Part shown: positions 1-64,000 of the stretch, in pieces
How the letters are laid out: each line of letters begins with the position of its first letter
Position numbering within the stretch: position 1 is the stretch's first letter
Assembly (NCBI GenBank): GCA_963752375.1
Contig: CAVVYF010000023.1
Span: 20,472-84,471 of the forward strand
Reading direction: 5' to 3'
DNA length: 64,000 nt
Source: Terriglobia bacterium
GTDB lineage: Bacteria > Acidobacteriota > Terriglobia > Terriglobales > Acidobacteriaceae
Notes under the pieces: model-generated
Told to the model about the DNA's origin: nothing
Database searches by the model: none
What the model saw: the letters and a program-made list of their open reading frames with translations, nothing else
Made by a program: the position numbers and the translations under genes

Positions 1-635
1 CCCGGAGCGGCGGAGAAGTGATGCCAGTCGCCCTTGCCGATGGCGAAGCCCAGAATTACGAAGGCGGCCATGGCGGCGAACTTGGCCCAGGTAGCGAGGT
101 TTTGCAGGACCGTTCCCCAGCGCAGTCCGACCACGTTGATCCAGGTCACGAGAAAGATCGCAATCAACGCCACGATGTGGGCGCGGGTGAGAACGATTCC
201 CGCGGCGGCGAAGATAACGTGGTCCTGGGAAATCGCGGGGACAATTCCGCCCAGATATGCCGCCGAAGCCACCGAGAGCGCCGCGATCGTGCCGCCGTTA
301 GCGACGCTGAACAACATCCAGCCATAAAGAAATGCGGGCAGGTCTCCGTAGGCCTCTCGCAGGTAAACGTACTGGCCGCCGGAGTCGGGGAACATCGAGC
401 CCAGTTCCGCGAAGGCGGTACAGCCCAGCAGCGAAATGCCGGCGCCCAGAATCCAGACCAGCAGGAAGAGCATGGGATGCGGCAGCGGTCCGGCAATGTC
501 TTTCGCGGTCAGGAAAATCGAAGAGCCGATGATGCCTCCGCACAGCAGCAGTACGGAATCGAGCAGGCTGAGTCCGCGAACCAGGCTGGGCGATTCGGAT
601 TTCGCGGTGGAGGGTGAGACGGAAGGCAGGCTCAT
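1..635 (-). CDS. APC-family amino acid permease, N-terminal part (gene continues beyond window start)
   Basis: Own translation from ATG 635-633 stays open to base 1: MSLPSVSPSTAKSESPSLVRGLSLLDSVLLLCGGIIGSSIFL...FAELGSMFPDSGGQYVYLREAYG...; multi-TM permease N-terminus. Not in the ORF track because its stop lies outside the window. Confidence 0.8.
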   Translation of the reverse strand, partial: MSLPSVSPSTAKSESPSLVRGLSLLDSVLLLCGGIIGSSIFLTAKDIAGPLPHPMLFLLVWILGAGISLLGCTAFAELGSMFPDSGGQYVYLREAYGDLPAFLYGWMLFSVANGGTIAALSVASAAYLGGIVPAISQDHVIFAAAGIVLTRAHIVALIAIFLVTWINVVGLRWGTVLQNLATWAKFAAMAAFVILGFAIGKGDWHHFSAAP

Positions 636-638
636 CAA

Positions 639-800
639 TTATCCCATTCCCAGTTCGTCGGGAGATTCCAGCGGAGTTCCACAGCGCCGGCAGATGACCG
701 CAGAACAGTCGCCGCAGGTGAGAGGGTCGGTAACTTCCTGGCTGCACCGGGGACAGTAGAGTGGCTCCGGGTCAGGTTCCGGCCGCGGGGTTGAGCTCAT
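639..800 (-). CDS. small zinc-ribbon-like protein (53 aa), hypothetical
   Basis: Own translation ATG 800-798 to TAA 641-639: MSSTPRPEPDPEPLYCPRCSQEVTDPLTCGDCSAVICRRCGTPLESPDELGMG; three Cys pairs; stop lies 3 nt before the permease ATG. Below the 60-aa cut-off of the track. Confidence 0.45.
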   Translation of the reverse strand: MSSTPRPEPDPEPLYCPRCSQEVTDPLTCGDCSAVICRRCGTPLESPDELGMG

Positions 801-822
801 GAGGATGGCAAATGTAGCATAT

Positions 823-898
823 CCTTCGTGTACCTTGGTGTCCTTCGTGGTTAAAGATTTAGAGCATTAACCACCAAGGACACGAAGATACACGAAGG
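823..898. repeat. CACGAAGG-type inverted repeat (core copy)
   Basis: ccttcgtgtaccttggtgtccttcgtggttaa ... ttaaccaccaaggacacgaagatacacgaagg; arms made of about 10-nt phased CACGAAGG units; same family at 4580-4716, 10092-10160, 18713-18832, 47867-47942. Confidence 0.9.
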
Positions 899-945
899 AG
901 AACAAACTGCCCGACAAGGCTCCAACTCCCGATGAGCAACTGCAG

Positions 946-1656
946 ATGGAATTTAATCGCTGGGCGCTGGCCGGTGAAGGCCCGAAGATGGAAAACCATC
1001 ATCTCGACATCACCGAGAAGACGCTGCGGCTGATGGACCTGCGTCCGGGCGAGCGCGTGCTTGATCTCGGATGCGGCTCGGGTTGGGCGACTCGTCTGCT
1101 CTCGCGCCTGGTGGGCGATGGGCCTGAAGGCTTCGGCCAGGTCGTAGGTCTCGACGTTTCCGACGAAATGGTCCGGCAGGCCCGCGCCGCTTCCAAAGAC
1201 TTTGAGAATATTTTGTACGTCTGGGGATCGGCGCAGCAGATTCCGTGGGAGGAAAACTTCTTCGATAAAGTTCTGTCAGTGGAATCTTTTTACTACTACG
1301 CGGACCAGGACCGGGCGTTGTCCGAGCTCTTTCGGGTCATGGCGCCGCATGGGCGTCTGTTCATCCTGATCAATCTGTACCGCGACAATCCCTACTCGCT
1401 GCAATGGGTGGACAAGCTGAACGTCCCGGTGCACGTGCGTTCCGAGATCGAGTATGTCGAACTCCTGCGGAAGCACGCGTTTGAAAACGTCGAAGCGCGG
1501 CGCATTCCGGACGACACGCCTACGCCGGACGGCTATCAGACCAAGTCCTTCCACACTCTGGACGATTTGCGGGCGTTCAAGAAGATGGGAGCGCTGCTGC
1601 TGATGGCATCAAAGCCCGACCTGCGGACCCCGGCCCCTGGCTACACAATTTACTGA
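946..1656 (+). CDS. class I SAM-dependent methyltransferase
   Basis: 236-aa ORF with motif I VLDLGCGSGW and a typical Rossmann-fold MTase layout. Confidence 0.85.
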   Translation: MEFNRWALAGEGPKMENHHLDITEKTLRLMDLRPGERVLDLGCGSGWATRLLSRLVGDGPEGFGQVVGLDVSDEMVRQARAASKDFENILYVWGSAQQIPWEENFFDKVLSVESFYYYADQDRALSELFRVMAPHGRLFILINLYRDNPYSLQWVDKLNVPVHVRSEIEYVELLRKHAFENVEARRIPDDTPTPDGYQTKSFHTLDDLRAFKKMGALLLMASKPDLRTPAPGYTIY

Positions 1657-1680
1657 AACCGTGTGGCGGAGGCCAATCAT

Positions 1681-1853
1681 GTGTGGGTCGGACACTCCTG
1701 TCCGACGCCTTTGATTTTGATCTTGATCTTGTTCTTGCCTTTGTTTCTTGCTTTTGATTTTGCCTTGAGAATCTGCCGCTCGAGTGCATGAAGCATCAAT
1801 GACTTTGCCAAAGTCAAAGTCAAAGGCGTCGGACAGGAGTGTCCGACCCACAC
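1681..1853. repeat. MITE-like element with about 40-bp terminal inverted repeats (copy A)
   Basis: Left arm gtgtgggtcggacactcctgtccgacgcctttgattttga; the reverse complement of the right arm differs at 1 of 40 nt. Each arm contains the inner palindrome gtcggaca-ctcc-tgtccgac. Sits between convergent genes. Confidence 0.9.
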
Positions 1854-1863
1854 CACCAATTAC

Positions 1864-3021
1864 TTACTTCGCCAGGCGGTTGTATTTCTTCAGCACCTCG
1901 CGCAGGCGATCGTGGGGCAGGCCAATCACCTCGACGTCGTTGATGCCTTTCATCGTCTTCGCCGCCACCATGGCGTTGACCACAGCTTCTTCCGTGGCCT
2001 GTACCGTCGCGAGGAAGATCGGGTTCAGACGCTGGTTGGGGAGCATAATGAGCTGGTGCAGGCCTTTCGGCTCCGCCGCTCCGGGGTTGGCGGTTGAGAA
2101 GGCGATAAAAATGTCTCCCGAACCATCTCCGGAGAAGCTGCCATCCCGGCCCAAACCCAACGACACTCTCCGGGCCACGCGCTTCAGTTGGGTCGGAATC
2201 AGGGGAGCGTCCGTGGCCACGACTACAATGATGGACCCGATGTCATCATCACGAACGGTGTGCTCGCTGATCTCGCGGCCCACCGGAACTCCGGCGATCC
2301 GCAACTGGCTGCGCGATCCGTAGTTACATTGCACCAGCACTCCGACGGTGTAGCCGCCGTACTTGGCATCGAGGACACGCGAGGAGGTCCCGATTCCGCC
2401 TTTGAATTCGTTGCACACCATGCCGGTGCCGCCGCCCACGCTGCCTTCTTCGACGGGGCCGCCTTTGGCTGTATCGAGGGCATGGAAGACGTGCTCGGGC
2501 TTGACGTGAAATCCGTTGATGTCGTTCAACTCACCATCCCAGGTTTCTGCAACCACGGGCAGCGACCACCAGTAGCCGTCATCATCCGGGGGAGCATTCT
2601 TTACCCGCCAGGCGATGACCGCATCGCGCACCACGCCCACGCTGTGCGTGTTCGTGATCATCACCGGGCCATCCAGAAATCCCGAATCTTCGACCCATGT
2701 GGTCCCGGTCATTTCGCCGTTGCCGTTGAGGGTGAACCAGCCGGCGAAGACCGAATCCTTGAAATTGTGGCCGCGTGGAAGAATGGCGGTCACTCCAGTG
2801 CGGACCGGGCCGACGCCGACTTTCAGCGGGCCACTGCCGGAAATCAGCGTGGTTTGGCCAACCTCCACGCCCTTCACATCGGTGATGGCGTTGAGCGGTC
2901 CGGGGGTGCCGTCGAAAGGAACTCCCAGGTCGCGGGCGCGAGGTCCGGTCTGGGCCGTGGCGGTAGCGAGCAGCAAGGAAAAAAACAGGGCAGCGAGCAA
3001 TGCTCGGACGGCTTTCAGCAT
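1864..3021 (-). CDS. P1/S58-family aminopeptidase (DmpA/BapA-like), secreted
   Basis: Start taken at ATG 3021 (MLKAVRALLAALFFSLLLATATAQ signal peptide, GGAGGAG RBS upstream). Body GEMTGT...NTHSVGV...GGGTGMVCNEFKGGIGTSS...VVATDAPL is typical of the DmpA family. The 621-aa track ORF is an upstream read-through. Confidence 0.85.
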   Translation of the reverse strand: MLKAVRALLAALFFSLLLATATAQTGPRARDLGVPFDGTPGPLNAITDVKGVEVGQTTLISGSGPLKVGVGPVRTGVTAILPRGHNFKDSVFAGWFTLNGNGEMTGTTWVEDSGFLDGPVMITNTHSVGVVRDAVIAWRVKNAPPDDDGYWWSLPVVAETWDGELNDINGFHVKPEHVFHALDTAKGGPVEEGSVGGGTGMVCNEFKGGIGTSSRVLDAKYGGYTVGVLVQCNYGSRSQLRIAGVPVGREISEHTVRDDDIGSIIVVVATDAPLIPTQLKRVARRVSLGLGRDGSFSGDGSGDIFIAFSTANPGAAEPKGLHQLIMLPNQRLNPIFLATVQATEEAVVNAMVAAKTMKGINDVEVIGLPHDRLREVLKKYNRLAK

Positions 3022-3103
3022 CCAACTCCTCCGTGGTAAGTTTGGCACTATAGGGTATCCGGTGTTCGATCCCGGGTACAATTCCGTCAAGGCGGAGGGT
3101 GGA

Positions 3104-3385
3104 ATGGAAAACTGGAAAGTGGCGCTGGTGAGTGGTGCGGCGGGCGCGGGCACGGCGATGTTCCTGAAGAAAAAATGGACGGCGGGCATCATACTGGCGG
3201 GCGTTGGAGTGGCCACGCTGGCCTCGGAATATCCCGAGAAATTCGCCGAAGTGCGCCGGCGTCTGCCCGACTTTATCGAGCGCGGCAACAATTTTCTCGA
3301 GGTTGCTACCCGGGTGGGAGACCGCCTGGCGGAAGCCGCGGAGAGCCGCTCCCAGAATTGGTACGAGTCGCTGCTCACTAACTGA
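3104..3385 (+). CDS. small membrane protein, hypothetical (93 aa)
   Basis: ATG 3104 preceded by ggcggagggtgga; MENWKVALVSGAAGAGTAMFLKKKWTAGIILAGVGVATLA... has two hydrophobic segments followed by an amphipathic tail; it is the terminal part of track ORF 2615..3385. Confidence 0.45.
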   Translation: MENWKVALVSGAAGAGTAMFLKKKWTAGIILAGVGVATLASEYPEKFAEVRRRLPDFIERGNNFLEVATRVGDRLAEAAESRSQNWYESLLTN

Positions 3386-3404
3386 CTTCGCTCTGGTGGA
3401 CGAA

Positions 3405-3725
3405 CTACTCGATGCCCAGAGTTTTGCGGGCATCGGGACTGAGCCGCTCCGGAGTCCAGGGCGGAGTCCACACTACGTTGACGGTGGCATTGCGCACGCC
3501 GGGCATCTGTTCCACCCGGGCCTTGACTTGTTCTCCGATCATGACGTGCGAGGGACAGCCCTGGGCGGTGAGGGTCATTTCCACGGTCACGTCCTGTTTC
3601 TCCTCCGGCGCGGGGTCGAAGCGGACCCCGTAAATCAGTCCCAGATCGACAATGTTGACGGGAATTTCCGGGTCGTAACACTGCTTCAGGGCGCTTAGAA
3701 CTTCGTCCTCGGTTAAAGTAGCCAT
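3405..3725 (-). CDS. DUF59/MIP18-family Fe-S cluster assembly protein (SufT/PaaD-like)
   Basis: 106 aa: DEVLSALKQCYDPEIPVNIVDLGLIY...MTLTAQGCPS... is the canonical DUF59 pattern. Confidence 0.85.
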   Translation of the reverse strand: MATLTEDEVLSALKQCYDPEIPVNIVDLGLIYGVRFDPAPEEKQDVTVEMTLTAQGCPSHVMIGEQVKARVEQMPGVRNATVNVVWTPPWTPERLSPDARKTLGIE

Positions 3726-3794
3726 GCATTCTCCTCAGATCGACACTGATAGTTTACACGCCCGGGTGCAGTCGATGTTCAGGGCGACAACTCA

Positions 3795-4505
3795 ATGACC
3801 TCAGAAGCGAAGCGGAAAATCCAGCTGGTGCTGGTGGTTGCGATCGCAGCAACCGGCCTTCGTGCCGGCTATGTTGTGTACGAGCGGCATGCCGACAAGG
3901 CCGAAGAAACCAAACAGCAGGCGCCGCCCCTGAATCCTGATTATTACGTCATTCCGAAGAAGCTTTATCCCTACGATTTGAAGTCGGCCAAACAGCTGAC
4001 CCAACAGCCGGTGTGGGTCAGGGAAGGTTACCGCTTTACCTATTACCCCTACGACCGGACGCGCCAGCGCACGGATTTTACGCATGAGGCCGGCCTGCTG
4101 CTGCCCATCCAGAAGCTGGAGATCAAGGATGTGGTCACCGATGTGGCGCCTCACTCCGCGCACCTGCATCAGGTGATGGCGGTGTTCGAATTGGAGGGCA
4201 AGAGTTACGCTGTTCCTATCGGTTCGCAGACCGGCGACAGCTATCAGATCTATTCCGACGAAATGTTCTTCATCCAGGACCCGCACGAGTTGTACAAGCA
4301 CTGGCCGTCCGATGTCTGGGCATCGATCGAGCAACACCAGATCAAGCCAGGGATGAATGAATTTCAGGCCTACTTTTCCATCGGGATGGGAGTTCCGGAG
4401 CGGTCAATCGATCCGGCGGTGAAAACCGTGCACTATCCCAACGGAGGCAAGCCGGTGACCATCACTTTCCGGGACGGCAAGGCGGCAGAGATCACGGGCG
4501 GGTAG
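3795..4505 (+). CDS. hypothetical membrane-anchored protein
   Basis: 236-aa ORF with an N-terminal TM segment (KIQLVLVVAIAATGLRAGYVVY) and ordinary amino-acid composition; no family recognised. Confidence 0.6.
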   Translation: MTSEAKRKIQLVLVVAIAATGLRAGYVVYERHADKAEETKQQAPPLNPDYYVIPKKLYPYDLKSAKQLTQQPVWVREGYRFTYYPYDRTRQRTDFTHEAGLLLPIQKLEIKDVVTDVAPHSAHLHQVMAVFELEGKSYAVPIGSQTGDSYQIYSDEMFFIQDPHELYKHWPSDVWASIEQHQIKPGMNEFQAYFSIGMGVPERSIDPAVKTVHYPNGGKPVTITFRDGKAAEITGG

Positions 4506-4579
4506 CAACTTTAACTGAGATCTGACAACTTGGATCTGACATCTGAAACCTGAAACGAAAAAATCCGGAAACCAGGATA

Positions 4580-4716
4580 GTGGGTCAGTTTCGTGATAAG
4601 ACACGGCCAGTGCATAAACCACCAAGGACACGAAGTATCACGAAGGCTTTGTTTTCCAGGGTTTTCTTCGTGTACCTTCGTGCCCTTCGTGGTTCATGGT
4701 TTCCAAACTGACCCAC
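4580..4716. repeat. CACGAAGG-type element, long form with outer gtgggtcag arms
   Basis: gtgggtcagttt...accaccaaggacacgaagtatcacgaagg...ccttcgtgcccttcgtggtt...aaactgacccac; its reverse complement is near-identical to 18713-18832. Confidence 0.9.
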
Positions 4717-4731
4717 CACCGAAACCGGCCT

Positions 4732-5172
4732 TCACTTCACTACGGGCGACTTGTCCGTCGCCGGACCCTGCTCATCGGCGTGGATCTCACTATCTTCGTC
4801 GGCATAGAAGGAGCGGTGCTCGGCATCGAGCTGCTTGGGCGTAAGAGTCAAATCGAACCCGTTCTTGTTGGGACGGAATCCGACGGAGTAGTCGCCGCGG
4901 TCCGGGTTCACCATGCGTTTGGTGAACGATCCGGTGTGCACCAGTTGCGCCAGCGAGGTGGCATACTTGTCATTCTTCTTCTTGTAGAGCTTCTGGGCGC
5001 GCAGCACGGTGCGCATGTAGCCCAGGGCAGCGGCTTCCGAGTCCGAGCGGGCGGGATCGCCCTTGAATTTTGGCTGGTAGGTGCTCTGTGCCGCGGCGGC
5101 CATACAGCTTACCAGCAGCATCGCCGCCACCCTCCGAATATGTTGTTTCACGCGTCTGCCTCGCGATTTCAT
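4732..5172 (-). CDS. hypothetical secreted protein
   Basis: 146 aa with a signal-like N-terminus (RRVAAMLLVSCMAAAAQS) and ordinary composition; no family recognised. Confidence 0.55.
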   Translation of the reverse strand: MKSRGRRVKQHIRRVAAMLLVSCMAAAAQSTYQPKFKGDPARSDSEAAALGYMRTVLRAQKLYKKKNDKYATSLAQLVHTGSFTKRMVNPDRGDYSVGFRPNKNGFDLTLTPKQLDAEHRSFYADEDSEIHADEQGPATDKSPVVK

Positions 5173-5319
5173 GAGTGGTTACCTGTCATATCTTAGATGC
5201 TGAACACGTTACCGGCGTAATCGTTGGGGAGTAGTCGAATGTTCTCATCGCCGGCAAATGCAGCTATGCTAATCCAGCTTTTGGAATAAAGCAGGAAACC
5301 CTATCAAACAGGAAACCCT

Positions 5320-5994
5320 ATGAAGGCTGCAACCGCCATGAAGGCTTCACCAGCAAAGAAACCGGCCATCCGCCTGGCTGTGGTGGAGAGCGATCCACTG
5401 CGCTTTGTGGGATTTCGCGCCCTGTTTGACTCGGAGACGGACTTCGAACTGATCGCGGCCTCGCTGCCCGACATCGCAAGCCTGCCGAACATTGATCTGG
5501 TGTTGCTGGGAAACCGCAACGGGCAGAACCTGTTCGACCTGATGGCCAGCCTCAAAGCCAGCCGTCCTGACCTGCGCATCATTGTGACAGGTTCGGGCAT
5601 GGACGAGGAAACCATCTTGAAGGCCATTGCTTCCGGCGCCAAAGGGTACGTGGACGAAGCGGCCTCGCCGGCTGAGTTTGTGCAGGCCATCCGCATTGTG
5701 AACCAGGGTTCGGTGTGGGCGCCCCGCCGGGTGCTTTCCCTGTTCATCGAGCGTGTGAGTTCCGCGCCGGGCCGGGTCTTTCCGGCGGGGCGCGTGACGT
5801 TTACCGACCGCGAAAAGGAAGTGCTGGAAATGCTGGTGGCGGGCCGCTCCAACAAGGAAATCGGTTCTGCCCTGGGCATCGAGGAACGCACCGTGAAGGC
5901 CCACGTGGCCAAGCTGATGCGGAAGGTGGGAGTGCAGAACCGGATTGCGCTTTCGGTGCACGCCATCACGCACTCGCTGGTCACGGCGAAGTAG
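5320..5994 (+). CDS. LuxR/NarL-family response regulator with atypical (pseudo-)receiver domain
   Basis: C-terminal LuxR HTH TDREKEVLEMLVAGRSNKEIGSALGIEERTVKAHVAKLMRKVGVQNR; N-terminal REC-like fold, but DLVLLG replaces the usual DLVLLD. Confidence 0.85.
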   Translation: MKAATAMKASPAKKPAIRLAVVESDPLRFVGFRALFDSETDFELIAASLPDIASLPNIDLVLLGNRNGQNLFDLMASLKASRPDLRIIVTGSGMDEETILKAIASGAKGYVDEAASPAEFVQAIRIVNQGSVWAPRRVLSLFIERVSSAPGRVFPAGRVTFTDREKEVLEMLVAGRSNKEIGSALGIEERTVKAHVAKLMRKVGVQNRIALSVHAITHSLVTAK

Positions 5995-6024
5995 GAGAAA
6001 TCTCAGAATCCGCGAACTGTTAAA

Positions 6025-6047
6025 TTGCCGGATCTAGAATCCGGCAA
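6025..6047 (+). terminator. hairpin downstream of the response-regulator gene
   Basis: ttgccggat-ctaga-atccggcaa, a 9-bp perfect stem 30 nt after the stop; no clear T-tract. Confidence 0.3.
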
Positions 6048-6398
6048 CAATCTCGTCAAATTCCTCACTCCGGCAGTACTTCAATCCGTCGTTTCGCAAT
6101 CCCCCAATCCAGCAAATCCAGCTTTTCTGCAGCCGAAGGGCGAGGTTACTTTAGGACAGTGACCTGGGTAATCTTGTAGCTTCAGCTCGCTCCACGCATA
6201 CTCGATTCACCTACCACAGAACCTGGGAGACGGGGTTGGGAGCGGAGATTTAGGGTCACCGCTGCTGGCCCCGATTTTTTTGGCATTCCCGATTCCTCGT
6301 GGCACTCTCCCCGCCCCTACCTTCCTCCGGGAAATCCGCTAAAATCAACACACCGGTTTGAAATCAAGACTCTATCAAGTCCAGAAAGTCAGGAAGAA

Positions 6399-7091
6399 AT
6401 GAAAAAACTGCTGCTTCTGTGTGTAGTCGCGTGTCTCGCCATTTCCACGTTTGCCAAGGATGATGAGGACCAGAACAAGGCCGAAGACCGCATCAAGGCC
6501 GCCAGCACGGTGCTGGATGAGATTGAATCCGCTCCCGATCAGGGTATTCCGGAAGAAGTCCTGGGGTCGGCCGAATGCGTGGCCGTCGTGCCTACCATGA
6601 TTAAAGGCGGTTTCATCGTGGGCGCCCGGTTTGGGCGCGGCGTTGCCAGCTGCCGCACGCCCAAAGGTTGGAGCGCGCCGGCTTTCTTCACCATCAAAGG
6701 CGGAAGCTTCGGCCTGCAGATCGGCGCCCAGGCGGTCGATCTGGTCATGCTCATCATGAACGACAACGGCATGAAGAACCTGCTGAGCAGCCAGTTCAAA
6801 CTGGGGGCGGATGCCAGCGTAGCGGCCGGACCGGTTGGCCGACATGCCGCCGCTGACACGGACTGGAAACTGAAGGCGCAGGTGCTGAGCTATTCCCGGG
6901 CGCGTGGATTGTTCGCCGGCCTCGAGCTGAGCGGCGCGGCGATCGACCAGGACAAGGACGCGACCCGCGAGTTCTACGGCCGCATGGTGCCCTTCAAGAC
7001 CGCGCTGACCGGCACCATTGATGCTCCCGCCAATGCCTACCCGTTCCTGAACACGCTGGCGAAGTGGGCCAAAACGGCGGCCGACAAGTAA
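6399..7091 (+). CDS. SYLF (Ysc84/DUF500) lipid-binding domain protein, secreted or lipoprotein-like
   Basis: Signal peptide MKKLLLLCVVACLAIS; core ECVAVVPTMIKGGFIVGARFGRGV...GGSFGLQIGAQ...GADASVAAGPVGR is typical of the SYLF domain. Confidence 0.8.
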   Translation: MKKLLLLCVVACLAISTFAKDDEDQNKAEDRIKAASTVLDEIESAPDQGIPEEVLGSAECVAVVPTMIKGGFIVGARFGRGVASCRTPKGWSAPAFFTIKGGSFGLQIGAQAVDLVMLIMNDNGMKNLLSSQFKLGADASVAAGPVGRHAAADTDWKLKAQVLSYSRARGLFAGLELSGAAIDQDKDATREFYGRMVPFKTALTGTIDAPANAYPFLNTLAKWAKTAADK

Positions 7092-7099
7092 CGGCCTTG

Positions 7100-7122
7100 A
7101 ACCGGAACCAGGTTCCGGTTTG
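7100..7122 (+). terminator. hairpin after the SYLF gene
   Basis: aaccggaacc-a-ggttccggttt palindrome, 9 nt after the TAA at 7089-7091. Confidence 0.4.
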
Positions 7123-7164
7123 ACAACCCACCGTCCGCTTGCTACCGTCACCAGTTTCCTCCAG

Positions 7165-8064
7165 ATGCGTCAGCGATTCGAGTACGCGCTTGCGTGGCCG
7201 TTCATCAAAACGCTGAGCCTGTTACCTCGTCCTCTCTCGCGCGCAGCGGCAATATCTCTGGCCTGGACGGTTTACCTGCTGCACGTGCGTTTGCGGCGCG
7301 TGGGCATGCGCAATCTCGCCATGGCGATGCCGGAGAAGAGCCGCAGCGAGCATACCCGCATCCTGCGCGGAGAATTTACCTCGCTGGGCCGCCAACTGGC
7401 TGAGGTCTGCCAGTTTCCCCGCTATACCAGGGAAAACGTCAGCCGCGTAGTGGTCTATGACGGCTTCGAGAACTACGAACGGGCCGCCGCCCGCGGCAAG
7501 GGCGTATTGTTTCTTACCGCTCACTTCGGCGGCTGGGAACTCTCCGCTTTTGTGCATTCGCTGCATGGCCACTGGATGCATGTGGTGGTGCGCAACCTGG
7601 ACAACATCTATCTCGACCGCCTGATCCAGCGCTATCGCTCGATGCACGGCAACACCACCGTCAGCAAGGATGATTTTGTGCGCGGGCTCCTGCAGGCGAT
7701 GAAAGCCGGGGAGATGGTTGGCCTGCTGATGGACACCAACATGACTCCGCCGCAAGGTGTGTTCGTGAACTTCTTCGGCATTCCCGCCTGCACCGCCAGC
7801 GGCCTGGCCAGAATCGCATTGCGCACCGACGCCGCCGTGGTTCCGGGCTTCACCATCTGGGATCCCACGCTGCGTAAATACCGGCTGCGCTTCGATCCCG
7901 CCGTAAATCTGGTGCGCACCGGCAACGACGAGGCAGATATCGTCACCAACACCCAGATCTTCACCAAAATTACCGAGGATTATGTTCGCCGCTATCCCGA
8001 CCAGTGGTTGTGGGTGCATCGGCGCTGGAAGACGAGGCCGCCGGGTGAGCCGGGGTTGTACTGA
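7165..8064 (+). CDS. lipid A biosynthesis (Kdo2-lipid IVA) acyltransferase, LpxL/HtrB-family
   Basis: LFLTAHFGGWEL (HX4E/D acyltransferase motif) and ...PDQWLWVHRRWK C-terminus. Start set at ATG 7165 because the TTG at 7120 lies inside the upstream hairpin; start uncertain. Confidence 0.8.
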   Translation: MRQRFEYALAWPFIKTLSLLPRPLSRAAAISLAWTVYLLHVRLRRVGMRNLAMAMPEKSRSEHTRILRGEFTSLGRQLAEVCQFPRYTRENVSRVVVYDGFENYERAAARGKGVLFLTAHFGGWELSAFVHSLHGHWMHVVVRNLDNIYLDRLIQRYRSMHGNTTVSKDDFVRGLLQAMKAGEMVGLLMDTNMTPPQGVFVNFFGIPACTASGLARIALRTDAAVVPGFTIWDPTLRKYRLRFDPAVNLVRTGNDEADIVTNTQIFTKITEDYVRRYPDQWLWVHRRWKTRPPGEPGLY

Positions 8065-8070
8065 GAAAGG

Positions 8071-8160
8071 CAGCTCCTAGCTCCTGGCTGCTAGCTTCTG
8101 GCGAAGTCCGAAGTTTTTTGAAGGATTTTAGCTAGGAGCTAGAAGCTAGCAGCTAGCAGC
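8071..8160. repeat. GCTAGC-rich complementary repeat blocks
   Basis: agctcctag / gctgctagcttct on the left and ctaggagct / agaagctagcagc on the right, around an AAGTTTTTTGAAGG centre; lies between convergent genes. Confidence 0.75.
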
Positions 8161-8166
8161 GGGCCT

Positions 8167-8319
8167 TCAAAACCAATCGCTGCGGTAGGCGATCCACCAG
8201 CTGGCATACGCGATGGGGATGGTTGCCACCAGCGCCCACCAGATGGGCAGGATGAAGTCCGCGGCCAGGCCCAGTATGGTGAACGCGCCCCAGAACACTT
8301 TTCTTTCCATATCGTTCAT
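8167..8319 (-). CDS. small 2-TM membrane protein, hypothetical
   Basis: MNDMERKVFWGAFTILGLAADFILPIWWALVATIPIAYASWWIAYRSDWF; the track ORF extends to 8367, the internal ATG at 8319 is preferred; divergent from lpxD. Confidence 0.35.
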   Translation of the reverse strand: MNDMERKVFWGAFTILGLAADFILPIWWALVATIPIAYASWWIAYRSDWF

Positions 8320-8374
8320 TATTCTAGACCCGGGCCAGCTTTCCTTTCCCTGATCAAACGTATACAAAGGTGCA

Positions 8375-9376
8375 ATGAAGCGGTCACTCCTTTCGATTGC
8401 TCAGGCGGTCCAGGCGCGGGTGGTGGGAGATGGCGCGGTCGAAGTGAGTGGAGTTGCCAGCATTTTGCAGGCAACGCCGGTGGACCTGGTGTTTGTCGAA
8501 GACGAAAAGAGCCTGCGGGCGGCGCTCGGCTCGCGGGCCGCAGCGGTCATTGCGGGTGAATTTGCTTCGGATTCAAAGGAAAAGAGTAACGGCAAGTCTC
8601 TGCTGATATGCAGGCATCCCAGGCTGGCGTTTGCCCGGGCCGCACAGCTTCTCTGTTCCGCGTCTGGTCGGCAGCAGGGGAGCCATCCCAGCGCGGTCGT
8701 GCATGCTTCGGCCCGGCTGGGCACCAAGGTGATCGTGGCCGAGCGAGCCGTCATTGGCCAGCAGGCCGAGGTCGGCGATCAGACCTGGATTGGGGCCGGC
8801 GCCGTAATTGGTGAAGGGGTTCATATCGGCAGGGATTGCCAGCTATATCCCAATGTCACCATCTACCCTGGCGCGCGACTCGGTGATCGCGTGATTGTTC
8901 ATGCCGGAGCCGTACTGGGCGCGGATGGTTTTGGCTATGTCCGCGACCCGGCCAGCGGGCGCTACGAGAAGTTTCCCCAGGTAGGGCGGCTTGAAATCGG
9001 AGATGACGTGGAGATCGGAGCCAACTCGACCATCGATCGGGGAGCGCTCGAAGTCACCCGCATCGGACGCGGCGCCAAGATCGATAATCTGGTGCACATC
9101 GGGCACAACTGCCAGATCGGGGAGGACGTAGTGATCGCGGCCCAGACCGGGCTCTCCGGCAGCATCGTGATCGAGAAGAATGTCGTGCTGGGCGGCCAGG
9201 TGGGCATCGGAGAGCACGCCCGGCTGGAAGAAGGTGTGATGCTGGGCGGGCAAGGCGGCGTTCTTCCCCACAAGGTACTGCGCGGCAAGGGCGTGGCTTT
9301 CTGGGGAACTCCGGCGCGCCCGGTGCGCGAATATCTGAAACAGCTGGCGGCTTTGGCAAGGCTGGCTCGGAAGTAG
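8375..9376 (+). CDS. lpxD: UDP-3-O-acylglucosamine N-acyltransferase
   Basis: 333 aa; N-terminal LpxD domain followed by a long left-handed beta-helix hexapeptide repeat region (IGDDVEIGANSTIDRGA...IDNLVHIGHNCQIGEDVVI...). Confidence 0.9.
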   Translation: MKRSLLSIAQAVQARVVGDGAVEVSGVASILQATPVDLVFVEDEKSLRAALGSRAAAVIAGEFASDSKEKSNGKSLLICRHPRLAFARAAQLLCSASGRQQGSHPSAVVHASARLGTKVIVAERAVIGQQAEVGDQTWIGAGAVIGEGVHIGRDCQLYPNVTIYPGARLGDRVIVHAGAVLGADGFGYVRDPASGRYEKFPQVGRLEIGDDVEIGANSTIDRGALEVTRIGRGAKIDNLVHIGHNCQIGEDVVIAAQTGLSGSIVIEKNVVLGGQVGIGEHARLEEGVMLGGQGGVLPHKVLRGKGVAFWGTPARPVREYLKQLAALARLARK

Positions 9377-9377
9377 T

Positions 9378-9488
9378 TGTTGGTCATTGGTTGGTCGTTG
9401 GTCTTTGGTCTTTGGTCGTTGGCCAAAAACGAATGCGCAAACGTCATTGGTGCAAGGGCCAACGACCACAGACCAACGACCAACGACG
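9378..9488. repeat. TTGGTCGTTGG-type long hairpin
   Basis: The left arm ends ...ggtcgttggtctttggtctttggtcgttggcc; the right arm ggccaacgaccacagaccaacgaccaacgacg pairs over about 30 bp with 2 mismatches. Related partial copies at 20258-20290 and 27590-27635. Confidence 0.85.
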
Positions 9489-9496
9489 AATTCCCC

Positions 9497-10121
9497 ATGG
9501 CTTTCATCGTGATCGGCGGACATTCGCGCAGCGTGGGCAAGACCAGCGTGGTCGCTGGGCTGATCGCTGCTTTGCCGGAATACAACTGGGCAGCGTTTAA
9601 GATCACACAATATGGGCACGGCGTTTGCTCGAAGGATGGGAATCCCTGTCACTGCGCCACCGACGATCACAGCTGGGCGATTTCTGAAGAACGTGATCGC
9701 TCCGGAGATTCCGATAGCTCGCGTTTTCTGGCGGCGGGAGCGGCCCGGGCATGGTGGGTGCGGACGGAGCAGGGATCGACTGGCGGAGGCCATGCCTACC
9801 ATCCGCCGCAAGCTGCAGGATGGTGAGAATGCGATTCTGGAATCAAACAGCATTCTCAAATTTTTGCGACCGGACCTCTACCTGACCGTGCTCGATCCTG
9901 CGACTGCGGATTTCAAGAAATCGGCTCAGGAGTTTCTCGACCGGGCCGATGCGGTCATCCTGCACGAAAGCTCAGGCGAGGTGCCAGCGTGGCGGGAGAC
10001 TTCGCTAAAACCGGTGTCGGGCTGCCCTACTTTTCGCATCTGTCCGCCCCGATACGTTACCTCTGAGATCATCGAATTTGTAAGGCTGAAATTAACCACG
10101 AAGAACACGGAGAAAACCTGA
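9497..10121 (+). pseudogene. MobB-like P-loop NTPase, interrupted by an apparent +1 frameshift near 9773-9782
   Basis: Frame 1: MAFIVIGGHSRSVGKTSVVAGLIAAL...AARAWWVRTEQG, then stop at 9826. Frame +1 continues sensibly: RLAEAMPTIRRKLQDGENAILESNSILKFLRPDLYLTVLDP...ADAVILHE. Confidence 0.5.
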
Positions 10122-10160
10122 GCGATTGATCTCTGTGTCCTCAGTGTCCTCCGTGGTTAT
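10092..10160. repeat. CACGAAGG/CACGGAG-type inverted repeat
   Basis: ttaaccacgaagaacacggag ... ctctgtgtcctcagtgtcctccgtggttat; overlaps the last 10 codons and the stop of the upstream ORF. Confidence 0.8.
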
Positions 10161-10169
10161 CTTGTAATT

Positions 10170-10520
10170 ATGACAGCGCCCATCAAGCCGGCAGTTTCAC
10201 TCGAAGTCCTGAATCAGGTTGATGTTCGGGTGGGAACGATCCTCGCAGTGAACGATATTTCCGGCTCCGACAAACTGGTCCAGTTGCGCGTGAGCTTCGG
10301 CGATCACGAGCGCACCATCGTCGCCGGAATGAAAACGGAGCGCGCCGACCCGCAGGAAATTGTGGGCAAGCAGGCGCTCTTCGTAGTGAACCTGGAGGCG
10401 CGCAAGATGCGAGGCGTGGTATCGGAAGGCATGCTCTTCGATATCGGCTACGCCGACGGGGTGCGTCCGGTTCTGGCCACACCGGAGAGTCCGGTACCGG
10501 ATGGCACCAGGGCGGGTTAG
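10170..10520 (+). CDS. tRNA-binding domain protein (CsaA/Trbp111-like)
   Basis: 116 aa; LDVRVGTILAV...KLVQLRVSFGD..RTIVAG...LVGKQALFVVNLEARKMRGVVSEGML is the EMAP/CsaA OB-fold pattern. Confidence 0.85.
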   Translation: MTAPIKPAVSLEVLNQVDVRVGTILAVNDISGSDKLVQLRVSFGDHERTIVAGMKTERADPQEIVGKQALFVVNLEARKMRGVVSEGMLFDIGYADGVRPVLATPESPVPDGTRAG

Positions 10521-11389
10521 GATCCGGGCGAGTGCGCGAGTTCCCACACTTTCGCGTATTTCCAGGAAACGTAAACCGCGTGACAGAGGTGCAGCAGCAG
10601 TCCTTCGCGTCCGTCCAGAAAGCCGAGCCGGAAAAAGTAGTTATAGATGAAGGTCATCAGCGGACGCACTGCGATATTTATGACGCTGAATCCCGTCCGT
10701 CCCTCGGCGACCGCCATTTCTGCCCCCAGGGAGGAATAGCGGTTCATGTGGGCGATATAGTCGGAGACCGTGGGATAACAATGGTGGAGGAGAGCGCCCT
10801 GCTTGAGAGTAGCGGTTGCGCCGCTGACCTGAAGCGTCTCGTGCACGGCGCGGTCGTCGAAGCGCCCGCAGCCACGACGAAAGAGGCGCAGCTTGGGGTC
10901 GGGCCAGAAGCCTCCATGTTTGATCCACCGGCCGAGGAATTCATTCTTGCGGCGGATCCAAATCCCTGCGACTGTCTGCCCGCCTTTTACAGCGATGCAA
11001 TCTGCTAACTCGGCCTGGGCATCCTGCGTCATGAAGGGATGAGCATCGGGATTACGCTGTAGTGCCTCCACTCGTTCCAGGCTCTCCAGCGCGGTGGCAA
11101 TTGCGTGCTGCAGTTGGGCGTCCACTTCCTCGTCCGCATCCAGACTCAGGATCCAGTCGCCGGTGGCTTTCTCTATCGCGGAATTCTTTTGCGCGGCATA
11201 GCCTTTCCAGGCTTCGACGAAGACTTTCGCTCCAAACGACTTCGCAATTTCCACGGTCCGGTCTGTGGAACCCGAATCCACCACAATGATCTCGCCCTGC
11301 CCATCGCGCACCAGGGGCCGCACGCTCTCCAGGGTGCGCGCCAGATTGGCCTCTTCGTTACAGGTGATCAAAACCACGGAGAACTTCAC
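10517..11389 (-). CDS. family 2 glycosyltransferase (LPS core type)
   Basis: FSVVLITCNEEANLARTLESV...IIVVDSGSTDRTVEIA...LSLDADEEV. Start set at GTG 11389 because the upstream part of the track ORF is translated repeat sequence. Confidence 0.85.
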   Translation of the reverse strand: MKFSVVLITCNEEANLARTLESVRPLVRDGQGEIIVVDSGSTDRTVEIAKSFGAKVFVEAWKGYAAQKNSAIEKATGDWILSLDADEEVDAQLQHAIATALESLERVEALQRNPDAHPFMTQDAQAELADCIAVKGGQTVAGIWIRRKNEFLGRWIKHGGFWPDPKLRLFRRGCGRFDDRAVHETLQVSGATATLKQGALLHHCYPTVSDYIAHMNRYSSLGAEMAVAEGRTGFSVINIAVRPLMTFIYNYFFRLGFLDGREGLLLHLCHAVYVSWKYAKVWELAHSPGS

Positions 11390-11445
11390 GCGGAGAGGAT
11401 AAACCGTAAGACCGCAGGGGCGGAATGCCCGCAGGGGTACAAAGA

Positions 11446-11489
11446 GTGTGGGTCGGACACTCCCTTCGAAGGGAGTGTCTGACCCACAC
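11446..11489. repeat. solo hairpin of the gtgtgggtcggacac family
   Basis: gtgtgggtcggacactccc-ttcgaa-gggagtgtctgacccacac; lies between the TolC-like stop and the GT2 start. Confidence 0.85.
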
Positions 11490-11495
11490 AAACAA

Positions 11496-13541
11496 CTACT
11501 GCGGCGGAGCCTGCGGCGGCATCACCGACTGCGGCACGTCCGGTCTCGCGGACACAAAGGGAACCGAGGGCATCTGCGTCACTTCGCCGCGTTCGGCGTC
11601 AGCCAGCAGGATGTTCGCGTGTTCCAGCAGAAGTCCAGTGGCGCGATCCAGTTCCAGCCGGGCTTTTTCATAAGCCGCCATGGCCGATACCAGTGTGGAC
11701 TCGGCCTGGGCCAGGGCGCTGCGGTTCTGCAGCACCAGCGTGGTGGTGGAAGCCCCCAGGGCATACTTCTTCTGTTCGGCATCCAGCGACTGGCGGCCCA
11801 GGTCAACCGCCGCCTGCGCGGAAGATACACTGGCCCGGTTCTCCTGTACCGCAAACTGGGCGTTGCGTATTTCGATGCGCACCTGGTTCTCCAACTGCTG
11901 CAATCGCATCTGCGCCTGACGGTATTCCAGCTCCGACCGGATCTGGGTGGCCTGCGCCACCCGGTTCCTCAGCGGTATGGTCAGCTGCAGTCCGACGCCT
12001 TTATCCGGAGCGGTGGAATTGACCAACTGGTTGAGCGTACTGCCATAGCTCACCGGCATCACTGGGTTGGCCGAGCATCCAAAGGGCTGTTGCTGTGGAG
12101 GCGGCGGACACAGGTTGGATGCATTCTGCGCCCCGCCTAGTCCCGATCCGCCGTAGTAGCCGTAAAGATCCAGAGAGGGCAGCAGTGAACTGCGCACCGA
12201 CTTCATGCTGATCTCCTGGTTCTTCAGGCTGATGCGGGCCTCCGCCAGTTCACCGCGACGGCTCAGCGCTTCGTTTACCAGGTCCTGCGTCGGAACCACC
12301 GGTTCCTGTGCAGGCAACTGCATGATGGAAGTCGGAATTACCTCGGCATCCGCCAGCCTGGGATCCACCAGGGTGCGGCTGAGGGCATTCTTCATGAGCA
12401 GTTGCTGCAGTTGCAGGTTGGTTTGTGCCAGAGTGAGTTGCTGTTGATCGCTGGCCACCGTGCTCTGCGCCCGCACCGTTTCGATGGGAGCCAGAGTGCC
12501 GATTTCCACCTGCTTCTGCGTGTCGGAAAGCGTCTTCTGCGCGAAACTCAGGGACTCGTTCTGCACCCTCACGTTTTCGTACGCGTACACCAGGTCCCAA
12601 TAAATGTTCTCGATCTGGTCCACGGTGCTGACAATTTGCAAGCGAAAGGCCACGTCGGAAATCTCGCGGTTATTTTTTGCGATGCGGATGAAGCGCGTGT
12701 TGGGCGCGAAGCCAAAGCCCTGCAGCAGGTGCTGGGTAAACCGCGCCTGAAAGTTGGAGCCTAACGTTGGACTTAACGTGGCAAATGTCGAATTCGTGGT
12801 AGAGCGAGTGTTATTGAATCCCACTTGCAGGTTCGAGCCCCACTTGAAGCCCTGTAGATAGGAAAAATCCGCGGTGGTGGAGTTCTGGATGGTGCTGGGC
12901 AGGGCAAAAGTGCTGGCTGACAGAATATTGTTGTGATCGAACTGCAACGAACCGGTGACCACCGGATCGAAGCTGGTGATCTGCGGCCCGCTGCCCAGAG
13001 TGCTGGTGACCAGACCCGACGCGCCTCCGCCGGCGCCTGCGGTTCCGCTCACGCTGGTGCCGCCCGGGCCGGAGCCGATGGTCCCGCCCAATCCGCCCGA
13101 GCTGCCTCCGGGTGTGCCCTGCAGCAGGCCCAGGCTTACGCCCAGCGTGTTGGCGCCTGCGTTGGCGCGCAGGACGTCGGTGTCCGCGATGTTAAGGTTG
13201 TAGCGGGAAATGGCGATGTCCAGATTATTTTCCAGAGCGAGCGCCACCGCGTCGTTCATCGACAGATAGAGCTTGCCATCCCGCAACAACTGTTCGATCC
13301 GGGGCGTATTGAGCAGGTCCGCCGGCGGCAGATGCCGCGGCATGTAAGGCGCCACCGGATTGGGGAAGTGCGAGTTGGGCTTCGAATAATCCTTCACTGC
13401 CAGCCGCTGCGGCCGCGGGCTGTCGGGTAAGGCTGCGGCCGGCTGGCTCGCGGTCTGGGCCCAACTCATGGCGGTTAATGTACCGGCGAGGACGACCACA
13501 AGGGTCCGCCGAAAGGCGCATTGCAATGCCGACAAAAACAT
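11496..13541 (-). CDS. TolC-family outer membrane efflux protein
   Basis: Start at ATG 13541 (GGGAGAG RBS; signal peptide MFLSALQCAFRRTLVVVLAGTLTAMSWAQ). Two repeated OEP halves (LSMNDAVALALENNLDI..., QAQMRLQQLENQVRIEIRNA...). Confidence 0.85.
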   Translation of the reverse strand: MFLSALQCAFRRTLVVVLAGTLTAMSWAQTASQPAAALPDSPRPQRLAVKDYSKPNSHFPNPVAPYMPRHLPPADLLNTPRIEQLLRDGKLYLSMNDAVALALENNLDIAISRYNLNIADTDVLRANAGANTLGVSLGLLQGTPGGSSGGLGGTIGSGPGGTSVSGTAGAGGGASGLVTSTLGSGPQITSFDPVVTGSLQFDHNNILSASTFALPSTIQNSTTADFSYLQGFKWGSNLQVGFNNTRSTTNSTFATLSPTLGSNFQARFTQHLLQGFGFAPNTRFIRIAKNNREISDVAFRLQIVSTVDQIENIYWDLVYAYENVRVQNESLSFAQKTLSDTQKQVEIGTLAPIETVRAQSTVASDQQQLTLAQTNLQLQQLLMKNALSRTLVDPRLADAEVIPTSIMQLPAQEPVVPTQDLVNEALSRRGELAEARISLKNQEISMKSVRSSLLPSLDLYGYYGGSGLGGAQNASNLCPPPPQQQPFGCSANPVMPVSYGSTLNQLVNSTAPDKGVGLQLTIPLRNRVAQATQIRSELEYRQAQMRLQQLENQVRIEIRNAQFAVQENRASVSSAQAAVDLGRQSLDAEQKKYALGASTTTLVLQNRSALAQAESTLVSAMAAYEKARLELDRATGLLLEHANILLADAERGEVTQMPSVPFVSARPDVPQSVMPPQAPPQ

Positions 13542-13815
13542 TCGATTCTCTCCCTGCACGAGCTGATGGTGAAGAGCGCTAAGGCTTCTGGAAATCAAGC
13601 GATGGTACGCACAATACGGGCGCGAAGTTTCAATTTTGTACTGGCCTGCGCCATTTCTGCTTTTCGTTCCCGGATCATGAGATTTGAATGAAATAGTATA
13701 GCTGACGCTGCCGCCTCGACCTGAAGCCACAAGCCGGCGCCAGGGTAAAACTTTGTAAAGATTTTCAACCGGATTGGATGATAATCGCCGGCAGGAAGAC
13801 TCCAAAACAATCGCC

Positions 13816-14565
13816 ATGCGCAATCTCAAATTGGTCCTGGCCTACGATGGCACGGAGTTTTCCGGATGGCAGGTGCAGCCCGAGGCCGCCACCATCCAGG
13901 GGGCTTTGGCTTCAGCTATTGGACGAGTCACGGGCGAAAAAGTCCTGCCCCAGGGTTCGGGACGCACCGATGCCGGCGTGCACGCGCTCGGCCAGGTGGC
14001 AAGCTTCGTCACCCAATCGCCCATCCCGCCCGAGAACCTGGTGGGCGCGCTGAACGACATTCTGCCGCCCGCCATCCGGGTGCTCGAAGCCGCCGAGGCC
14101 CCGGCCGAATTTCACGCCCGCAAGTCCGCCCGGGCCAAGACGTACCGCTACCGCATCTATCGCGGCGCCATCTGCCCGCCTTTCCTGGCAAGGTATGTGT
14201 GGCACTATCCCTATCCTTTGGACGAAGATCAGATGCGGGAGATAGCGCCGCTGACCGTGGGCGAGCACGATTTCACCTCCTTTGCCGCGGTTGACCCGGA
14301 GCGGGGAAACGAGGGCGGCTCCTCGAACATCCGGCAGATTTTTTGTTCACGCTGGGAGCGGCAGGCTGATGAATTCATCTACACTGTGCGAGGCAATGGC
14401 TTTCTCCACCATATGGTTCGCAACCTGGTAGGGACATTTCTGCTGGCGGGCAAAGGGACTCTGAAAGCTTCGGATCTGCTGCGGATCATCGGAGCGCGTT
14501 CGCGCTCAACGGCTGGGGCCACCGCGCCCGCCAGCGGCCTGTGCCTGGTGAGCGTCGAGTATTGA
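13816..14565 (+). CDS. truA: tRNA pseudouridine(38-40) synthase
   Basis: MRNLKLVLAYDGTEFSGWQVQP...GSGRTDAGVHALGQVASF...YRYRI...GNGFLHHMVRNLVG; canonical TruA. Confidence 0.9.
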   Translation: MRNLKLVLAYDGTEFSGWQVQPEAATIQGALASAIGRVTGEKVLPQGSGRTDAGVHALGQVASFVTQSPIPPENLVGALNDILPPAIRVLEAAEAPAEFHARKSARAKTYRYRIYRGAICPPFLARYVWHYPYPLDEDQMREIAPLTVGEHDFTSFAAVDPERGNEGGSSNIRQIFCSRWERQADEFIYTVRGNGFLHHMVRNLVGTFLLAGKGTLKASDLLRIIGARSRSTAGATAPASGLCLVSVEY

Positions 14566-14663
14566 CGCCGGGTCCAACCGGCGCCAGTGTGGCCGGAGCG
14601 AGTGTGGTCGCGGACGACTCGCCCGCGGCTTTTAGGAGAGATTCAAAAGCTGACGGTTTCTGA

Positions 14664-16229
14664 TTGCTGACCGATCTCCAAATCGCCGTTCGCAAGATAG
14701 CCTCGACCAATCCCGCGACGGGTGAAGTTCTGCGCGAATTCGGATGCGCATCCGAGGCCGAAGTCCAGGCCGCGGTCGTCCGCGCCCATGCCGCGCGGCC
14801 TGCCTGGGCTGGATTGGGCGTGCGCCGGAGAATAGCGGTCCTGCGTGAGTTTCAGGGCCGACTGCACCATAGAAAATCGGAAGTCGCGAAGCTGGTTACC
14901 CGCGAAGCCGGCAAGCCGTACGTGGAGGCGCTGCTTACCGAAGTCCTGGTGGTGCTCGACGCCGCGCGCTTCCTGATCGACAACGCCTACCAGTTGCTGC
15001 GCGACGAACCGGTCCCGCACGGCAATCCAGCCATGAAGACCAAATCCGGGCGCCTGGTGCGGGAGCCCTATGGCGTGATTGGAATCATCTCTCCATGGAA
15101 TTATCCTTTTTCGATTCCTGCCACGGAGAGCCTGGCTGCGCTGGTCGCGGGCAATGCGGTCGTGCTGAAGCCCTCGGAGTTCACCCCGCTCACCGCAATG
15201 GAGCTGGCAACGCTGCTGCATCAGGCGGGCGTACCTGAGGAAGTTTTTCAGGTCGTGCTGGGCGATGGCGTAACCGGGGCCGCCCTGGTCAACTCTGCCC
15301 TGGACAAAATCGTCTTCACCGGAAGCGTGCCCACCGGAAGGCGGATCGCGCAGTGCGCGGCGGCGCGCTTGCTCCCGGTTGTGCTTGAGTTGGGCGGCAA
15401 GGATCCCATGCTGGTGCTCGACGATGCCGACCTCGAAATCGCCTCCCGGGGCGCGGTCTGGGGCGCATTCGTCAACGCCGGACAAGCCTGTCTTTCTGTC
15501 GAGCGTTGCTATGTGCATCGCAAGCTGTATGAACCATTCCTCGCGGCCTGCGTGCGCCACACCCGGGAGTTGCGAGTGGGCAACGGAATGGATCCCGGGA
15601 CGGACGTCGGTCCTCTGATCCACCCGCGCCAGTTGCTGCATGTGGAAGCGCAGGTGGAAGAGTCACGGGCGCAGGGAGCGCGCCTGCTGGCGGGTGGAAA
15701 ACGTCTGCCGGAAATCGGAGCGAACTATTACGCGCCCACGGTGCTGGCGGATGTCACTCACCAGATGCGCATCATGCGTGAGGAAACCTTCGGTCCGGTG
15801 TTGCCGGTGATGCCCTTCGACAGCGACGACGAGGCCGTCCGCCTGGCCAACGATTCGGAATACGGCCTGGCGGCCAGCGTCTGGACCCGCAACCGTGCAC
15901 GTGGGGAAGCGCTGGCGAGACGCATCCAGGCGGGAACGGTCATGGTGAACGATGCCGTCTCCTGCTTCGGCATCAGTGAAGCTCCCCACGGCGGAGTGAA
16001 GGCCAGCGGCATAGGACGGTCGCACGGCCGATTTGGCCTGGAAGAAATGGTGCGCATAAAATACCTCGACTCCGACCGCTTGCCAGGAATGAAAAAGATC
16101 TGGTGGTACCGCTACGGCAGCGCCTTCACGCGCCAGATGGAAGGCATGCTCGATGCCCAGTTCGCCCGCGGCATCGGTCAGCGGCTCCGCGGTGCAGTGA
16201 GAGCACTGAAAGGCAAGAAGCGCGAGTAG
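14664..16229 (+). CDS. NAD(P)-dependent aldehyde dehydrogenase
   Basis: 521 aa; VLELGGKDP and NAGQACLSVERC catalytic motifs; TTG start, so the start is uncertain. Confidence 0.9.
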   Translation: MLTDLQIAVRKIASTNPATGEVLREFGCASEAEVQAAVVRAHAARPAWAGLGVRRRIAVLREFQGRLHHRKSEVAKLVTREAGKPYVEALLTEVLVVLDAARFLIDNAYQLLRDEPVPHGNPAMKTKSGRLVREPYGVIGIISPWNYPFSIPATESLAALVAGNAVVLKPSEFTPLTAMELATLLHQAGVPEEVFQVVLGDGVTGAALVNSALDKIVFTGSVPTGRRIAQCAAARLLPVVLELGGKDPMLVLDDADLEIASRGAVWGAFVNAGQACLSVERCYVHRKLYEPFLAACVRHTRELRVGNGMDPGTDVGPLIHPRQLLHVEAQVEESRAQGARLLAGGKRLPEIGANYYAPTVLADVTHQMRIMREETFGPVLPVMPFDSDDEAVRLANDSEYGLAASVWTRNRARGEALARRIQAGTVMVNDAVSCFGISEAPHGGVKASGIGRSHGRFGLEEMVRIKYLDSDRLPGMKKIWWYRYGSAFTRQMEGMLDAQFARGIGQRLRGAVRALKGKKRE

Positions 16230-16230
16230 T

Positions 16231-16373
16231 GTGTGCGGGTCGGACACTCTTGTCCGACGCTTTTGAAGTTGATTTTGTTGTCTGGATCTTTGGTTGCCTG
16301 TACGCTCACGCACTGGGCTTTAGGAGTCAGAGACAAAGTCAAAGGCGTCGGACAGGAGTGTCCGACCCGCACA
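16231..16373. repeat. MITE-like element, copy B
   Basis: gtgtgcgggtcggacactcttgtccgacgc... ...gtcaaaggcgtcggacaggagtgtccgacccgcac; starts 2 nt after the ALDH stop. Confidence 0.9.
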
Positions 16374-16401
16374 GGACCACACAGGATGAAGGGAAAACTC
16401 G

Positions 16402-16890
16402 ATGACTCCAGATTCTGATCCAAAACGCGATCTCCTGCGCCACACCGTGGCCACGCTCGCCTACCGCGGAGGCAAGGCTGTCCGCAACGCTCCCGCCGGG
16501 TTTGCCGAGTTTCGCGGCTGCCCGTCCGGCCGCACCGCGGGGCAAATCCTGGCCCACCTCGGCGACCTGCTCGATTGGGGACTCTCCATCGCACAAGGCA
16601 AGCAGAGTTGGAAGAATTCCGAGCCCCTGCCCTGGGACAAGGAAGCAGACCGCTTCTTTGCCGCACTGAAGAACTTCGACGATTACCTGGCTTCGACCGA
16701 GCCGCTGCAGGTTCCGGCAGAAAAGCTTTTTCAGGGCCCCGTGGCGGATGCCCTGACCCATGTGGGACAGATCGCGATGCTGCGGCGCATGGCCGGCGGT
16801 CCGGTCAAAGGCGAGAATTACTTCGTCGCCGAAATTGTCTCTGGCTGCGTGGGGCCGCAGCAGTCTGCGCCCCGAGGAGAGTTCGATTGA
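16402..16890 (+). CDS. DinB-superfamily protein (putative)
   Basis: 162 aa; helical-bundle pattern with spaced His residues (LLRHTVATLAYR, ILAHLGDLL, ALTHVGQIAMLRR). Confidence 0.6.
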   Translation: MTPDSDPKRDLLRHTVATLAYRGGKAVRNAPAGFAEFRGCPSGRTAGQILAHLGDLLDWGLSIAQGKQSWKNSEPLPWDKEADRFFAALKNFDDYLASTEPLQVPAEKLFQGPVADALTHVGQIAMLRRMAGGPVKGENYFVAEIVSGCVGPQQSAPRGEFD

Positions 16891-16968
16891 GAAGGTGCGG
16901 CGAAACGCCTTCAAGTAAAATAAAACGGTAAATCCGGCGGCGTTTTGCCGCAGCGACGAGGATAGCCC

Positions 16969-17292
16969 TTGGCCACCGAAACCGCGACTGCTCCTCCGCA
17001 ACTTCCCCATCACAAAGTGAAGATCAAGAAGCCGGGACAGCGTTCCTGCAACGAAAACAACGCCAAGGGGAAGTTCTGCGGCGGACACCTGAAGCGCTGG
17101 TTCTACACCACGGATGTTGTCGAACAGGCCTGTGGTGACGCCGAGCAGGCCTGGGGAGCGGATGCCGAAGTCTATCGCTGCGAGCATTGCAAAACGCTGT
17201 ACCTGCCGAATGTGGAGGGCATGCGCGGGCTGAACGTGGCCGGGCAGGGACAGACTTCGATTTTTGGGTTGACGGTGGCGCCGAAAAAATAG
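16969..17292 (+). CDS. Cys-rich hypothetical protein
   Basis: 107 aa with a TTG start; SCNENNAKGKFCGGH ... YRCEHCKTLY suggests a zinc ribbon; no family recognised. Confidence 0.45.
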   Translation: MATETATAPPQLPHHKVKIKKPGQRSCNENNAKGKFCGGHLKRWFYTTDVVEQACGDAEQAWGADAEVYRCEHCKTLYLPNVEGMRGLNVAGQGQTSIFGLTVAPKK

Positions 17293-17400
17293 TGGCCCCC
17301 GAACGGGCTTGTGGTTCGATGGAATGGCCGGGTTTCACCCGGCAGGACAGCCGGGGCGGCTGTCCCCACGTGGGCGCGGATTAGTCTCCTGAAATCCCCT

Positions 17401-18627
17401 GTGAATACTTCCGAACTCATTTACGACTGGAACCAGATGGATGCCGCGAAGCTGCGGCCGAGGGGAAGAGTCCTGCTCAACGACGAGACCCTGCGCGACG
17501 GGTTGCAGTCACCCTCGGTGCGCGATCCCTCGATGGCCGAGAAAATTCAGATCCTCCATCTGATGGAAGCCCTCGGCATCAACTCGCTCGATATGGGCCT
17601 GCCGGGCGCAGGAGCGCGCGCAGTTGCGGATTGCGAGGCCCTGGCCCACGAGATCGTTCGGCACAAGATGAAGATTCGCGCCAACTGCGCCGCGCGCACC
17701 CACGAAAATGACATCCGGCCGATTGCCGAAATCGTGCAGCGCACCGGGCTGAACATCCAGGCCGCGACCTTCATTGGCTCCAGCCCGATTCGCCGCTACA
17801 CCGAGGGCTGGACCGACGACTTTCTGCTTGAGACCACGGAAAAGGCCGTGAAATACGCCGTGTCGCTCGGCCTCGAATGCATGTACGTGACCGAGGACAC
17901 CAGTCGCTGCGATCCCGCCATGGTCAAGCGCCTGTATTCGACCGCCATCAGCTGTGGGGCGCGGGCCATCGTGATTTGCGATACCGCGGGGCATGCGACT
18001 CCCATGGGCGCATTCGCGCTGGTGCGATTCGTGCTCGAAGAAGTGGTGCAGCCTTCCGGAGAAAAGATTCGCGTGGACTGGCACGGGCACTGCGACCGGG
18101 GCCTCGCTATCGCGAACTCCATGGCGGCGCTGGTGGCGGGCGCGGAATGCGTCCACGCCTGCGCTCTCGGAATCGGAGAACGCGTCGGCAACACCCAGAT
18201 GGACCAGATGCTGGTGAACCTGAAACTCATGGGTATTTCTCCCTGGATCGAGCAGGACCTCACCAAGCTCAAGGAGTATTGCCAGACGGTATCGAAGGCG
18301 ACGGGTGTGCCCATCCCGGCGAACTATCCGGTGGTCGGTGAAGACGCGTTTCGCACCGCGACCGGGGTGCACGCCGCAGCTCTGATCAAGGCCTACAAGA
18401 AGCAAGACGTCGAACTGGCGAATGCCGTGTACTCGGGAGTGCCCTCGCAGATGTTCGGACTGGAGCAGATCATCGACATCGGCCCCATGAGCGGGAAGTC
18501 GAATGTGCTGTTCTGGCTGGAACGCCACGGCGTGCCCGCAAGCGATGAAGTGGTGGAGAGAATCTACGAACGCGCCAAAGCCTCGAACCACACCCTCACC
18601 GAAGCAGAAATCCGGCAGTGCCTCTAA
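17401..18627 (+). CDS. HMGL-like aldolase, 2-isopropylmalate/homocitrate synthase family
   Basis: LLNDETLRDGLQSPSV...ICDTAGHATP...HGHCDRGLAIANSMAAL...; start is GTG 17401 or ATG 17437, the track start at 17311 is unlikely. Confidence 0.8.
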   Translation: MNTSELIYDWNQMDAAKLRPRGRVLLNDETLRDGLQSPSVRDPSMAEKIQILHLMEALGINSLDMGLPGAGARAVADCEALAHEIVRHKMKIRANCAARTHENDIRPIAEIVQRTGLNIQAATFIGSSPIRRYTEGWTDDFLLETTEKAVKYAVSLGLECMYVTEDTSRCDPAMVKRLYSTAISCGARAIVICDTAGHATPMGAFALVRFVLEEVVQPSGEKIRVDWHGHCDRGLAIANSMAALVAGAECVHACALGIGERVGNTQMDQMLVNLKLMGISPWIEQDLTKLKEYCQTVSKATGVPIPANYPVVGEDAFRTATGVHAAALIKAYKKQDVELANAVYSGVPSQMFGLEQIIDIGPMSGKSNVLFWLERHGVPASDEVVERIYERAKASNHTLTEAEIRQCL

Positions 18628-18712
18628 GGGATGGAGCACGGGCGTCCCGCCCGTGCGGATTTACACGCTCAACCATCCCGCATCAGCATCCACCGAAAGC
18701 CTGGAAACTGTC

Positions 18713-18832
18713 GTGGGTCAGTCTGAAACCATGAACCACGAAGGGCACGAAGGTACACGAAGGAAACCCTGAAAAAGAGCCTTCGTGATACTTCGTGTCC
18801 TTCGTGGTTTATGCGCTTGCCGGCGGACCCAC
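18713..18832. repeat. CACGAAGG-type element, long form (opposite orientation to 4580-4716)
   Basis: gtgggtcagtctgaaaccatgaaccacgaagggcacgaaggtacacgaagg...ccttcgtgatacttcgtgtccttcgtggttt...gacccac. Confidence 0.9.
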
Positions 18833-18861
18833 CGCAGCGCGGGCTTTGAAGTATCTCCAAA

Positions 18862-18879
18862 TATGTAGTAATATACATA
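18862..18879. promoter_or_regulatory. candidate operator/promoter of the RES-Xre module
   Basis: TATGTA-gtaata-TACATA inverted repeat in the only strongly AT-rich stretch, 20 nt upstream of the antitoxin ATG at 18899. Confidence 0.3.
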
Positions 18880-18898
18880 CGTTATTGGACATCACAAA

Positions 18899-19333
18899 AT
18901 GAGCACTCCAGACGCGCAGATTGCGGGCATTACCCTCGACCGGCCAGTTGACCTCTCCAGCCGGAAGGTCCAGGAGAAGCTCAGTTCCTCCGCTCTATTG
19001 GCCTTCTTCCGGCTCACCGATTTATGGAACCTGCGCGACCAGGATGCACGCGGCCTGCTGGGCGGAATTTCGAACGGCGCCTATTACAGCCTGAAGCGCC
19101 GTCCGGCCAAAACTCTCGATCAGGACAAGCTCACCCGCATCTCGCTGCTGCTCGGAATTTTCAAGGCGTTGAATATCCTGTACAGCAAGAAGCTGGCTGA
19201 CGCCTGGGTGCAGCTGCCCAACCGCAATCCCATGTTCGGTGGAGAATCACCCCTGCTTTCAATGATCAAGGGTGGCGTGCCCGCGATGATTCGGGTGCGG
19301 CAGTTGGTGGATGCGCGGCGCGGCGGCCGCTAG
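18899..19333 (+). CDS. Xre-like antitoxin with DUF2384 (MbcA/ParS) toxin-binding domain
   Basis: 144 aa; C-terminal LTRISLLLGIFKALNILYS...AWVQLPNRNPMFGGESPLLSMIKGG...VRQLVDA is the DUF2384 pattern; its stop overlaps the toxin start (TAGTG). Confidence 0.8.
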   Translation: MSTPDAQIAGITLDRPVDLSSRKVQEKLSSSALLAFFRLTDLWNLRDQDARGLLGGISNGAYYSLKRRPAKTLDQDKLTRISLLLGIFKALNILYSKKLADAWVQLPNRNPMFGGESPLLSMIKGGVPAMIRVRQLVDARRGGR

Positions 19334-20031
19334 TGGCGCCTCGCATTACGCGACTCCATCGGGACGATACCCATCGCCTGGTCCCGGCGCGCTACAGCGA
19401 AGATGGCGCGAGCGTGCTGGCGCGGCTTACATCCGACCGCCAGCAGCTCCACGATCTCTTCGAGCTCGATGGCGCAACCAATGAGCGGCTGCTGGGAGAA
19501 GCAAATCTCCTGCCCGGTGTCACCGTCCATGAGCTTGTCTTCGGAGTTCCTAACTGGCACATCGTGAATGCCGCCTTCACCCACGCGCGTCCCGAGGGCA
19601 GCCGATTCAATGGTCCGGATCGCGGGGCGTGGTATGCCGCGTTCACCCTGGAAACGGCGGAAGCCGAGGTTGCCTTTCACTTTGCCGAGAGCTTGCGCGA
19701 AGTGAATTGGGAAGAGAGCGAAACCGCTACCTACCGGGAGTATCTGGCCGATTTTCGGGGCGAGTTCCACGACATTCGCAGGAGCCCCGGGTACGCAGCC
19801 TGTCTGGATGCGGCAAGCTATGTTGCGTCACAACGCCTGGCTCGCGAACTCCTGGATCACGGATCGGCGGGATTGATCTACCCCAGCGTTCGCCGTCGCG
19901 GCACATGCCTGGCCTGCTTTCGTCCCGCGCTGGTGGTCAATGTGCGGAAAGGATGGGTGGTCACGCTCGAATTTTCGAACGCGTGGGCCGCGCCGAGAGT
20001 CCACGTCGACAAAGGAAAGAAGAAGACATGA
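19333..20031 (+). CDS. RES-domain toxin (MbcT/ParT-like)
   Basis: 232 aa; HRLVPARYS..., GSRFNG (Arg), ETAEAEV (Glu), LIYPSVRR (Ser) give the R-E-S signature in the right order and spacing. Confidence 0.85.
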   Translation: MAPRITRLHRDDTHRLVPARYSEDGASVLARLTSDRQQLHDLFELDGATNERLLGEANLLPGVTVHELVFGVPNWHIVNAAFTHARPEGSRFNGPDRGAWYAAFTLETAEAEVAFHFAESLREVNWEESETATYREYLADFRGEFHDIRRSPGYAACLDAASYVASQRLARELLDHGSAGLIYPSVRRRGTCLACFRPALVVNVRKGWVVTLEFSNAWAAPRVHVDKGKKKT

Positions 20032-20288
20032 CTGTGGAATCTGCTGGCATGACGATTGGCGTGAAATCTGAGGTCAAAGGCGATGGACAGAGTGTCCGCC
20101 CCACACATTCAGCCCTAATTGGTGAGCGTACCCCAAGGTCAGCTCCGATATCCGATTGCGTTGTAAGATGGGAAACCAGTTGTCGGTCGCAGGTTCTCAG
20201 TTGCCAGTCCTTAATCTTTCAGGTTCTTTCAGGTTCGCGACAAGGCGCGGAGGATCGGCTGAAGACCGACGACTGACGACTGGATACC

Positions 20289-21548
20289 ATGCCTGGCTCG
20301 CGAACCGAAGTCTCGGAGCAGTTTCCTGGAGTGCAACAGGAAGTGGCACATCTTTGTTCGCTGCCGGAAATTCGCTCGGCGTTTACCTGGCTTCGCGCCC
20401 AGGAGCCGCAATTCGCGCACTGGCAGCTGGAGCTGGCGCGCATTCCTGCGCCTCCGTTTGGTGAAAGCGCCCGGGCGCGGTGGCTCTCCGACAAGTTTTG
20501 CGAGCTCGGACTGGAATCGGTTTACACCGACGAAGTGGGCAACGTTTTCGGCACCCATGCCGGTTACGGCCACGGCCACGTCTCGCTCAGCGCCCATTTG
20601 GACACGGTATTTCCCGCGGGCACGCCCCTGAACATCCGGCAACAGGGCAGCCGCCTTTACGGTCCGGGGGTTTCGGACAACGGGGCTGGCGTGACCGCGA
20701 TGCTGGCCATCGTGGCGGCGTTGCGCGCGTTGAACATCCGGCACGCTTTGCCTGTTCTGTTTATCGGCAATGTGGGGGAAGAAGGCGAGGGCGACTTGCG
20801 GGGCATGCGCCACATTTTCTCCCAGCCGCGCTGGAAGGATGAGATCCACTACAGCCTGGTGCTGGATGGCGCGGGCGCGGACACCATCGTGGCCGAAGCC
20901 CTGGGCAGTCGCCGCTTCGAAGTGATCGTGCGCGGTCCCGGCGGACATTCCTGGAGCGACTTCGGCGCGCCCAATCCCATCGTGGCGCTGTCGCGCGCGG
21001 TGCAATCGTTTGCTCAAACGCCGGTGCCGGCATCTCCCAAGACGACGTTCAACGTGGGCGTGATCCGCGGCGGGACTTCGGTGAATTCAATTCCCGAGTC
21101 GGCCAGCATGCGAGTGGACATCCGCTCCACGTCGATGGCCGAAATGGAACGTCTGGAGCGTGCCCTGCGGCAGGCGCTCGATCAGGCAGTCGAAGAGGAA
21201 ACGCGGGCCACCGAGACGCGGACGGCATCGCGGCGGCGGCCCTTCGGGCTGAGTTGTGAAGTGGTGGTGATCGGCAATCGTCCCGCGGGCGAACTGTATC
21301 CCAATGCCCGCATTCTGCAGGTCGTTCGGGCGGTGGACGCGCAGCTGGGCAACGCGGCACAGGTGCAACGCGCTTCCACCGACGCCAACATTCCGCTGTC
21401 CCTGGGACTGGAAGCGATTGCCATCGGCGGCGGCGGTACCGGAGGCGGGGCGCACACTTTGCAGGAATGGTTTGACTGCAACGGTCGCGAGCTTGGCCTC
21501 AAACGCATTCTGCTGACTCTGCTGGGGCTGGCGGGCGTTGCCCTGTGA
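20289..21548 (+). CDS. M20-family metallopeptidase
   Basis: SAHLDTVFP...GPGVSDNGAGV...NVGEEGEGDLRG...; typical M20/M25/M40 layout with a dimerisation insert. Confidence 0.85.
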   Translation: MPGSRTEVSEQFPGVQQEVAHLCSLPEIRSAFTWLRAQEPQFAHWQLELARIPAPPFGESARARWLSDKFCELGLESVYTDEVGNVFGTHAGYGHGHVSLSAHLDTVFPAGTPLNIRQQGSRLYGPGVSDNGAGVTAMLAIVAALRALNIRHALPVLFIGNVGEEGEGDLRGMRHIFSQPRWKDEIHYSLVLDGAGADTIVAEALGSRRFEVIVRGPGGHSWSDFGAPNPIVALSRAVQSFAQTPVPASPKTTFNVGVIRGGTSVNSIPESASMRVDIRSTSMAEMERLERALRQALDQAVEEETRATETRTASRRRPFGLSCEVVVIGNRPAGELYPNARILQVVRAVDAQLGNAAQVQRASTDANIPLSLGLEAIAIGGGGTGGGAHTLQEWFDCNGRELGLKRILLTLLGLAGVAL

Positions 21549-21581
21549 GAGCGTCATGCCCGCCGACCTGAGACGGGATAC

Positions 21582-21800
21582 ACGTAGGGGCGGGTGCCCT
21601 CACCCGCCCAGCGGAGCAAAGCTCCGCCGGTTTTTTGGTTAGGTTCCGAAAACCCAGGCGAGCGCGCTCGCCCGCCCGGATGAGGGCGTCCGGGCCTACG
21701 TACATCTCGGCGGAGCGAAGTTTCGGCCGTCTCTAGGTTAGATTTTGCAAATTCCCAGGCGAGCTGCGCTCGCCTGCACGGGCGGGGCGCCCGCGCCCAC
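21582..21800. repeat. mosaic of double-hairpin units (cccgga..tccggg plus ggcgagc..gctcgcc)
   Basis: Two tandem related units; the same family occurs in inverse orientation at 41591-41715 and at 63344-63440, with a variant at 45425-45475. Confidence 0.85.
21611..21636 (+). terminator. intrinsic terminator after the M20 peptidase gene
   Basis: gcggagc-aaa-gctccgc followed by cggTTTTTT. Confidence 0.6.
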
Positions 21801-21909
21801 ATGGCGTTTGCCCACAACACTTTTCCCCTCATCAGCGTCTAACTCCCTGTGACTGTCATCGGCGGGAAGGTATAATCGATCCGGCACACAATCTTCGGAG
21901 GAAGTCATT

Positions 21910-23490
21910 ATGAATCAGCGCGCAAGCGCTCTTTGGGTACGTTTGAAGGCGAATCGCCTCGCGTACAGCATTTCGATCCTGATTACGTTGACCGTCGGTA
22001 TCCTGATCGGAACCGTGATCTCCTCCGGAGTGAGGGGCCAGGACAAGAAATCGTCCTCCTCCGATGCGGCGATGCTCACTGTGCCCTCGCCCCAGACGCT
22101 TTCCAACCAGTTTTCGCAGATTTCGAAGCAGCTCGAGCCCAGCGTGGTCAATATCAACACCGAATCCACCATCAAGACCCCCCGCCGGCGCCGCGGCGTT
22201 CCCAATGGCGATGACGATGCCAATCCCTTCGACGACTTCTTTGACCGCTTTTTCGGCGGCCAAGGCGGACAAGGTGGATCGGGTGGCGGCGCCATCCGCG
22301 AGCGTTCCCTCGGATCAGGCGTGATCGTTGACCCCAAGGGGTATATCGTCACCAACCGGCACGTGGTGGAGAAGGCCGACCGGATTCGGGTGCGCCTGCA
22401 GGACGATCCGCCGGGCGTGCTGCACGAAGCCAAAGTGATCGGATCGGACCAGGAAACTGACCTGGCCGTCATCAAGATTGAAAGTGACAAGCCGCTCCCC
22501 GTCGCCAAGTTGGGCAACTCCGACAGCATGCAGGTGGGAGATTGGGTGCTGGCTGTGGGCAGCCCGTTTGGATTGCAGGAAACCGTCACTGCCGGAATCG
22601 TCTCCGCCAAAGGGCGCAATATCGTGCCCCAACGCCAGTTTCAGTCGTTTATCCAGACCGACGCCGCCATCAATCCGGGCAATTCCGGAGGCCCGCTGGT
22701 GAACATGGCAGGCGAAGTGATCGGCATCAACACCGCAATTCTTACCGATACCAACGCCTACGCCGGGGTAGGTTTTGCCCTGCCCTCGAATACCGTGGCG
22801 CAGGTTTATAACCAGTTGATCGGGCCGGACCACCGGGTGTCGCGCGGTTCGATCGGAATCATGTTTAACGCGCTCGACAATCCCGCCATCGCGAGGGTGT
22901 ACGGGACCGGTTCGGGCGTGACCATTTCCGATGTCACCCCGGGCAGCCCGGCGGAGCAGGCCGGATTGAAGGTGGGCGACACCATTGTCGCCGTGGACAG
23001 CAAGGCGGTGAAGAATGGCGACGAACTGGTTGCCGATATCGCCGCCCGCAAGCCGGGCTCGAAAATCACGGTTGGGTTCATCCGCAACGGCAAGAAGCAG
23101 GAAGCCACGGCCACCGTGGCCGACCGGGCCAAACTCTTCGCCGCCCGCCTGGGTGATGAGGAGGAAGGCGGCCCCGAGGCTGGACCGAAAGAGAGCAAAC
23201 TGGGGGTCACGGTGCAGACCTTGACCCAGGAAATGGCGGACCGCCTCGACGTCCCCGCAGGCAAGGGCGTGATTGCCAAGGATGTGAAGGCGGGATCGTT
23301 TGCCGAGGATGTAGGCTTGAGCCGGGGCGATATCATCCTCGAGGTCAACCGGCAGGCGGTGGACAACGAGGAGCAGTTTAACCGCGTTGTCGCCACCCTG
23401 AAGAGCGGGCAGGATGTCGTTTTCCTGGTACGCCAACGGGGGGCCGGACGCCAGGGCGGAACCATCTTCCTGGCCGGTACACTTCCGTAA
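21910..23490 (+). CDS. htrA: Do/HtrA-family serine endoprotease with two PDZ domains
   Basis: [19 protein letters not shown] (His), DLAVIKI (Asp), [16 protein letters not shown] (Ser), then two PDZ-like segments. Confidence 0.92.
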
Positions 23491-23599
23491 CTCGAAGCTG
23501 GCACAAAAGGGGCTGGTACTGAAGGCGGGGATGGTTTACCCTGCCTGCTCGCTTGGGAATTGCGGGTAACCGGGCGGTAGGTTACTTCCGACCACGATT

Positions 23600-24112
23600 G
23601 TGAAACTTGGCGGCTCCATTTCGACCCTGTGCTTGAGCGCAGCTTGCGCTGCGCTCCTGGTCTGCAGCACGCTTGCGGCGCAGACCCACAGCAGTTCGTC
23701 AGCGGGGAAAAAGTCCAGGGCGAAATTGCACTCTGTGTCCGCTCATGCCAGCACCCACAAGTACAAGAAAGGGCGCAAGAGCGCAAAGTCGCGCAAACGC
23801 GGACAGCAAAAGATCGACAGTGCTCGCGCCCGTGAAATCCAGGAAGCGTTGATCCGAGAGCACTATCTCGAAGGCTCTGCCTCCGGAACCTGGGACGCCA
23901 GGTCGCAGAGCGCCATGCAACGCTATCAGGCCGACAATGGCTGGCAAAGCAAGTCCGTGCCCGATTCCCGGGCGTTGATCAAACTGGGACTAGGCCCCAA
24001 CCACGATCACCTGTTGAATCCGGAAAGCGCAATGACATCGCTGCCCGAGTCATTGCACGCTGAACCGATGCTGGAGCAGACCTCCACCATGACTCCCCAA
24101 CCGCAGAAGTAG
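23600..24112 (+). CDS. secreted protein with peptidoglycan-binding-like domain
   Basis: GTG start and signal peptide; Lys-rich linker; IQEALIREHYLEGSASGTWDARSQSAMQRYQADNGW resembles PG_binding_1. Confidence 0.6.
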   Translation: MKLGGSISTLCLSAACAALLVCSTLAAQTHSSSSAGKKSRAKLHSVSAHASTHKYKKGRKSAKSRKRGQQKIDSARAREIQEALIREHYLEGSASGTWDARSQSAMQRYQADNGWQSKSVPDSRALIKLGLGPNHDHLLNPESAMTSLPESLHAEPMLEQTSTMTPQPQK

Positions 24113-24163
24113 GCTTCAGACCTCAGACTTCAGACCTGAGCCCACGTGGGGACAGCCGCCTTC

Positions 24164-24916
24164 TTACCGGCTACTCTTCTTCATCTTCATCGCCGGATTG
24201 GGAAAATAGGGCAGAGGTTTGTCGCTGATAATGGCGCGGGGATTCCCGTCCACCAGGGCCTGGGCGACGTCCTGGCCGCAAAGTTTCGCGACCTTGTCTC
24301 TCGCGGCGGAGAGCGATGGAGGACGGTGCCTGGTGTCGTGGGCGTCGGTAGCCAGCACGTGCACGGCGTCTCGTTCGAGCAGCCACTCGGCGGCCCGCAT
24401 TACTTTCTGTCCCCAGCCTCCGGTCACTGCCGAAGCCGTGACCTGCACCACGCAGCCCTGGTCCACCCATTCCAGCACCCGCAGCGGGGTCTCCTGCAGA
24501 ATCGGGTTACGCTCGGGATGAGTGAGCACGGGCGTGACCCCAATATCGGCCATGCGAGTGAAGCACTCGTTCATTTGCACAGGAATGCTGTAGTTGCTCA
24601 ACTCCACGAGCAGGTAGTGGCTGCCTTCAATGGTGTAGAGCTCCGGCGAAATCATGACGTCCCGCAGGTTGTCATAAGAAAGATGGAAGTCGCAGCCCAG
24701 GCTGAGGCGCGGGGTCTTGCCCACCAGCACCTGGAGATACTCCAGATTCTTGGCGAGATTCTGCCGGTTGTACTGAAAGCGTTCGTTGGCATGCGGGGTG
24801 GCCACGATGTGTTCGATGCCGTCGTCCGCGGCCATACGACACATTTCCAGCGACGTGTCCCAGGATTTCGGGCCATCGTCAACTTTAGGCAGGATGTGGC
24901 AATGAATGTCGATCAC
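24164..24916 (-). CDS. PHP-family protein-tyrosine phosphatase (CpsB/YwqE-like)
   Basis: MIDIHCHILPKVDDGPKSWDTSLEM...IVATPHAN...LTHPERN...LATDAHD; canonical CpsB metal-binding motifs. Confidence 0.85.
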   Translation of the reverse strand: MIDIHCHILPKVDDGPKSWDTSLEMCRMAADDGIEHIVATPHANERFQYNRQNLAKNLEYLQVLVGKTPRLSLGCDFHLSYDNLRDVMISPELYTIEGSHYLLVELSNYSIPVQMNECFTRMADIGVTPVLTHPERNPILQETPLRVLEWVDQGCVVQVTASAVTGGWGQKVMRAAEWLLERDAVHVLATDAHDTRHRPPSLSAARDKVAKLCGQDVAQALVDGNPRAIISDKPLPYFPNPAMKMKKSSR

Positions 24917-25090
24917 GTGGACTGCCGAGGGGGAACAGCGGCTAGTTAATTTAAGCAGATTTTCATCGAAAGGCCAAGCCGGGCGCGACGCTTTTATGAT
25001 GTGGGCGCGAGCGTCCCGCTCGTGCAGAAGCCTCCGCCCGGGGTAACCTCCGCACCCGGTTACCCCGATGCCGAAAGCACAACAATGCTC

Positions 25091-26101
25091 CTATTTGCCC
25101 ATTGTGAGCACGACGCGGAAGCGGGCCCGTCCACTGATCATCTGATCGTAGGCCTCCGCCACTTTTTCCAGCGGATAGCGTTCTATCATGGGTCGAACTC
25201 CCGACAGAGAGCTGAAGCGCAGCGTGTCCTCGGAATCGATGGACGAACCGGAGGGCCATCCCCGAACCGTTCGCCGGGCAAAGATGAGTTGCAGTGGGGT
25301 GATGCTGAGGGGGTCGAGGCCGGCGCCGACAATGACCAGCTTTCCGTCCGGGCTCAGTCCATCCACCAGGGCCGAGATCGCCTTCGAATCCGGCGCCGTG
25401 GCCAGAATCACGCGCGCCCCGCCCAGGGCTTGCAGGGCAGCCGCCGGGGCGCCGGCAGCGCTGTCGATGTAATGGTGAGCGCCCAGTTTACTGACCAGGC
25501 CTTCTTTGTCTGCGCCCCGGCCAATCGCAGCGGTGCGGAAACCCATCTGGCGCGCGAACTGAATTCCCAGATGCCCCAGGCCGCCGATGCCCTGCACCGC
25601 TACCATGTCTCCGGCGCGCGCACCCGCGTTGCGCAGCGAGTTGTACACGGTGATGCCGGCGCAGAGCAGCGGTGCGGCTTCGTCCGCGGGTAAATCATCG
25701 GGCATGGCCGCGACTGCCTCGGCCGGGACCACTACGTACTCGGCGTAGCCGCCATCGTAACTGACGCCCGTAATCTTCTCGACCTGGCAGAGAATGAAAT
25801 TACCGCGACGGCAGGGGTCGCAGACAAAGCAGTGTCCGCCATGCCAGCCCACGCCTACGCGCTGGCCGGGTTTCCACTGCGTGACGTCGGCGCCGACGGC
25901 GTCGATGCGTCCCGCAATCTCGTGGCCCGGAACTCTCGGGTATTGCAATCCGGGAAAGCCGGACTGTTTCACGATGGCGTCACTATGACAGACGCCGCAG
26001 GCCTCCACCTTGATCCGGACCTGCGCCCGCCCAGGCTCCGGAATTGGACGTTCCACGATTTCGAAATTTCCACCAGGTTTGCTGACTTGCGCGACTTTCA
26101 T
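25091..26101 (-). CDS. zinc-dependent alcohol dehydrogenase
   Basis: Start ATG 26101 with a GAGGAG RBS; MKVAQVSKPGGNFEIVERPIPEPG...EACGVCHSD...GHEIAGRI...VQGIGGLGHLG. Confidence 0.9.
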   Translation of the reverse strand: MKVAQVSKPGGNFEIVERPIPEPGRAQVRIKVEACGVCHSDAIVKQSGFPGLQYPRVPGHEIAGRIDAVGADVTQWKPGQRVGVGWHGGHCFVCDPCRRGNFILCQVEKITGVSYDGGYAEYVVVPAEAVAAMPDDLPADEAAPLLCAGITVYNSLRNAGARAGDMVAVQGIGGLGHLGIQFARQMGFRTAAIGRGADKEGLVSKLGAHHYIDSAAGAPAAALQALGGARVILATAPDSKAISALVDGLSPDGKLVIVGAGLDPLSITPLQLIFARRTVRGWPSGSSIDSEDTLRFSSLSGVRPMIERYPLEKVAEAYDQMISGRARFRVVLTMGK

Positions 26102-26275
26102 GATTCTCCTCAAACTCACAGATGACAACCGCAACAGTACAGATGCAGAAAGTGGCACTATGAGGATGCCCCGTCCTCGTGTCTCCTTTTTTTGGAGAGA
26201 CAGGGCGGGGACTTCACCAACAAGAACCGGCTCGCACGCCTTTGCACGAGCGCGAGGCTCGCGCCCACACTTGGT

Positions 26276-27493
26276 TTACTTGTATCTTTGGGCGATGAAA
26301 TCCGCGATTGACTGGTAGGCCCGGGTCAACGTGGGTTCATCGGGCAAGAACACGATACGGAAGTGCCGGGTGCCGGCCTTCTGGCCAAAGCCGGAGCCGT
26401 GCACCACGAGCACGTGTTTTGCCCGGCACAGTTCCTTCACGAAGACGTCGTCACCTTCCTTGATTTCGATGCGGGGAAAGGCGTAGAACGCGCCCCGGGG
26501 AGATACACAACTCACGCGCGGCGTTGAATTGCACCATTGGACGGTGAGGTCGCGGCGGGCGCGAAGCTTGTTGCGTACTTCCACCAGGTGGTCCTGAGGC
26601 CCGTCCAGCGCGGGCTTAATGGCGTACTGCTCGGGATGATTGGCGCACAGGCGCGCCCGCAACAGGCGATGAATGCCTTCCACGTAGGGCTTCACCGCGG
26701 CCGCGTCCCCACTGACTATCCCCCAGCCGATGCGCCAGCCTGGCGCCAGGTAATTTTTCGACAGTCCACCAAAAGTCACGACCGGCACATCGGGGGCGAC
26801 CGCGGCGATCGAGATGGGATCTGTCTTCTCGCCGGGGTCGAGAATGAGCTTGTCATAAATCTCGTCGGCGAAAATGACCAGATTGTTGCGCCGCGCCAGT
26901 TCCGCCAGCTGTTCCAGCATGCGGCGGGAACAGATTGCGCCCGTGGGATTATTGGGATTGATCAGAACAATGGCGCGGGTCTTCGAATTGATCTTGCGCT
27001 GCAGGTCGATCAGGTCAGGCTGCCAGGCGTCGTCTTCGTTCAGATCGTAGGGAGTGACCGCAATGCCGAGTTTGCAGAGCACCGCGGAGTAGAGCGGATA
27101 GTCCGGGCTGGGGGTCAGAACATGTTCGCCGGGATTGACCAGGGCAGTCAGACATACATCGACGGCCTCGCTCGCGCCTGAAGTTACGAACGCATCCTGC
27201 ACCGTGGAAATACCCTTGCGCGCCGCATCGCCGCGAATGGCTTCGAGCGCTTCCGGAATGCCGGGAGAGGGCGCGTATCCGTTCCTGTTCTCCCGCATCG
27301 CTTTGTACACGGCCTCGATCAGGTGAGGCGGAGTTACGAAATCAAAAATGTTGGGGTCGCCGACGTTGAGGGCCAGGACCTTGTGCCCCTGGCGGGTGAC
27401 CTCGTCGGCTACGGACGCCAGATCGCGTATGGCGTAGCGGACGTTGTCGAGGCGCTGGGCGGCGGCGATTTCACGAGTTTGGGCGCTGGGCAT
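26276..27493 (-). CDS. class I/II PLP-dependent aminotransferase (alanine aminotransferase-like)
   Basis: Start ATG 27493; ...LALNVGDPNIFDF...NPNNPTG...GLSKNYLAPGWRIGW (PLP Lys). Confidence 0.9.
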   Translation of the reverse strand: MPSAQTREIAAAQRLDNVRYAIRDLASVADEVTRQGHKVLALNVGDPNIFDFVTPPHLIEAVYKAMRENRNGYAPSPGIPEALEAIRGDAARKGISTVQDAFVTSGASEAVDVCLTALVNPGEHVLTPSPDYPLYSAVLCKLGIAVTPYDLNEDDAWQPDLIDLQRKINSKTRAIVLINPNNPTGAICSRRMLEQLAELARRNNLVIFADEIYDKLILDPGEKTDPISIAAVAPDVPVVTFGGLSKNYLAPGWRIGWGIVSGDAAAVKPYVEGIHRLLRARLCANHPEQYAIKPALDGPQDHLVEVRNKLRARRDLTVQWCNSTPRVSCVSPRGAFYAFPRIEIKEGDDVFVKELCRAKHVLVVHGSGFGQKAGTRHFRIVFLPDEPTLTRAYQSIADFIAQRYK

Positions 27494-27633
27494 GTTGTTC
27501 CGTCTAAAAGCAAAGCTTTTAACCGCAAAGGTCGCAAAGAACTGCCGCAAAGTTCGCGAAGGGGATCCCGTTACTTCAAACTAGTAGCCAACGACCAATG
27601 ACCGACGACTGAAGACCGACGACCGACGACTGC

Positions 27634-29172
<1,539 letters not shown>

Positions 29173-29627
29173 AAGAGTCTCCTGAGTTGCTGGGAAGAAT
29201 GCGTGAACCTCTATGCTACAGGCGGGGTTGACGGTCGGGCAAGCGGCGGCCTGAGCCTCCTGGGGCCCTTTTCGAAAAGTCGAGTCATCCCGAGCGCGGA
29301 TCGAGCCGCGCTGGCGCGGTAAGAGCAACTCGAGGGTCCCCTGCCTGACCACGGAACCATTCGCCGATCAAACTCCTTCGACTCGGCTCGATGACTTACA
29401 GTCAGGCTGACAAAGATTACGCTTCCCGATACAATCAATTTCGTCTTCCACTGGGCACGATGATGGGTTCGTCCACCAACGCGATGCTGAGCTGGGCCGT
29501 ACTCAAAAGCGGTCTCTGACCTCCGTCCTGCGTTTCCGTGGACGGGAATTCGCGATGCGCTCAGCTCCCGGCCTTACCTGTTAAAATCCCTGCGAATTGA
29601 AGTCAGCGCCCGGCGCTAAAGGTTTAA

Positions 29628-31232
29628 ATGGCTTCCAGCGGCAACTCGAAATACGACGCAATCATCATCGGTGGAGGCCACAACGGCCTCACCACCGCCG
29701 CCTATCTGGCGCGCGCCGGGAAGAAGGTCCTGGTGCTCGAGCGCCGCCACGTGCTCGGAGGCGCCGCCGTCACCGAGGAGGTCTTTCCCGGATTCAAGTT
29801 TTCAGTTTGCTCTTACGTAGTCTCGCTGCTGCGGCCGGAGATCATTCGCGATCTCGACCTGCCCCGCCATGGCCTGGAAATTCTGCCGCTCGACGGCACC
29901 TTCACTCCCATGCCGAGCGGCGACTACCTATGGCGGGTGAACGATCACGGCAAGACGCATCGCGAGATCGCGCGGCACTCGAAAGTTGACGCCGAGGCCT
30001 ACGACGAATTCGGCAAGGCCATGCAGGCCATGTGCCGCTTCGTGAAACCGATCCTGAGCATGGTTCCCCCCGATCCGGCCACGCTGAATCCGAAAGAACT
30101 GATGAAGCTGCTGTTCATCGGCCGCCGCTTTCAGGGCATGACCAGCGAGGACAAGTACAACCAGGTGCAGTTGATGACCATGAGCGCCATCGACTTCCTG
30201 GACCAGTGGTTTGAAACTGACGTACTCAAGGCCACGATGTCCGCGTCGGGCATCATCGGAACTTTTTTGGGCGTGCGTTCGCCGGGAACGGCCTATGTTC
30301 TGCTGCATCACTACATGGGAGAGATTGACGGTGCGTTCCGTTCCTGGGGATTTGCCCGCGGCGGCACAGGCGCGATTTCAAATGCCATCGCCGATGCCGC
30401 CCGCGAAGCCGGAGCCGAAATCCGCACCAAGGCTCCGATCGCGCAGATCATCGTGAAGAACGGTAAAGCTAAGGGTGTCGCGCTCGCCGATGGCGATGAA
30501 ATTTATGCCGACATCATCTCCTCGAGCGTCGATCCGCGGCTGACCTTCACGAAGTTTCTCGAAGCCGGCACGCTGCCCGCGGAATTTCTGGAAGACGTGA
30601 ACCGCTACAAGTATCGCGGCTCTTCGGGCAAGGTGAACCTGGCCCTCGACGCGCTGCCGAACTTCAAGGCCATACCCGGACCGGGAGCGCACCTGCGCGG
30701 CGCGATTTCCATTTCACCCAGCGTGGAATACATGGAGCGCGCTTACGACGATGCCAAGTACGGCAATTTCTCCCGCCGTCCGTACATCGACATGGTGATT
30801 CCCACGCTGACCGATCCTTCAGTCGCGCCGCCGGGCAAGCACATCATGTCCTGCTTCGTGCAGTACGCGCCCTACAAGCTGCGCCCCGGGCTTAACTGGG
30901 ACGACCAGAAAGAAGCGTTCGGCGACAACGTGATCAACACCATTGCCGAGTACGCGCCCAATATCAAGGACATCATCCTGCATCGCCAGGTGGTCACGCC
31001 CCTCGATCTTGAACGCGAGTTCGGCTTGAGCGAAGGTAACATCTTCCAGGGCGAACTTTCCCTGGAACAGCTTTTCTTCCTGCGTCCGGTGCCGGGCTGG
31101 GCGCAATTCCGCACTCCGATCAAGAACCTGTACATGTGCGGGTCCGCCACCCATCCCGGAGGCGGGATCATGGGCGGTCCGGGCAGGCTGGCGGCGCTTG
31201 AAATTCTGAAAGACTTCAAGGGGGCGGCCTGA
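29628..31232 (+). CDS. FAD-dependent oxidoreductase, phytoene desaturase (CrtI)-related family, paralog 1
   Basis: YDAIIIGGGHNGLTTAAYLARAGKKVLVLERRHVLGGAA dinucleotide-binding motif; C-terminal ...NLYMCGSATHPGGGIMG. Confidence 0.85.
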   Translation: MASSGNSKYDAIIIGGGHNGLTTAAYLARAGKKVLVLERRHVLGGAAVTEEVFPGFKFSVCSYVVSLLRPEIIRDLDLPRHGLEILPLDGTFTPMPSGDYLWRVNDHGKTHREIARHSKVDAEAYDEFGKAMQAMCRFVKPILSMVPPDPATLNPKELMKLLFIGRRFQGMTSEDKYNQVQLMTMSAIDFLDQWFETDVLKATMSASGIIGTFLGVRSPGTAYVLLHHYMGEIDGAFRSWGFARGGTGAISNAIADAAREAGAEIRTKAPIAQIIVKNGKAKGVALADGDEIYADIISSSVDPRLTFTKFLEAGTLPAEFLEDVNRYKYRGSSGKVNLALDALPNFKAIPGPGAHLRGAISISPSVEYMERAYDDAKYGNFSRRPYIDMVIPTLTDPSVAPPGKHIMSCFVQYAPYKLRPGLNWDDQKEAFGDNVINTIAEYAPNIKDIILHRQVVTPLDLEREFGLSEGNIFQGELSLEQLFFLRPVPGWAQFRTPIKNLYMCGSATHPGGGIMGGPGRLAALEILKDFKGAA

Positions 31233-31234
31233 GC

Positions 31235-32842
31235 ATGTCTCGAAAAGCGAACGTGCCCGGGCAACGCGACGTCGTCATCATCGGCGGCGGCCACAACGGG
31301 CTGGTTACCGCCTTCTATCTGGCTAAGGCTGGATACAAACCTCTGGTCCTGGAGCGCCGTGCTCAGCCCGGCGGCGCTGCCATCACCGAAGAATTCCATC
31401 CCGGCTTCCGCTGCTCCACCCTCGCACACTCGGCAGGACCGCTGCGGCGCGACATCGTCCGCGCCATGCAACTGGAGAAGCATGGCCTGAACATGATCAA
31501 GACGGACGTGGCGGTGACCTCTCTGTCACCCGACGGCCGGGCCCTGATTCTTTACAACGACACCGAAAAAGCCGCCCAGGAAATCGCCGAGTTCTCCCAG
31601 AAGGATGCGACCAGGTATCCCCAGTTCCAGTCTTCGTTGGCGAAGATGGGCCGCGTCATTGGCAAGGCGCTTACCTTGGTCCCGCCCGACATTGACAATC
31701 CCAGTTCAGGCGACCTGTGGGGAATGCTCAATACCGGACGTGCCCTGCGCAAACTGGGGCGGCGCGATATGTACCGCCTGCTGCGCTGGGGACCGATGGC
31801 GGTGGCTGATCTGGTAGCGGAATATTTCGAGACCGAACTGCTGCGCGCCACCATCGCCGCGCGCGGAATTTTCGGGACATTTCTGGGCCCCTGGTCCGCG
31901 GGCAGCAGCCTGGTCCTGCTCATCCGCGCCGCCGGCGACGAAAACGCCGCAGGGACTTCATGGTTCGCCACCGGAGGCATGGGAGCGGTCACGCAGGCCA
32001 TGGCGGCTGCGGCACAGCAGGCCGGCGTCGAGATTCGCAGCGGCGCCGAAGTTATCGAAGTTCGCGTCAAGGACGGCATCGCCAGCGGGGTCGTGCTTTC
32101 AAATGGCGAAGAAATCTCCGCCGGCGCTGTGATTTCGAACGCGGATCCCAAACGCACGCTGCTGAAACTGGTCGATCCAGCGCAGCTCTCGCCCGATTAC
32201 GTCATGAAGCTGCAGCACTATCGCATGCCAGGTACAGTCGCCAAGGTAAATCTCGCGCTCGGCGGACTTCCCAAATTCACCGCCCTCGAAGGCGAGAACC
32301 ACAATCGCGCACTGAGCAGCCGCATTCACATTGGACCGGAAATCGATTATCTCGAGCGCGCCTTCGACGAATCCAAGTACGGCAATTTCTCCCGGCAGCC
32401 TTATCTCGAAGTCGCGATTCCATCGCTCACCGATCCCTCGCTCGCGCCCGAGGGCAAGCATGTGATGTCGATCTACATGCAATACGCTCCTTACAAGTTG
32501 AAAGGCAGCGACTGGGAAAAGCAGCGCGTGCCGCTCGGCGACACCGTGGTCAAGACCCTGGCGCAATATGCGCCCAATCTGCCCGAACTGATCCTGAGCC
32601 ACCAGATCATCACTCCCCAGGACCTGGAAGAGACCTACGGCCTCACCGGCGGGCACATCTTCCACGGCGAGCTCTCGCTCGACCAGTTCTTCACCATGCG
32701 CCCGCTGCTCGATTGGGCGCGCTATCGCACGCCGATCCAGAACCTCTACCTGTGCGGTTCCGGCACCCATCCCGGCGCTGGTTTGACCGGCGGCTCGGGA
32801 GCCAACGCCGCCCGCGAGATATTGAAAGAGCTAAAGAAGTAG
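31235..32842 (+). CDS. FAD-dependent oxidoreductase, CrtI-related family, paralog 2
   Basis: DVVIIGGGHNGLVTAFYLAKAGYKPLVLERRAQPGGAA; collinear with paralog 1 to the C-terminus (NLYLCGSGTHPGAGLTG); starts 2 nt after the stop of paralog 1. Confidence 0.85.
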   Translation: MSRKANVPGQRDVVIIGGGHNGLVTAFYLAKAGYKPLVLERRAQPGGAAITEEFHPGFRCSTLAHSAGPLRRDIVRAMQLEKHGLNMIKTDVAVTSLSPDGRALILYNDTEKAAQEIAEFSQKDATRYPQFQSSLAKMGRVIGKALTLVPPDIDNPSSGDLWGMLNTGRALRKLGRRDMYRLLRWGPMAVADLVAEYFETELLRATIAARGIFGTFLGPWSAGSSLVLLIRAAGDENAAGTSWFATGGMGAVTQAMAAAAQQAGVEIRSGAEVIEVRVKDGIASGVVLSNGEEISAGAVISNADPKRTLLKLVDPAQLSPDYVMKLQHYRMPGTVAKVNLALGGLPKFTALEGENHNRALSSRIHIGPEIDYLERAFDESKYGNFSRQPYLEVAIPSLTDPSLAPEGKHVMSIYMQYAPYKLKGSDWEKQRVPLGDTVVKTLAQYAPNLPELILSHQIITPQDLEETYGLTGGHIFHGELSLDQFFTMRPLLDWARYRTPIQNLYLCGSGTHPGAGLTGGSGANAAREILKELKK

Positions 32843-32848
32843 TCGGCT

Positions 32849-33123
32849 GTCATCCTGAGCGCAGCCTGACCGCTCGCTTGCGAGCGGTCAGGTGGAGTCG
32901 AAGGACCCCTACCTCCAGCGGTCCACGTGGGGACAGCCGCCCTCGGCTGTCCGGGCTAGAAAGGCTCGCCAGTCCGGCCCTATATCGTTCTACATCTTGC
33001 TTCGGATTTTCCTGGCCTTTAGAAAGGCGAGGGCGGCTGTCCCCACGTGGTTTGTGCTGCCATAGGGGTCCTTCGACTCACCCGCTCCTTCGCAAGCGAA
33101 GGAGCGAGATCGCTCAGGATGAC
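32849..33123. repeat. 275-bp nested composite palindrome built from two repeat families
   Basis: Outer arms gtcatcctgagcg...gagtcgaaggacccct (32849-32913 and inverted at 33062-33123); inner arms ccacgtggggacagccgccctcg / cgagggcggctgtccccacgtgg. Confidence 0.9.
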
Positions 33124-33274
33124 ATTGTGGGTGGTTTCACTCCATCTCCCCACCATTGTGACTTTAGTGCCATCCCTTCCGGAAAACGATTGTGTGGGAA
33201 GCCTGCATTAGGTTTTACTAATCCAAACCTGTGTTCACAGCATTCCGCAGGCTCAGATCAGCGGGAGTGAAAGT

Positions 33275-34792
33275 GTGGTAGAGGATCCTAAATGGGAGTT
33301 GGCCATCCTGGCCACGGTGCAGGGCTTCTATGAGAAGCTGCTGCAGGATTCCATTGGAGGCGAAGTCCCGGTTCCCGCCGGCCTGGAGGCCATTTCCCTG
33401 CAGGAAGGCGATGGCGAAGTGCACGCCACGCTCGACCGCATGCGGCGCTGGTTGCGCCTGCTCGATCAGGCCATTACGCCAGCCATGTTGCGGCGTGCAT
33501 TCACGGCCGACACCGACCCCGAAATTGCCGAAGCTGTCCTGCGCTACTTCACCCGCAAGAAAGATACCAGCGACGTAAATCGCGACAAGACCGACCTGGT
33601 GGCCACGTTTCTCTATCGCCACCCGCGCGTCCCCGGACAATGGGAGCGCCGCGGCTATGGGCTCGACGGCTCGCTGCCGCTGTCGCCCTTCGAGATCGCC
33701 CTGATCGAAATCCTGGCTGACAGCGATGTCCCCTTCCTGCCCGAGGAGCATGTGCAGCTGCTGCGCCGCTTCGATCCCCTGCAGGAACAAGCCCAGAACT
33801 GCCATGACCTGAACTCGCTGCTCGAGTCCGAAATCATCACCCGGGTGCGGGAGCTCAAGCAATCCCTGGATTCGTCCTTTTACCATCCCGGGGTGCTGGC
33901 CACCATCGCGCCCTACAACGCAGCCTTCGGCAAAAAATTTGACGAGTTCTTTCACGCAGCAGCCACCGAAATCAGGAACTTCTCCGTGGCCTTGCAGGAA
34001 CAGGGAGGCACCATTCTGGGGAATGTGGAAGGCGTGGACGTCACCGTCGAACACGTGGCCTCACTGGAAGAAAGCGAATTGCTGAAAGTCGATTACAGCA
34101 TCGCCCTGGAAAAATTTCGCCGCATCTCCAAGCTGAAGCAGGCGCTGGAGCGGCGTCCACCGATTCGGCGGACGTCATATTTTGCGGTGGTCCCCATGCC
34201 TGCGCCGGCGAAGTCTTCTCGCCCGGCTGCGGCCAAGGCGCCGCCCGCGCCTCCGTCGCGACCGGCCTTCGATGTGCAGGCGGGGCGTTCGGCGGTCACG
34301 CCGCAACAGATTTCTACCGAAGAGACCAAGCTCCGCCAAGTCGAGGAGTCCATCCGGGTATTCGTGCGCGTAGCCGACCCGAAATTTCGCCAGGTCGTAC
34401 CCATGCGCTTCTTCAACCTCACCCTGACTCCAGCCGAGGCGGAGGCCTGCAGCGCCGAATACCTTGAAGAAAAGAGCCCGCGCGGAGGCGTCGCCCGTAC
34501 GCTGTTGCGAATTGTGGCCGCGGTGGCCCGCATGACCACGGAAATGGAAGAACTCAAGCGGGCAGAAAATGCGCCATCGCTATGGAAGCTGCACGCCGAC
34601 TCTCTCCTGGCTCTGCTGGAAGTGGCTTCCGCTCTTTCGGAAAAAGCCTCCCGCGTGGCTGCGGACGCGGGCGCGTCAGGCGATCGGGCGGCCGGGGAGA
34701 CCATCCAAACTTCACTGCAAAGACTTCGCCACCGCTGCGAATTGATTGCCGACACCCTGGCCAGTAACCGGAGTCAGGCCCAGACGGTATAA
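33275..34792 (+). CDS. hypothetical protein (505 aa) with central Pro/Ala-rich linker
   Basis: GTG start with GGGAG 7 nt upstream; coherent composition; PMPAPAKSSRPAAAKAPPAPPSRPAF linker; no family recognised. Confidence 0.6.
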   Translation: MVEDPKWELAILATVQGFYEKLLQDSIGGEVPVPAGLEAISLQEGDGEVHATLDRMRRWLRLLDQAITPAMLRRAFTADTDPEIAEAVLRYFTRKKDTSDVNRDKTDLVATFLYRHPRVPGQWERRGYGLDGSLPLSPFEIALIEILADSDVPFLPEEHVQLLRRFDPLQEQAQNCHDLNSLLESEIITRVRELKQSLDSSFYHPGVLATIAPYNAAFGKKFDEFFHAAATEIRNFSVALQEQGGTILGNVEGVDVTVEHVASLEESELLKVDYSIALEKFRRISKLKQALERRPPIRRTSYFAVVPMPAPAKSSRPAAAKAPPAPPSRPAFDVQAGRSAVTPQQISTEETKLRQVEESIRVFVRVADPKFRQVVPMRFFNLTLTPAEAEACSAEYLEEKSPRGGVARTLLRIVAAVARMTTEMEELKRAENAPSLWKLHADSLLALLEVASALSEKASRVAADAGASGDRAAGETIQTSLQRLRHRCELIADTLASNRSQAQTV

Positions 34793-34954
34793 CCTTGCTG
34801 CCAGAATAGCCGCGCACAGCCTGACCCTCGCCGCTACGCCGTCTCCGCAACTGCCCGTCCTGAATCAGTAAACCGGGCGATAACACTTCCGACTTGCCAC
34901 AAGCGCGCGTACTCAGGCACCTTATAGGCTCGCCGAACCCGAGGAGCGGCCGCG

Positions 34955-35734
34955 ATGAGCACTGCCGACGACAAGTTTTACCAGGCCAGAATCACCCAGC
35001 GCACGGACTTTGCTTCCGATCTGTGGATGATCCGCGTGCAACCGAGTGGCGAATTCAAATTCGCTCCCGGCCAGTACGCCACCCTGGGAGTGCAGCGCGC
35101 GGACAAGCGTTCGGAGCGCCCGTATTCCATCGTCTCTTCTCCCTATGAGAGTGAAATCGAGTTCTTCTTTGAACTGGTCCCCCACGGCGAACTGACTCCC
35201 GACATTTACAAGCTGCAGGTCGGCGATCAAATGCTGATGCGAAAGGTCCCCAAGGGACGCTTCACCCTCGAGACCAAAAGCGGCCGCACCAATCACCTGC
35301 TGGTTTCGACCGTCACCGGGATTGCGCCCTTCGTGAGCTACATTCGCACTCTCTACAAGGACTGGAAGGAAGGCAAATTTGCCGGCGAGCAGAAATTATT
35401 TCTGCTCAACGGCGCCAGCCGCTCCTGGGAATTCGGCTACCTCGACGAACTGCGGAAATTTGCCGCGGAAGTGCCCTGGCTGAAATACGTCCCCACCGTG
35501 AGCCGCCCCTGGGACGATCAGAAGTGGACGGGAGAAATCGGCCGTGTCGATGACTTGATTCGCAAATACACAGACATGTGGGGACTGAACGGAGCGAACT
35601 CAGTCGGTTACCTGTGCGGTCACCCTCAGATGATCGAGCACGGCAAAGGCATGCTGCAGCGCATCGGCTTCACCCGGGAAATGTTGAAAGAAGAAATTTA
35701 CTGGATCCCGGGCAAGGAAACCAGGACGGCGTAG
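34955..35734 (+). CDS. fpr: ferredoxin-NADP+ reductase (bacterial Fpr type)
   Basis: 259 aa; FKFAPGQYATLG...RPYSIVSSP (FAD binding) and LVSTVTGIAPFVSY (NADP binding). Confidence 0.85.
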   Translation: MSTADDKFYQARITQRTDFASDLWMIRVQPSGEFKFAPGQYATLGVQRADKRSERPYSIVSSPYESEIEFFFELVPHGELTPDIYKLQVGDQMLMRKVPKGRFTLETKSGRTNHLLVSTVTGIAPFVSYIRTLYKDWKEGKFAGEQKLFLLNGASRSWEFGYLDELRKFAAEVPWLKYVPTVSRPWDDQKWTGEIGRVDDLIRKYTDMWGLNGANSVGYLCGHPQMIEHGKGMLQRIGFTREMLKEEIYWIPGKETRTA

Positions 35735-35788
35735 GCTTCGGAAGAAGCTACGAACGCGCAAATCAGGTTTTCACCTGCGGCGTCATGC

Positions 35789-37402
35789 CTACGCCGTCTC
35801 CTGCTTCGCCACTTTCTCCAGGCCGCGGTCCGCAACCTCGATCTCGCGGATCCTGAATTTCTGGATCTTCCCCGTCACTGTCATGGGAAATTGCTCCACG
35901 AAGCGCACATACTGTGGAATCTTGAAGTACGCGATTTTTCCCTCGCAAAAGTTTCGTATTTCTTCTTCGGTTGACTCTTCCTCTGCCTTCAACCGGATCC
36001 AGGCCACTACTACTTCTCCCAGGCGCTCGTCTGGAATTCCCACCACCTGCGCCTCGGCGACCTTGGGATGGGTATATAGAAACTCTTCCACCTCGCGGGG
36101 ATAGACATTCTCGCCGCCGCGAATGATCATGTCCTTGGCTCGCCCGGTCAGGTGGATATAGCCATCTTCGCGCATCAGCCCCAGGTCTCCGGTGTGCAGC
36201 CAGCCTTCTGCGTCGATGGCGCGCGCCGTCGCCTCCGGCTCGTCGTCGTAGCCCTTCATCACCATGTAGCCGCGCGCGCACACTTCGCCCTGCTCGCCCG
36301 TGGGCACCGTCTCTCCATCAAGTACCGAGACAATCTTCATTTCGGTGCAGGGCAATGCCTTTCCGATGGTCGCAACCCGGTGCTCCATGGGATCGTCCGG
36401 CTGCGACATGGTCACCACCGGCGCGCTCTCCGTCTGTCCATACCCGATGGTCAACTCGGCGCAACGCATCTCGCACATCACCCGCTTCATGATTTCCACC
36501 GGACAGGGCGCGCCCGCCATCATGCCGGTGCGCAGGCTGGAGAAGTCATACGACTTGAAATCCGGCAATCCCAGTTCCGCGATGAACATGGCCGGCACGC
36601 CATACAGCGAGGTCGCCCGCTCCGCCTGCACTGCCTGCAGCGTCGCCCGCGGATCGAAGGTCCAGTTGGGCAGAACCATCGCAGCGCCGCTGGCCAGCGC
36701 CGACATAGTTCCGATCACGCACCCGAAGCAGTGATACAGCGGCACCGGCACGCAGATGCGGTCGCGTTCCGTGTAGCGCATGCCCCAGGCCAGCATCTTG
36801 CCGTTGTTCACCTGGTTGCGATGCGTCAGCATCACACCTTTGGGCTGGCCCGTGGTCCCCGAGGTGTACTGAATGTTGGCGACATCCGTCGGCTTCACCG
36901 CCGCGCTGGTGCCGCCCAGCATTGTCAGTAACTCATGCCAGCGATCCGTGCCGAAAATGATTGCATGCTCCAGGCTCAACTGCTTGCCCGACCGCGCCTC
37001 GTCCAGAATCTGCGCGTACTCCGCCCGGCTGTCCCGTTCCCACAGGAAGAGGACCTTCATTCGCGACTTCCTCAGCGTGAACGCGAGTTCGTGGGTGCGA
37101 TACGCCGGATTTACATTGACCAGCACCGCCCCCGCTCGCGCACATGCCAGGTGCACCAGCACCCACTCGACGCAGTTCGTGGACCACAATCCCACCCGGT
37201 CGCCGGGCTGTATGCCGAGTGACACCAGGCCGCGGGCCACGGCCGCCGCGGCGGCGCGCAGTTCGCGCCATGTATAACGCTTTGATTGATGACAGGAAAC
37301 CAGGGCCAGGCTGTCGCCCCAGCGCTCGGCCGCGCGATCCAGCACTTGCGCGATCGTCAACTCCCACAATTCATCTTCGGGGCCGCGCGAGTAGCTCAGC
37401 AT
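35789..37402 (-). CDS. AMP-dependent acyl-CoA synthetase/ligase
   Basis: Start ATG 37402 with a GGAGG RBS; IQYTSGTTGQPKGVMLTH AMP-binding motif; ...GWLHTGDLG...GRAKDMIIRGGENVYPRE. Confidence 0.9.
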   Translation of the reverse strand: MLSYSRGPEDELWELTIAQVLDRAAERWGDSLALVSCHQSKRYTWRELRAAAAAVARGLVSLGIQPGDRVGLWSTNCVEWVLVHLACARAGAVLVNVNPAYRTHELAFTLRKSRMKVLFLWERDSRAEYAQILDEARSGKQLSLEHAIIFGTDRWHELLTMLGGTSAAVKPTDVANIQYTSGTTGQPKGVMLTHRNQVNNGKMLAWGMRYTERDRICVPVPLYHCFGCVIGTMSALASGAAMVLPNWTFDPRATLQAVQAERATSLYGVPAMFIAELGLPDFKSYDFSSLRTGMMAGAPCPVEIMKRVMCEMRCAELTIGYGQTESAPVVTMSQPDDPMEHRVATIGKALPCTEMKIVSVLDGETVPTGEQGEVCARGYMVMKGYDDEPEATARAIDAEGWLHTGDLGLMREDGYIHLTGRAKDMIIRGGENVYPREVEEFLYTHPKVAEAQVVGIPDERLGEVVVAWIRLKAEEESTEEEIRNFCEGKIAYFKIPQYVRFVEQFPMTVTGKIQKFRIREIEVADRGLEKVAKQETA

Positions 37403-37445
37403 GACGCCTCCGCTGGTGATGGTTTCGTGACCGCTCCTAATCAAT

Positions 37446-37510
37446 GTCATCCTGAGCGCAGCCTGTCCGTTCGCTCGCGAACGGACAGGCGGAGTCGAAG
37501 GACCCCTACC
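37446..37510. repeat. gtcatcctgagcg...gtcgaaggacccct hairpin repeat
   Basis: Conserved flanks with the private stem cctgtccgttcg-ctcg-cgaacggacagg; lies in the divergent region between the acyl-CoA synthetase gene and ilvD. Confidence 0.9.
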
Positions 37511-37700
37511 CCATATCTGCTCATTCCCAGAGCATCCGGCCAACCACACGCGAAAGAATATACAGCACGAAAGCGTGAAAAGCTTTTTACCGCAAAGGAC
37601 GCAAAGAAACAGACGCAAAGTACGCAAAGAAAACATCTCCCGAATTTGTCCCGAGCCCAGGTTTCTAAGATGAAGCCATCTCTGTCATAATCTTTCTCCC

Positions 37701-39374
<1,674 letters not shown>

Positions 39375-39389
39375 CCTCTGAATGTGACT

Positions 39390-39468
39390 GTGTGGTCGCG
39401 GGTGAATTCGTCCGCGCCGGTCCGAGCACCAAGTCAAAAGCCGCGGGCGAGGTCGCCCGCGACCACAC
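39390..39468. repeat. gtgtggtcgcggg...cccgcgaccacac palindromic element
   Basis: Ends are reverse complements of each other; related copy at 61812-61888 shares gtcaaaagccgcgggcg..cgcccgcgaccacac; partial copy at the window end (about 63976-64000). Confidence 0.85.
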
Positions 39469-39492
39469 CAGTCAAACCAGCCATTCGCACCT

Positions 39493-40443
39493 TTATTTCA
39501 ACTCGTCATTCAAAAGATTTGCCAGCCGCACGCCGGCCAGGGCCACGCGCTCTTTGGCCAATTTCCGTGCAGCCGCGCGGTAAGCCACGGTCGTCGTAAA
39601 GGGTCCGTCGCCGGCCCCGATCGGCGCCACGTAAACAACGGTCTTCGCTTCGTCAAAGCTTTCCTCGATCCAATGTGTAGCGTCCAGGTCGCTGCCCTCT
39701 GCGGCATTCACCGCGGGCAGTGTCTTGGCATATGCCACCGCGGTGTTCGGAGGGCCGGAGCCGGGAAGTCCATCCCAGAAACCGTGCAGCTCATTCCGGC
39801 AGGGGGACGCGCACAGCTTCACACTGTTGCCGCCGCTGTCCCCATCCGGATCCGTCGCGCTCACCCGGGTCGAGGAGTGCAGCGGCTGATGTACGTCGCC
39901 CACCAGGTGGAGCAGCCAGACCAGATCGTAGGATTTCACATCGCCCGCCAGTGTCGTCCCCAGCACCGCCCGAAAAGTTGCGATTTGCGTCTCCGCGTTG
40001 GGTGAAGGAATCGCCGGAAGCGCGGTGCCGTCGGTAGAAAAAGGTGTGTCCACGAAGTGCCAGTACTTGTGGTGCAGATGGTCCGAGTATCCGATGTTCA
40101 GGGATGACGACGCACCGTCGGGACGATTGCCGTGCGGATCGGGCCCGTCGTCCGTATAGCCGGTCTCGCCTTTGATCTGGTCCGGCCACGTGGACGCGAT
40201 CATGAAGATCATCATGTACTTGAACTTCGGCGCGGTGCCTGCCGGAACCATCCCCACCCACTTGTTGTAATCGGGATTTTGTTTGAGCAGCGCTCTCACC
40301 CTGCTCTTGGTTGCGGGCGTTAAACGGTTATACGCGATATACGCCACCGCCATGTGTCCGACTGCTCCCCAACCAAAGAGTTGGGTATTGAATGCCAGGA
40401 GATAGACCAGACTTAATGCGAGAGCGCGGTGAATCCTCTTCAT
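39493..40443 (-). CDS. S1/P1-family nuclease, secreted
   Basis: Signal peptide followed by WGAVGHMAVAYIA...; WLLHLVGDVHQPLH and other zinc-ligand motifs of S1/P1 nucleases. Confidence 0.85.
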   Translation of the reverse strand: MKRIHRALALSLVYLLAFNTQLFGWGAVGHMAVAYIAYNRLTPATKSRVRALLKQNPDYNKWVGMVPAGTAPKFKYMMIFMIASTWPDQIKGETGYTDDGPDPHGNRPDGASSSLNIGYSDHLHHKYWHFVDTPFSTDGTALPAIPSPNAETQIATFRAVLGTTLAGDVKSYDLVWLLHLVGDVHQPLHSSTRVSATDPDGDSGGNSVKLCASPCRNELHGFWDGLPGSGPPNTAVAYAKTLPAVNAAEGSDLDATHWIEESFDEAKTVVYVAPIGAGDGPFTTTVAYRAAARKLAKERVALAGVRLANLLNDELK

Positions 40444-40593
40444 AAATCACCTCATCGCCACGGGAGCGCTTCGCGCCGCGGAAAAATGCCACGCACGGCA
40501 CCTACGGCGCAATGAGTCGAGTGGGAATGTTTGAGGGAAGAACAGGATAGTGCCATACGTCCTGTCGCTGGGCAAGCGAATTTACGTAGCTTT

Positions 40594-40710
40594 TTTGCGA
40601 CCTTTGCGGCCTTCCTTGGCGACCTTTGCGGTAAAGGGGGTTGACTTGGCTTGGCGCTTCCCCAGCCTGAACCGCAAAGGACGCCAAGAAAAGCCGCGAA
40701 GGACGCAAAG
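40594..40710. repeat. CGCAAAGG-type inverted repeat
   Basis: tttgcgacctttgcggccttccttggcgacctttgcggt ... accgcaaaggacgccaagaaaagccgcgaaggacgcaaag; half copies at 27521-27562 and 37589-37630. Confidence 0.85.
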
Positions 40711-40922
40711 TGAATGTGAGTTCGAAGGCGCCTTGGTATAAAACGCGCGTCGTTCCGCCGGCTGCTTCCACCGAAAGACGCACTCCTGAAACTCCAGTAC
40801 TCCCCGCCGGCCTGGCCACTTGCCGTCCACGGATGCGCAATTCTTTGCACAACTGTGACTCAGGCAGCCCCTTTGTGCAGGCGGAAACCTCATTCCATCA
40901 GCTACTTACAGAAACCATCTTT

Positions 40923-40937
40923 TGGCACTAAAACTGC
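40923..40937 (+). promoter_or_regulatory. sigma-54-like -24/-12 element
   Basis: TGGCAC-taaaa-CTGC; GG and GC at the consensus spacing of TGGCAC-N5-TTGC; no annotated gene downstream on this strand. Confidence 0.3.
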
Positions 40938-40947
40938 GATCTGACAG

Positions 40948-41082
40948 GTCAGGCACGCGCGACTCAGCAGTGTTTAAGACCTGCTGGATCCACCGCCAAG
41001 ATTGTCTGGAGAACAGCTTTTCGGGGGAGAGGTTGTTCAACGAGCGCCCCAGGACTTAACCGAGTCCGGGGCGTTTCGTTTT
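40948..41082 (+). ncRNA. candidate small RNA (promoter-to-terminator unit)
   Basis: Bounded by the sigma-54-like element and the terminator at 41045-41082; internal hairpin cagcag-tgtttaagac-ctgctg (40965-40986); no ATG-initiated ORF. Confidence 0.3.
41045..41082 (+). terminator. orphan intrinsic terminator on the plus strand
   Basis: cgcccc(a)ggact-taaccg-agtccggggcg (11 bp with one bulge) followed by TTTCGTTTT. Confidence 0.6.
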
Positions 41083-41101
41083 GTCCAGGTATTTACCTGC
41101 T

Positions 41102-41128
41102 CGAAAACGCTGCGGAGCTGCGCTCCGC
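41102..41128 (-). terminator. hairpin terminator of the minus-strand membrane-protein gene
   Basis: gcggagc-tgc-gctccgc; read on the minus strand it is followed by aGCGTTTTCGA. Confidence 0.4.
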
Positions 41129-41174
41129 CGGACAGCCGAGAGTAGATCGGAGCCCAGAAAAGGGCGAAAGAGGC

Positions 41175-41543
41175 TTAAGGCCGGCGGGCGGGCGCAGGGC
41201 CGGGAGGCAGAATCTCAGGCTCTCCCGGATGAACCTGCTGACGGGTCACAAAGAAGACCGCCGCCGTCCAGGTGGGAAACAGGTCAAAGCCAGGAACCAG
41301 CTCTGCCGCGAGGGTAGGCAGAAAGGCCCAATGCCATCCCAGCAACTGGATAAGAATTACGGCTGCGACGGCGTCGAGTATGGCATCCGCCGGCGACAAA
41401 CCTCCGGCGACAAACAGCGGGAGGGCACCGATCTGAATCGCGTCAACGGCGATTGCCACCAACCAAGCCAGGCGGAGCTCCGGAGACTTGATGGTTTTCA
41501 GATAATCAAACACCCGCATAGGAACCCTTGACCTAGGATACAC
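41175..41543 (-). CDS. small multi-TM membrane protein, hypothetical
   Basis: 122 aa (or start at ATG 41519); LAWLVAIAVDAIQIGALPLFVAGG...AVAAVILIQLLGWHWAFLP...; no family recognised. Confidence 0.5.
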   Translation of the reverse strand: MYPRSRVPMRVFDYLKTIKSPELRLAWLVAIAVDAIQIGALPLFVAGGLSPADAILDAVAAVILIQLLGWHWAFLPTLAAELVPGFDLFPTWTAAVFFVTRQQVHPGEPEILPPGPAPARRP

Positions 41544-41590
41544 CCGGCTGGGCCGACGGAGAGTGGTTGATCCTTGTTCCGGGAGAGTCC

Positions 41591-41715
41591 GCGCAGGCCC
41601 GGATGCCCTCGTCCGGGTGGGCGAGCGCAGCTCGCCTTGAGTTAGGTGCTTGCGCTGTCGGAAAACCAGCCGGGCTTCGCCCGGCTAGGCGGGTGGGGGC
41701 ACCCGCCCCTACGTG
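41591..41715. repeat. double-hairpin unit family (inverse orientation)
   Basis: cccgga-tgccctcg-tccggg and ggcgagc-gca-gctcgcc, then gggtgggggcacccgcccctacgtgg; matches units at 21582-21800. Confidence 0.85.
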
Positions 41716-41728
41716 GTTCTCGCGGGAG

Positions 41729-43822
41729 TCAGTGTTTCGGCTTCGCGGCCGGACTCGCCGGCGTTCCATCCGCCTTGACGTAGTGCGCATACCAGGCCAG
41801 GTAGCGCTCCAGACGGTCCTTGAGATGCGACGGCGCCTTGAATTCGTGATATTCGCCCGGATAGACCACGAGTTCAGTTTCGCGGCCCAGGCTCTTCAGC
41901 GCCTGGTACATCTGCTCGCCGCCCAGGATGGGCACATTCCAGTCAATATCTCCGCCCATGAACAGCGTCGGCGTGGTGACATTCTCAATCTTGTAGAACG
42001 GCGAGACCCGGTCCCATACCGCTCTGTCTTTCCAGGGATATCCCAGCTCGTATTCGTAGTCGCGGATGTAGCGGTCGTGCCCGTACAACGAAGCAAACAG
42101 GGCCGCACCGGCGCCTGAGATGGCGGCCTTGAAGCGGGTGGTCTGCGTGATGATGAAGTCGGTCGAGATGCCGCCGTAGGACCATCCTCCTACGCCCAGC
42201 TTGTCGGGATCGACCAGGCCCTGCGCGATGGCATAATCCACCATCGCCATATCGTCCTGAAAATCCTTGTTACCCCAATCGGCAAAGATGGCTTTGGCGT
42301 AGTCCTGCCCTCGGCCGGTGGAACCGCGCGGGTTCGGAAAGAGAACCACGTAGCCGTTAGCGGCAAAGAGCTGCGCCAAATGCGTGTACTCGGCGTAGTA
42401 AGACCAGACCGGCCCGCCGTGAGGACGCAGAATGGCTGGATATTTCTTTCCCGGCACGTAGTCGAGCGGCTTGTAGAGATAGCCGGAGACGGTGGTTCCA
42501 TCTTTACTCTTGAACTTAACGTATTCGGGCGCGGTGAGTTTGACCTGCGAGATGAATGCGTCGTTGACGTGTGTGATCCGGGTGAGCTTGCCGTCCGGGA
42601 TGGTGAAAATTTCGCTGGGGCGGTCCGGAGTCGTGATCAGCGCCGCCACGTCGCCGGACTTGGCGACGGAATAGGAATACAGCATCAGGCGGCCGGCGAT
42701 GGGCCGGGTGATCTCGCCTCCCGCGGCGGGAACGCGGCATAAGTTCTGCGTGCCGTCATCGTCAGCGATGAAATAAATGAATTTGCCATCGGGCGAGAAG
42801 CGCGGCTCGGTGGACATGCGATCGAGCGCCCGGGTGAGGATTCTGGCCTCGCCGCCGCCGGCGGGCGAGACGCCGATGTGACCGGTGCCGTAGATGAAGA
42901 GCTTGGTATCGGGCTGGGTCTCGTATGCGATCCACTTGCCGTCCGGCGACCAGGCCGGAGATTCCTCGCGCCCGGGGCTGGTCGTGACCTGCGTGGGGTG
43001 CGCGCCTTTGTCGGTATTGTCGGCCGCCACCACCCAGATGTTTGAGTCATAGTTGCGGTCGGGGTCCGGGCCGGTGCGTTTGCTGGTAAACGCCAGAAGT
43101 TTGCCATCGGGCGACCAGGCGGGATGCTCATCGTCGAAGTCGCCGGAGGTGACCTGGGTCAGGGCCTTGCTGGCAATGTCGAAAACGTAAAGATGAGTGC
43201 GGAAGCGCTCCAGATAACCAATCTCATCTTCCTTGAACTGATAGCGGTCAACCACCCACGGCCGTTGAGCTTTGGCCTTCTTGTCCTTGATCTCCTTGCC
43301 CTCGCTCTTCTCCGTGGCTTTTTCTTTGGCTGCGTCCAGGTCCTCCGGGGTCGGATCCTGCAGCATCAGCACCAGCCGTTTGCTGTCCGGCGACCATTCA
43401 AAATTCTTTACGTCCTGAATGGTCTCGGTGAGGCGCTGGGCCTCGCCGCCTTGCCGGTTCAACAGCCACACCTGGGTCTTGCCCTCATCACGCTTGGAGA
43501 GAAACGCGAGAAACTTGCCGTCCGGACTCCAGCGTGGATGCTCGGATGAGACCTCTTCCAGGGTCAGGGGAATGGCATCGCCACCCGCCGCGGGCACCAT
43601 CCAGATCCGCGTCTTGTCTTCGTCATCTTTCAGCGATGAGGTTGAGACCGTGTATGCCACCCACCGGCCGTCGGCGCTGATCTGCGGGTCATCCACCTCC
43701 CGCACCTGAAAGTAATCGTCAACCGTGATGGGGCGAGGCGCTTGCGCGCCCGCGAGGGATGGACAGAAAGACGATAGCAAGACGAGCGCTGCAATGCGCA
43801 GACCGCCTGAGCGAAGCTTCAT
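41729..43822 (-). CDS. S9-family serine peptidase with N-terminal TolB-like beta-propeller
   Basis: Start ATG 43822 (signal peptide MKLRSGGLRIAALVLL). Repeated P.WSPDGK..AF blades; GGWSYGG nucleophile elbow. Confidence 0.9.
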   Translation of the reverse strand: MKLRSGGLRIAALVLLSSFCPSLAGAQAPRPITVDDYFQVREVDDPQISADGRWVAYTVSTSSLKDDEDKTRIWMVPAAGGDAIPLTLEEVSSEHPRWSPDGKFLAFLSKRDEGKTQVWLLNRQGGEAQRLTETIQDVKNFEWSPDSKRLVLMLQDPTPEDLDAAKEKATEKSEGKEIKDKKAKAQRPWVVDRYQFKEDEIGYLERFRTHLYVFDIASKALTQVTSGDFDDEHPAWSPDGKLLAFTSKRTGPDPDRNYDSNIWVVAADNTDKGAHPTQVTTSPGREESPAWSPDGKWIAYETQPDTKLFIYGTGHIGVSPAGGGEARILTRALDRMSTEPRFSPDGKFIYFIADDDGTQNLCRVPAAGGEITRPIAGRLMLYSYSVAKSGDVAALITTPDRPSEIFTIPDGKLTRITHVNDAFISQVKLTAPEYVKFKSKDGTTVSGYLYKPLDYVPGKKYPAILRPHGGPVWSYYAEYTHLAQLFAANGYVVLFPNPRGSTGRGQDYAKAIFADWGNKDFQDDMAMVDYAIAQGLVDPDKLGVGGWSYGGISTDFIITQTTRFKAAISGAGAALFASLYGHDRYIRDYEYELGYPWKDRAVWDRVSPFYKIENVTTPTLFMGGDIDWNVPILGGEQMYQALKSLGRETELVVYPGEYHEFKAPSHLKDRLERYLAWYAHYVKADGTPASPAAKPKH

Positions 43823-44021
43823 CGGTGTGACCCCTGGACATAAAAAGAGAGATAACAAAAAAATCTGCCGGAGTGTAGCACAGAAGAGTTCGTGTGGGCG
43901 CGAGCGTCCTCGCTCGTGCGGCTCAACCGAGAACTACGTGGGGACAGCTGCCCTCAGTAAACGAACTTGTCGAGCTTTGCTCGACCGGGCAGATGAGGAC
44001 ATCTGCCCCTACGCGATTCGT

Positions 44022-45407
44022 TCACGCAATAACCGGGGCGTTGCTGACTCCAGCCGTGCCGAACACACGCCGGTAGCGCTCGATCTCGGACGCCGGCCCC
44101 AGCGCCTTCGCATAATTGTCGGAAAGCTTGACCGCGGGACGGCCATCCACGTCCGTCACCTTGCAGATCAGGCTGGCAGGATCAAATCCTGCGCCGCCGG
44201 CCGGATCGCAGCCGCGAAAATCGTTGGTGAGCAGCGTGCCCCAGCCCGCGCTGAACCGAATCCGCCGGCCTGGTGTCCATTTTCCGCGGTCGCCGAAATC
44301 GGTGGCGCTGCGAAAATCCTTGGGAGTGGTTCCCTTGGCCAGGCTCCCGCCAAAATACGCGTGCAGGCCGAGAATTTCATCCACGTCGAGCGTGTCGGAG
44401 GCAATGATCAACTTGGTGTGCGGATCGCGGCCGCGCCCCTTCAGCCACTGAATATATTCGTCACCCGCGACGTAGGGACTCTTGCTGTCGATGCGCTGGC
44501 CGGTCCAGTCCGCCGTCCACTCCGGCGCATTCTGCAAAAATTGCGTGGTCCCAAAGGTGTCGGGCAGCATGATGAGGAGTTCGCCCTCGTAAGTCCGCTG
44601 CCACATCTCGAGCACATGGTATTGAGAAGCTTTCAGGGCCTGGTCGTCGGACGCGAGTGCGGCCAGGACCATGGGAATTTCGTGCGCGTTGGTCCCAATC
44701 GCCTCCAGATCGTGCTTGTGCGCGAGAAAAGCGTTCGAGGTCCCGGTGAAGGCGCTGCCCAGATTCGATGCCATGGCCTCCACCACGTACTCCTGCCATA
44801 GAAAACTGTGGCGGCGCCGGGTTCCGAAGTCAGCCACGTGCAACTCGGGCACGCCGACCAACTGTTCGATCTTGCCCCACAGCTTGGTTTTTGCCCGGGC
44901 GTAAAGAATGTCCAACCCAAATTCGCTCAGCCTCTTCAGATTCGCCCTGGTCTTCAGTTCGTCGATGACGGCGAGGGCGTAGAGCTCCCACATCGTGGTC
45001 TCGGTCCACAGGCCTTTGAAGCACAGATCGAACTGGCCGTCCTTGACCGACAGCTCATACTCCGACAATCTGAAATCCCGCTCCAGCCAGGCCAGGAACG
45101 CAGGCTCAAAAATTCCGCGTTGGCCGTAAAAAGTGTTACCCGCCAGCCATACCAGTTCCGATTTGCGAAATCGCAGGCGGCGGACGTGCTCCAGCTGCGC
45201 CATCAGTTCCTCGGGCGCAAACATGTCTGCCAGACGCACCGACGTGGTTCGATTCAGCAGCGAGAACGACACCGGAGTTTTGGGATAATGCTTCCAGATA
45301 AACTGCAGCATCAGCAGCTTGTAGAAATCAGTGTCGAGCAGAGATCGCGTGACCGGATCCAGTTCCCAGTTGTGGTTATGCGCCCGCTCCGCGAAATTCA
45401 CAATCAT
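44022..45407 (-). CDS. pncB: nicotinate phosphoribosyltransferase
   Basis: 461 aa; ...SLLDTDFYKLLMLQFIW...ADFGTRRRHS...GTSNAFLA...; canonical PncB. Confidence 0.9.
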   Translation of the reverse strand: MIVNFAERAHNHNWELDPVTRSLLDTDFYKLLMLQFIWKHYPKTPVSFSLLNRTTSVRLADMFAPEELMAQLEHVRRLRFRKSELVWLAGNTFYGQRGIFEPAFLAWLERDFRLSEYELSVKDGQFDLCFKGLWTETTMWELYALAVIDELKTRANLKRLSEFGLDILYARAKTKLWGKIEQLVGVPELHVADFGTRRRHSFLWQEYVVEAMASNLGSAFTGTSNAFLAHKHDLEAIGTNAHEIPMVLAALASDDQALKASQYHVLEMWQRTYEGELLIMLPDTFGTTQFLQNAPEWTADWTGQRIDSKSPYVAGDEYIQWLKGRGRDPHTKLIIASDTLDVDEILGLHAYFGGSLAKGTTPKDFRSATDFGDRGKWTPGRRIRFSAGWGTLLTNDFRGCDPAGGAGFDPASLICKVTDVDGRPAVKLSDNYAKALGPASEIERYRRVFGTAGVSNAPVIA

Positions 45408-45477
45408 CAGGCTTAATCCTCGAAGGTGGAGGCCGGGCGTCCTCGCCCGGCCAGACGGGCGGGACGCCCGTTCTCCA

Positions 45478-47766
45478 TTAATGCGCGTTCTGCAAATCGT
45501 CTGCCGCCTTGTTGATGCCGGCCGCGACGTTCTCGATCACCTGCGCCACCTGAGGAATCTGCGCTTCGGCTTCTTTCCATTTCTTCTCGTCCATGTATTC
45601 GCGGACAGCCGCGATCGGCTTGGCCCCGTAACCCGTGTATGCTCCCGGCGCGTAAATCTGGTTCTTAAACCAGGGACGCTCGGGAAGCCCCTTTTCGTTC
45701 AGGAACAGCCGCGGAACCTTGAGCAAGTCCGCATTCACCAGCTCCAGCGACTGCTCAGACAAGGCGGGCGAACCCTTGGCATGCCAATCCGCCAGCGCCT
45801 TGGAGTAATGCTCTGAACTCTTCTTCAGCAGCTCAATGGCATTCTTCATCGGAGAAAAATTCATGTAGGGGGGAACGATCTCGGCCGGAGGCGACAGCGT
45901 GGGCCGGCGCGGATCGCTTGTCGCGGTAAACACTCCCTCCTGCAACTCCAGGTTGCGTTCGGTAAATTCAGCCTGCTTGTCTTTGAGCAGCTTCTCCAGG
46001 TCGCTCACATATTTCGCGATGGCCTCGGACTGGGGCGAGTAATCCACGGGAATCAGGTCCGCGCCTGCCAGCCTCATCATCGCGCTGCCGGCGGTTTGCG
46101 CCAGGGCGCGTCCGTAGGAGAAATCAGTATCAACAAAGTGGGTGTACCAGTAGAAGTCGTCGTAGATGGAATGATACTGGGTGCCGTCGTCTTCATCGCC
46201 AAACTCAAGGCTCAGGGTGGAGATTCCGGCAAAATCCTGAAATGCTGTGTAATCCGATCCGTCGCCCAGCGCGCGAACCTCAAGATCGCCGCGCTTGCGC
46301 ACGTCGTTGCGCTGCTCCGCGTCCTTCGCATGGGCGATGCCGGCGAGATGCGCCCGTTGAAAGACTGACAGGTGGGTCTCCGGGTCCTGTATATCGCGCG
46401 CCACCCCGCTGATGAAGGTCTCGAGATCCTGCGTGCCGCCGGGGAACAGGAACCCTCTCTCATTGCTGTCGGAATTGATGTACGCGACCGCATGTTGTTT
46501 CAGCTCATCCACGTGAGCTTCCACCCATTCGACCGAACCGAGCAGCCCGGGTTCCTCTCCATCCCACGCGCAGTAGATGATGCTGCGCTTCGGCGTCCAG
46601 CCCTGGCGATGCAGTTCGCCCAGCATGCGCGCTTCCTCGAGCATGGCAGCCTGCCCGGAAATGGGATCGTCGGCGCCGTTCACCCAGGCATCGTGATGAT
46701 TCCCGCGCAGCACCCATTGCCGGCCGCCATCCGAACCGGGCAGCGTGGCAATGACGTCGTAGAGCGGTTTGATGTCCCAGTTCGACTCGACCTTGAGGTG
46801 CACCTGGGCCGGCCCGGGACCGATGTGATAAGTGATGGCCAGCGCCCCGCGCCAGCTCTCCGGAGCCACCGGACCGTGGAGCGCCGAAAGCAGCGGCAGC
46901 GCGTCCCCGTAGGAAATCGGCAGCACGGGAATCTTCGTGATCGTCTTGGCCTCTTTGATGGAGAGGCGCTTGGCGTCGGCGGTCGCGGCCACGCCCGGCG
47001 TCAGGGGATCGCCGGGATAGTCGGTGTCCATCACGCTGCCGCGTTGCACGCCCTCTCGCGGCCGCCATCCCCCGTCGGGATAATCGTCGCCGTGGTAATA
47101 GCCGTCGCCTTCCGGGTCCGAATAAATGATGCAGCCCACGGCTCCGTGTTCGCCGGCGACTTTGGGCTTGATGCCGCGCCAGCCCGAGCCGTAGCGCGCA
47201 ATCACGATCTTGCCCTTGACCGAGATTCCCAGGCGATCGAGTTGATCATAATCTTCGCGATTGCCGTAGTTCACGTACACCAGCGGAGCGGTCACGTCTC
47301 CATCGATCGAATAGGCGTTATAGGTCGGGAGTTGCTCGGCGGTCTGACCGCTGGTGGGATCGACGGTTATTGCCGGCTCCTGCAGCCTGGCTTGGAATTT
47401 TGTCGGCTGCAGCATCTCGACCACGCGTACTTTCGGCGTGGGAAACAGAACGTTGAAGCTCTCGATCTTCGCCTCGAATCCCCATTCTTTGAATTTGGAG
47501 AGAATCCATTCGGCATTGTCTTTGTCGTACGGCGATCCGACGTGGTGGGGCCGGGCGCTCAGGCGCCGCATGGTTTCGCGAATGTTCGCCGGCGAAATGC
47601 CCTCGCGGAACTTCTTCTCCCAATCGCTCTCGACGGATGAGTTTGCCGAACTGTATCCCGTAATCTGGGAGGATGGTGGAACGGAAGTGGCCTGTCCGGG
47701 TGCAGGCTGGGCCGAAGTCAGTTGGGTCAGGGCTAGCATCAAACCGCACATCCACCGAAGTGTCAT
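45478..47766 (-). CDS. M28-family peptidase, glutamate carboxypeptidase II/NAALADase-like (PA plus TfR-like dimerisation domains)
   Basis: 762 aa with a signal peptide; ...LRGNHHDAWVNGADDPISG...CAWDGEEPGLLGSVEW...SDYTAFQDFAGI... Confidence 0.88.
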   Translation of the reverse strand: MTLRWMCGLMLALTQLTSAQPAPGQATSVPPSSQITGYSSANSSVESDWEKKFREGISPANIRETMRRLSARPHHVGSPYDKDNAEWILSKFKEWGFEAKIESFNVLFPTPKVRVVEMLQPTKFQARLQEPAITVDPTSGQTAEQLPTYNAYSIDGDVTAPLVYVNYGNREDYDQLDRLGISVKGKIVIARYGSGWRGIKPKVAGEHGAVGCIIYSDPEGDGYYHGDDYPDGGWRPREGVQRGSVMDTDYPGDPLTPGVAATADAKRLSIKEAKTITKIPVLPISYGDALPLLSALHGPVAPESWRGALAITYHIGPGPAQVHLKVESNWDIKPLYDVIATLPGSDGGRQWVLRGNHHDAWVNGADDPISGQAAMLEEARMLGELHRQGWTPKRSIIYCAWDGEEPGLLGSVEWVEAHVDELKQHAVAYINSDSNERGFLFPGGTQDLETFISGVARDIQDPETHLSVFQRAHLAGIAHAKDAEQRNDVRKRGDLEVRALGDGSDYTAFQDFAGISTLSLEFGDEDDGTQYHSIYDDFYWYTHFVDTDFSYGRALAQTAGSAMMRLAGADLIPVDYSPQSEAIAKYVSDLEKLLKDKQAEFTERNLELQEGVFTATSDPRRPTLSPPAEIVPPYMNFSPMKNAIELLKKSSEHYSKALADWHAKGSPALSEQSLELVNADLLKVPRLFLNEKGLPERPWFKNQIYAPGAYTGYGAKPIAAVREYMDEKKWKEAEAQIPQVAQVIENVAAGINKAADDLQNAH

Positions 47767-47866
47767 CTTTTCCCTCGCGCTAAATGGTAACGGAAATAAC
47801 CGCGCAACGTATCATTCCCGCCGGGTTTTTGTAAACCCACGGTTGATCGATGACCGACCAAATGCA

Positions 47867-47942
47867 TTAACACGAAGGGCACGAAGTGCCACGAAGGAGG
47901 TTCCCGGTTTCCTTCGTGAACCTTCGTGCCCTTGGTGGTTAA
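47867..47942. repeat. CACGAAGG-type inverted repeat (core copy)
   Basis: ttaacacgaagggcacgaagtgccacgaagg ... ccttcgtgaaccttcgtgcccttggtggttaa; lies in a divergent promoter region. Confidence 0.9.
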
Positions 47943-48088
47943 AGGCTTAGGGCAGAGCTCCAGACGGCCGGATCCGATCATGCGGCAGAGCTTAACGGAT
48001 TGCTTAGAATTTCTCGTTTGACACGCTTTCGCAGCTTGCAAAAAATAGTAAGTTGGGAGTTCAATGTAGCGAGAAGAGGAGGCCCGGC

Positions 48089-48730
48089 ATGGATGACCCA
48101 TTGCACAAGATGATGGACGAGACGGCGAAGGGAATCTCGCGGCGCAACTTCATCAAAGGGGTCATCGGCAGCGGCGTGGCGGTGTCCTCGGCGAACTATC
48201 TTTTTCGCGCCTCCACCGTGTTTGGTCAGGCGCCGGACAGCCTGGGGGAAAGACTGATCACGCTCAACGTCAATGGCCAGCCGCGGCGGGTTGACGTCAT
48301 GAAGCAGGAGACGCTGGCCTGGACCCTGCGCTACAAACTGGGCCTCACCGGCACCAAGCTGGGCTGCGACCGCGCCGAGTGCGGGGCCTGCACCGTCCTG
48401 ATCGACGACGTGCCGCATTATTCCTGCTCCGTGCTCACCCACACCGTTCGGAACAAAAAGGTCCAGACCATCGAAGGGCTCGCCAGCGCCGACGGCAAGC
48501 TGCATCCCGTGCAGCAGGGCGTCATCGATGAGCAGGGATTCCAGTGCGCCTTCTGTATGTCCGGCTTCATCATGGCGACCGTCGGATATCTGAAGACCAA
48601 TCCCAATCCCAGCCGGTCGGAACTGGCGCACGGCATTTCCGGAAACCTGTGCCGCTGCCAGGACTACGACAAGATCCTCACCGCCATGATGAAGGGCGCA
48701 GAACACATGAGGAAGGTGAACCATGTCTAG
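48089..48730 (+). CDS. (2Fe-2S)-binding small subunit of a xanthine dehydrogenase-family molybdoenzyme, with Tat signal
   Basis: ATG 48089 after GAGAAGAGGAGG; twin-arginine ISRRNFIKGVIGSGVAVSSA; GCDRAECGACTV and CRCQDY cluster motifs. Confidence 0.9.
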   Translation: MDDPLHKMMDETAKGISRRNFIKGVIGSGVAVSSANYLFRASTVFGQAPDSLGERLITLNVNGQPRRVDVMKQETLAWTLRYKLGLTGTKLGCDRAECGACTVLIDDVPHYSCSVLTHTVRNKKVQTIEGLASADGKLHPVQQGVIDEQGFQCAFCMSGFIMATVGYLKTNPNPSRSELAHGISGNLCRCQDYDKILTAMMKGAEHMRKVNHV

Positions 48731-51257
48731 CCCGGAGAGCAAGCCCGTTCAGCAAAAGTTCGGAGCCAAATACAAGCTCATTGGCAAGGACTACCCCACG
48801 CCCGACCTCTACGCGAAGGTTACCGGCAAGTCGAAATATGCGGAGGACTTCCGCGCCGACGGCATGTTGTTCTGCAGGCTGCTGCTCAGTCCCGTGCCCC
48901 ACGGGCGGGTCAAGCATCTTGACCTGAGCCGGGCGCTGGCCATGCCCGGGGTCAAGGCGATTCTTACGCAAGACGATCTTCCCGCTCCCGCCGACAGCGT
49001 GACCGATCTCGGGGTCGTGATCAAGGCCAACCGGCAAGGCGAGAAGGCGCTCACCATGGAACCGACGTACCAGGGCGAGCCCATCCTGGCCGTGGCGGCG
49101 GTGGACGAATTGACGGCCGCCGAGGCCATCGAAAAAATTGACATCCAGTTCGAGCATCTGCCCTTCGTGGTCGATCCGCTCGACAGCCTCCGCCCCAATG
49201 GCCCGAATGCACGCACGGAAGGCAATGTATGGGTGAGGCAGCCACCTCCTCCAGCCAAGCCCGGTGAGAGACCGCCGAGCCCGCCACCGCCCCAGATCGG
49301 CGAACTGAAATGGACGGATGCTGACTTCGCGGAATTGAAGCAAGGACGCCTGCCCATGGGCAAGGCGCAGGACGAGTGGTCATACGGCGACGTGGATGCG
49401 GGCCTCAAGAATGCCGCGCTGGTTCTGGACGAAACCTTCTCCACGCCGGACAGCAGCCATGAGACGCTCGAGCCTCGCACCGCTTTGGCCTACTGGCAGA
49501 ACGGCAAAGTATTCGTTCACATGGGGACGCAGAGCACAGTGCAGACCCTGGCCGGCCTGGGACGCTGGTTGAATATGGATCCCAGCCAGATCGTGCTGAT
49601 CAGCGAATACACCGGCGGCGGTTTCGGCAGCAAGGCCACCGGTTACATCTTCGCCATTATTCCGGCGCTGCTGTCGAAGAAAGCGAACGCCCCGGTGATG
49701 ATGCGAATCAGCCGCGAAGAAGAACATTTCATCGGACGCGCGCGGCCCGGCTTCCAGGGCCGGATGAAAGTCGGCTTTGCCAAGGATGGCCGGATCACCG
49801 CGGTGGACATGTACGCCATCTGTAACAACGGTCCCTACGACGCAGTGGGCGATGCGAGCGCTTCGGGAAGGATCGTTTCGCTGTTGTATCAGCCGCCGGC
49901 GATGCGCTGGCGGGGCGTCACCGTGCTGACCAACACTCCGCCCCGGGGACCGCAAAGCGCGCCCGGAGGCATGCAGGGCATCATCCTCATGGAGCCGGTT
50001 CTGGCCAAGGCGGCGCGTCAACTCTCGCTCGACCAGGTGGAAATCCGAAAAGTCAACGCGCCCGAAGGTAAAGCTCCCTTCGGACCGGAGATGAACGGCA
50101 AGCGCGGGCACTCCACCAGCGCATTTCTGAAAGAAGCATTCGACCGCGGCGCCGAACAGTTCAAATGGAAGGAACGCATCGCCCGCCCCAAGCGGAGCGG
50201 CACCATAGTGCGCGGGGTGGGCGTATCGTCCAGCGCATTCTTTGCCGGCTCGACCGGGTATGACGGGCTCATCGTTATTCGGCCGGATGGAAGAATCGCG
50301 ATTCAATCAGGCATCGGCAACCTGGGCACGGAATCCATCAGCGACGTTCACCGCGTAGTCGCCGAAGTGCTCGGCGTGCCCTGGGAGAAGTGCGATGTCA
50401 CCTGGGGCAATACTTCCCAGAACCTGCCCTGGACGTGCGTCTCCGGAGGCAGCCAGACCACGCACGCCATGACCCGCGCGGCGCACGCGGTAGGGATGGA
50501 AGCCCGCGCGAAGCTGCAGGAAATCGCGGCGAAAACTCACGGCGGCAAACCGGAGCAGTATGAAGTGGCCAATGAACGGGTCTTCCACAAAGGCGGCGGC
50601 AGGAGCATGACCCTGGCCCAGGCGGCGCAGCGCGCCATTCAACTGGGCGGCATCTACGACGGTCACGAAGCCCCCGAAGATGTGAACAAGTACACCAAGG
50701 CTTCCATCGCTGGCCTTGCCGGACAGGGCTTGGTCGCTGCCGCCAAAGATAAGTATCCCCACGATGGCCAGACCTTCTCGTACGTCGCCAGCTTCGCGGA
50801 AGTCGAAGTGGATACGGAAACCGGCAAGTACCACATCACGGATTTTCTCGCGGTTGCCGACGTCGGCACCGTGATTCATCCCAAGGCTCTGGGCGGACAA
50901 GTGCTGGGCCGGTCGATACTGGGCATCGGTCACGCTATCGGACAGAAGTGGGTCTTCGATCCGCAATATGGCCACACGGTTTCGCGACGCTTCTACCACA
51001 CCAAGCCACCCACCATCCTCGATGTGCCCGTGGACATGCAGTGGGCGGCGCTCGACATTCCGGACCCGGAGACGCCGGTGGGCGCGCGCGGCATCGGCGA
51101 ACCCCCGGTGGGCGGCGGGTGCGGCGCCATCCTGAACGCTCTCTCGGATGCGTTGGGCGATGAAATCTATCGCCGCGCTCCGGTCAACCTGGACACGATT
51201 CTGACCTCGCTCGAAGCCGGGCGGCCCATGCAGGACCCCTTGACCGCATTCATCTGA
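48723..51257 (+). CDS. molybdopterin-binding large subunit (aldehyde oxidase/xanthine dehydrogenase family)
   Basis: 844 aa; a/b-hammerhead N-terminus and MoCo-binding body (...GGGFGSK...GIGEPPVGG...); its ATG overlaps the small-subunit stop (ATGTCTAG). Confidence 0.92.
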   Translation: MSSPESKPVQQKFGAKYKLIGKDYPTPDLYAKVTGKSKYAEDFRADGMLFCRLLLSPVPHGRVKHLDLSRALAMPGVKAILTQDDLPAPADSVTDLGVVIKANRQGEKALTMEPTYQGEPILAVAAVDELTAAEAIEKIDIQFEHLPFVVDPLDSLRPNGPNARTEGNVWVRQPPPPAKPGERPPSPPPPQIGELKWTDADFAELKQGRLPMGKAQDEWSYGDVDAGLKNAALVLDETFSTPDSSHETLEPRTALAYWQNGKVFVHMGTQSTVQTLAGLGRWLNMDPSQIVLISEYTGGGFGSKATGYIFAIIPALLSKKANAPVMMRISREEEHFIGRARPGFQGRMKVGFAKDGRITAVDMYAICNNGPYDAVGDASASGRIVSLLYQPPAMRWRGVTVLTNTPPRGPQSAPGGMQGIILMEPVLAKAARQLSLDQVEIRKVNAPEGKAPFGPEMNGKRGHSTSAFLKEAFDRGAEQFKWKERIARPKRSGTIVRGVGVSSSAFFAGSTGYDGLIVIRPDGRIAIQSGIGNLGTESISDVHRVVAEVLGVPWEKCDVTWGNTSQNLPWTCVSGGSQTTHAMTRAAHAVGMEARAKLQEIAAKTHGGKPEQYEVANERVFHKGGGRSMTLAQAAQRAIQLGGIYDGHEAPEDVNKYTKASIAGLAGQGLVAAAKDKYPHDGQTFSYVASFAEVEVDTETGKYHITDFLAVADVGTVIHPKALGGQVLGRSILGIGHAIGQKWVFDPQYGHTVSRRFYHTKPPTILDVPVDMQWAALDIPDPETPVGARGIGEPPVGGGCGAILNALSDALGDEIYRRAPVNLDTILTSLEAGRPMQDPLTAFI

Positions 51258-51383
51258 GGGCGATTGAAACGGAGAGAACCATGGCTGTAATACGAGACAT
51301 CATGCCGGCGTTCCAGTTGTATCCAGCCGAGTTCCGTCGCCGACGCGCAAAAGCTTCTCCAACAGCACGGAGAAGATGCCTGG

Positions 51384-52298
51384 GTGATGGCCGGCGGGCT
51401 CGACAGCTTCGATTGGCTCAAGGACCGCATCAAGAAACCCAAGGCGCTGGTGGACCTGAGCGGTGTCGAGGAACTCAGGGGCGTGCGCGCGACTGCTGAC
51501 GGAATCGAAATCGGCGCCATGACGACGCTTACGGAAGTGGTGCGCCATCCCGTGGTCCAGGAAAAATACGGCTTGCTGGCGCAGGCCGCGGGACTGGTGG
51601 CATCGCCGCAGATTCGCAACCAGGGCACGCTGGGCGGAAACGTGTCGCAGGACGCGCGCTGCTGGTACTACCGCGCCGGTTGGCCCTGCTACCGCGCCGG
51701 CGGCAACATCTGCTACGCCGACACTCCGGTGGGCAGAAATCGCGAGCACGCGATTCTGCATGCCGAACGCTGCGTGGCGGTGAACCCCTCCGATTCCGCT
51801 CCGGCGCTGATCGCGCTCGATGCGAAGTTCGTCATTCAGACTCCCAAGGGCGAGCGCGTTGTGGATGCCGAGAACTATTTCCTGGGCCCCGACATCGACA
51901 TCACCCACATGAATATTCTCGAGCCCGGACATTTGCTGACGGCCATCCGCATTCCTTCCACCTGGGCCGGAGCGCAGTTTTATTTTGAAAAGGTGCGCGA
52001 CCGGAACGTTTGGGACTTCCCTCTCCTGAACGTGGCATCGGCCATGAGGTTGTCGGGAGACACGATTCAGAACATCCGCATCGCGGTGAACGGCGCCGCC
52101 GCCCGGCCCTTGCGGTTGAAGGCGGTGGAAGATTCCGTGCGCGGCAAGCCGCGCAGCGCCGCCACCGGTGAGATGGCGGGAAAGCTGGCGGTACAGGGAG
52201 CCGTCCCGCTGCAGTTCAACGCCTACAAAATTCCGTTGATGCGGAACCTGGTGAAACGTTCCATCAGCGGCGTGCAGGAGGCAGCATGGGCATCATAG
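51384..52298 (+). CDS. FAD-binding medium subunit (CoxM/PaoB-like); N-terminus encoded in another frame
   Basis: VMAGGLDSFDWLKDRIKKP...IRNQGTLGGNV.. FAD_binding_5 pattern. The expected first 27 or so residues (MAVIRDIMPAFQLY / QPSSVADAQKLLQQHGEDAW) are split over two frames upstream. Confidence 0.8.
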   Translation: MMAGGLDSFDWLKDRIKKPKALVDLSGVEELRGVRATADGIEIGAMTTLTEVVRHPVVQEKYGLLAQAAGLVASPQIRNQGTLGGNVSQDARCWYYRAGWPCYRAGGNICYADTPVGRNREHAILHAERCVAVNPSDSAPALIALDAKFVIQTPKGERVVDAENYFLGPDIDITHMNILEPGHLLTAIRIPSTWAGAQFYFEKVRDRNVWDFPLLNVASAMRLSGDTIQNIRIAVNGAAARPLRLKAVEDSVRGKPRSAATGEMAGKLAVQGAVPLQFNAYKIPLMRNLVKRSISGVQEAAWAS

Positions 52299-53137
52299 AG
52301 TGGGCGACCAGTCCGCTGGGGCAGAACGTTCCCATCCATATCGCTTGGTTTCTGATCTGGGTTGCGCTCATCGCGGGCATGCTCTTCCTCATCGTGCACG
52401 CGATTTACATCCGTTACTTTGCCAAAGAAAAAGAATTCGCGGCCGACGCTTCGCCGAAACTTGCCTCGCAGTTGCCCGCCCGCATTCCCCGGCACTCGCT
52501 GGCGGCGCGGCTGTTTCACTGGATCATGGCTGCGTCCATGTTGGTTCTGCTGTTTACCGCATTCCTGCCGAAAGTGGGCGTCCGCTTCGACTGGGTAACC
52601 TACCACTGGATTGCGGGCACGGTTCTTACCATTTCCATTATCTTTCACATCATCCACGCCTCGTTTTATATGGACTTCTGGTCGATCTGGCCCGACCGCG
52701 CCGACCTCGAAGACGCATGGAAGAGGTTTCAGCGCTTCATGGGAAAGTCTTCCGCGCTGCCGCGGAAGTTTGCCAAGTATCCGCTGGAAAATAAGCTTTA
52801 CCACGGTGCGATCATCGTGACCGGAATGTCGGTGATCCTGACCGGCGTGTTCATGATGTCCCGCGTGCGCACGATTTTCTTCCCCCGCAATCCTTATCTG
52901 TTCAGCGACATGACCTGGGGCCTGATGTACGTGCTGCACGGGCTGGCCGGCGTGGGACTGATCACGCTGGTCATCGTGCACGTGTACTTCGCTATCCGGC
53001 CGGAGAAGCTTCCCATCACCGCATCGATGATCGTGGGCACCATGAGCCGGGAGTTTTACCTGAAAGAGCACGATCCGGAACGGTGGGTAGTCGAGGCGTC
53101 GCCCAACGCGCCGCGAAGGATGGCTGATGGCGATTGA
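52286..53137 (+). CDS. membrane b-type cytochrome (FdnI / Ni-Fe-hydrogenase cytochrome b family-like)
   Basis: 283 aa with about 5 TM segments; RHSLAARLFHWIMAASMLVLLFT, YHWIAGTVL..HIIHA and HGLAGVGLITLVIVHVYFA provide His ligand candidates; start overlaps the FAD-subunit stop. Confidence 0.75.
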   Translation: MGIIEWATSPLGQNVPIHIAWFLIWVALIAGMLFLIVHAIYIRYFAKEKEFAADASPKLASQLPARIPRHSLAARLFHWIMAASMLVLLFTAFLPKVGVRFDWVTYHWIAGTVLTISIIFHIIHASFYMDFWSIWPDRADLEDAWKRFQRFMGKSSALPRKFAKYPLENKLYHGAIIVTGMSVILTGVFMMSRVRTIFFPRNPYLFSDMTWGLMYVLHGLAGVGLITLVIVHVYFAIRPEKLPITASMIVGTMSREFYLKEHDPERWVVEASPNAPRRMADGD

Positions 53138-53552
53138 TTTTCTGGAACGCTGCGATGCCATCGAAAAGTGCTATGAGTTCATGCTCGCCTATGCAGGCCA
53201 GGGCCTGCCTACCGACCAGGGCAGCCAATCCGGCGGACAGGTCCGCGAATTTCTCGAGCGCGCCCTCCGCGCCATGACCGGCCTTGCGGAAAGCTGTTCG
53301 CGCGCCATGGCGGCTTCCGGAATCGAACCCGCCGCGAAATATGAGGGCTTTATTTCTGTGCTGGACCGCGACGCGCAGGCTTCGCTGGCCGCACTCGCAC
53401 TGGTGCTGAGCCAACCCGCCATCAGTTCTCAATTGATTGACAATCTGAACGCCTCGATCCATCTCCGGGCGCTGCTGACCGACCTGTTCCTGCTGGGAGA
53501 GGTCCTGAGGACTCAAAGCAAAGCGGTATTAAACTCCGCCGAGTCATCCTGA
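53127..53552 (+). CDS. hypothetical helical protein, last gene of the hydroxylase operon
   Basis: 141 aa; start overlaps the cytochrome b gene by 11 nt; the stop codon lies inside the repeat at 53543-53606. Confidence 0.55.
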   Translation: MAIDFLERCDAIEKCYEFMLAYAGQGLPTDQGSQSGGQVREFLERALRAMTGLAESCSRAMAASGIEPAAKYEGFISVLDRDAQASLAALALVLSQPAISSQLIDNLNASIHLRALLTDLFLLGEVLRTQSKAVLNSAESS

Positions 53553-53606
53553 GCGGAGCTATAGGTTTCGCTTGCGAAACCTATAGCGAAGTCGAAGGAC
53601 CCCTAT
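53543..53606. repeat. gtcatcctgagcg...gtcgaaggacccct hairpin repeat
   Basis: Private stem gctataggtttcg-cttg-cgaaacctatagc between the conserved flanks. Confidence 0.9.
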
Positions 53607-53662
53607 AAGAGGAAGATCCCTGGCCCGATGGGATTTTTCCCTCTCACCCGCCGCGCGGGAGG

Positions 53663-54346
53663 TCACTTCCAACCCTTTTCTATGACCTCGATCGCAACCG
53701 CCGTCAGCGCCGAGCACACCGCGCCCACGATAATCTCCGGCTTGTGGTCCTCCAACCACCTCCCCACGCCAACCCTCTGCGGATAGCGCAGGTAAACAAT
53801 GCTGTGAGAACTGACAAAGTAATACACGACGGCAACCGCAAGGATGAAGCCGGTCGCGATGTGAGGCAATTTGTAAATCGAGATGGGCCTGGCCACGTGC
53901 GGGGCAAATATCCACACCGCCACCGCCGCCAGCCACAACGCCGCAAATACCCACGCAGCTGCGGCGCGTACAAGGGATTTCAGCCTCAACCTTCTCTTCT
54001 CAAAAATCGCGGCCACGTTCACATATTTTGACCACGCCGGCAACTGGTCCCCGATTTCATGAATGTGGATGCGCGTAGCGGACGGTGTGAGCTCCAGGGT
54101 CTGGTGCTTTCCCGGAGAGGAGATGTTCAACACGAAACGGGTGCTGCGTCCCCGCAGTTCTTTCAGATCGTCCAGCGTGTCGCATTTCGATTTGCCGACC
54201 ACGAAGCTGGCCGTACAGTCCTGGCTGGAATCGGTCAGGATCTGCACAATCTCACCAATATCATCCAGGTAGAGCTTCGCCGGCGGGAGTTCGGATGGAA
54301 TGGAATCCGGGAACGGCTTAATTGCCAAGAGAACTCCTTCCTGCAA
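53663..54346 (-). CDS. hypothetical protein: soluble N-domain plus three C-terminal TM helices
   Basis: TTG start at 54346, or more likely TTG 54328 after GGAAGGAG. TM candidates AAAAWVFAALWLAAVAVWIFAP, IATGFILAVAVVYYFVSS and IIVGAVCSALTAVAIEVI; no family recognised. Confidence 0.55.
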   Translation of the reverse strand: MQEGVLLAIKPFPDSIPSELPPAKLYLDDIGEIVQILTDSSQDCTASFVVGKSKCDTLDDLKELRGRSTRFVLNISSPGKHQTLELTPSATRIHIHEIGDQLPAWSKYVNVAAIFEKRRLRLKSLVRAAAAWVFAALWLAAVAVWIFAPHVARPISIYKLPHIATGFILAVAVVYYFVSSHSIVYLRYPQRVGVGRWLEDHKPEIIVGAVCSALTAVAIEVIEKGWK

Positions 54347-54372
54347 CCATCCCGCTTGACCGGGCCTGCTGA

Positions 54373-54651
54373 CTAGCTTGCGGCCCGGCCACTTTCACCG
54401 CCAACATGTCCACTCGCCTTCCGGGCGTAAACGATCTTGTGCAACTCAGTCAGCGTGGTCAAAGCGTCGTTGAGTGCGATGCGCTCCGACGCGTCCCTCG
54501 CGCTTTCGCCCTGCTGGTTCATCAGAACGCCGAGCCGATCGTTGATGGCGTGCCTGGCGTGTTCGATGCGCTTTCGCAACTTGACCCGGTTCGGCTCGAA
54601 CAACGCAACGTCAAAGAGGTCGCGCCAGTCTCCCCTGTCATTGGTCGTCAT
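54373..54651 (-). CDS. hypothetical small helical protein (92 aa)
   Basis: MTTNDRGDWRDLFDVALFEPNRVKLRKRIEHARHAINDRL...; ends 26 nt upstream of the next ORF on the same strand. Confidence 0.5.
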   Translation of the reverse strand: MTTNDRGDWRDLFDVALFEPNRVKLRKRIEHARHAINDRLGVLMNQQGESARDASERIALNDALTTLTELHKIVYARKASGHVGGESGRAAS

Positions 54652-55027
54652 GATGGCCTCCTTCGCATGAACGGGGCTATCCTTGCGGACTCAAGTCCAA
54701 TTGTCAAACGGATTATTCGCTTTTACGGCGAGCGCCCAGCCCGCCGGGATGGCATGGTTAGCTGGAAGTCTGGCCTTTGACCGTCGCGTGATCCGCGCAA
54801 ACAGCGAGAGTGCTGTACCAATGGCAGTTAGCAAACGAAGCATTGCTTATCTCCAGGGAAGGGCTTGCGAACATCGTAGCCGTCACTCTGCCTCCAGGCA
54901 AAACACCAAGGTCTTCTCAAGGGAGTGTCCGGGAGGACGACTTTGGAGCGGAAATTTGTGGTTACCCCTTCTGTGGGGATGAGCCGGCGCTGGTGTGTTC
55001 TGCCCTGGCCGCCTGTTCCCTCGTTCT

Positions 55028-55930
55028 CTATGACGTTCGCCGGGAGCGATGCGCCCCTGTCCGCCGGGTTTCGGTGCGCGCCGCGTCCAGTCGCGCCGCC
55101 AGCGCCTCAAAGCCAGCCGTGGGTCCGTTCCAGCGCAACTGCTCCACGTCCTCAAAGAGCGCGATGTCAGTGCGAAGCGTGGCCAGCGTGCGGAACAACA
55201 GCGCGCGCGCGCGTTCGCGGGAGAGCGTGGCTGCAAGAGCACTCGCATTGGCGGCGTTCACCCGCCACTCCCGGAAGTCCGATGGAATCGCTTCCAGATG
55301 GACAAACTTGGCCAGCACCGCCGCCGACGACTTCGCGCCCCAGCCGGGAAGTCCGGGATAGCCGTCCGCGGAATCGCCCACCAGCGCCAGATAGTCGGGG
55401 ATCGATGCAGGCGCGACGCCAAACTTCCTGATCACGCCGGGCTCGTCGAAGGTAACGCCCGTCCGGCGGTTCAACTGCACGATGCGGCTGCCGCGCACGC
55501 ACTGGGCCAGGTCCTTGTCCGGAGTGCAGATAATCACGCGTTCGACCCGTGCGTCCTTGGCGGCCGCGATGGCCGCGGCTGCAAGCGCATCGTCCGCTTC
55601 AAACTCAACCATGGGCCAGACCACAAGGCCGGCCGCCGAGAGGACCGCTTCCAGCAAGGGAAATTGCGCCAGCAGGTCGGGCTCGATGCCCTCGCCAGTC
55701 TTGTACTCCGGCCACAGATCGTTGCGAAACGATTCGATCACATGATCGGTCGCCACCGCGATGTGCGTGGCCCCGCCTTTGATCATGCCCAGCACCGAGG
55801 CCAGGACGCCCCGCACCGCGGCCACCTCCCGGCCCTCTTCGTCCCGCGCTGAGGGCAGCGCGTAGTAGTGCCGGAACAACTCGTATGTGCCGTCAACCAG
55901 GTAAATGTCCAGGATGCAGCTCCAGCACAA
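55028..55930 (-). CDS. 5'-3' exonuclease (FEN/Pol I N-terminal domain family)
   Basis: IYLVDGTYELFRHYYA...VATDHV..SFRN...EADDALA...ICTPDKDL...LVGDSADGYPGLPGWGAKSSA (H3TH); TTG start is uncertain. Confidence 0.85.
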   Translation of the reverse strand: MCWSCILDIYLVDGTYELFRHYYALPSARDEEGREVAAVRGVLASVLGMIKGGATHIAVATDHVIESFRNDLWPEYKTGEGIEPDLLAQFPLLEAVLSAAGLVVWPMVEFEADDALAAAAIAAAKDARVERVIICTPDKDLAQCVRGSRIVQLNRRTGVTFDEPGVIRKFGVAPASIPDYLALVGDSADGYPGLPGWGAKSSAAVLAKFVHLEAIPSDFREWRVNAANASALAATLSRERARALLFRTLATLRTDIALFEDVEQLRWNGPTAGFEALAARLDAARTETRRTGAHRSRRTS

Positions 55931-56053
55931 CCCTATAGGAGGGCCGCTTCCTCAATCAACTCTAAGAAGTTTACGAAGCCATGCCACCGGACCGATCTGC
56001 GCTCCGCAAAAGGGGTTTGCCCGCCGGAGTGATTTTTGTCATACTCGGTGCCC

Positions 56054-56536
56054 ATGAAGGGAAATCCTAAAGTCATTGCCGAGCTGAACAAGGCACTCCG
56101 CGAGGAACTGACCGCCATCAACCAATATTTCCTCCACGCCGAGATGTGCGAAAACTGGAAATACCATCGCCTCGCCGAATACATCAAGAAACAATCCATC
56201 GGAGAGATGAAGCACGCCGAGGTCCTGATCGAGAGAATCCTCTTCCTCGACGGCACGCCTTCCATGCAACCCCTGGAGCTGAAAGTGTCGAAGACGGTCA
56301 AGGGAATGCTGGAAAGCGATCTCTCCCTCGAGGTCGCCGCGGTGAAGCAGTACAACGACGCCGTCCAGATTGCCACCCGGGAAGGCGACAACGGATCGCG
56401 CGACCTGTTGGTGCAACTGCTCAAGGACGAAGAAAGCCACGTCGATTGGCTGGAAGCCCAGCTTCATCAGATCGACGAACTGGGCTATGAACGCTACCTG
56501 ACCCAACAACTGGGAGAGAACGCGGAAGAAGAGTAG
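56054..56536 (+). CDS. bfr: bacterioferritin
   Basis: MKGNPKVIAELNKALREELTAINQYFLHAEMCENWKY..LAEYIKKQSIGEMKHAE...DEESHVDWLEAQL; ferroxidase ligands and a heme Met are present. Confidence 0.92.
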   Translation: MKGNPKVIAELNKALREELTAINQYFLHAEMCENWKYHRLAEYIKKQSIGEMKHAEVLIERILFLDGTPSMQPLELKVSKTVKGMLESDLSLEVAAVKQYNDAVQIATREGDNGSRDLLVQLLKDEESHVDWLEAQLHQIDELGYERYLTQQLGENAEEE

Positions 56537-56593
56537 TCCCGCGACCGGCACGCAAATCGCAAAAGAAGATTACGCTTTCAGTGAGATGAATCC

Positions 56594-56681
56594 TGGTGCC
56601 GGGAGGGGGAGTTGAACCCCCAAGGTACTAAGTACCGGCGGATTTTGAGTCCGCTGCGTCTGCCAGTTTCGCCACCCCGGC
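56594..56681 (-). tRNA. tRNA-Leu(CAA), copy 1
   Basis: Reverse complement GCCGGGGTGGCGAAACTGGCAGACGCAGCGGACTCAAAATCCGCCGGTACTTAGTACCTTGGGGGTTCAACTCCCCCTCCCGGCACCA. It has a 7-bp acceptor (one G-U), anticodon loop CTCAAAA, a long variable arm, T-arm GGGGG/CCCCC and an encoded CCA. Confidence 0.9.
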
Positions 56682-56908
56682 GCTACTTGCAAGTGCCTGA
56701 TTTTACGACCTGTTTAAGGCTCTGTTCCCTTCTCATCCAAAATGACGAATGTGCAACTGTGTAAGAAAGTGTGTCAGTTTTCACGGATTTCCACAGTTCG
56801 TTGTCATTACGCCCGTGAAGCGCTTCGCCGGCGATTCTCGGGCTAAGAGTCCATTGCCAAGTCATAAAAAGCACCTGCACCAGATCCTGCCACTTCATTT
56901 AAGAGCGG

Positions 56909-57568
56909 CTACCTTTTGATTTCACGCGAAGCAGACGACTTCCCGTCCGAAAGAACATCACCGTTACGAGCCAGCAACTCAAGTAGTTCGAACTTCACAG
57001 GTCGAGGATATTTTTGCGCGTATAACAGAAGTTTGTCGCGATCGAGCTTGCGGAGGTCGAACTCGTCGATGATTGCTTCAGTTCCTCGCTTTCGCGACAA
57101 GTAGAACCAGTCCAACAGAGCCTTCTCTGGTTCTGCAGTGTTGTACGTCCCGTATAGGGTTCTTCGTGCTTGGAACCCCCAATAGAGACTAGCTTTGATA
57201 TGTCTGAACGTTATCGACACCGTGCGCGAACTGAACGATGCCGGTTCGCCGGTGGTAACGCCGGTGATCGAAACTGGCGTCTGTGAGCTTATGCCCGCCT
57301 CTCGAAGGACCGTTTGAAGCGAAACATATGATCGAGGCCGTAGAAGATTCACAAGCTCACGACCCGAGAAGTCTCGTGCAAGCAGGTTGATAAACCACTT
57401 CTTCGCAAAGTGTTCGATCATGCCTCTCCTCACAAGTCTGAGAAACGATCTTCGGACAACTAGCTCAGACATTCCCAAACGGCGGGCGATCTCATCCGAT
57501 TTCAATAGTGGAGAGACCCTAGCTTCTTCCGATACGAATTTCGCCCAGTCGATGCGTGATGCTTTCAT
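56909..57568 (-). CDS. AbiEi-like antitoxin/transcriptional regulator (type IV TA family)
   Basis: Start ATG 57568 overlaps the upstream TGA (ATGA). wHTH SDEIARRLGMSELVVRRSFLRLVRRGMI; C-domain SYVSLQTVLREAGISSQTPVSITGVTT...TAEPEKALLDWFYL. Confidence 0.75.
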   Translation of the reverse strand: MKASRIDWAKFVSEEARVSPLLKSDEIARRLGMSELVVRRSFLRLVRRGMIEHFAKKWFINLLARDFSGRELVNLLRPRSYVSLQTVLREAGISSQTPVSITGVTTGEPASFSSRTVSITFRHIKASLYWGFQARRTLYGTYNTAEPEKALLDWFYLSRKRGTEAIIDEFDLRKLDRDKLLLYAQKYPRPVKFELLELLARNGDVLSDGKSSASREIKR

Positions 57569-58353
57569 TGTTTTAGCCACTCCGCGAATAGATCGCGCAG
57601 GGATTGCCTCAGTGGTTCGAATTCTTTTCTCGCAAGCTGTCGATACACCTCTTCGGGGAGATATTCGCGCAGCTCAGCCTCGCAGCGTTTAGGCGTCACT
57701 GCGGCAATTCGTTCATTGATGAAATTGGGATCTTCAAGCCGGTCCGAGACAACTCCGTCTTCTAGATGGAATTTTAGGTTCCCATCCAATCCTGCTCCTG
57801 AGTCCTTCAGGAGCTTAATATCGAAAGCGTCTCTACACTTGACGTTCTTCCTGCCCAGGAAGGCTTCGGCCTTGTGTAGCAGAAGCAAATTTCGGGTTGG
57901 GTATTTGACGATGGCGTCGTCCGTGAGGATCGACTGCTCAACAAGTTCGCTCTTTATGACTGCCGAAGTCCGCGAGACATCAATCGTGAAGAGGGTTCGT
58001 TGGTCTTTAGATTCCACCTTGATTTTGAGAAGATATTCGCTGTCGACAATTACGCTGATTGCCAAGGGAGCGAGTCCGAACGCCTGAGCCACTTCCCCTA
58101 GCGCGGGCGATATGGAATCAATGATCGTCTCGGCACTCGGGGTTTCATCACAGTTGAGCAAGAGATCGATGTCACCGGAATGCCTCTGACTTCCGTAAAA
58201 CAAGACAAGAGTTGCCCCGCCGAAAAGCACAAACGTGTCCGTAAAGCTCGTGAAAAGGCTATGCAGCGCCTCCTCAATGAGCACCAACACAGCGGCAGTT
58301 TCGGCTCGAAACCCTCGGTCTTCGAAGTTTTTCAAACGCTTAGCAAGAGTCAT
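57565..58353 (-). CDS. AbiEii/DUF1814-family nucleotidyltransferase (putative toxin)
   Basis: 262 aa; FVLFGGATLVLFYGSQRHSGDIDLL (NTase G[GS]..DxD) and LLHKAEAFLGRKNVKCRDAFDIKLL, matching conserved AbiEii motifs. Confidence 0.8.
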   Translation of the reverse strand: MTLAKRLKNFEDRGFRAETAAVLVLIEEALHSLFTSFTDTFVLFGGATLVLFYGSQRHSGDIDLLLNCDETPSAETIIDSISPALGEVAQAFGLAPLAISVIVDSEYLLKIKVESKDQRTLFTIDVSRTSAVIKSELVEQSILTDDAIVKYPTRNLLLLHKAEAFLGRKNVKCRDAFDIKLLKDSGAGLDGNLKFHLEDGVVSDRLEDPNFINERIAAVTPKRCEAELREYLPEEVYRQLARKEFEPLRQSLRDLFAEWLKQ

Positions 58354-58364
58354 CGGCGATAATA

Positions 58365-58429
58365 GACATTTATGGTGCTAATCGTAGCACATTGCTAAGA
58401 TTCAAAGCTAAAAAGCGACATTTATGGTG
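58365..58429. promoter_or_regulatory. pair of 13-bp direct repeats upstream of the AbiE-like operon
   Basis: GACATTTATGGTG at 58365-58377 and at 58417-58429, 52 bp start to start, just upstream (minus sense) of the start at 58353. Confidence 0.35.
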
Positions 58430-58518
58430 TCTTTAACCCAGCAAATGCGGCTCTCTGCAAAAAGTCTTTGATTTCAAGGGACTCCGAAAGTTGGCGGAAG
58501 CCTGCGGCGACAACTTCA

Positions 58519-58534
58519 AGTCCGCTGCGTCTGC
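58519..58534 (-). other. 16-nt fragment identical to the tRNA-Leu D-arm/anticodon-stem segment
   Basis: agtccgctgcgtctgc also occurs inside both tRNA copies; flanking bases diverge. Confidence 0.7.
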
Positions 58535-58598
58535 TAAAGATTTTCATCGCATGCGGAGAGCTAGACCAACTAACCGCGTGTTCTATGGGTTTTTGAGG

Positions 58599-58686
58599 TG
58601 GTGCCGGGAGGGGGAGTTGAACCCCCAAGGTACTAAGTACCGGCGGATTTTGAGTCCGCTGCGTCTGCCAGTTCCGCCATCCCGGC
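58599..58686 (-). tRNA. tRNA-Leu(CAA), copy 2
   Basis: Reverse complement GCCGGGATGGCGGAACTGGCAGACGCAGCGGACTCAAAATCCGC...CTCCCGGCACCA; fully Watson-Crick acceptor stem; differs from copy 1 at 2 of 88 positions. Confidence 0.9.
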
Positions 58687-59284
58687 TTGATAGGTCAAGG
58701 GGCGCTGCCAATGGGCCTGCCGCACGTTCAATCTTCAGTTCCCGGTTGCTACGGTATCGCCAACTCTGGTTCTGGTACCGGTTGCATCCCCCGCATCGTC
58801 TTCGGGCAGGGCCTTAGTATCGCATAGCCTTTAGACTGCCGCCAATGGATGCTGGTATCAGGTGATGGCTCACTTTGAAAACCGTCCCTTTCGAGCGGCG
58901 TCATCCTGAGGAACTTCAGTCCCGAAGGATCTGGCGTGCATGGACAGCAAGGCAGGGTTAAAGGGTGTTTCCGCTGCGCGCCGGATCCTTCACGGCCTGA
59001 AGGCCCTTCAGGAAGAAGCCTTTGGGTAAGGGAGAAATTTCGAACTGAGCCACTCCCTGGGATCAACATGGGAAGATTTGGAGTGCCAATCGAATCCCTG
59101 CTTGCTGCCCATCAACTCCCGCCTGCTGATGTCCGCCGGCGAACGTGTGCCTTACAATGCCGGTGAAGTGCTGTTTCTGTTGTATCGTCTTGCGGAGAGA
59201 TCGAGCCCTGGAGCATCATCTTTGCGTTTGTCATATCAGCGGAGGATGGAAAATGGAAACTCCAGCGGCGCGCGGAAGGCGGCC

Positions 59285-60400
59285 ATGAAGCGATCAAGTT
59301 CGGTAATCCTGATTCTGATTCTTGCACTCTCCAGCCCGGTGTTCGCTGTGGCATCGCGCTGGTCCGAGCAAAAGGCCAATGACTGGTACCAGCAGCAGCC
59401 CTGGCTGGTGGGCAGCAATTTCATTCCGGCCAGCGCCATCAACGAACTCGAAATGTGGCAGGCCGATACTTTCGATCCGCAGGAAATCGACAAGGAACTG
59501 GGTTGGGCCCAGGGTCTGGGCATGAACACCATGCGGGTCTTTCTCCATGATCTGCTGTGGCAGCAGGACGCGGCCGGGTTCAAGCACAGGATTGATGCCT
59601 TCCTGACCATCGCTGCCAAACATCACATCCGGCCCGTGTTTGTGCTTTTCGATTCTGTCTGGGACCCTTTCCCCAAGCTTGGCCCGCAACATCCGCCCAT
59701 TCCAGGGGTGCACAATTCGGGTTGGGTGCAGAGTCCGGGAGCGAACGCGCTAAAGGATGAGGCGCAATATCCGCGGCTCAAAGAGTATGTGCAGGGCGTG
59801 GTTGGGGCATTTGCCAATGATCCACGGGTGCTGGCCTGGGACGTGTGGAACGAACCCAACAACGGAAACGGGGGCGCGTACGGTGCGGTGGAATTGAAGA
59901 ACAAAGCTGAACTGGTGTTGGCCCTGTTGCCCCAGGTCTTCGACTGGGCGCGCGCGGCCAATCCGTCACAGCCGCTGACCAGCGGAGTCTGGGAAGGCGA
60001 TTGGTCGTCGCCGGAGAAGTTGTCGGCGACAGCGCGGATCCAACTGGAACAGTCAGACGTGATTTCATTTCACAACTACAGCTGGCCGGAGGATTTCGAA
60101 AAGCGGGTGGAAGAGCTGGAAAGTTATCACCGTCCGATTTTGTGTACCGAATATATGGCGCGTCCCATGGGCAGTACGTTCGACCTGATCTTGCCGATCG
60201 CCAGGAAGCACCATGTCGCGGCGATCAACTGGGGACTGGTCGCGGGCAAGACGCAGACTTACCTGCCCTGGGATTCCTGGGAAAAGCCGTATGTTCTGCA
60301 GAAGCCTCCGGTGTGGTTCCACGAAGTTTTCTATCCCGACGGCAAGCCCTACCGGGAGCGGGAAGCCCAGATCATTCGCGAACTGACCGGAGCGAAGTGA
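59285..60400 (+). CDS. secreted clan GH-A (GH5-like) glycoside hydrolase
   Basis: Signal peptide MKRSSSVILILILALSSPVFA; ...GMNTMRVFLH..., WDVWNEPNN (acid/base Glu), ILCTEYMA (nucleophile Glu candidate). An alternative ATG at 59246 exists. Confidence 0.75.
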   Translation: MKRSSSVILILILALSSPVFAVASRWSEQKANDWYQQQPWLVGSNFIPASAINELEMWQADTFDPQEIDKELGWAQGLGMNTMRVFLHDLLWQQDAAGFKHRIDAFLTIAAKHHIRPVFVLFDSVWDPFPKLGPQHPPIPGVHNSGWVQSPGANALKDEAQYPRLKEYVQGVVGAFANDPRVLAWDVWNEPNNGNGGAYGAVELKNKAELVLALLPQVFDWARAANPSQPLTSGVWEGDWSSPEKLSATARIQLEQSDVISFHNYSWPEDFEKRVEELESYHRPILCTEYMARPMGSTFDLILPIARKHHVAAINWGLVAGKTQTYLPWDSWEKPYVLQKPPVWFHEVFYPDGKPYREREAQIIRELTGAK

Positions 60401-60405
60401 CCGTA

Positions 60406-60540
60406 GTGTGGGTCGGACACTCTTGTCCGACGCCTTTGATGTTGGTTTTGAATTCGGTTTTGATGTTGCTTGTGGGTTTTCTTCATTGCGAAATTCAAGA
60501 GCAAAGTCAAAGGCGTCGGACAAGAGTGTCCGACCCACAC
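60406..60540. repeat. MITE-like element, copy C
   Basis: gtgtgggtcggacactcttgtccgacgcctttgatg... ...caaagtcaaaggcgtcggacaagagtgtccgacccacac; lies between convergent genes. Confidence 0.9.
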
Positions 60541-60572
60541 TTTAACCCACACTTTCTTCACCCACACTTCTC

Positions 60573-61781
60573 TTAAAGCACTCTCTCGTGGGAGTAGCCT
60601 GCAGCCACGAGGGCGGAGAGCAATTCGGCAATCTGGTCCGGGCCCCGGGTTTCCATCGTAATATCGATGGCCGTTTCTCCCAGATTTACGCCGTAGTAGG
60701 CACGATCGTAGGACGTCTCCACGATGTTGGCTCGATGGTCGGCGAGAATCCCGGTCAGGCGGTGGAGCGCGCCGGGGTAGTCAGGAAGATGGACGCGCAA
60801 GCGGACGAGGCGTCCATCCTTTACCAGACCGCGCTCAATGATGCGCGACAGCAGGGTGACGTCCATGTTGCCGCCGCAGACCAGCACCGCAATCTTTTTT
60901 CCCGCCATATGGATCTTGCGATTGATCAGGGCGGCGATGGCGGCTGCGCCGGCGCCTTCGGCCATGGTTTTTTCGCGCTCCAACAGAAGCAGCACGGCGT
61001 TGGCGATTTCTTCTTCGTCCACGGTGACGATGTCGTCCACGTATTTCTGGACCAGCGGCAGAGTGCGGTCGCCGGCCCGGCGAACCGCAATGCCATCGGC
61101 AACGGTGGCGGCCGCGGGCAGAGTCACGGGTTTGCCGGCAGCGACCGCCGCCTTCATCGAGGGCAGCCGCGCCGTCTGTACTCCGATGATCTGAATTTTC
61201 GGATTCGTCTCCTTGATGGCGCAGGCGATGCCGCCGATCAACCCGCCTCCGCCGATGGGGACCACCACCGCTTCGATTTCCGGATGCTGCTGCATCATTT
61301 CAAGTCCCAGTGTTCCCTGCCCGGCGATGACCGCGTCGTCATCGAAGGGGTGGATAAACGTGAGATGTTGCTGCTCACCGCGCCGGATAGCTTCTTCACA
61401 GGCCTCGTCGTAATTGGCGCCGTGAAGAATGACTTCGGCGCCGTAGGATTTTGTCGCGGACACTTTGATCAGGGGCGTGGTGAGCGGCATGCAAATCTGG
61501 GCTTTGATCCCGCGCCGGCCGGCGTGATAGGCCAGTCCCTGCGCGTGGTTCCCCGCCGAGGCCGCAATCACTCCCTGCTCGCGCTCCTGCGCGCTCATGG
61601 TCAGCAGTTTGTTCAGTGCGCCGCGCTCCTTGAAGGCGCCGGTCCGCTGCAGGTTGTCGAGTTTCAGGTAAATGGAATTGCCCGTGAGCTGCGAAAAAGT
61701 GGCGGAGAGAGTGCACGGCGAAAGGTAGATCGAAGGGCGAATACGCTCCAGGGCAGCTTGGACGTCGGCGAGAGTGATCAT
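60573..61781 (-). CDS. ilvA: threonine ammonia-lyase (threonine dehydratase) with one ACT-like domain
   Basis: 402 aa; ...YLKLDNLQRTGAFKERGALNKL (PLP Lys)...SAGNHAQG...GGGGLIGG...; C-terminal regulatory domain. Confidence 0.9.
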   Translation of the reverse strand: MITLADVQAALERIRPSIYLSPCTLSATFSQLTGNSIYLKLDNLQRTGAFKERGALNKLLTMSAQEREQGVIAASAGNHAQGLAYHAGRRGIKAQICMPLTTPLIKVSATKSYGAEVILHGANYDEACEEAIRRGEQQHLTFIHPFDDDAVIAGQGTLGLEMMQQHPEIEAVVVPIGGGGLIGGIACAIKETNPKIQIIGVQTARLPSMKAAVAAGKPVTLPAAATVADGIAVRRAGDRTLPLVQKYVDDIVTVDEEEIANAVLLLLEREKTMAEGAGAAAIAALINRKIHMAGKKIAVLVCGGNMDVTLLSRIIERGLVKDGRLVRLRVHLPDYPGALHRLTGILADHRANIVETSYDRAYYGVNLGETAIDITMETRGPDQIAELLSALVAAGYSHERVL

Positions 61782-61811
61782 GGATTTGGTAGCAGCATTC
61801 TACAGGCATTT

Positions 61812-61888
61812 GTGTGGCGCGGGCGCCCGCGCCCGCGGCTCTGGATGTTGACGGTCAAAAGCCGCGGGCGGGGCGCCCGCGACCACAC
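61812..61888. repeat. gtgtgg(t)cgcggg...cccgcgaccacac palindromic element
   Basis: gtgtggcgcgggcgcccgcgcccgcggctctggatgttgacggtcaaaagccgcgggcggggcgcccgcgaccacac; same family as 39390-39468. Confidence 0.85.
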
Positions 61889-61901
61889 ATGCACTAAACC
61901 A

Positions 61902-63296
61902 TCAAGCCACCACCGGCGCACCCGTCGCTACCGGCAACTTTGCCTCCTGCCAGGCGCCAAATCCGCCGCTGACGTTGACCACGTTCTGAAATCCGGCACG
62001 CTGCAGCAGGCTGCAGGCAATCATGCTGCGATAGCCGCTCTGGCAATGGACCGCCAGCGGAACATTGAGATCAACCTCCGGCGGAGAAATCCGGAAGCGG
62101 TCCAGCGGCCACCAGGCAGCTTCTTCGATGTGACCTGCCATCCACTCTGCTTCCCGGCGCACGTCGAGCGCCTGCATCCCGTTTTTCGCCAGCCCTTCTT
62201 GCAACTCCTGCACCGTGATTTCACGCAACTTTGCCAGATCGAATCCGGCGCGCTTCCAACCGGCAACGCCGCCTTCCAGGTATCCTCGTTCGGCTTCGAT
62301 CCCAACCCGCGCCAGGCGCAGGCGGGCTTCAGTCAACTGCTCCGGCGCATCGGCGATGAGCACGGGGCGCGACGACAAACCGAGAATCGTTCCCGCCCAG
62401 GAAGCGAATTGTCCCGACAATGGAATATTGACGGAGCCGGGCACGTGGCCGGCGGCAAACTGTTCTCCGGGGCGTATATCCAGCGCGATCACGCCCTCGT
62501 CCAGCATGGATTTCAGTTCGGCGGGCGAGACCGCTTTCAACTCCGGTAAGTCGGAGAGCGCGGGCGCTCCTCCGCGATTGATCTCCGCATCCTGCAGGAA
62601 ATATTCGGGACGCGCCGGCAGATTGCTGGTCAACTGTTGGATGAACTCCTCGCGGTTCGGGATTTGCAAAGCGTAGTTGGTGAGGCGTTCCGTACCAATC
62701 GTGGACGAGCGCTCGGCGCGCATATTGCGGCCGCACAGCGAACCTGCGCCGTGGGCGGGATACACCAGCACTTCATCCGGCAGCTTGAGCAGCTTGTCAT
62801 GCAGGCTGTCGTAGAGCATGCCCGCCAGCTGCTGGGGCGTCAGCGTCCGGGAAAGATCGGGACGCCCCACGTCGCCGATAAAGAGCGTGTCCCCGGTCAA
62901 TACGGCCCACGGCTGCGCGGCCTTCTCATCATCACTAGTCACCACCAGGCAGATGCTCTCCATGGTGTGCCCTGGGGTTTCGAGAAACTTGATACGGGCC
63001 TTGCCGAAGGCCAGCTCGGAGCCATCCTGAACGGCAACGTGCGGGAATGTGGCGCCGGCCTGGGCGCCGAAATAAATCCGGGCCCCGGTACGGGCGGCGA
63101 GTTCCTTGTGGCCAGAGACAAAATCGGCGTGGAGGTGGGTCTCGACAATGTGACGGATGGTAAGACCGTTTTCCCGTGCGGCCTTCACATAAAGATCCAC
63201 GTCGCGCTGAGGATCGACCACCACCGCTTCGCCTTCTGACCCGAGCATGTAAGAGGCGTGAGCCAGGCAACCGAGATAAAACTGTTCGAAATACAT
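61902..63296 (-). CDS. MBL-fold hydrolase fused to two rhodanese domains (persulfide dioxygenase-sulfurtransferase type)
   Basis: Start ATG 63296; MYFEQFYLGCLAHASYML...ETHLHADFVSGH (HxHxDH)...; two rhodanese-like C-terminal halves, the last with CQSGYRS. Confidence 0.88.
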   Translation of the reverse strand: MYFEQFYLGCLAHASYMLGSEGEAVVVDPQRDVDLYVKAARENGLTIRHIVETHLHADFVSGHKELAARTGARIYFGAQAGATFPHVAVQDGSELAFGKARIKFLETPGHTMESICLVVTSDDEKAAQPWAVLTGDTLFIGDVGRPDLSRTLTPQQLAGMLYDSLHDKLLKLPDEVLVYPAHGAGSLCGRNMRAERSSTIGTERLTNYALQIPNREEFIQQLTSNLPARPEYFLQDAEINRGGAPALSDLPELKAVSPAELKSMLDEGVIALDIRPGEQFAAGHVPGSVNIPLSGQFASWAGTILGLSSRPVLIADAPEQLTEARLRLARVGIEAERGYLEGGVAGWKRAGFDLAKLREITVQELQEGLAKNGMQALDVRREAEWMAGHIEEAAWWPLDRFRISPPEVDLNVPLAVHCQSGYRSMIACSLLQRAGFQNVVNVSGGFGAWQEAKLPVATGAPVVA

Positions 63297-63343
63297 GCGT
63301 TCATCATAACTCCGAATCGGCCGCGGGCAGTACCAGCGCATGC

Positions 63344-63440
63344 GTAGGCCCGGACGCCCTCGTCCGGGCGGGTCAGCGAAGCTGACCAGGCTCTGGCGAC
63401 GCTTCGCTCCACTGGGCCGATGGGGACATCTGCCCTGCAT
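63344..63440. repeat. double-hairpin unit family
   Basis: cccgga-cgccctcg-tccggg, then ggtcagc-gaa-gctgacc, then gggccgatggggacatctgccctgcatg. Confidence 0.8.
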
Positions 63441-63539
63441 GAAGGTGGAAACTTTTCCACACCGCTTTGAGTTAGAATCGCCGGTAACCGACGTCGCAAC
63501 CTGGAAAGCGCTGCGCCGTCCCTCTCCCGGAGGTAGCTG

Positions 63540-63971
63540 ATGTACCGCTCTTCGTCTGGTAGTGCCGCAAGCGCCAACTCATGGCTGGATGTGCAGTCCG
63601 CCGTCCGCGGACTCACGCAGGATTTCGCCACCGCTTTCAATACTGGGAACTATGACCAGGCGGCAGCCCTGTTTACATCGGACGGCGTTCTGATGCCGCC
63701 GCAACACGAATTGGTGCAGGGACAGAAGCAGATCGAGTTGATGCTGGGAAAACTCGGCGAAACCGGATACCAGAACCTTCGCCTGGAAACGATTCGGGTG
63801 GAGGAGTCGGGCGACATGGCGGTGGAAATAGGCCGCTACACGGCTGCCGTACAACAGGCGAATGGTACGACAGTCGCTGATCGGGGCAAGTTTGTGCAAG
63901 TCTGGCGCCGGCTGGGAATCTGGCGGATGACATCGAATTGCTGGAACAGCGACCTGCCCACACTAAAATGA
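63540..63971 (+). CDS. SnoaL-like/DUF4440 (NTF2-fold) protein
   Basis: 143 aa with a GGAGG RBS; ...FATAFNTGNYDQAAALFTSDGVLMPP......GRYT...GKFVQVWRR..GIWRM pattern of DUF4440/SgcJ-like proteins. Confidence 0.7.
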   Translation: MYRSSSGSAASANSWLDVQSAVRGLTQDFATAFNTGNYDQAAALFTSDGVLMPPQHELVQGQKQIELMLGKLGETGYQNLRLETIRVEESGDMAVEIGRYTAAVQQANGTTVADRGKFVQVWRRLGIWRMTSNCWNSDLPTLK

Positions 63972-64000
63972 CCTGCCCGTGTGGACGCGGGCGACCTCGC

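Follow-up and report, generated by a model that had tools for sequence, protein, structure and literature searches.

A toxin-first AbiE-family gene pair between two tRNA-Leu(CAA) genes in a Terriglobia bacterium

Architecture of the islet

The window, i.e., the whole 64-kb stretch of Terriglobia DNA that was analyzed, harbors exactly two tRNA genes. Both are tRNA-Leu(CAA) genes located on the minus strand, at 56594-56681 (copy A) and 58599-58686 (copy B), as identified by ARAGORN, and both are also called as tRNAs by Rfam (50.6 and 54 bits); beyond these two, the Rfam scan yielded nothing. The two genes, each ending with an encoded CCA, constitute a direct repeat of exactly 88 nt with 98% identity, where the homology ends at the tRNA limits and the two mismatches are found at position 7, where copy A has G and copy B has A, and at position 13, where they have A and G, respectively. 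The segment between them, referred to as the islet, has a GC content of 0.48-0.52, compared to 0.56-0.69 in the flanks. An earlier interpretation made from the DNA alone (the sequence-only reading) had described this tRNA pair and, between its copies, an AT-richer insert without an integrase, all of which is confirmed. That reading was also correct in that the only ORFs of the islet are two AbiE genes, but it missed two smaller elements, i.e., a 16-nt tRNA fragment and a 51-nt gene remnant.

Copy A carries two private substitutions (G7 and A13) and runs on without a break into the flank on the bfr side, as does the tRNA at the empty site of a close relative, L005, whose homology to the window spans this copy. 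It is followed by a 227-nt non-coding spacer (56682-56908, minus strand), referred to as spacer S, which travels with the AbiE cassette. A 71-aa ORF in this spacer was considered and rejected as a gene; it is not conserved, and its counterpart in L003 stops after three codons. The two AbiE genes, both on the minus strand, are an abiEi-like gene (56909-57568, 219 aa from the ATG), which presumably encodes an antitoxin and repressor, and abiEii (57565-58353, 262 aa), which encodes a DUF1814 nucleotidyltransferase, the presumed toxin. Adjacent to abiEii is a conserved region (58354-58445, minus strand) with a putative promoter/operator function. At 58470-58520, on the plus strand, we found what is left of a DUF4143 AAA ATPase gene, namely 51 nt from the part that encodes its C terminus (..DFKGLRKLAEACGDNFK); this remnant adjoins a third piece of tRNA (58519-58534, minus strand). 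This orphan fragment is an exact 16-nt match to tRNA positions 19-34, i.e., it ends at the anticodon loop, where the number of matches expected by chance is 0. Together with the 64 nt that come after copy B (58535-58598, minus strand) it forms a segment, B3, that is common to several relatives. Copy B is identical to the single tRNA of the relative L008, and its 5' flank (B5, 58687-58855, minus strand) is shared with the tRNA 5' flanks of L006 and L008; B5 is read as the host side of the locus.

The AbiEii-AbiEi pair

The assignment of the first ORF as an AbiEii/DUF1814 nucleotidyltransferase of 262 residues was borne out by a match to the Pfam AbiEii model PF08843 (E 5.4e-15, 56.4 bits, cut-off 22.5) and by sixteen PADLOC AbiEii models. 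The motifs typical of pol-beta-type nucleotidyltransferases (NTases), GG..S-x-R-x-S-x-D-x-D and K..R..RDAFD, are intact and invariant in the clade; among 38 members the residues G45, G46, S55, R57, S59, D61, K161, R168, R174, D175 and D178 do not vary, and D63 is nearly invariant. The first of these motifs aligns with RFSEDLD of JHP933. The AlphaFold model of the protein (pLDDT 94.6) gave Foldseek matches to JHP933, MenT3 and MenT4. Single-sequence searches of the PDB returned nothing useful for AbiEii or for the AbiEi-like protein; a profile of the toxin clade gave JHP933 as the sole, weak, PDB match, and a tblastn search with the toxin against 72,556 plasmids gave no match. S59 may be the counterpart of the phospho-acceptors S78 of MenT3 and T65 of AbiEii.

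The second ORF (219 aa) displays the AbiEi-like layout that had been proposed for it, with a winged helix-turn-helix domain and a COG5340-type C-terminal domain. It did not match the Pfam AbiEi models and scored below the NCBIfam cut-off (TAA_AbiEi, 38.9 bits vs 150), but it matches the PADLOC AbiEi model PDLC02241 over nearly its full length (E 7.9e-26). Of the two Pfam searches that had been suggested as a check, the one for AbiEii gave a match and the one for AbiEi did not. The protein aligns over its full length with canonical AbiEi relatives, including the segments SYVSLQ, FRHIK and AEPEKALLD, and the best PDB match (Foldseek) of its AlphaFold model (pLDDT 88.5) is S. agalactiae AbiEi, 6Y8Q (E 4e-7, probability 1.0). 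A profile search matched 6Y8Q and 9HLO (E 0.003). Conservation does not extend to the acidic loop of the antitoxin, which reads D-E-I in S. agalactiae and S-Q-T in the window. In NCBI records the antitoxin of this clade is annotated as "hypothetical protein".

The two genes form an overlapping two-gene operon in which, as had been noted, stop and start codons share an ATGA at 57565-57568. Upstream, two conserved copies of a 13-nt repeat, CACCATAAATGTC, are found at 58365-58377 and 58417-58429 (0.01 matches expected by chance); these repeats are direct, not inverted. Between them, at 58381-58389, is an extended -10-like element, TGCTACGAT, which in most relatives reads TGGTACAAT. A sigma-70 promoter scan of the islet found nothing, and terminator matches in the islet were at chance level.

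In the window and in all members of the clade abiEii is located upstream and abiEi downstream, in agreement with the NTase-first order pointed out earlier. This order is kept in about 50 close copies as well as in homologues at 44-53% identity; more distant AbiEi relatives are antitoxin-first. As judged from these comparisons, the window pair belongs to a toxin-first sublineage of the AbiE family. The regulator gene was stated to precede the NTase gene "in each case" by Dy et al. (2014), an order from which the window pair departs. A literature search for "reversed AbiE" found no explicit description. The proposal that the reversed order is undescribed does not hold. In the validated RlegTA system the gene for the 205-aa COG5340 antitoxin, RlegA, lies downstream of that for RlegT, a DUF1814 member, a gene order that rests on the wording of a 2026 preprint (10.64898/2026.01.19.700257), which also recounts that RlegTA, SanaTA and SdenTA are DUF1814 toxin-antitoxin systems obtained from shotgun cloning (Sberro et al. 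2013). Furthermore, on the RefSeq plasmid NC_013386.1 (Ammonifex) AbiEii followed by an overlapping AbiEi is already annotated.

The pattern of gene decay is skewed. In 11 of about 26 distinct copies abiEii is frameshifted, in each case next to an intact 219-aa abiEi, and three of these frameshifts were encountered again in another metagenome contig. The reverse, i.e., a broken abiEi beside an intact abiEii, was not found; abiEi is intact in all full-length copies. This skew indirectly supports real toxicity of AbiEii. Because of the homology with the MenT toxins and S. agalactiae AbiEii, the most likely activity of the toxin is nucleotide addition at tRNA 3' ends, which would stop translation. 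By analogy, AbiEi most likely neutralizes AbiEii by binding to it and inducing its auto-phosphorylation, and it is predicted to repress the operon by acting at the conserved pair of direct repeats. Through the ATGA overlap, translation of the antitoxin would be coupled to that of the toxin.

An alternative is that the pair is not a toxin-antitoxin system at all, but a transcription factor paired with a nucleotidyltransferase, serving the cell in some harmless way. The lack of conservation in the acidic antitoxin loop is consistent with such a role, which is nevertheless highly improbable in view of the decay pattern, the intact catalytic motifs and the occurrence of the mobile, AT-rich cassette in many contexts beside other toxin-antitoxin genes.

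Relatives and origin of the islet

The empty site proposed in the sequence-only reading, i.e., bfr, a single tRNA-Leu(CAA) and the GH5 gene, was found in L005, a close Terriglobia relative with the order exo, bfr, one tRNA-Leu(CAA), GH5 and ThrDH and about 90% nucleotide identity to the flanks in the window. Because this relative has the empty site, the islet is an insertion. The ATPase remnant is 92-96% identical in nucleotide sequence to 4001-4051 of L006, where the matching gene encodes a DUF4143/AAA_14 protein, and to 48-99 of L088; it is what remains of a larger, L006/L088-type island. B3 follows tRNA-Leu(CAA) also in L006, L086, L087 and L089, but not in L005 and L008. Less reduced versions of the island are found in metagenomes (L088/L089 and L104). 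In L088/L089 a degenerate ATPase gene and a 397-aa gene precede the cassette, spacer S and the tRNA, and the window lacks 2.3 kb of this arrangement. At the same tRNA, relatives harbor a TOTE primase-helicase, a DUF4143 ATPase, HipA, a type I restriction subunit or PIN toxins, i.e., tRNA-Leu(CAA) is a hot spot for defense and toxin-antitoxin cargo in these Terriglobia.

The cassette is closely linked to this tRNA; among about 50 copies, cassette and spacer S typically lie immediately upstream of tRNA-Leu(CAA) or of pieces of it. In 22 of about 29 distinct loci with enough flanking sequence, tRNA-Leu(CAA) sequence is found at most 235 nt downstream of the cassette, with one orientation throughout. 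No tRNA is nearby in about a quarter of the copies (e.g., L001, L095 and L097); therefore, the cassette moves or is maintained in other surroundings as well. Spacer S is as conserved as the coding genes and was found only in cassette-bearing loci; it was never seen beside tRNA-Leu(CAA) in 80 genome loci without the cassette. Five loci, including the window, have tRNA sequence on both sides of the cassette, and sister loci carry 30-39-nt repeats paired with a full tRNA. L086, like the window, has two complete tRNAs; those of L086 differ in their variable arms. More generally, the tRNAs to which near-identical relatives of the cassette are attached vary in this arm and, consequently, the boundary of the element lies inside the tRNA. 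The window's two copies have a common 3' half, which requires gene conversion or an incoming element derived from the same tRNA lineage.

The breakpoints within the tRNA, seen in about 20 loci, are not scattered; the last position of 5' fragments is within 30-39, and the first position of 3' fragments within 30-37. Clustering of breakpoints at the anticodon loop is the usual mark of integrase action, and in the present case it points to site-specific recombination at the defense/toxin-antitoxin hot spot. No integrase was found inside any of the cassette-bearing islets; in L127 a tyrosine integrase and a resolvase are located directly 3' of the cassette-linked tRNA, outside the cassette side.

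Collectively, these data favor, with a probability of roughly 0.65, an AbiE-family toxin-first pair (toxin-antitoxin/abortive infection) in what is left of an island that had inserted at tRNA-Leu(CAA) and was later reduced. Counting against this reading are the lack of an integrase in the cassette-bearing islets and of any excised or circular form, the copies with no tRNA nearby, the common 3' half of the window's two tRNAs and the S-Q-T antitoxin loop. The cassette and spacer S would be the tRNA-proximal end of a larger island, which would have carried tRNA sequence on either side of its attachment site, and recombination inside the tRNA would, because of this, have left one tRNA at each end. 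Internal deletions may then have stripped all but the AbiE pair; the order of the integration and deletion events is a reconstruction. A crossover between the 88-nt copies could delete the pair and restore the empty site. Thus, the earlier suggestion of gain and loss by homologous recombination between the tRNA copies is retained in part; loss in this manner is plausible. The part in which the integrase-less layout with whole tRNA genes was seen as a new mode of mobilization is not borne out, given the island scars, the larger versions and the breakpoints clustered at 30-39.

Two complete tRNAs in the window and in L086, an islet without an integrase, co-travel of S and tRNA sequence with the cassette, and one tRNA at the empty site would all be expected if an autonomous 2-kb cassette carrying a whole tRNA-Leu(CAA) were moved only by RecA-type homologous recombination, with Campbell-type integration of a circle and excision by crossover. 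This model, which goes back to the sequence-only reading, is unlikely, since the islet holds gene remnants and a tRNA fragment, larger versions of the island exist, and the tRNA halves seen at many junctions are broken at 30-39, not at random points of the 88 nt; a 2-kb circle would also be without means of replication or transfer. Many homologue contigs of about 2.1 kb had suggested a circle of 2005 bp, which was rejected; terminal overlaps are absent from all homologue contigs, neither an excised nor a circular form was observed, L003 and L115 have different flanks and are clearly linear, and the sizes are those of short metagenome contigs. Local duplication of the tRNA, with separate capture of an AbiE cassette between the copies and no tRNA-directed element, would account for the lineage-specific variable arm and T arm shared by the two copies and for the presence of the two private substitutions in copy A only. 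It is quite improbable because about 20 independent contexts show S and the cassette together with tRNA-Leu(CAA) or one of its halves, the flanking tRNAs of L086 differ in their variable arms, B3 and the ATPase remnant match the island in L006, and the cassette-S-tRNA junction is already seen in unrelated flanking contexts.

It is also conceivable that the linked tRNA is a working part, i.e., that the cassette brings its own promoter and its own copy of a class II tRNA targeted by the toxin, which would buffer or sense the toxin. The strong conservation of S and the invariable position of the tRNA, where present, downstream on the same strand fit this idea. Its probability is very small, considering that about a quarter of the copies lack the tRNA, several keep only tRNA halves together with intact genes, such halves are ordinary attachment-site scars, and the distant toxin-first homologues L130, L132, L135 and L137 (judged on the genes alone) occur in unrelated contexts. 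A slim chance may be given to a more elaborate version where spacer and tRNA form a functional third component; the module would bring a promoter and the 5' half or a whole copy of the targeted tRNA, tie tRNA supply to toxin control, and spread as an integrase-less 2-kb unit by recombination in the tRNA gene. Known biology accounts for the gene order as well as for the lack of an integrase; in the preferred reading the islet holds an uncharacterized AbiE-family pair in a worn-down genomic island.

The current understanding of AbiE systems and of tRNA-targeted islands is unchanged by these findings. What is added to the AbiE/MenT family is an uncharacterized, mostly acidobacterial, toxin-first branch. 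Pfam misses the antitoxin and NCBI annotates it as hypothetical; pipelines that use Pfam/NCBI models, or expect the antitoxin gene to come first, may count too few pairs of this type. The toxin gene, by its skewed decay, offers experiment-free, if indirect, population-level evidence of toxicity, and the tRNA-Leu(CAA) locus of these soil bacteria, a compact and variable hot spot, could serve as a natural catalogue of defense and toxin-antitoxin genes in a poorly studied phylum.

Comparison with known systems

The islet shares with tRNA-targeting islands and their integrase-less derivatives (cis-mobilizable elements, decayed islands) the insertion at a tRNA gene, tRNA direct repeats, atypical base composition, defense and toxin-antitoxin cargo, and an empty site in a relative. 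It differs from these islands in that its repeats are whole tRNA genes and an integrase is lacking. The usual orphan at such islands is a 3' fragment, whereas many of the sister loci keep an orphan tRNA 5' half on the 5' flank of the host.

AbiE/MenAT systems consist of a DUF1814/COG2253 toxin and a COG5340 antitoxin. The window pair resembles the S. agalactiae and L. lactis AbiEi-AbiEii and M. tuberculosis MenA-MenT systems in toxin fold and catalytic motifs, the two-domain antitoxin, the two-gene operon with a 4-nt overlap, the promoter repeats and the location in mobile DNA. In contrast to these systems, the pair is toxin-first, its promoter repeats are direct rather than inverted, and in the antitoxin loop S-Q-T takes the place of D-E-I or P-E-Y. 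Identity to the characterized members is very low, with no phmmer match to the PDB and 13-18% in the Foldseek alignments.

RlegTA, compared here by its description in the preprint, is similar in that a COG5340-type antitoxin, RlegA, of about 205 aa is encoded downstream of a DUF1814 gene; the hosts of RlegTA, SanaTA and SdenTA are Rhizobium and Shewanella, as opposed to Terriglobia. The pair on the Ammonifex degensii plasmid pADEG01 (NC_013386.1) belongs to a Bacillota species and has no tRNA context, and its AbiEii is only distantly related to that of the window (hhalign probability 95). It is, nevertheless, a toxin-first, overlapping pair with both genes annotated in RefSeq, adjoining a tyrosine recombinase and other toxin-antitoxin genes, and its AbiEi, with the similar loop ILSQ, aligns over the full length with the AbiEi family of the window (hhalign probability 99.8, E 3e-28).

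Layout of the islet and its empty site

The 64-kb window contains two tRNA genes only, both tRNA-Leu(CAA) and both on the minus strand (ARAGORN; Rfam concurs), i.e., copy A (56594-56681), on the bfr side, and copy B (58599-58686), on the GH5 side. The two copies form a repeat of exactly 88 nt with two mismatches, at tRNA positions 7 and 13; CCA is encoded in both, and the likeness ends at the tRNA ends. Between them, on the same strand, are ORF1 (abiEii, the presumed toxin gene; 262 aa, 57565-58353) and ORF2 (abiEi-like, the presumed antitoxin gene; 219 aa counted from ATG, 56909-57568), which are joined by an ATGA overlap and together define the cassette. The GC content is 0.48-0.52 within this islet and 0.56-0.69 in the flanks. 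The sequence-only reading had described the tRNA pair, the two ORFs, their overlap and the AT-richness correctly, as confirmed with ARAGORN, Rfam, repeat comparison and GC content. It had missed an exact 16-nt third tRNA fragment (positions 19-34) at 58519-58534, for which the chance expectation is 0 matches, and an adjoining remnant of a DUF4143 ATPase gene, 51 nt long (58470-58520).

The islet is indeed an insertion. When species-representative genomes were scanned with the GH5-like neighbour protein, 80 Terriglobia loci were obtained, one of which (L005) is ~90% identical to the window in both flanks and displays the order 5'-3' exonuclease, bfr, one tRNA-Leu(CAA), GH5 and threonine dehydratase, i.e., the empty site for which a search had been proposed. 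Left-flank homology between the window and L005 passes through tRNA A, and right-flank homology restarts at 59216. In two other relatives (L006 and L008), the sequence on the 5' side of the tRNA matches that on the 5' side of tRNA B (58687-58855).

Upstream of tRNA B, a 46-nt stretch (58896-58941) shares 96-98% identity with a portion of a 186-nt unit, of which another relative (L012, 4268-4946) has 3.6 tandem copies. These sequences look like a family of intergenic repeats; no further copies of the 46-nt stretch were found within the window. Several relatives have, between GH5 and threonine dehydratase, a region orthologous to 60405-60540 whose reverse complement matches the window at 72-76% identity, which suggests a palindromic repeat element.

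The tRNA site and the origin of the islet

Among close relatives the tRNA-Leu(CAA) site is a variable defence and toxin-antitoxin hot spot. At the same tRNA, L006 carries a primase-helicase of the TOTE conflict system, a DUF4143 ATPase and a KTSC protein (315-4526), L011 carries HipA (3003-4235) and L008 a type I restriction subunit fragment (1284-1706); L104 harbors two PIN toxins (2131-4160). In L007, L011, L013 and L056 the tRNA beside the GH5-side flank is reduced to its 5' part (ending at positions 34-39). The ATPase remnant and the segment following tRNA B, referred to as B3 (58535-58598 plus the 16-nt tRNA fragment), have their counterparts at the left end of the L006 island. A less reduced arrangement is found in two metagenome contigs (L088/L089), composed of a degenerate ATPase gene, a 397-aa gene, the cassette, the 227-nt non-coding spacer S (56682-56908 in the window), the tRNA and B3, of which 2.3 kb is absent from the window.

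The linkage between cassette and tRNA was counted in ~29 distinct cassette loci whose downstream flank was long enough. A full tRNA-Leu(CAA) is located downstream in 15 of these, 226-234 nt away and past S in 14, with a shortened S in L110; only a 5' tRNA part is found in five loci, S is fused to 3' tRNA parts in two, and ~7 have no downstream tRNA. The tRNA has the orientation of the cassette in every case. Spacer S is present only together with the cassette and was never found beside tRNA-Leu(CAA) in genome loci without it. Upstream, a full tRNA is found in the window, L002 and L086/L087, while other loci retain positions 1-30 (L096, 40 nt ahead of the start of cassette homology; 133 nt before the abiEii ATG), 4-35 (L115) or 1-39 (L098, L104 and L125). 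All breakpoints fall at the anticodon stem-loop, where 5' pieces end at 30-39 and 3' pieces begin at 30-37. Because near-identical cassettes join tRNAs of differing variable arms (the two flanking tRNAs in L086 differ in that arm), the element boundary lies within the tRNA. No integrase or resolvase was found within the islets; in L127 both are encoded directly 3' of the cassette-linked tRNA.

Classical small islands at this tRNA are seen in L014 (6609-6658 and 7851-7937), with a full tRNA and a repeat of its 3' part, and in L123/L124, with a full tRNA and positions 32-88 ~0.7 kb downstream; thus, both polarities of tRNA repeat occur in these genomes.

The islet is best read as the remains of an island that had targeted the tRNA. 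In the simplest model, S, the tRNA sequence and B3 would constitute the attachment region of an ancestral island, which would recombine inside the tRNA, probably via an integrase at the anticodon loop, and thereby leave one tRNA at either end; the remainder of the island would have been removed by later deletions. The exact order of events is a reconstruction. Homologous recombination between the 88-nt copies A and B would restore the empty site. The sequence-only reading had put the islet forward as a candidate for an undescribed mode of mobilisation, of which the lack of an integrase and the whole-tRNA repeats stand, whereas the ATPase remnant, the tRNA fragment and the larger state in L088/L089 speak against novelty. 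The whole-tRNA repeats and the 5'-half orphans of sister loci are uncommon among tRNA-targeted islands; they need no new mechanism. That the linked tRNA is also a functional part of the AbiE module is most improbable; about a quarter of the cassette copies are without any tRNA.

The presumed toxin and antitoxin genes

ORF1 and ORF2 form an AbiE-family module. The proposed assignment of ORF1 as an AbiEii/DUF1814-type NTase was borne out by an HMM search (Pfam AbiEii, E 5.4e-15). The top PDB matches of its AlphaFold model (pLDDT 94.6) are the DUF1814 enzymes JHP933, MenT3/TglT and MenT4, and the NTase motifs are invariant among 38 clade members. Judging from its homologues, the toxin is expected to add nucleotides to the 3' ends of tRNAs. 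For ORF2, read from the sequence as AbiEi, all Pfam AbiEi models fail and the NCBIfam cut-off is not reached. It is placed in the AbiEi family because it matches a PADLOC AbiEi model (E 7.9e-26), aligns end to end with canonical AbiEi proteins of 212 aa (SYVSLQ, FRHIK and AEPEKALLD in common) and has a predicted model (pLDDT 88.5) with S. agalactiae AbiEi (6Y8Q) as top structural match. This antitoxin branch is beyond the reach of any Pfam model, but not of PADLOC. Homology also suggests that the antitoxin should bind the toxin, inducing auto-phosphorylation; its loop reads S-Q-T instead of D-E-I in the S. agalactiae antitoxin, and details of the mechanism may therefore differ. In L002 (GCA_018268755.1, 6723-7382) the antitoxin homologue (MBS1853123.1) is named "hypothetical protein" by NCBI, while the neighbouring toxin is named AbiEii.

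Decay was counted in ~26 distinct copies spanning both genes. In 11 of these abiEii is frameshifted, with the reading frame cut at the aligned start codon (a product of 241 aa, shortened at the N terminus, is nevertheless called in L001), and the 219-aa abiEi frame is intact in all 11; the reverse, a frameshifted abiEi beside an intact abiEii, was found in none of the ~26. Three alleles were found again in a second metagenome contig and are therefore unlikely to be sequencing errors. For frameshifts placed randomly by gene length we calculate a probability of ~0.545^11, roughly 1e-3, for this pattern, which is that expected for a harmful first gene and a protective second. In L123 an element within abiEi (5677-8779) is called IS21-like because its two ORFs (542 and 259 aa) look IstA/IstB-like; the toxin gene of that cassette is already without its 5' part. 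Upstream of abiEii, a -10-like TGCTACGAT is flanked by two 13-nt direct repeats CACCATAAATGTC; this region, a candidate operator, is conserved in every copy.

Gene order and relation to known systems

One clade has the toxin-first order as a stable trait. Some 50 close copies, found in soil metagenomes and in genomes of Terriglobia, keep it, as do homologues of 44-53% identity (L130, L132, L135 and L137) in unrelated contexts, where a gene for a Pfam-less protein of 205-214 aa follows the toxin gene after 10-17 nt. More distant AbiEi relatives (22-28% identity, full-length alignment) display the canonical antitoxin-first order. The branch is small: of the 2288 representative clusters that a profile of the toxin-first antitoxin retrieved at E <= 1e-3, only 30 reach E <= 1e-30.

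In L137 and L138 (1-5450) the gene string is RtcR, ARPP-1, a 144-aa protein, AbiEii and AbiEi-like, with a toxin-first pair 44% identical to that of the window. RtcR is a sigma-54 activator of RNA repair, and the string may point to a connection of this toxin family with the regulation of RNA repair.

The toxin-first order is atypical, since Dy et al. 2014 describe the regulator gene as lying ahead of the NTase "in each case". The suggestion that it was undescribed is nevertheless not borne out, because there are two precedents. According to a 2026 AbiE preprint (10.64898/2026.01.19.700257), the validated RlegTA system encodes its 205-aa COG5340 antitoxin, RlegA, downstream of the DUF1814 member RlegT. 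The RefSeq annotation of Ammonifex degensii plasmid pADEG01 lists an AbiEii gene and, overlapping it downstream, an AbiEi gene, whose product aligns full length with the window's AbiEi family (probability 99.8). Antitoxin-first order is found in three of four examined plasmid relatives of the Ammonifex AbiEi and in one Runella plasmid match; the fourth relative, from Campylobacter, gave an ambiguous order.

By analogy, the window pair would work like AbiE/MenAT, which it resembles in domains, motifs, fold and operon structure. It departs from the "antitoxin first" rule of these systems, as do RlegTA-type systems, and is best filed as a further member of that branch of the DUF1814/COG5340 family in which the toxin gene comes first.
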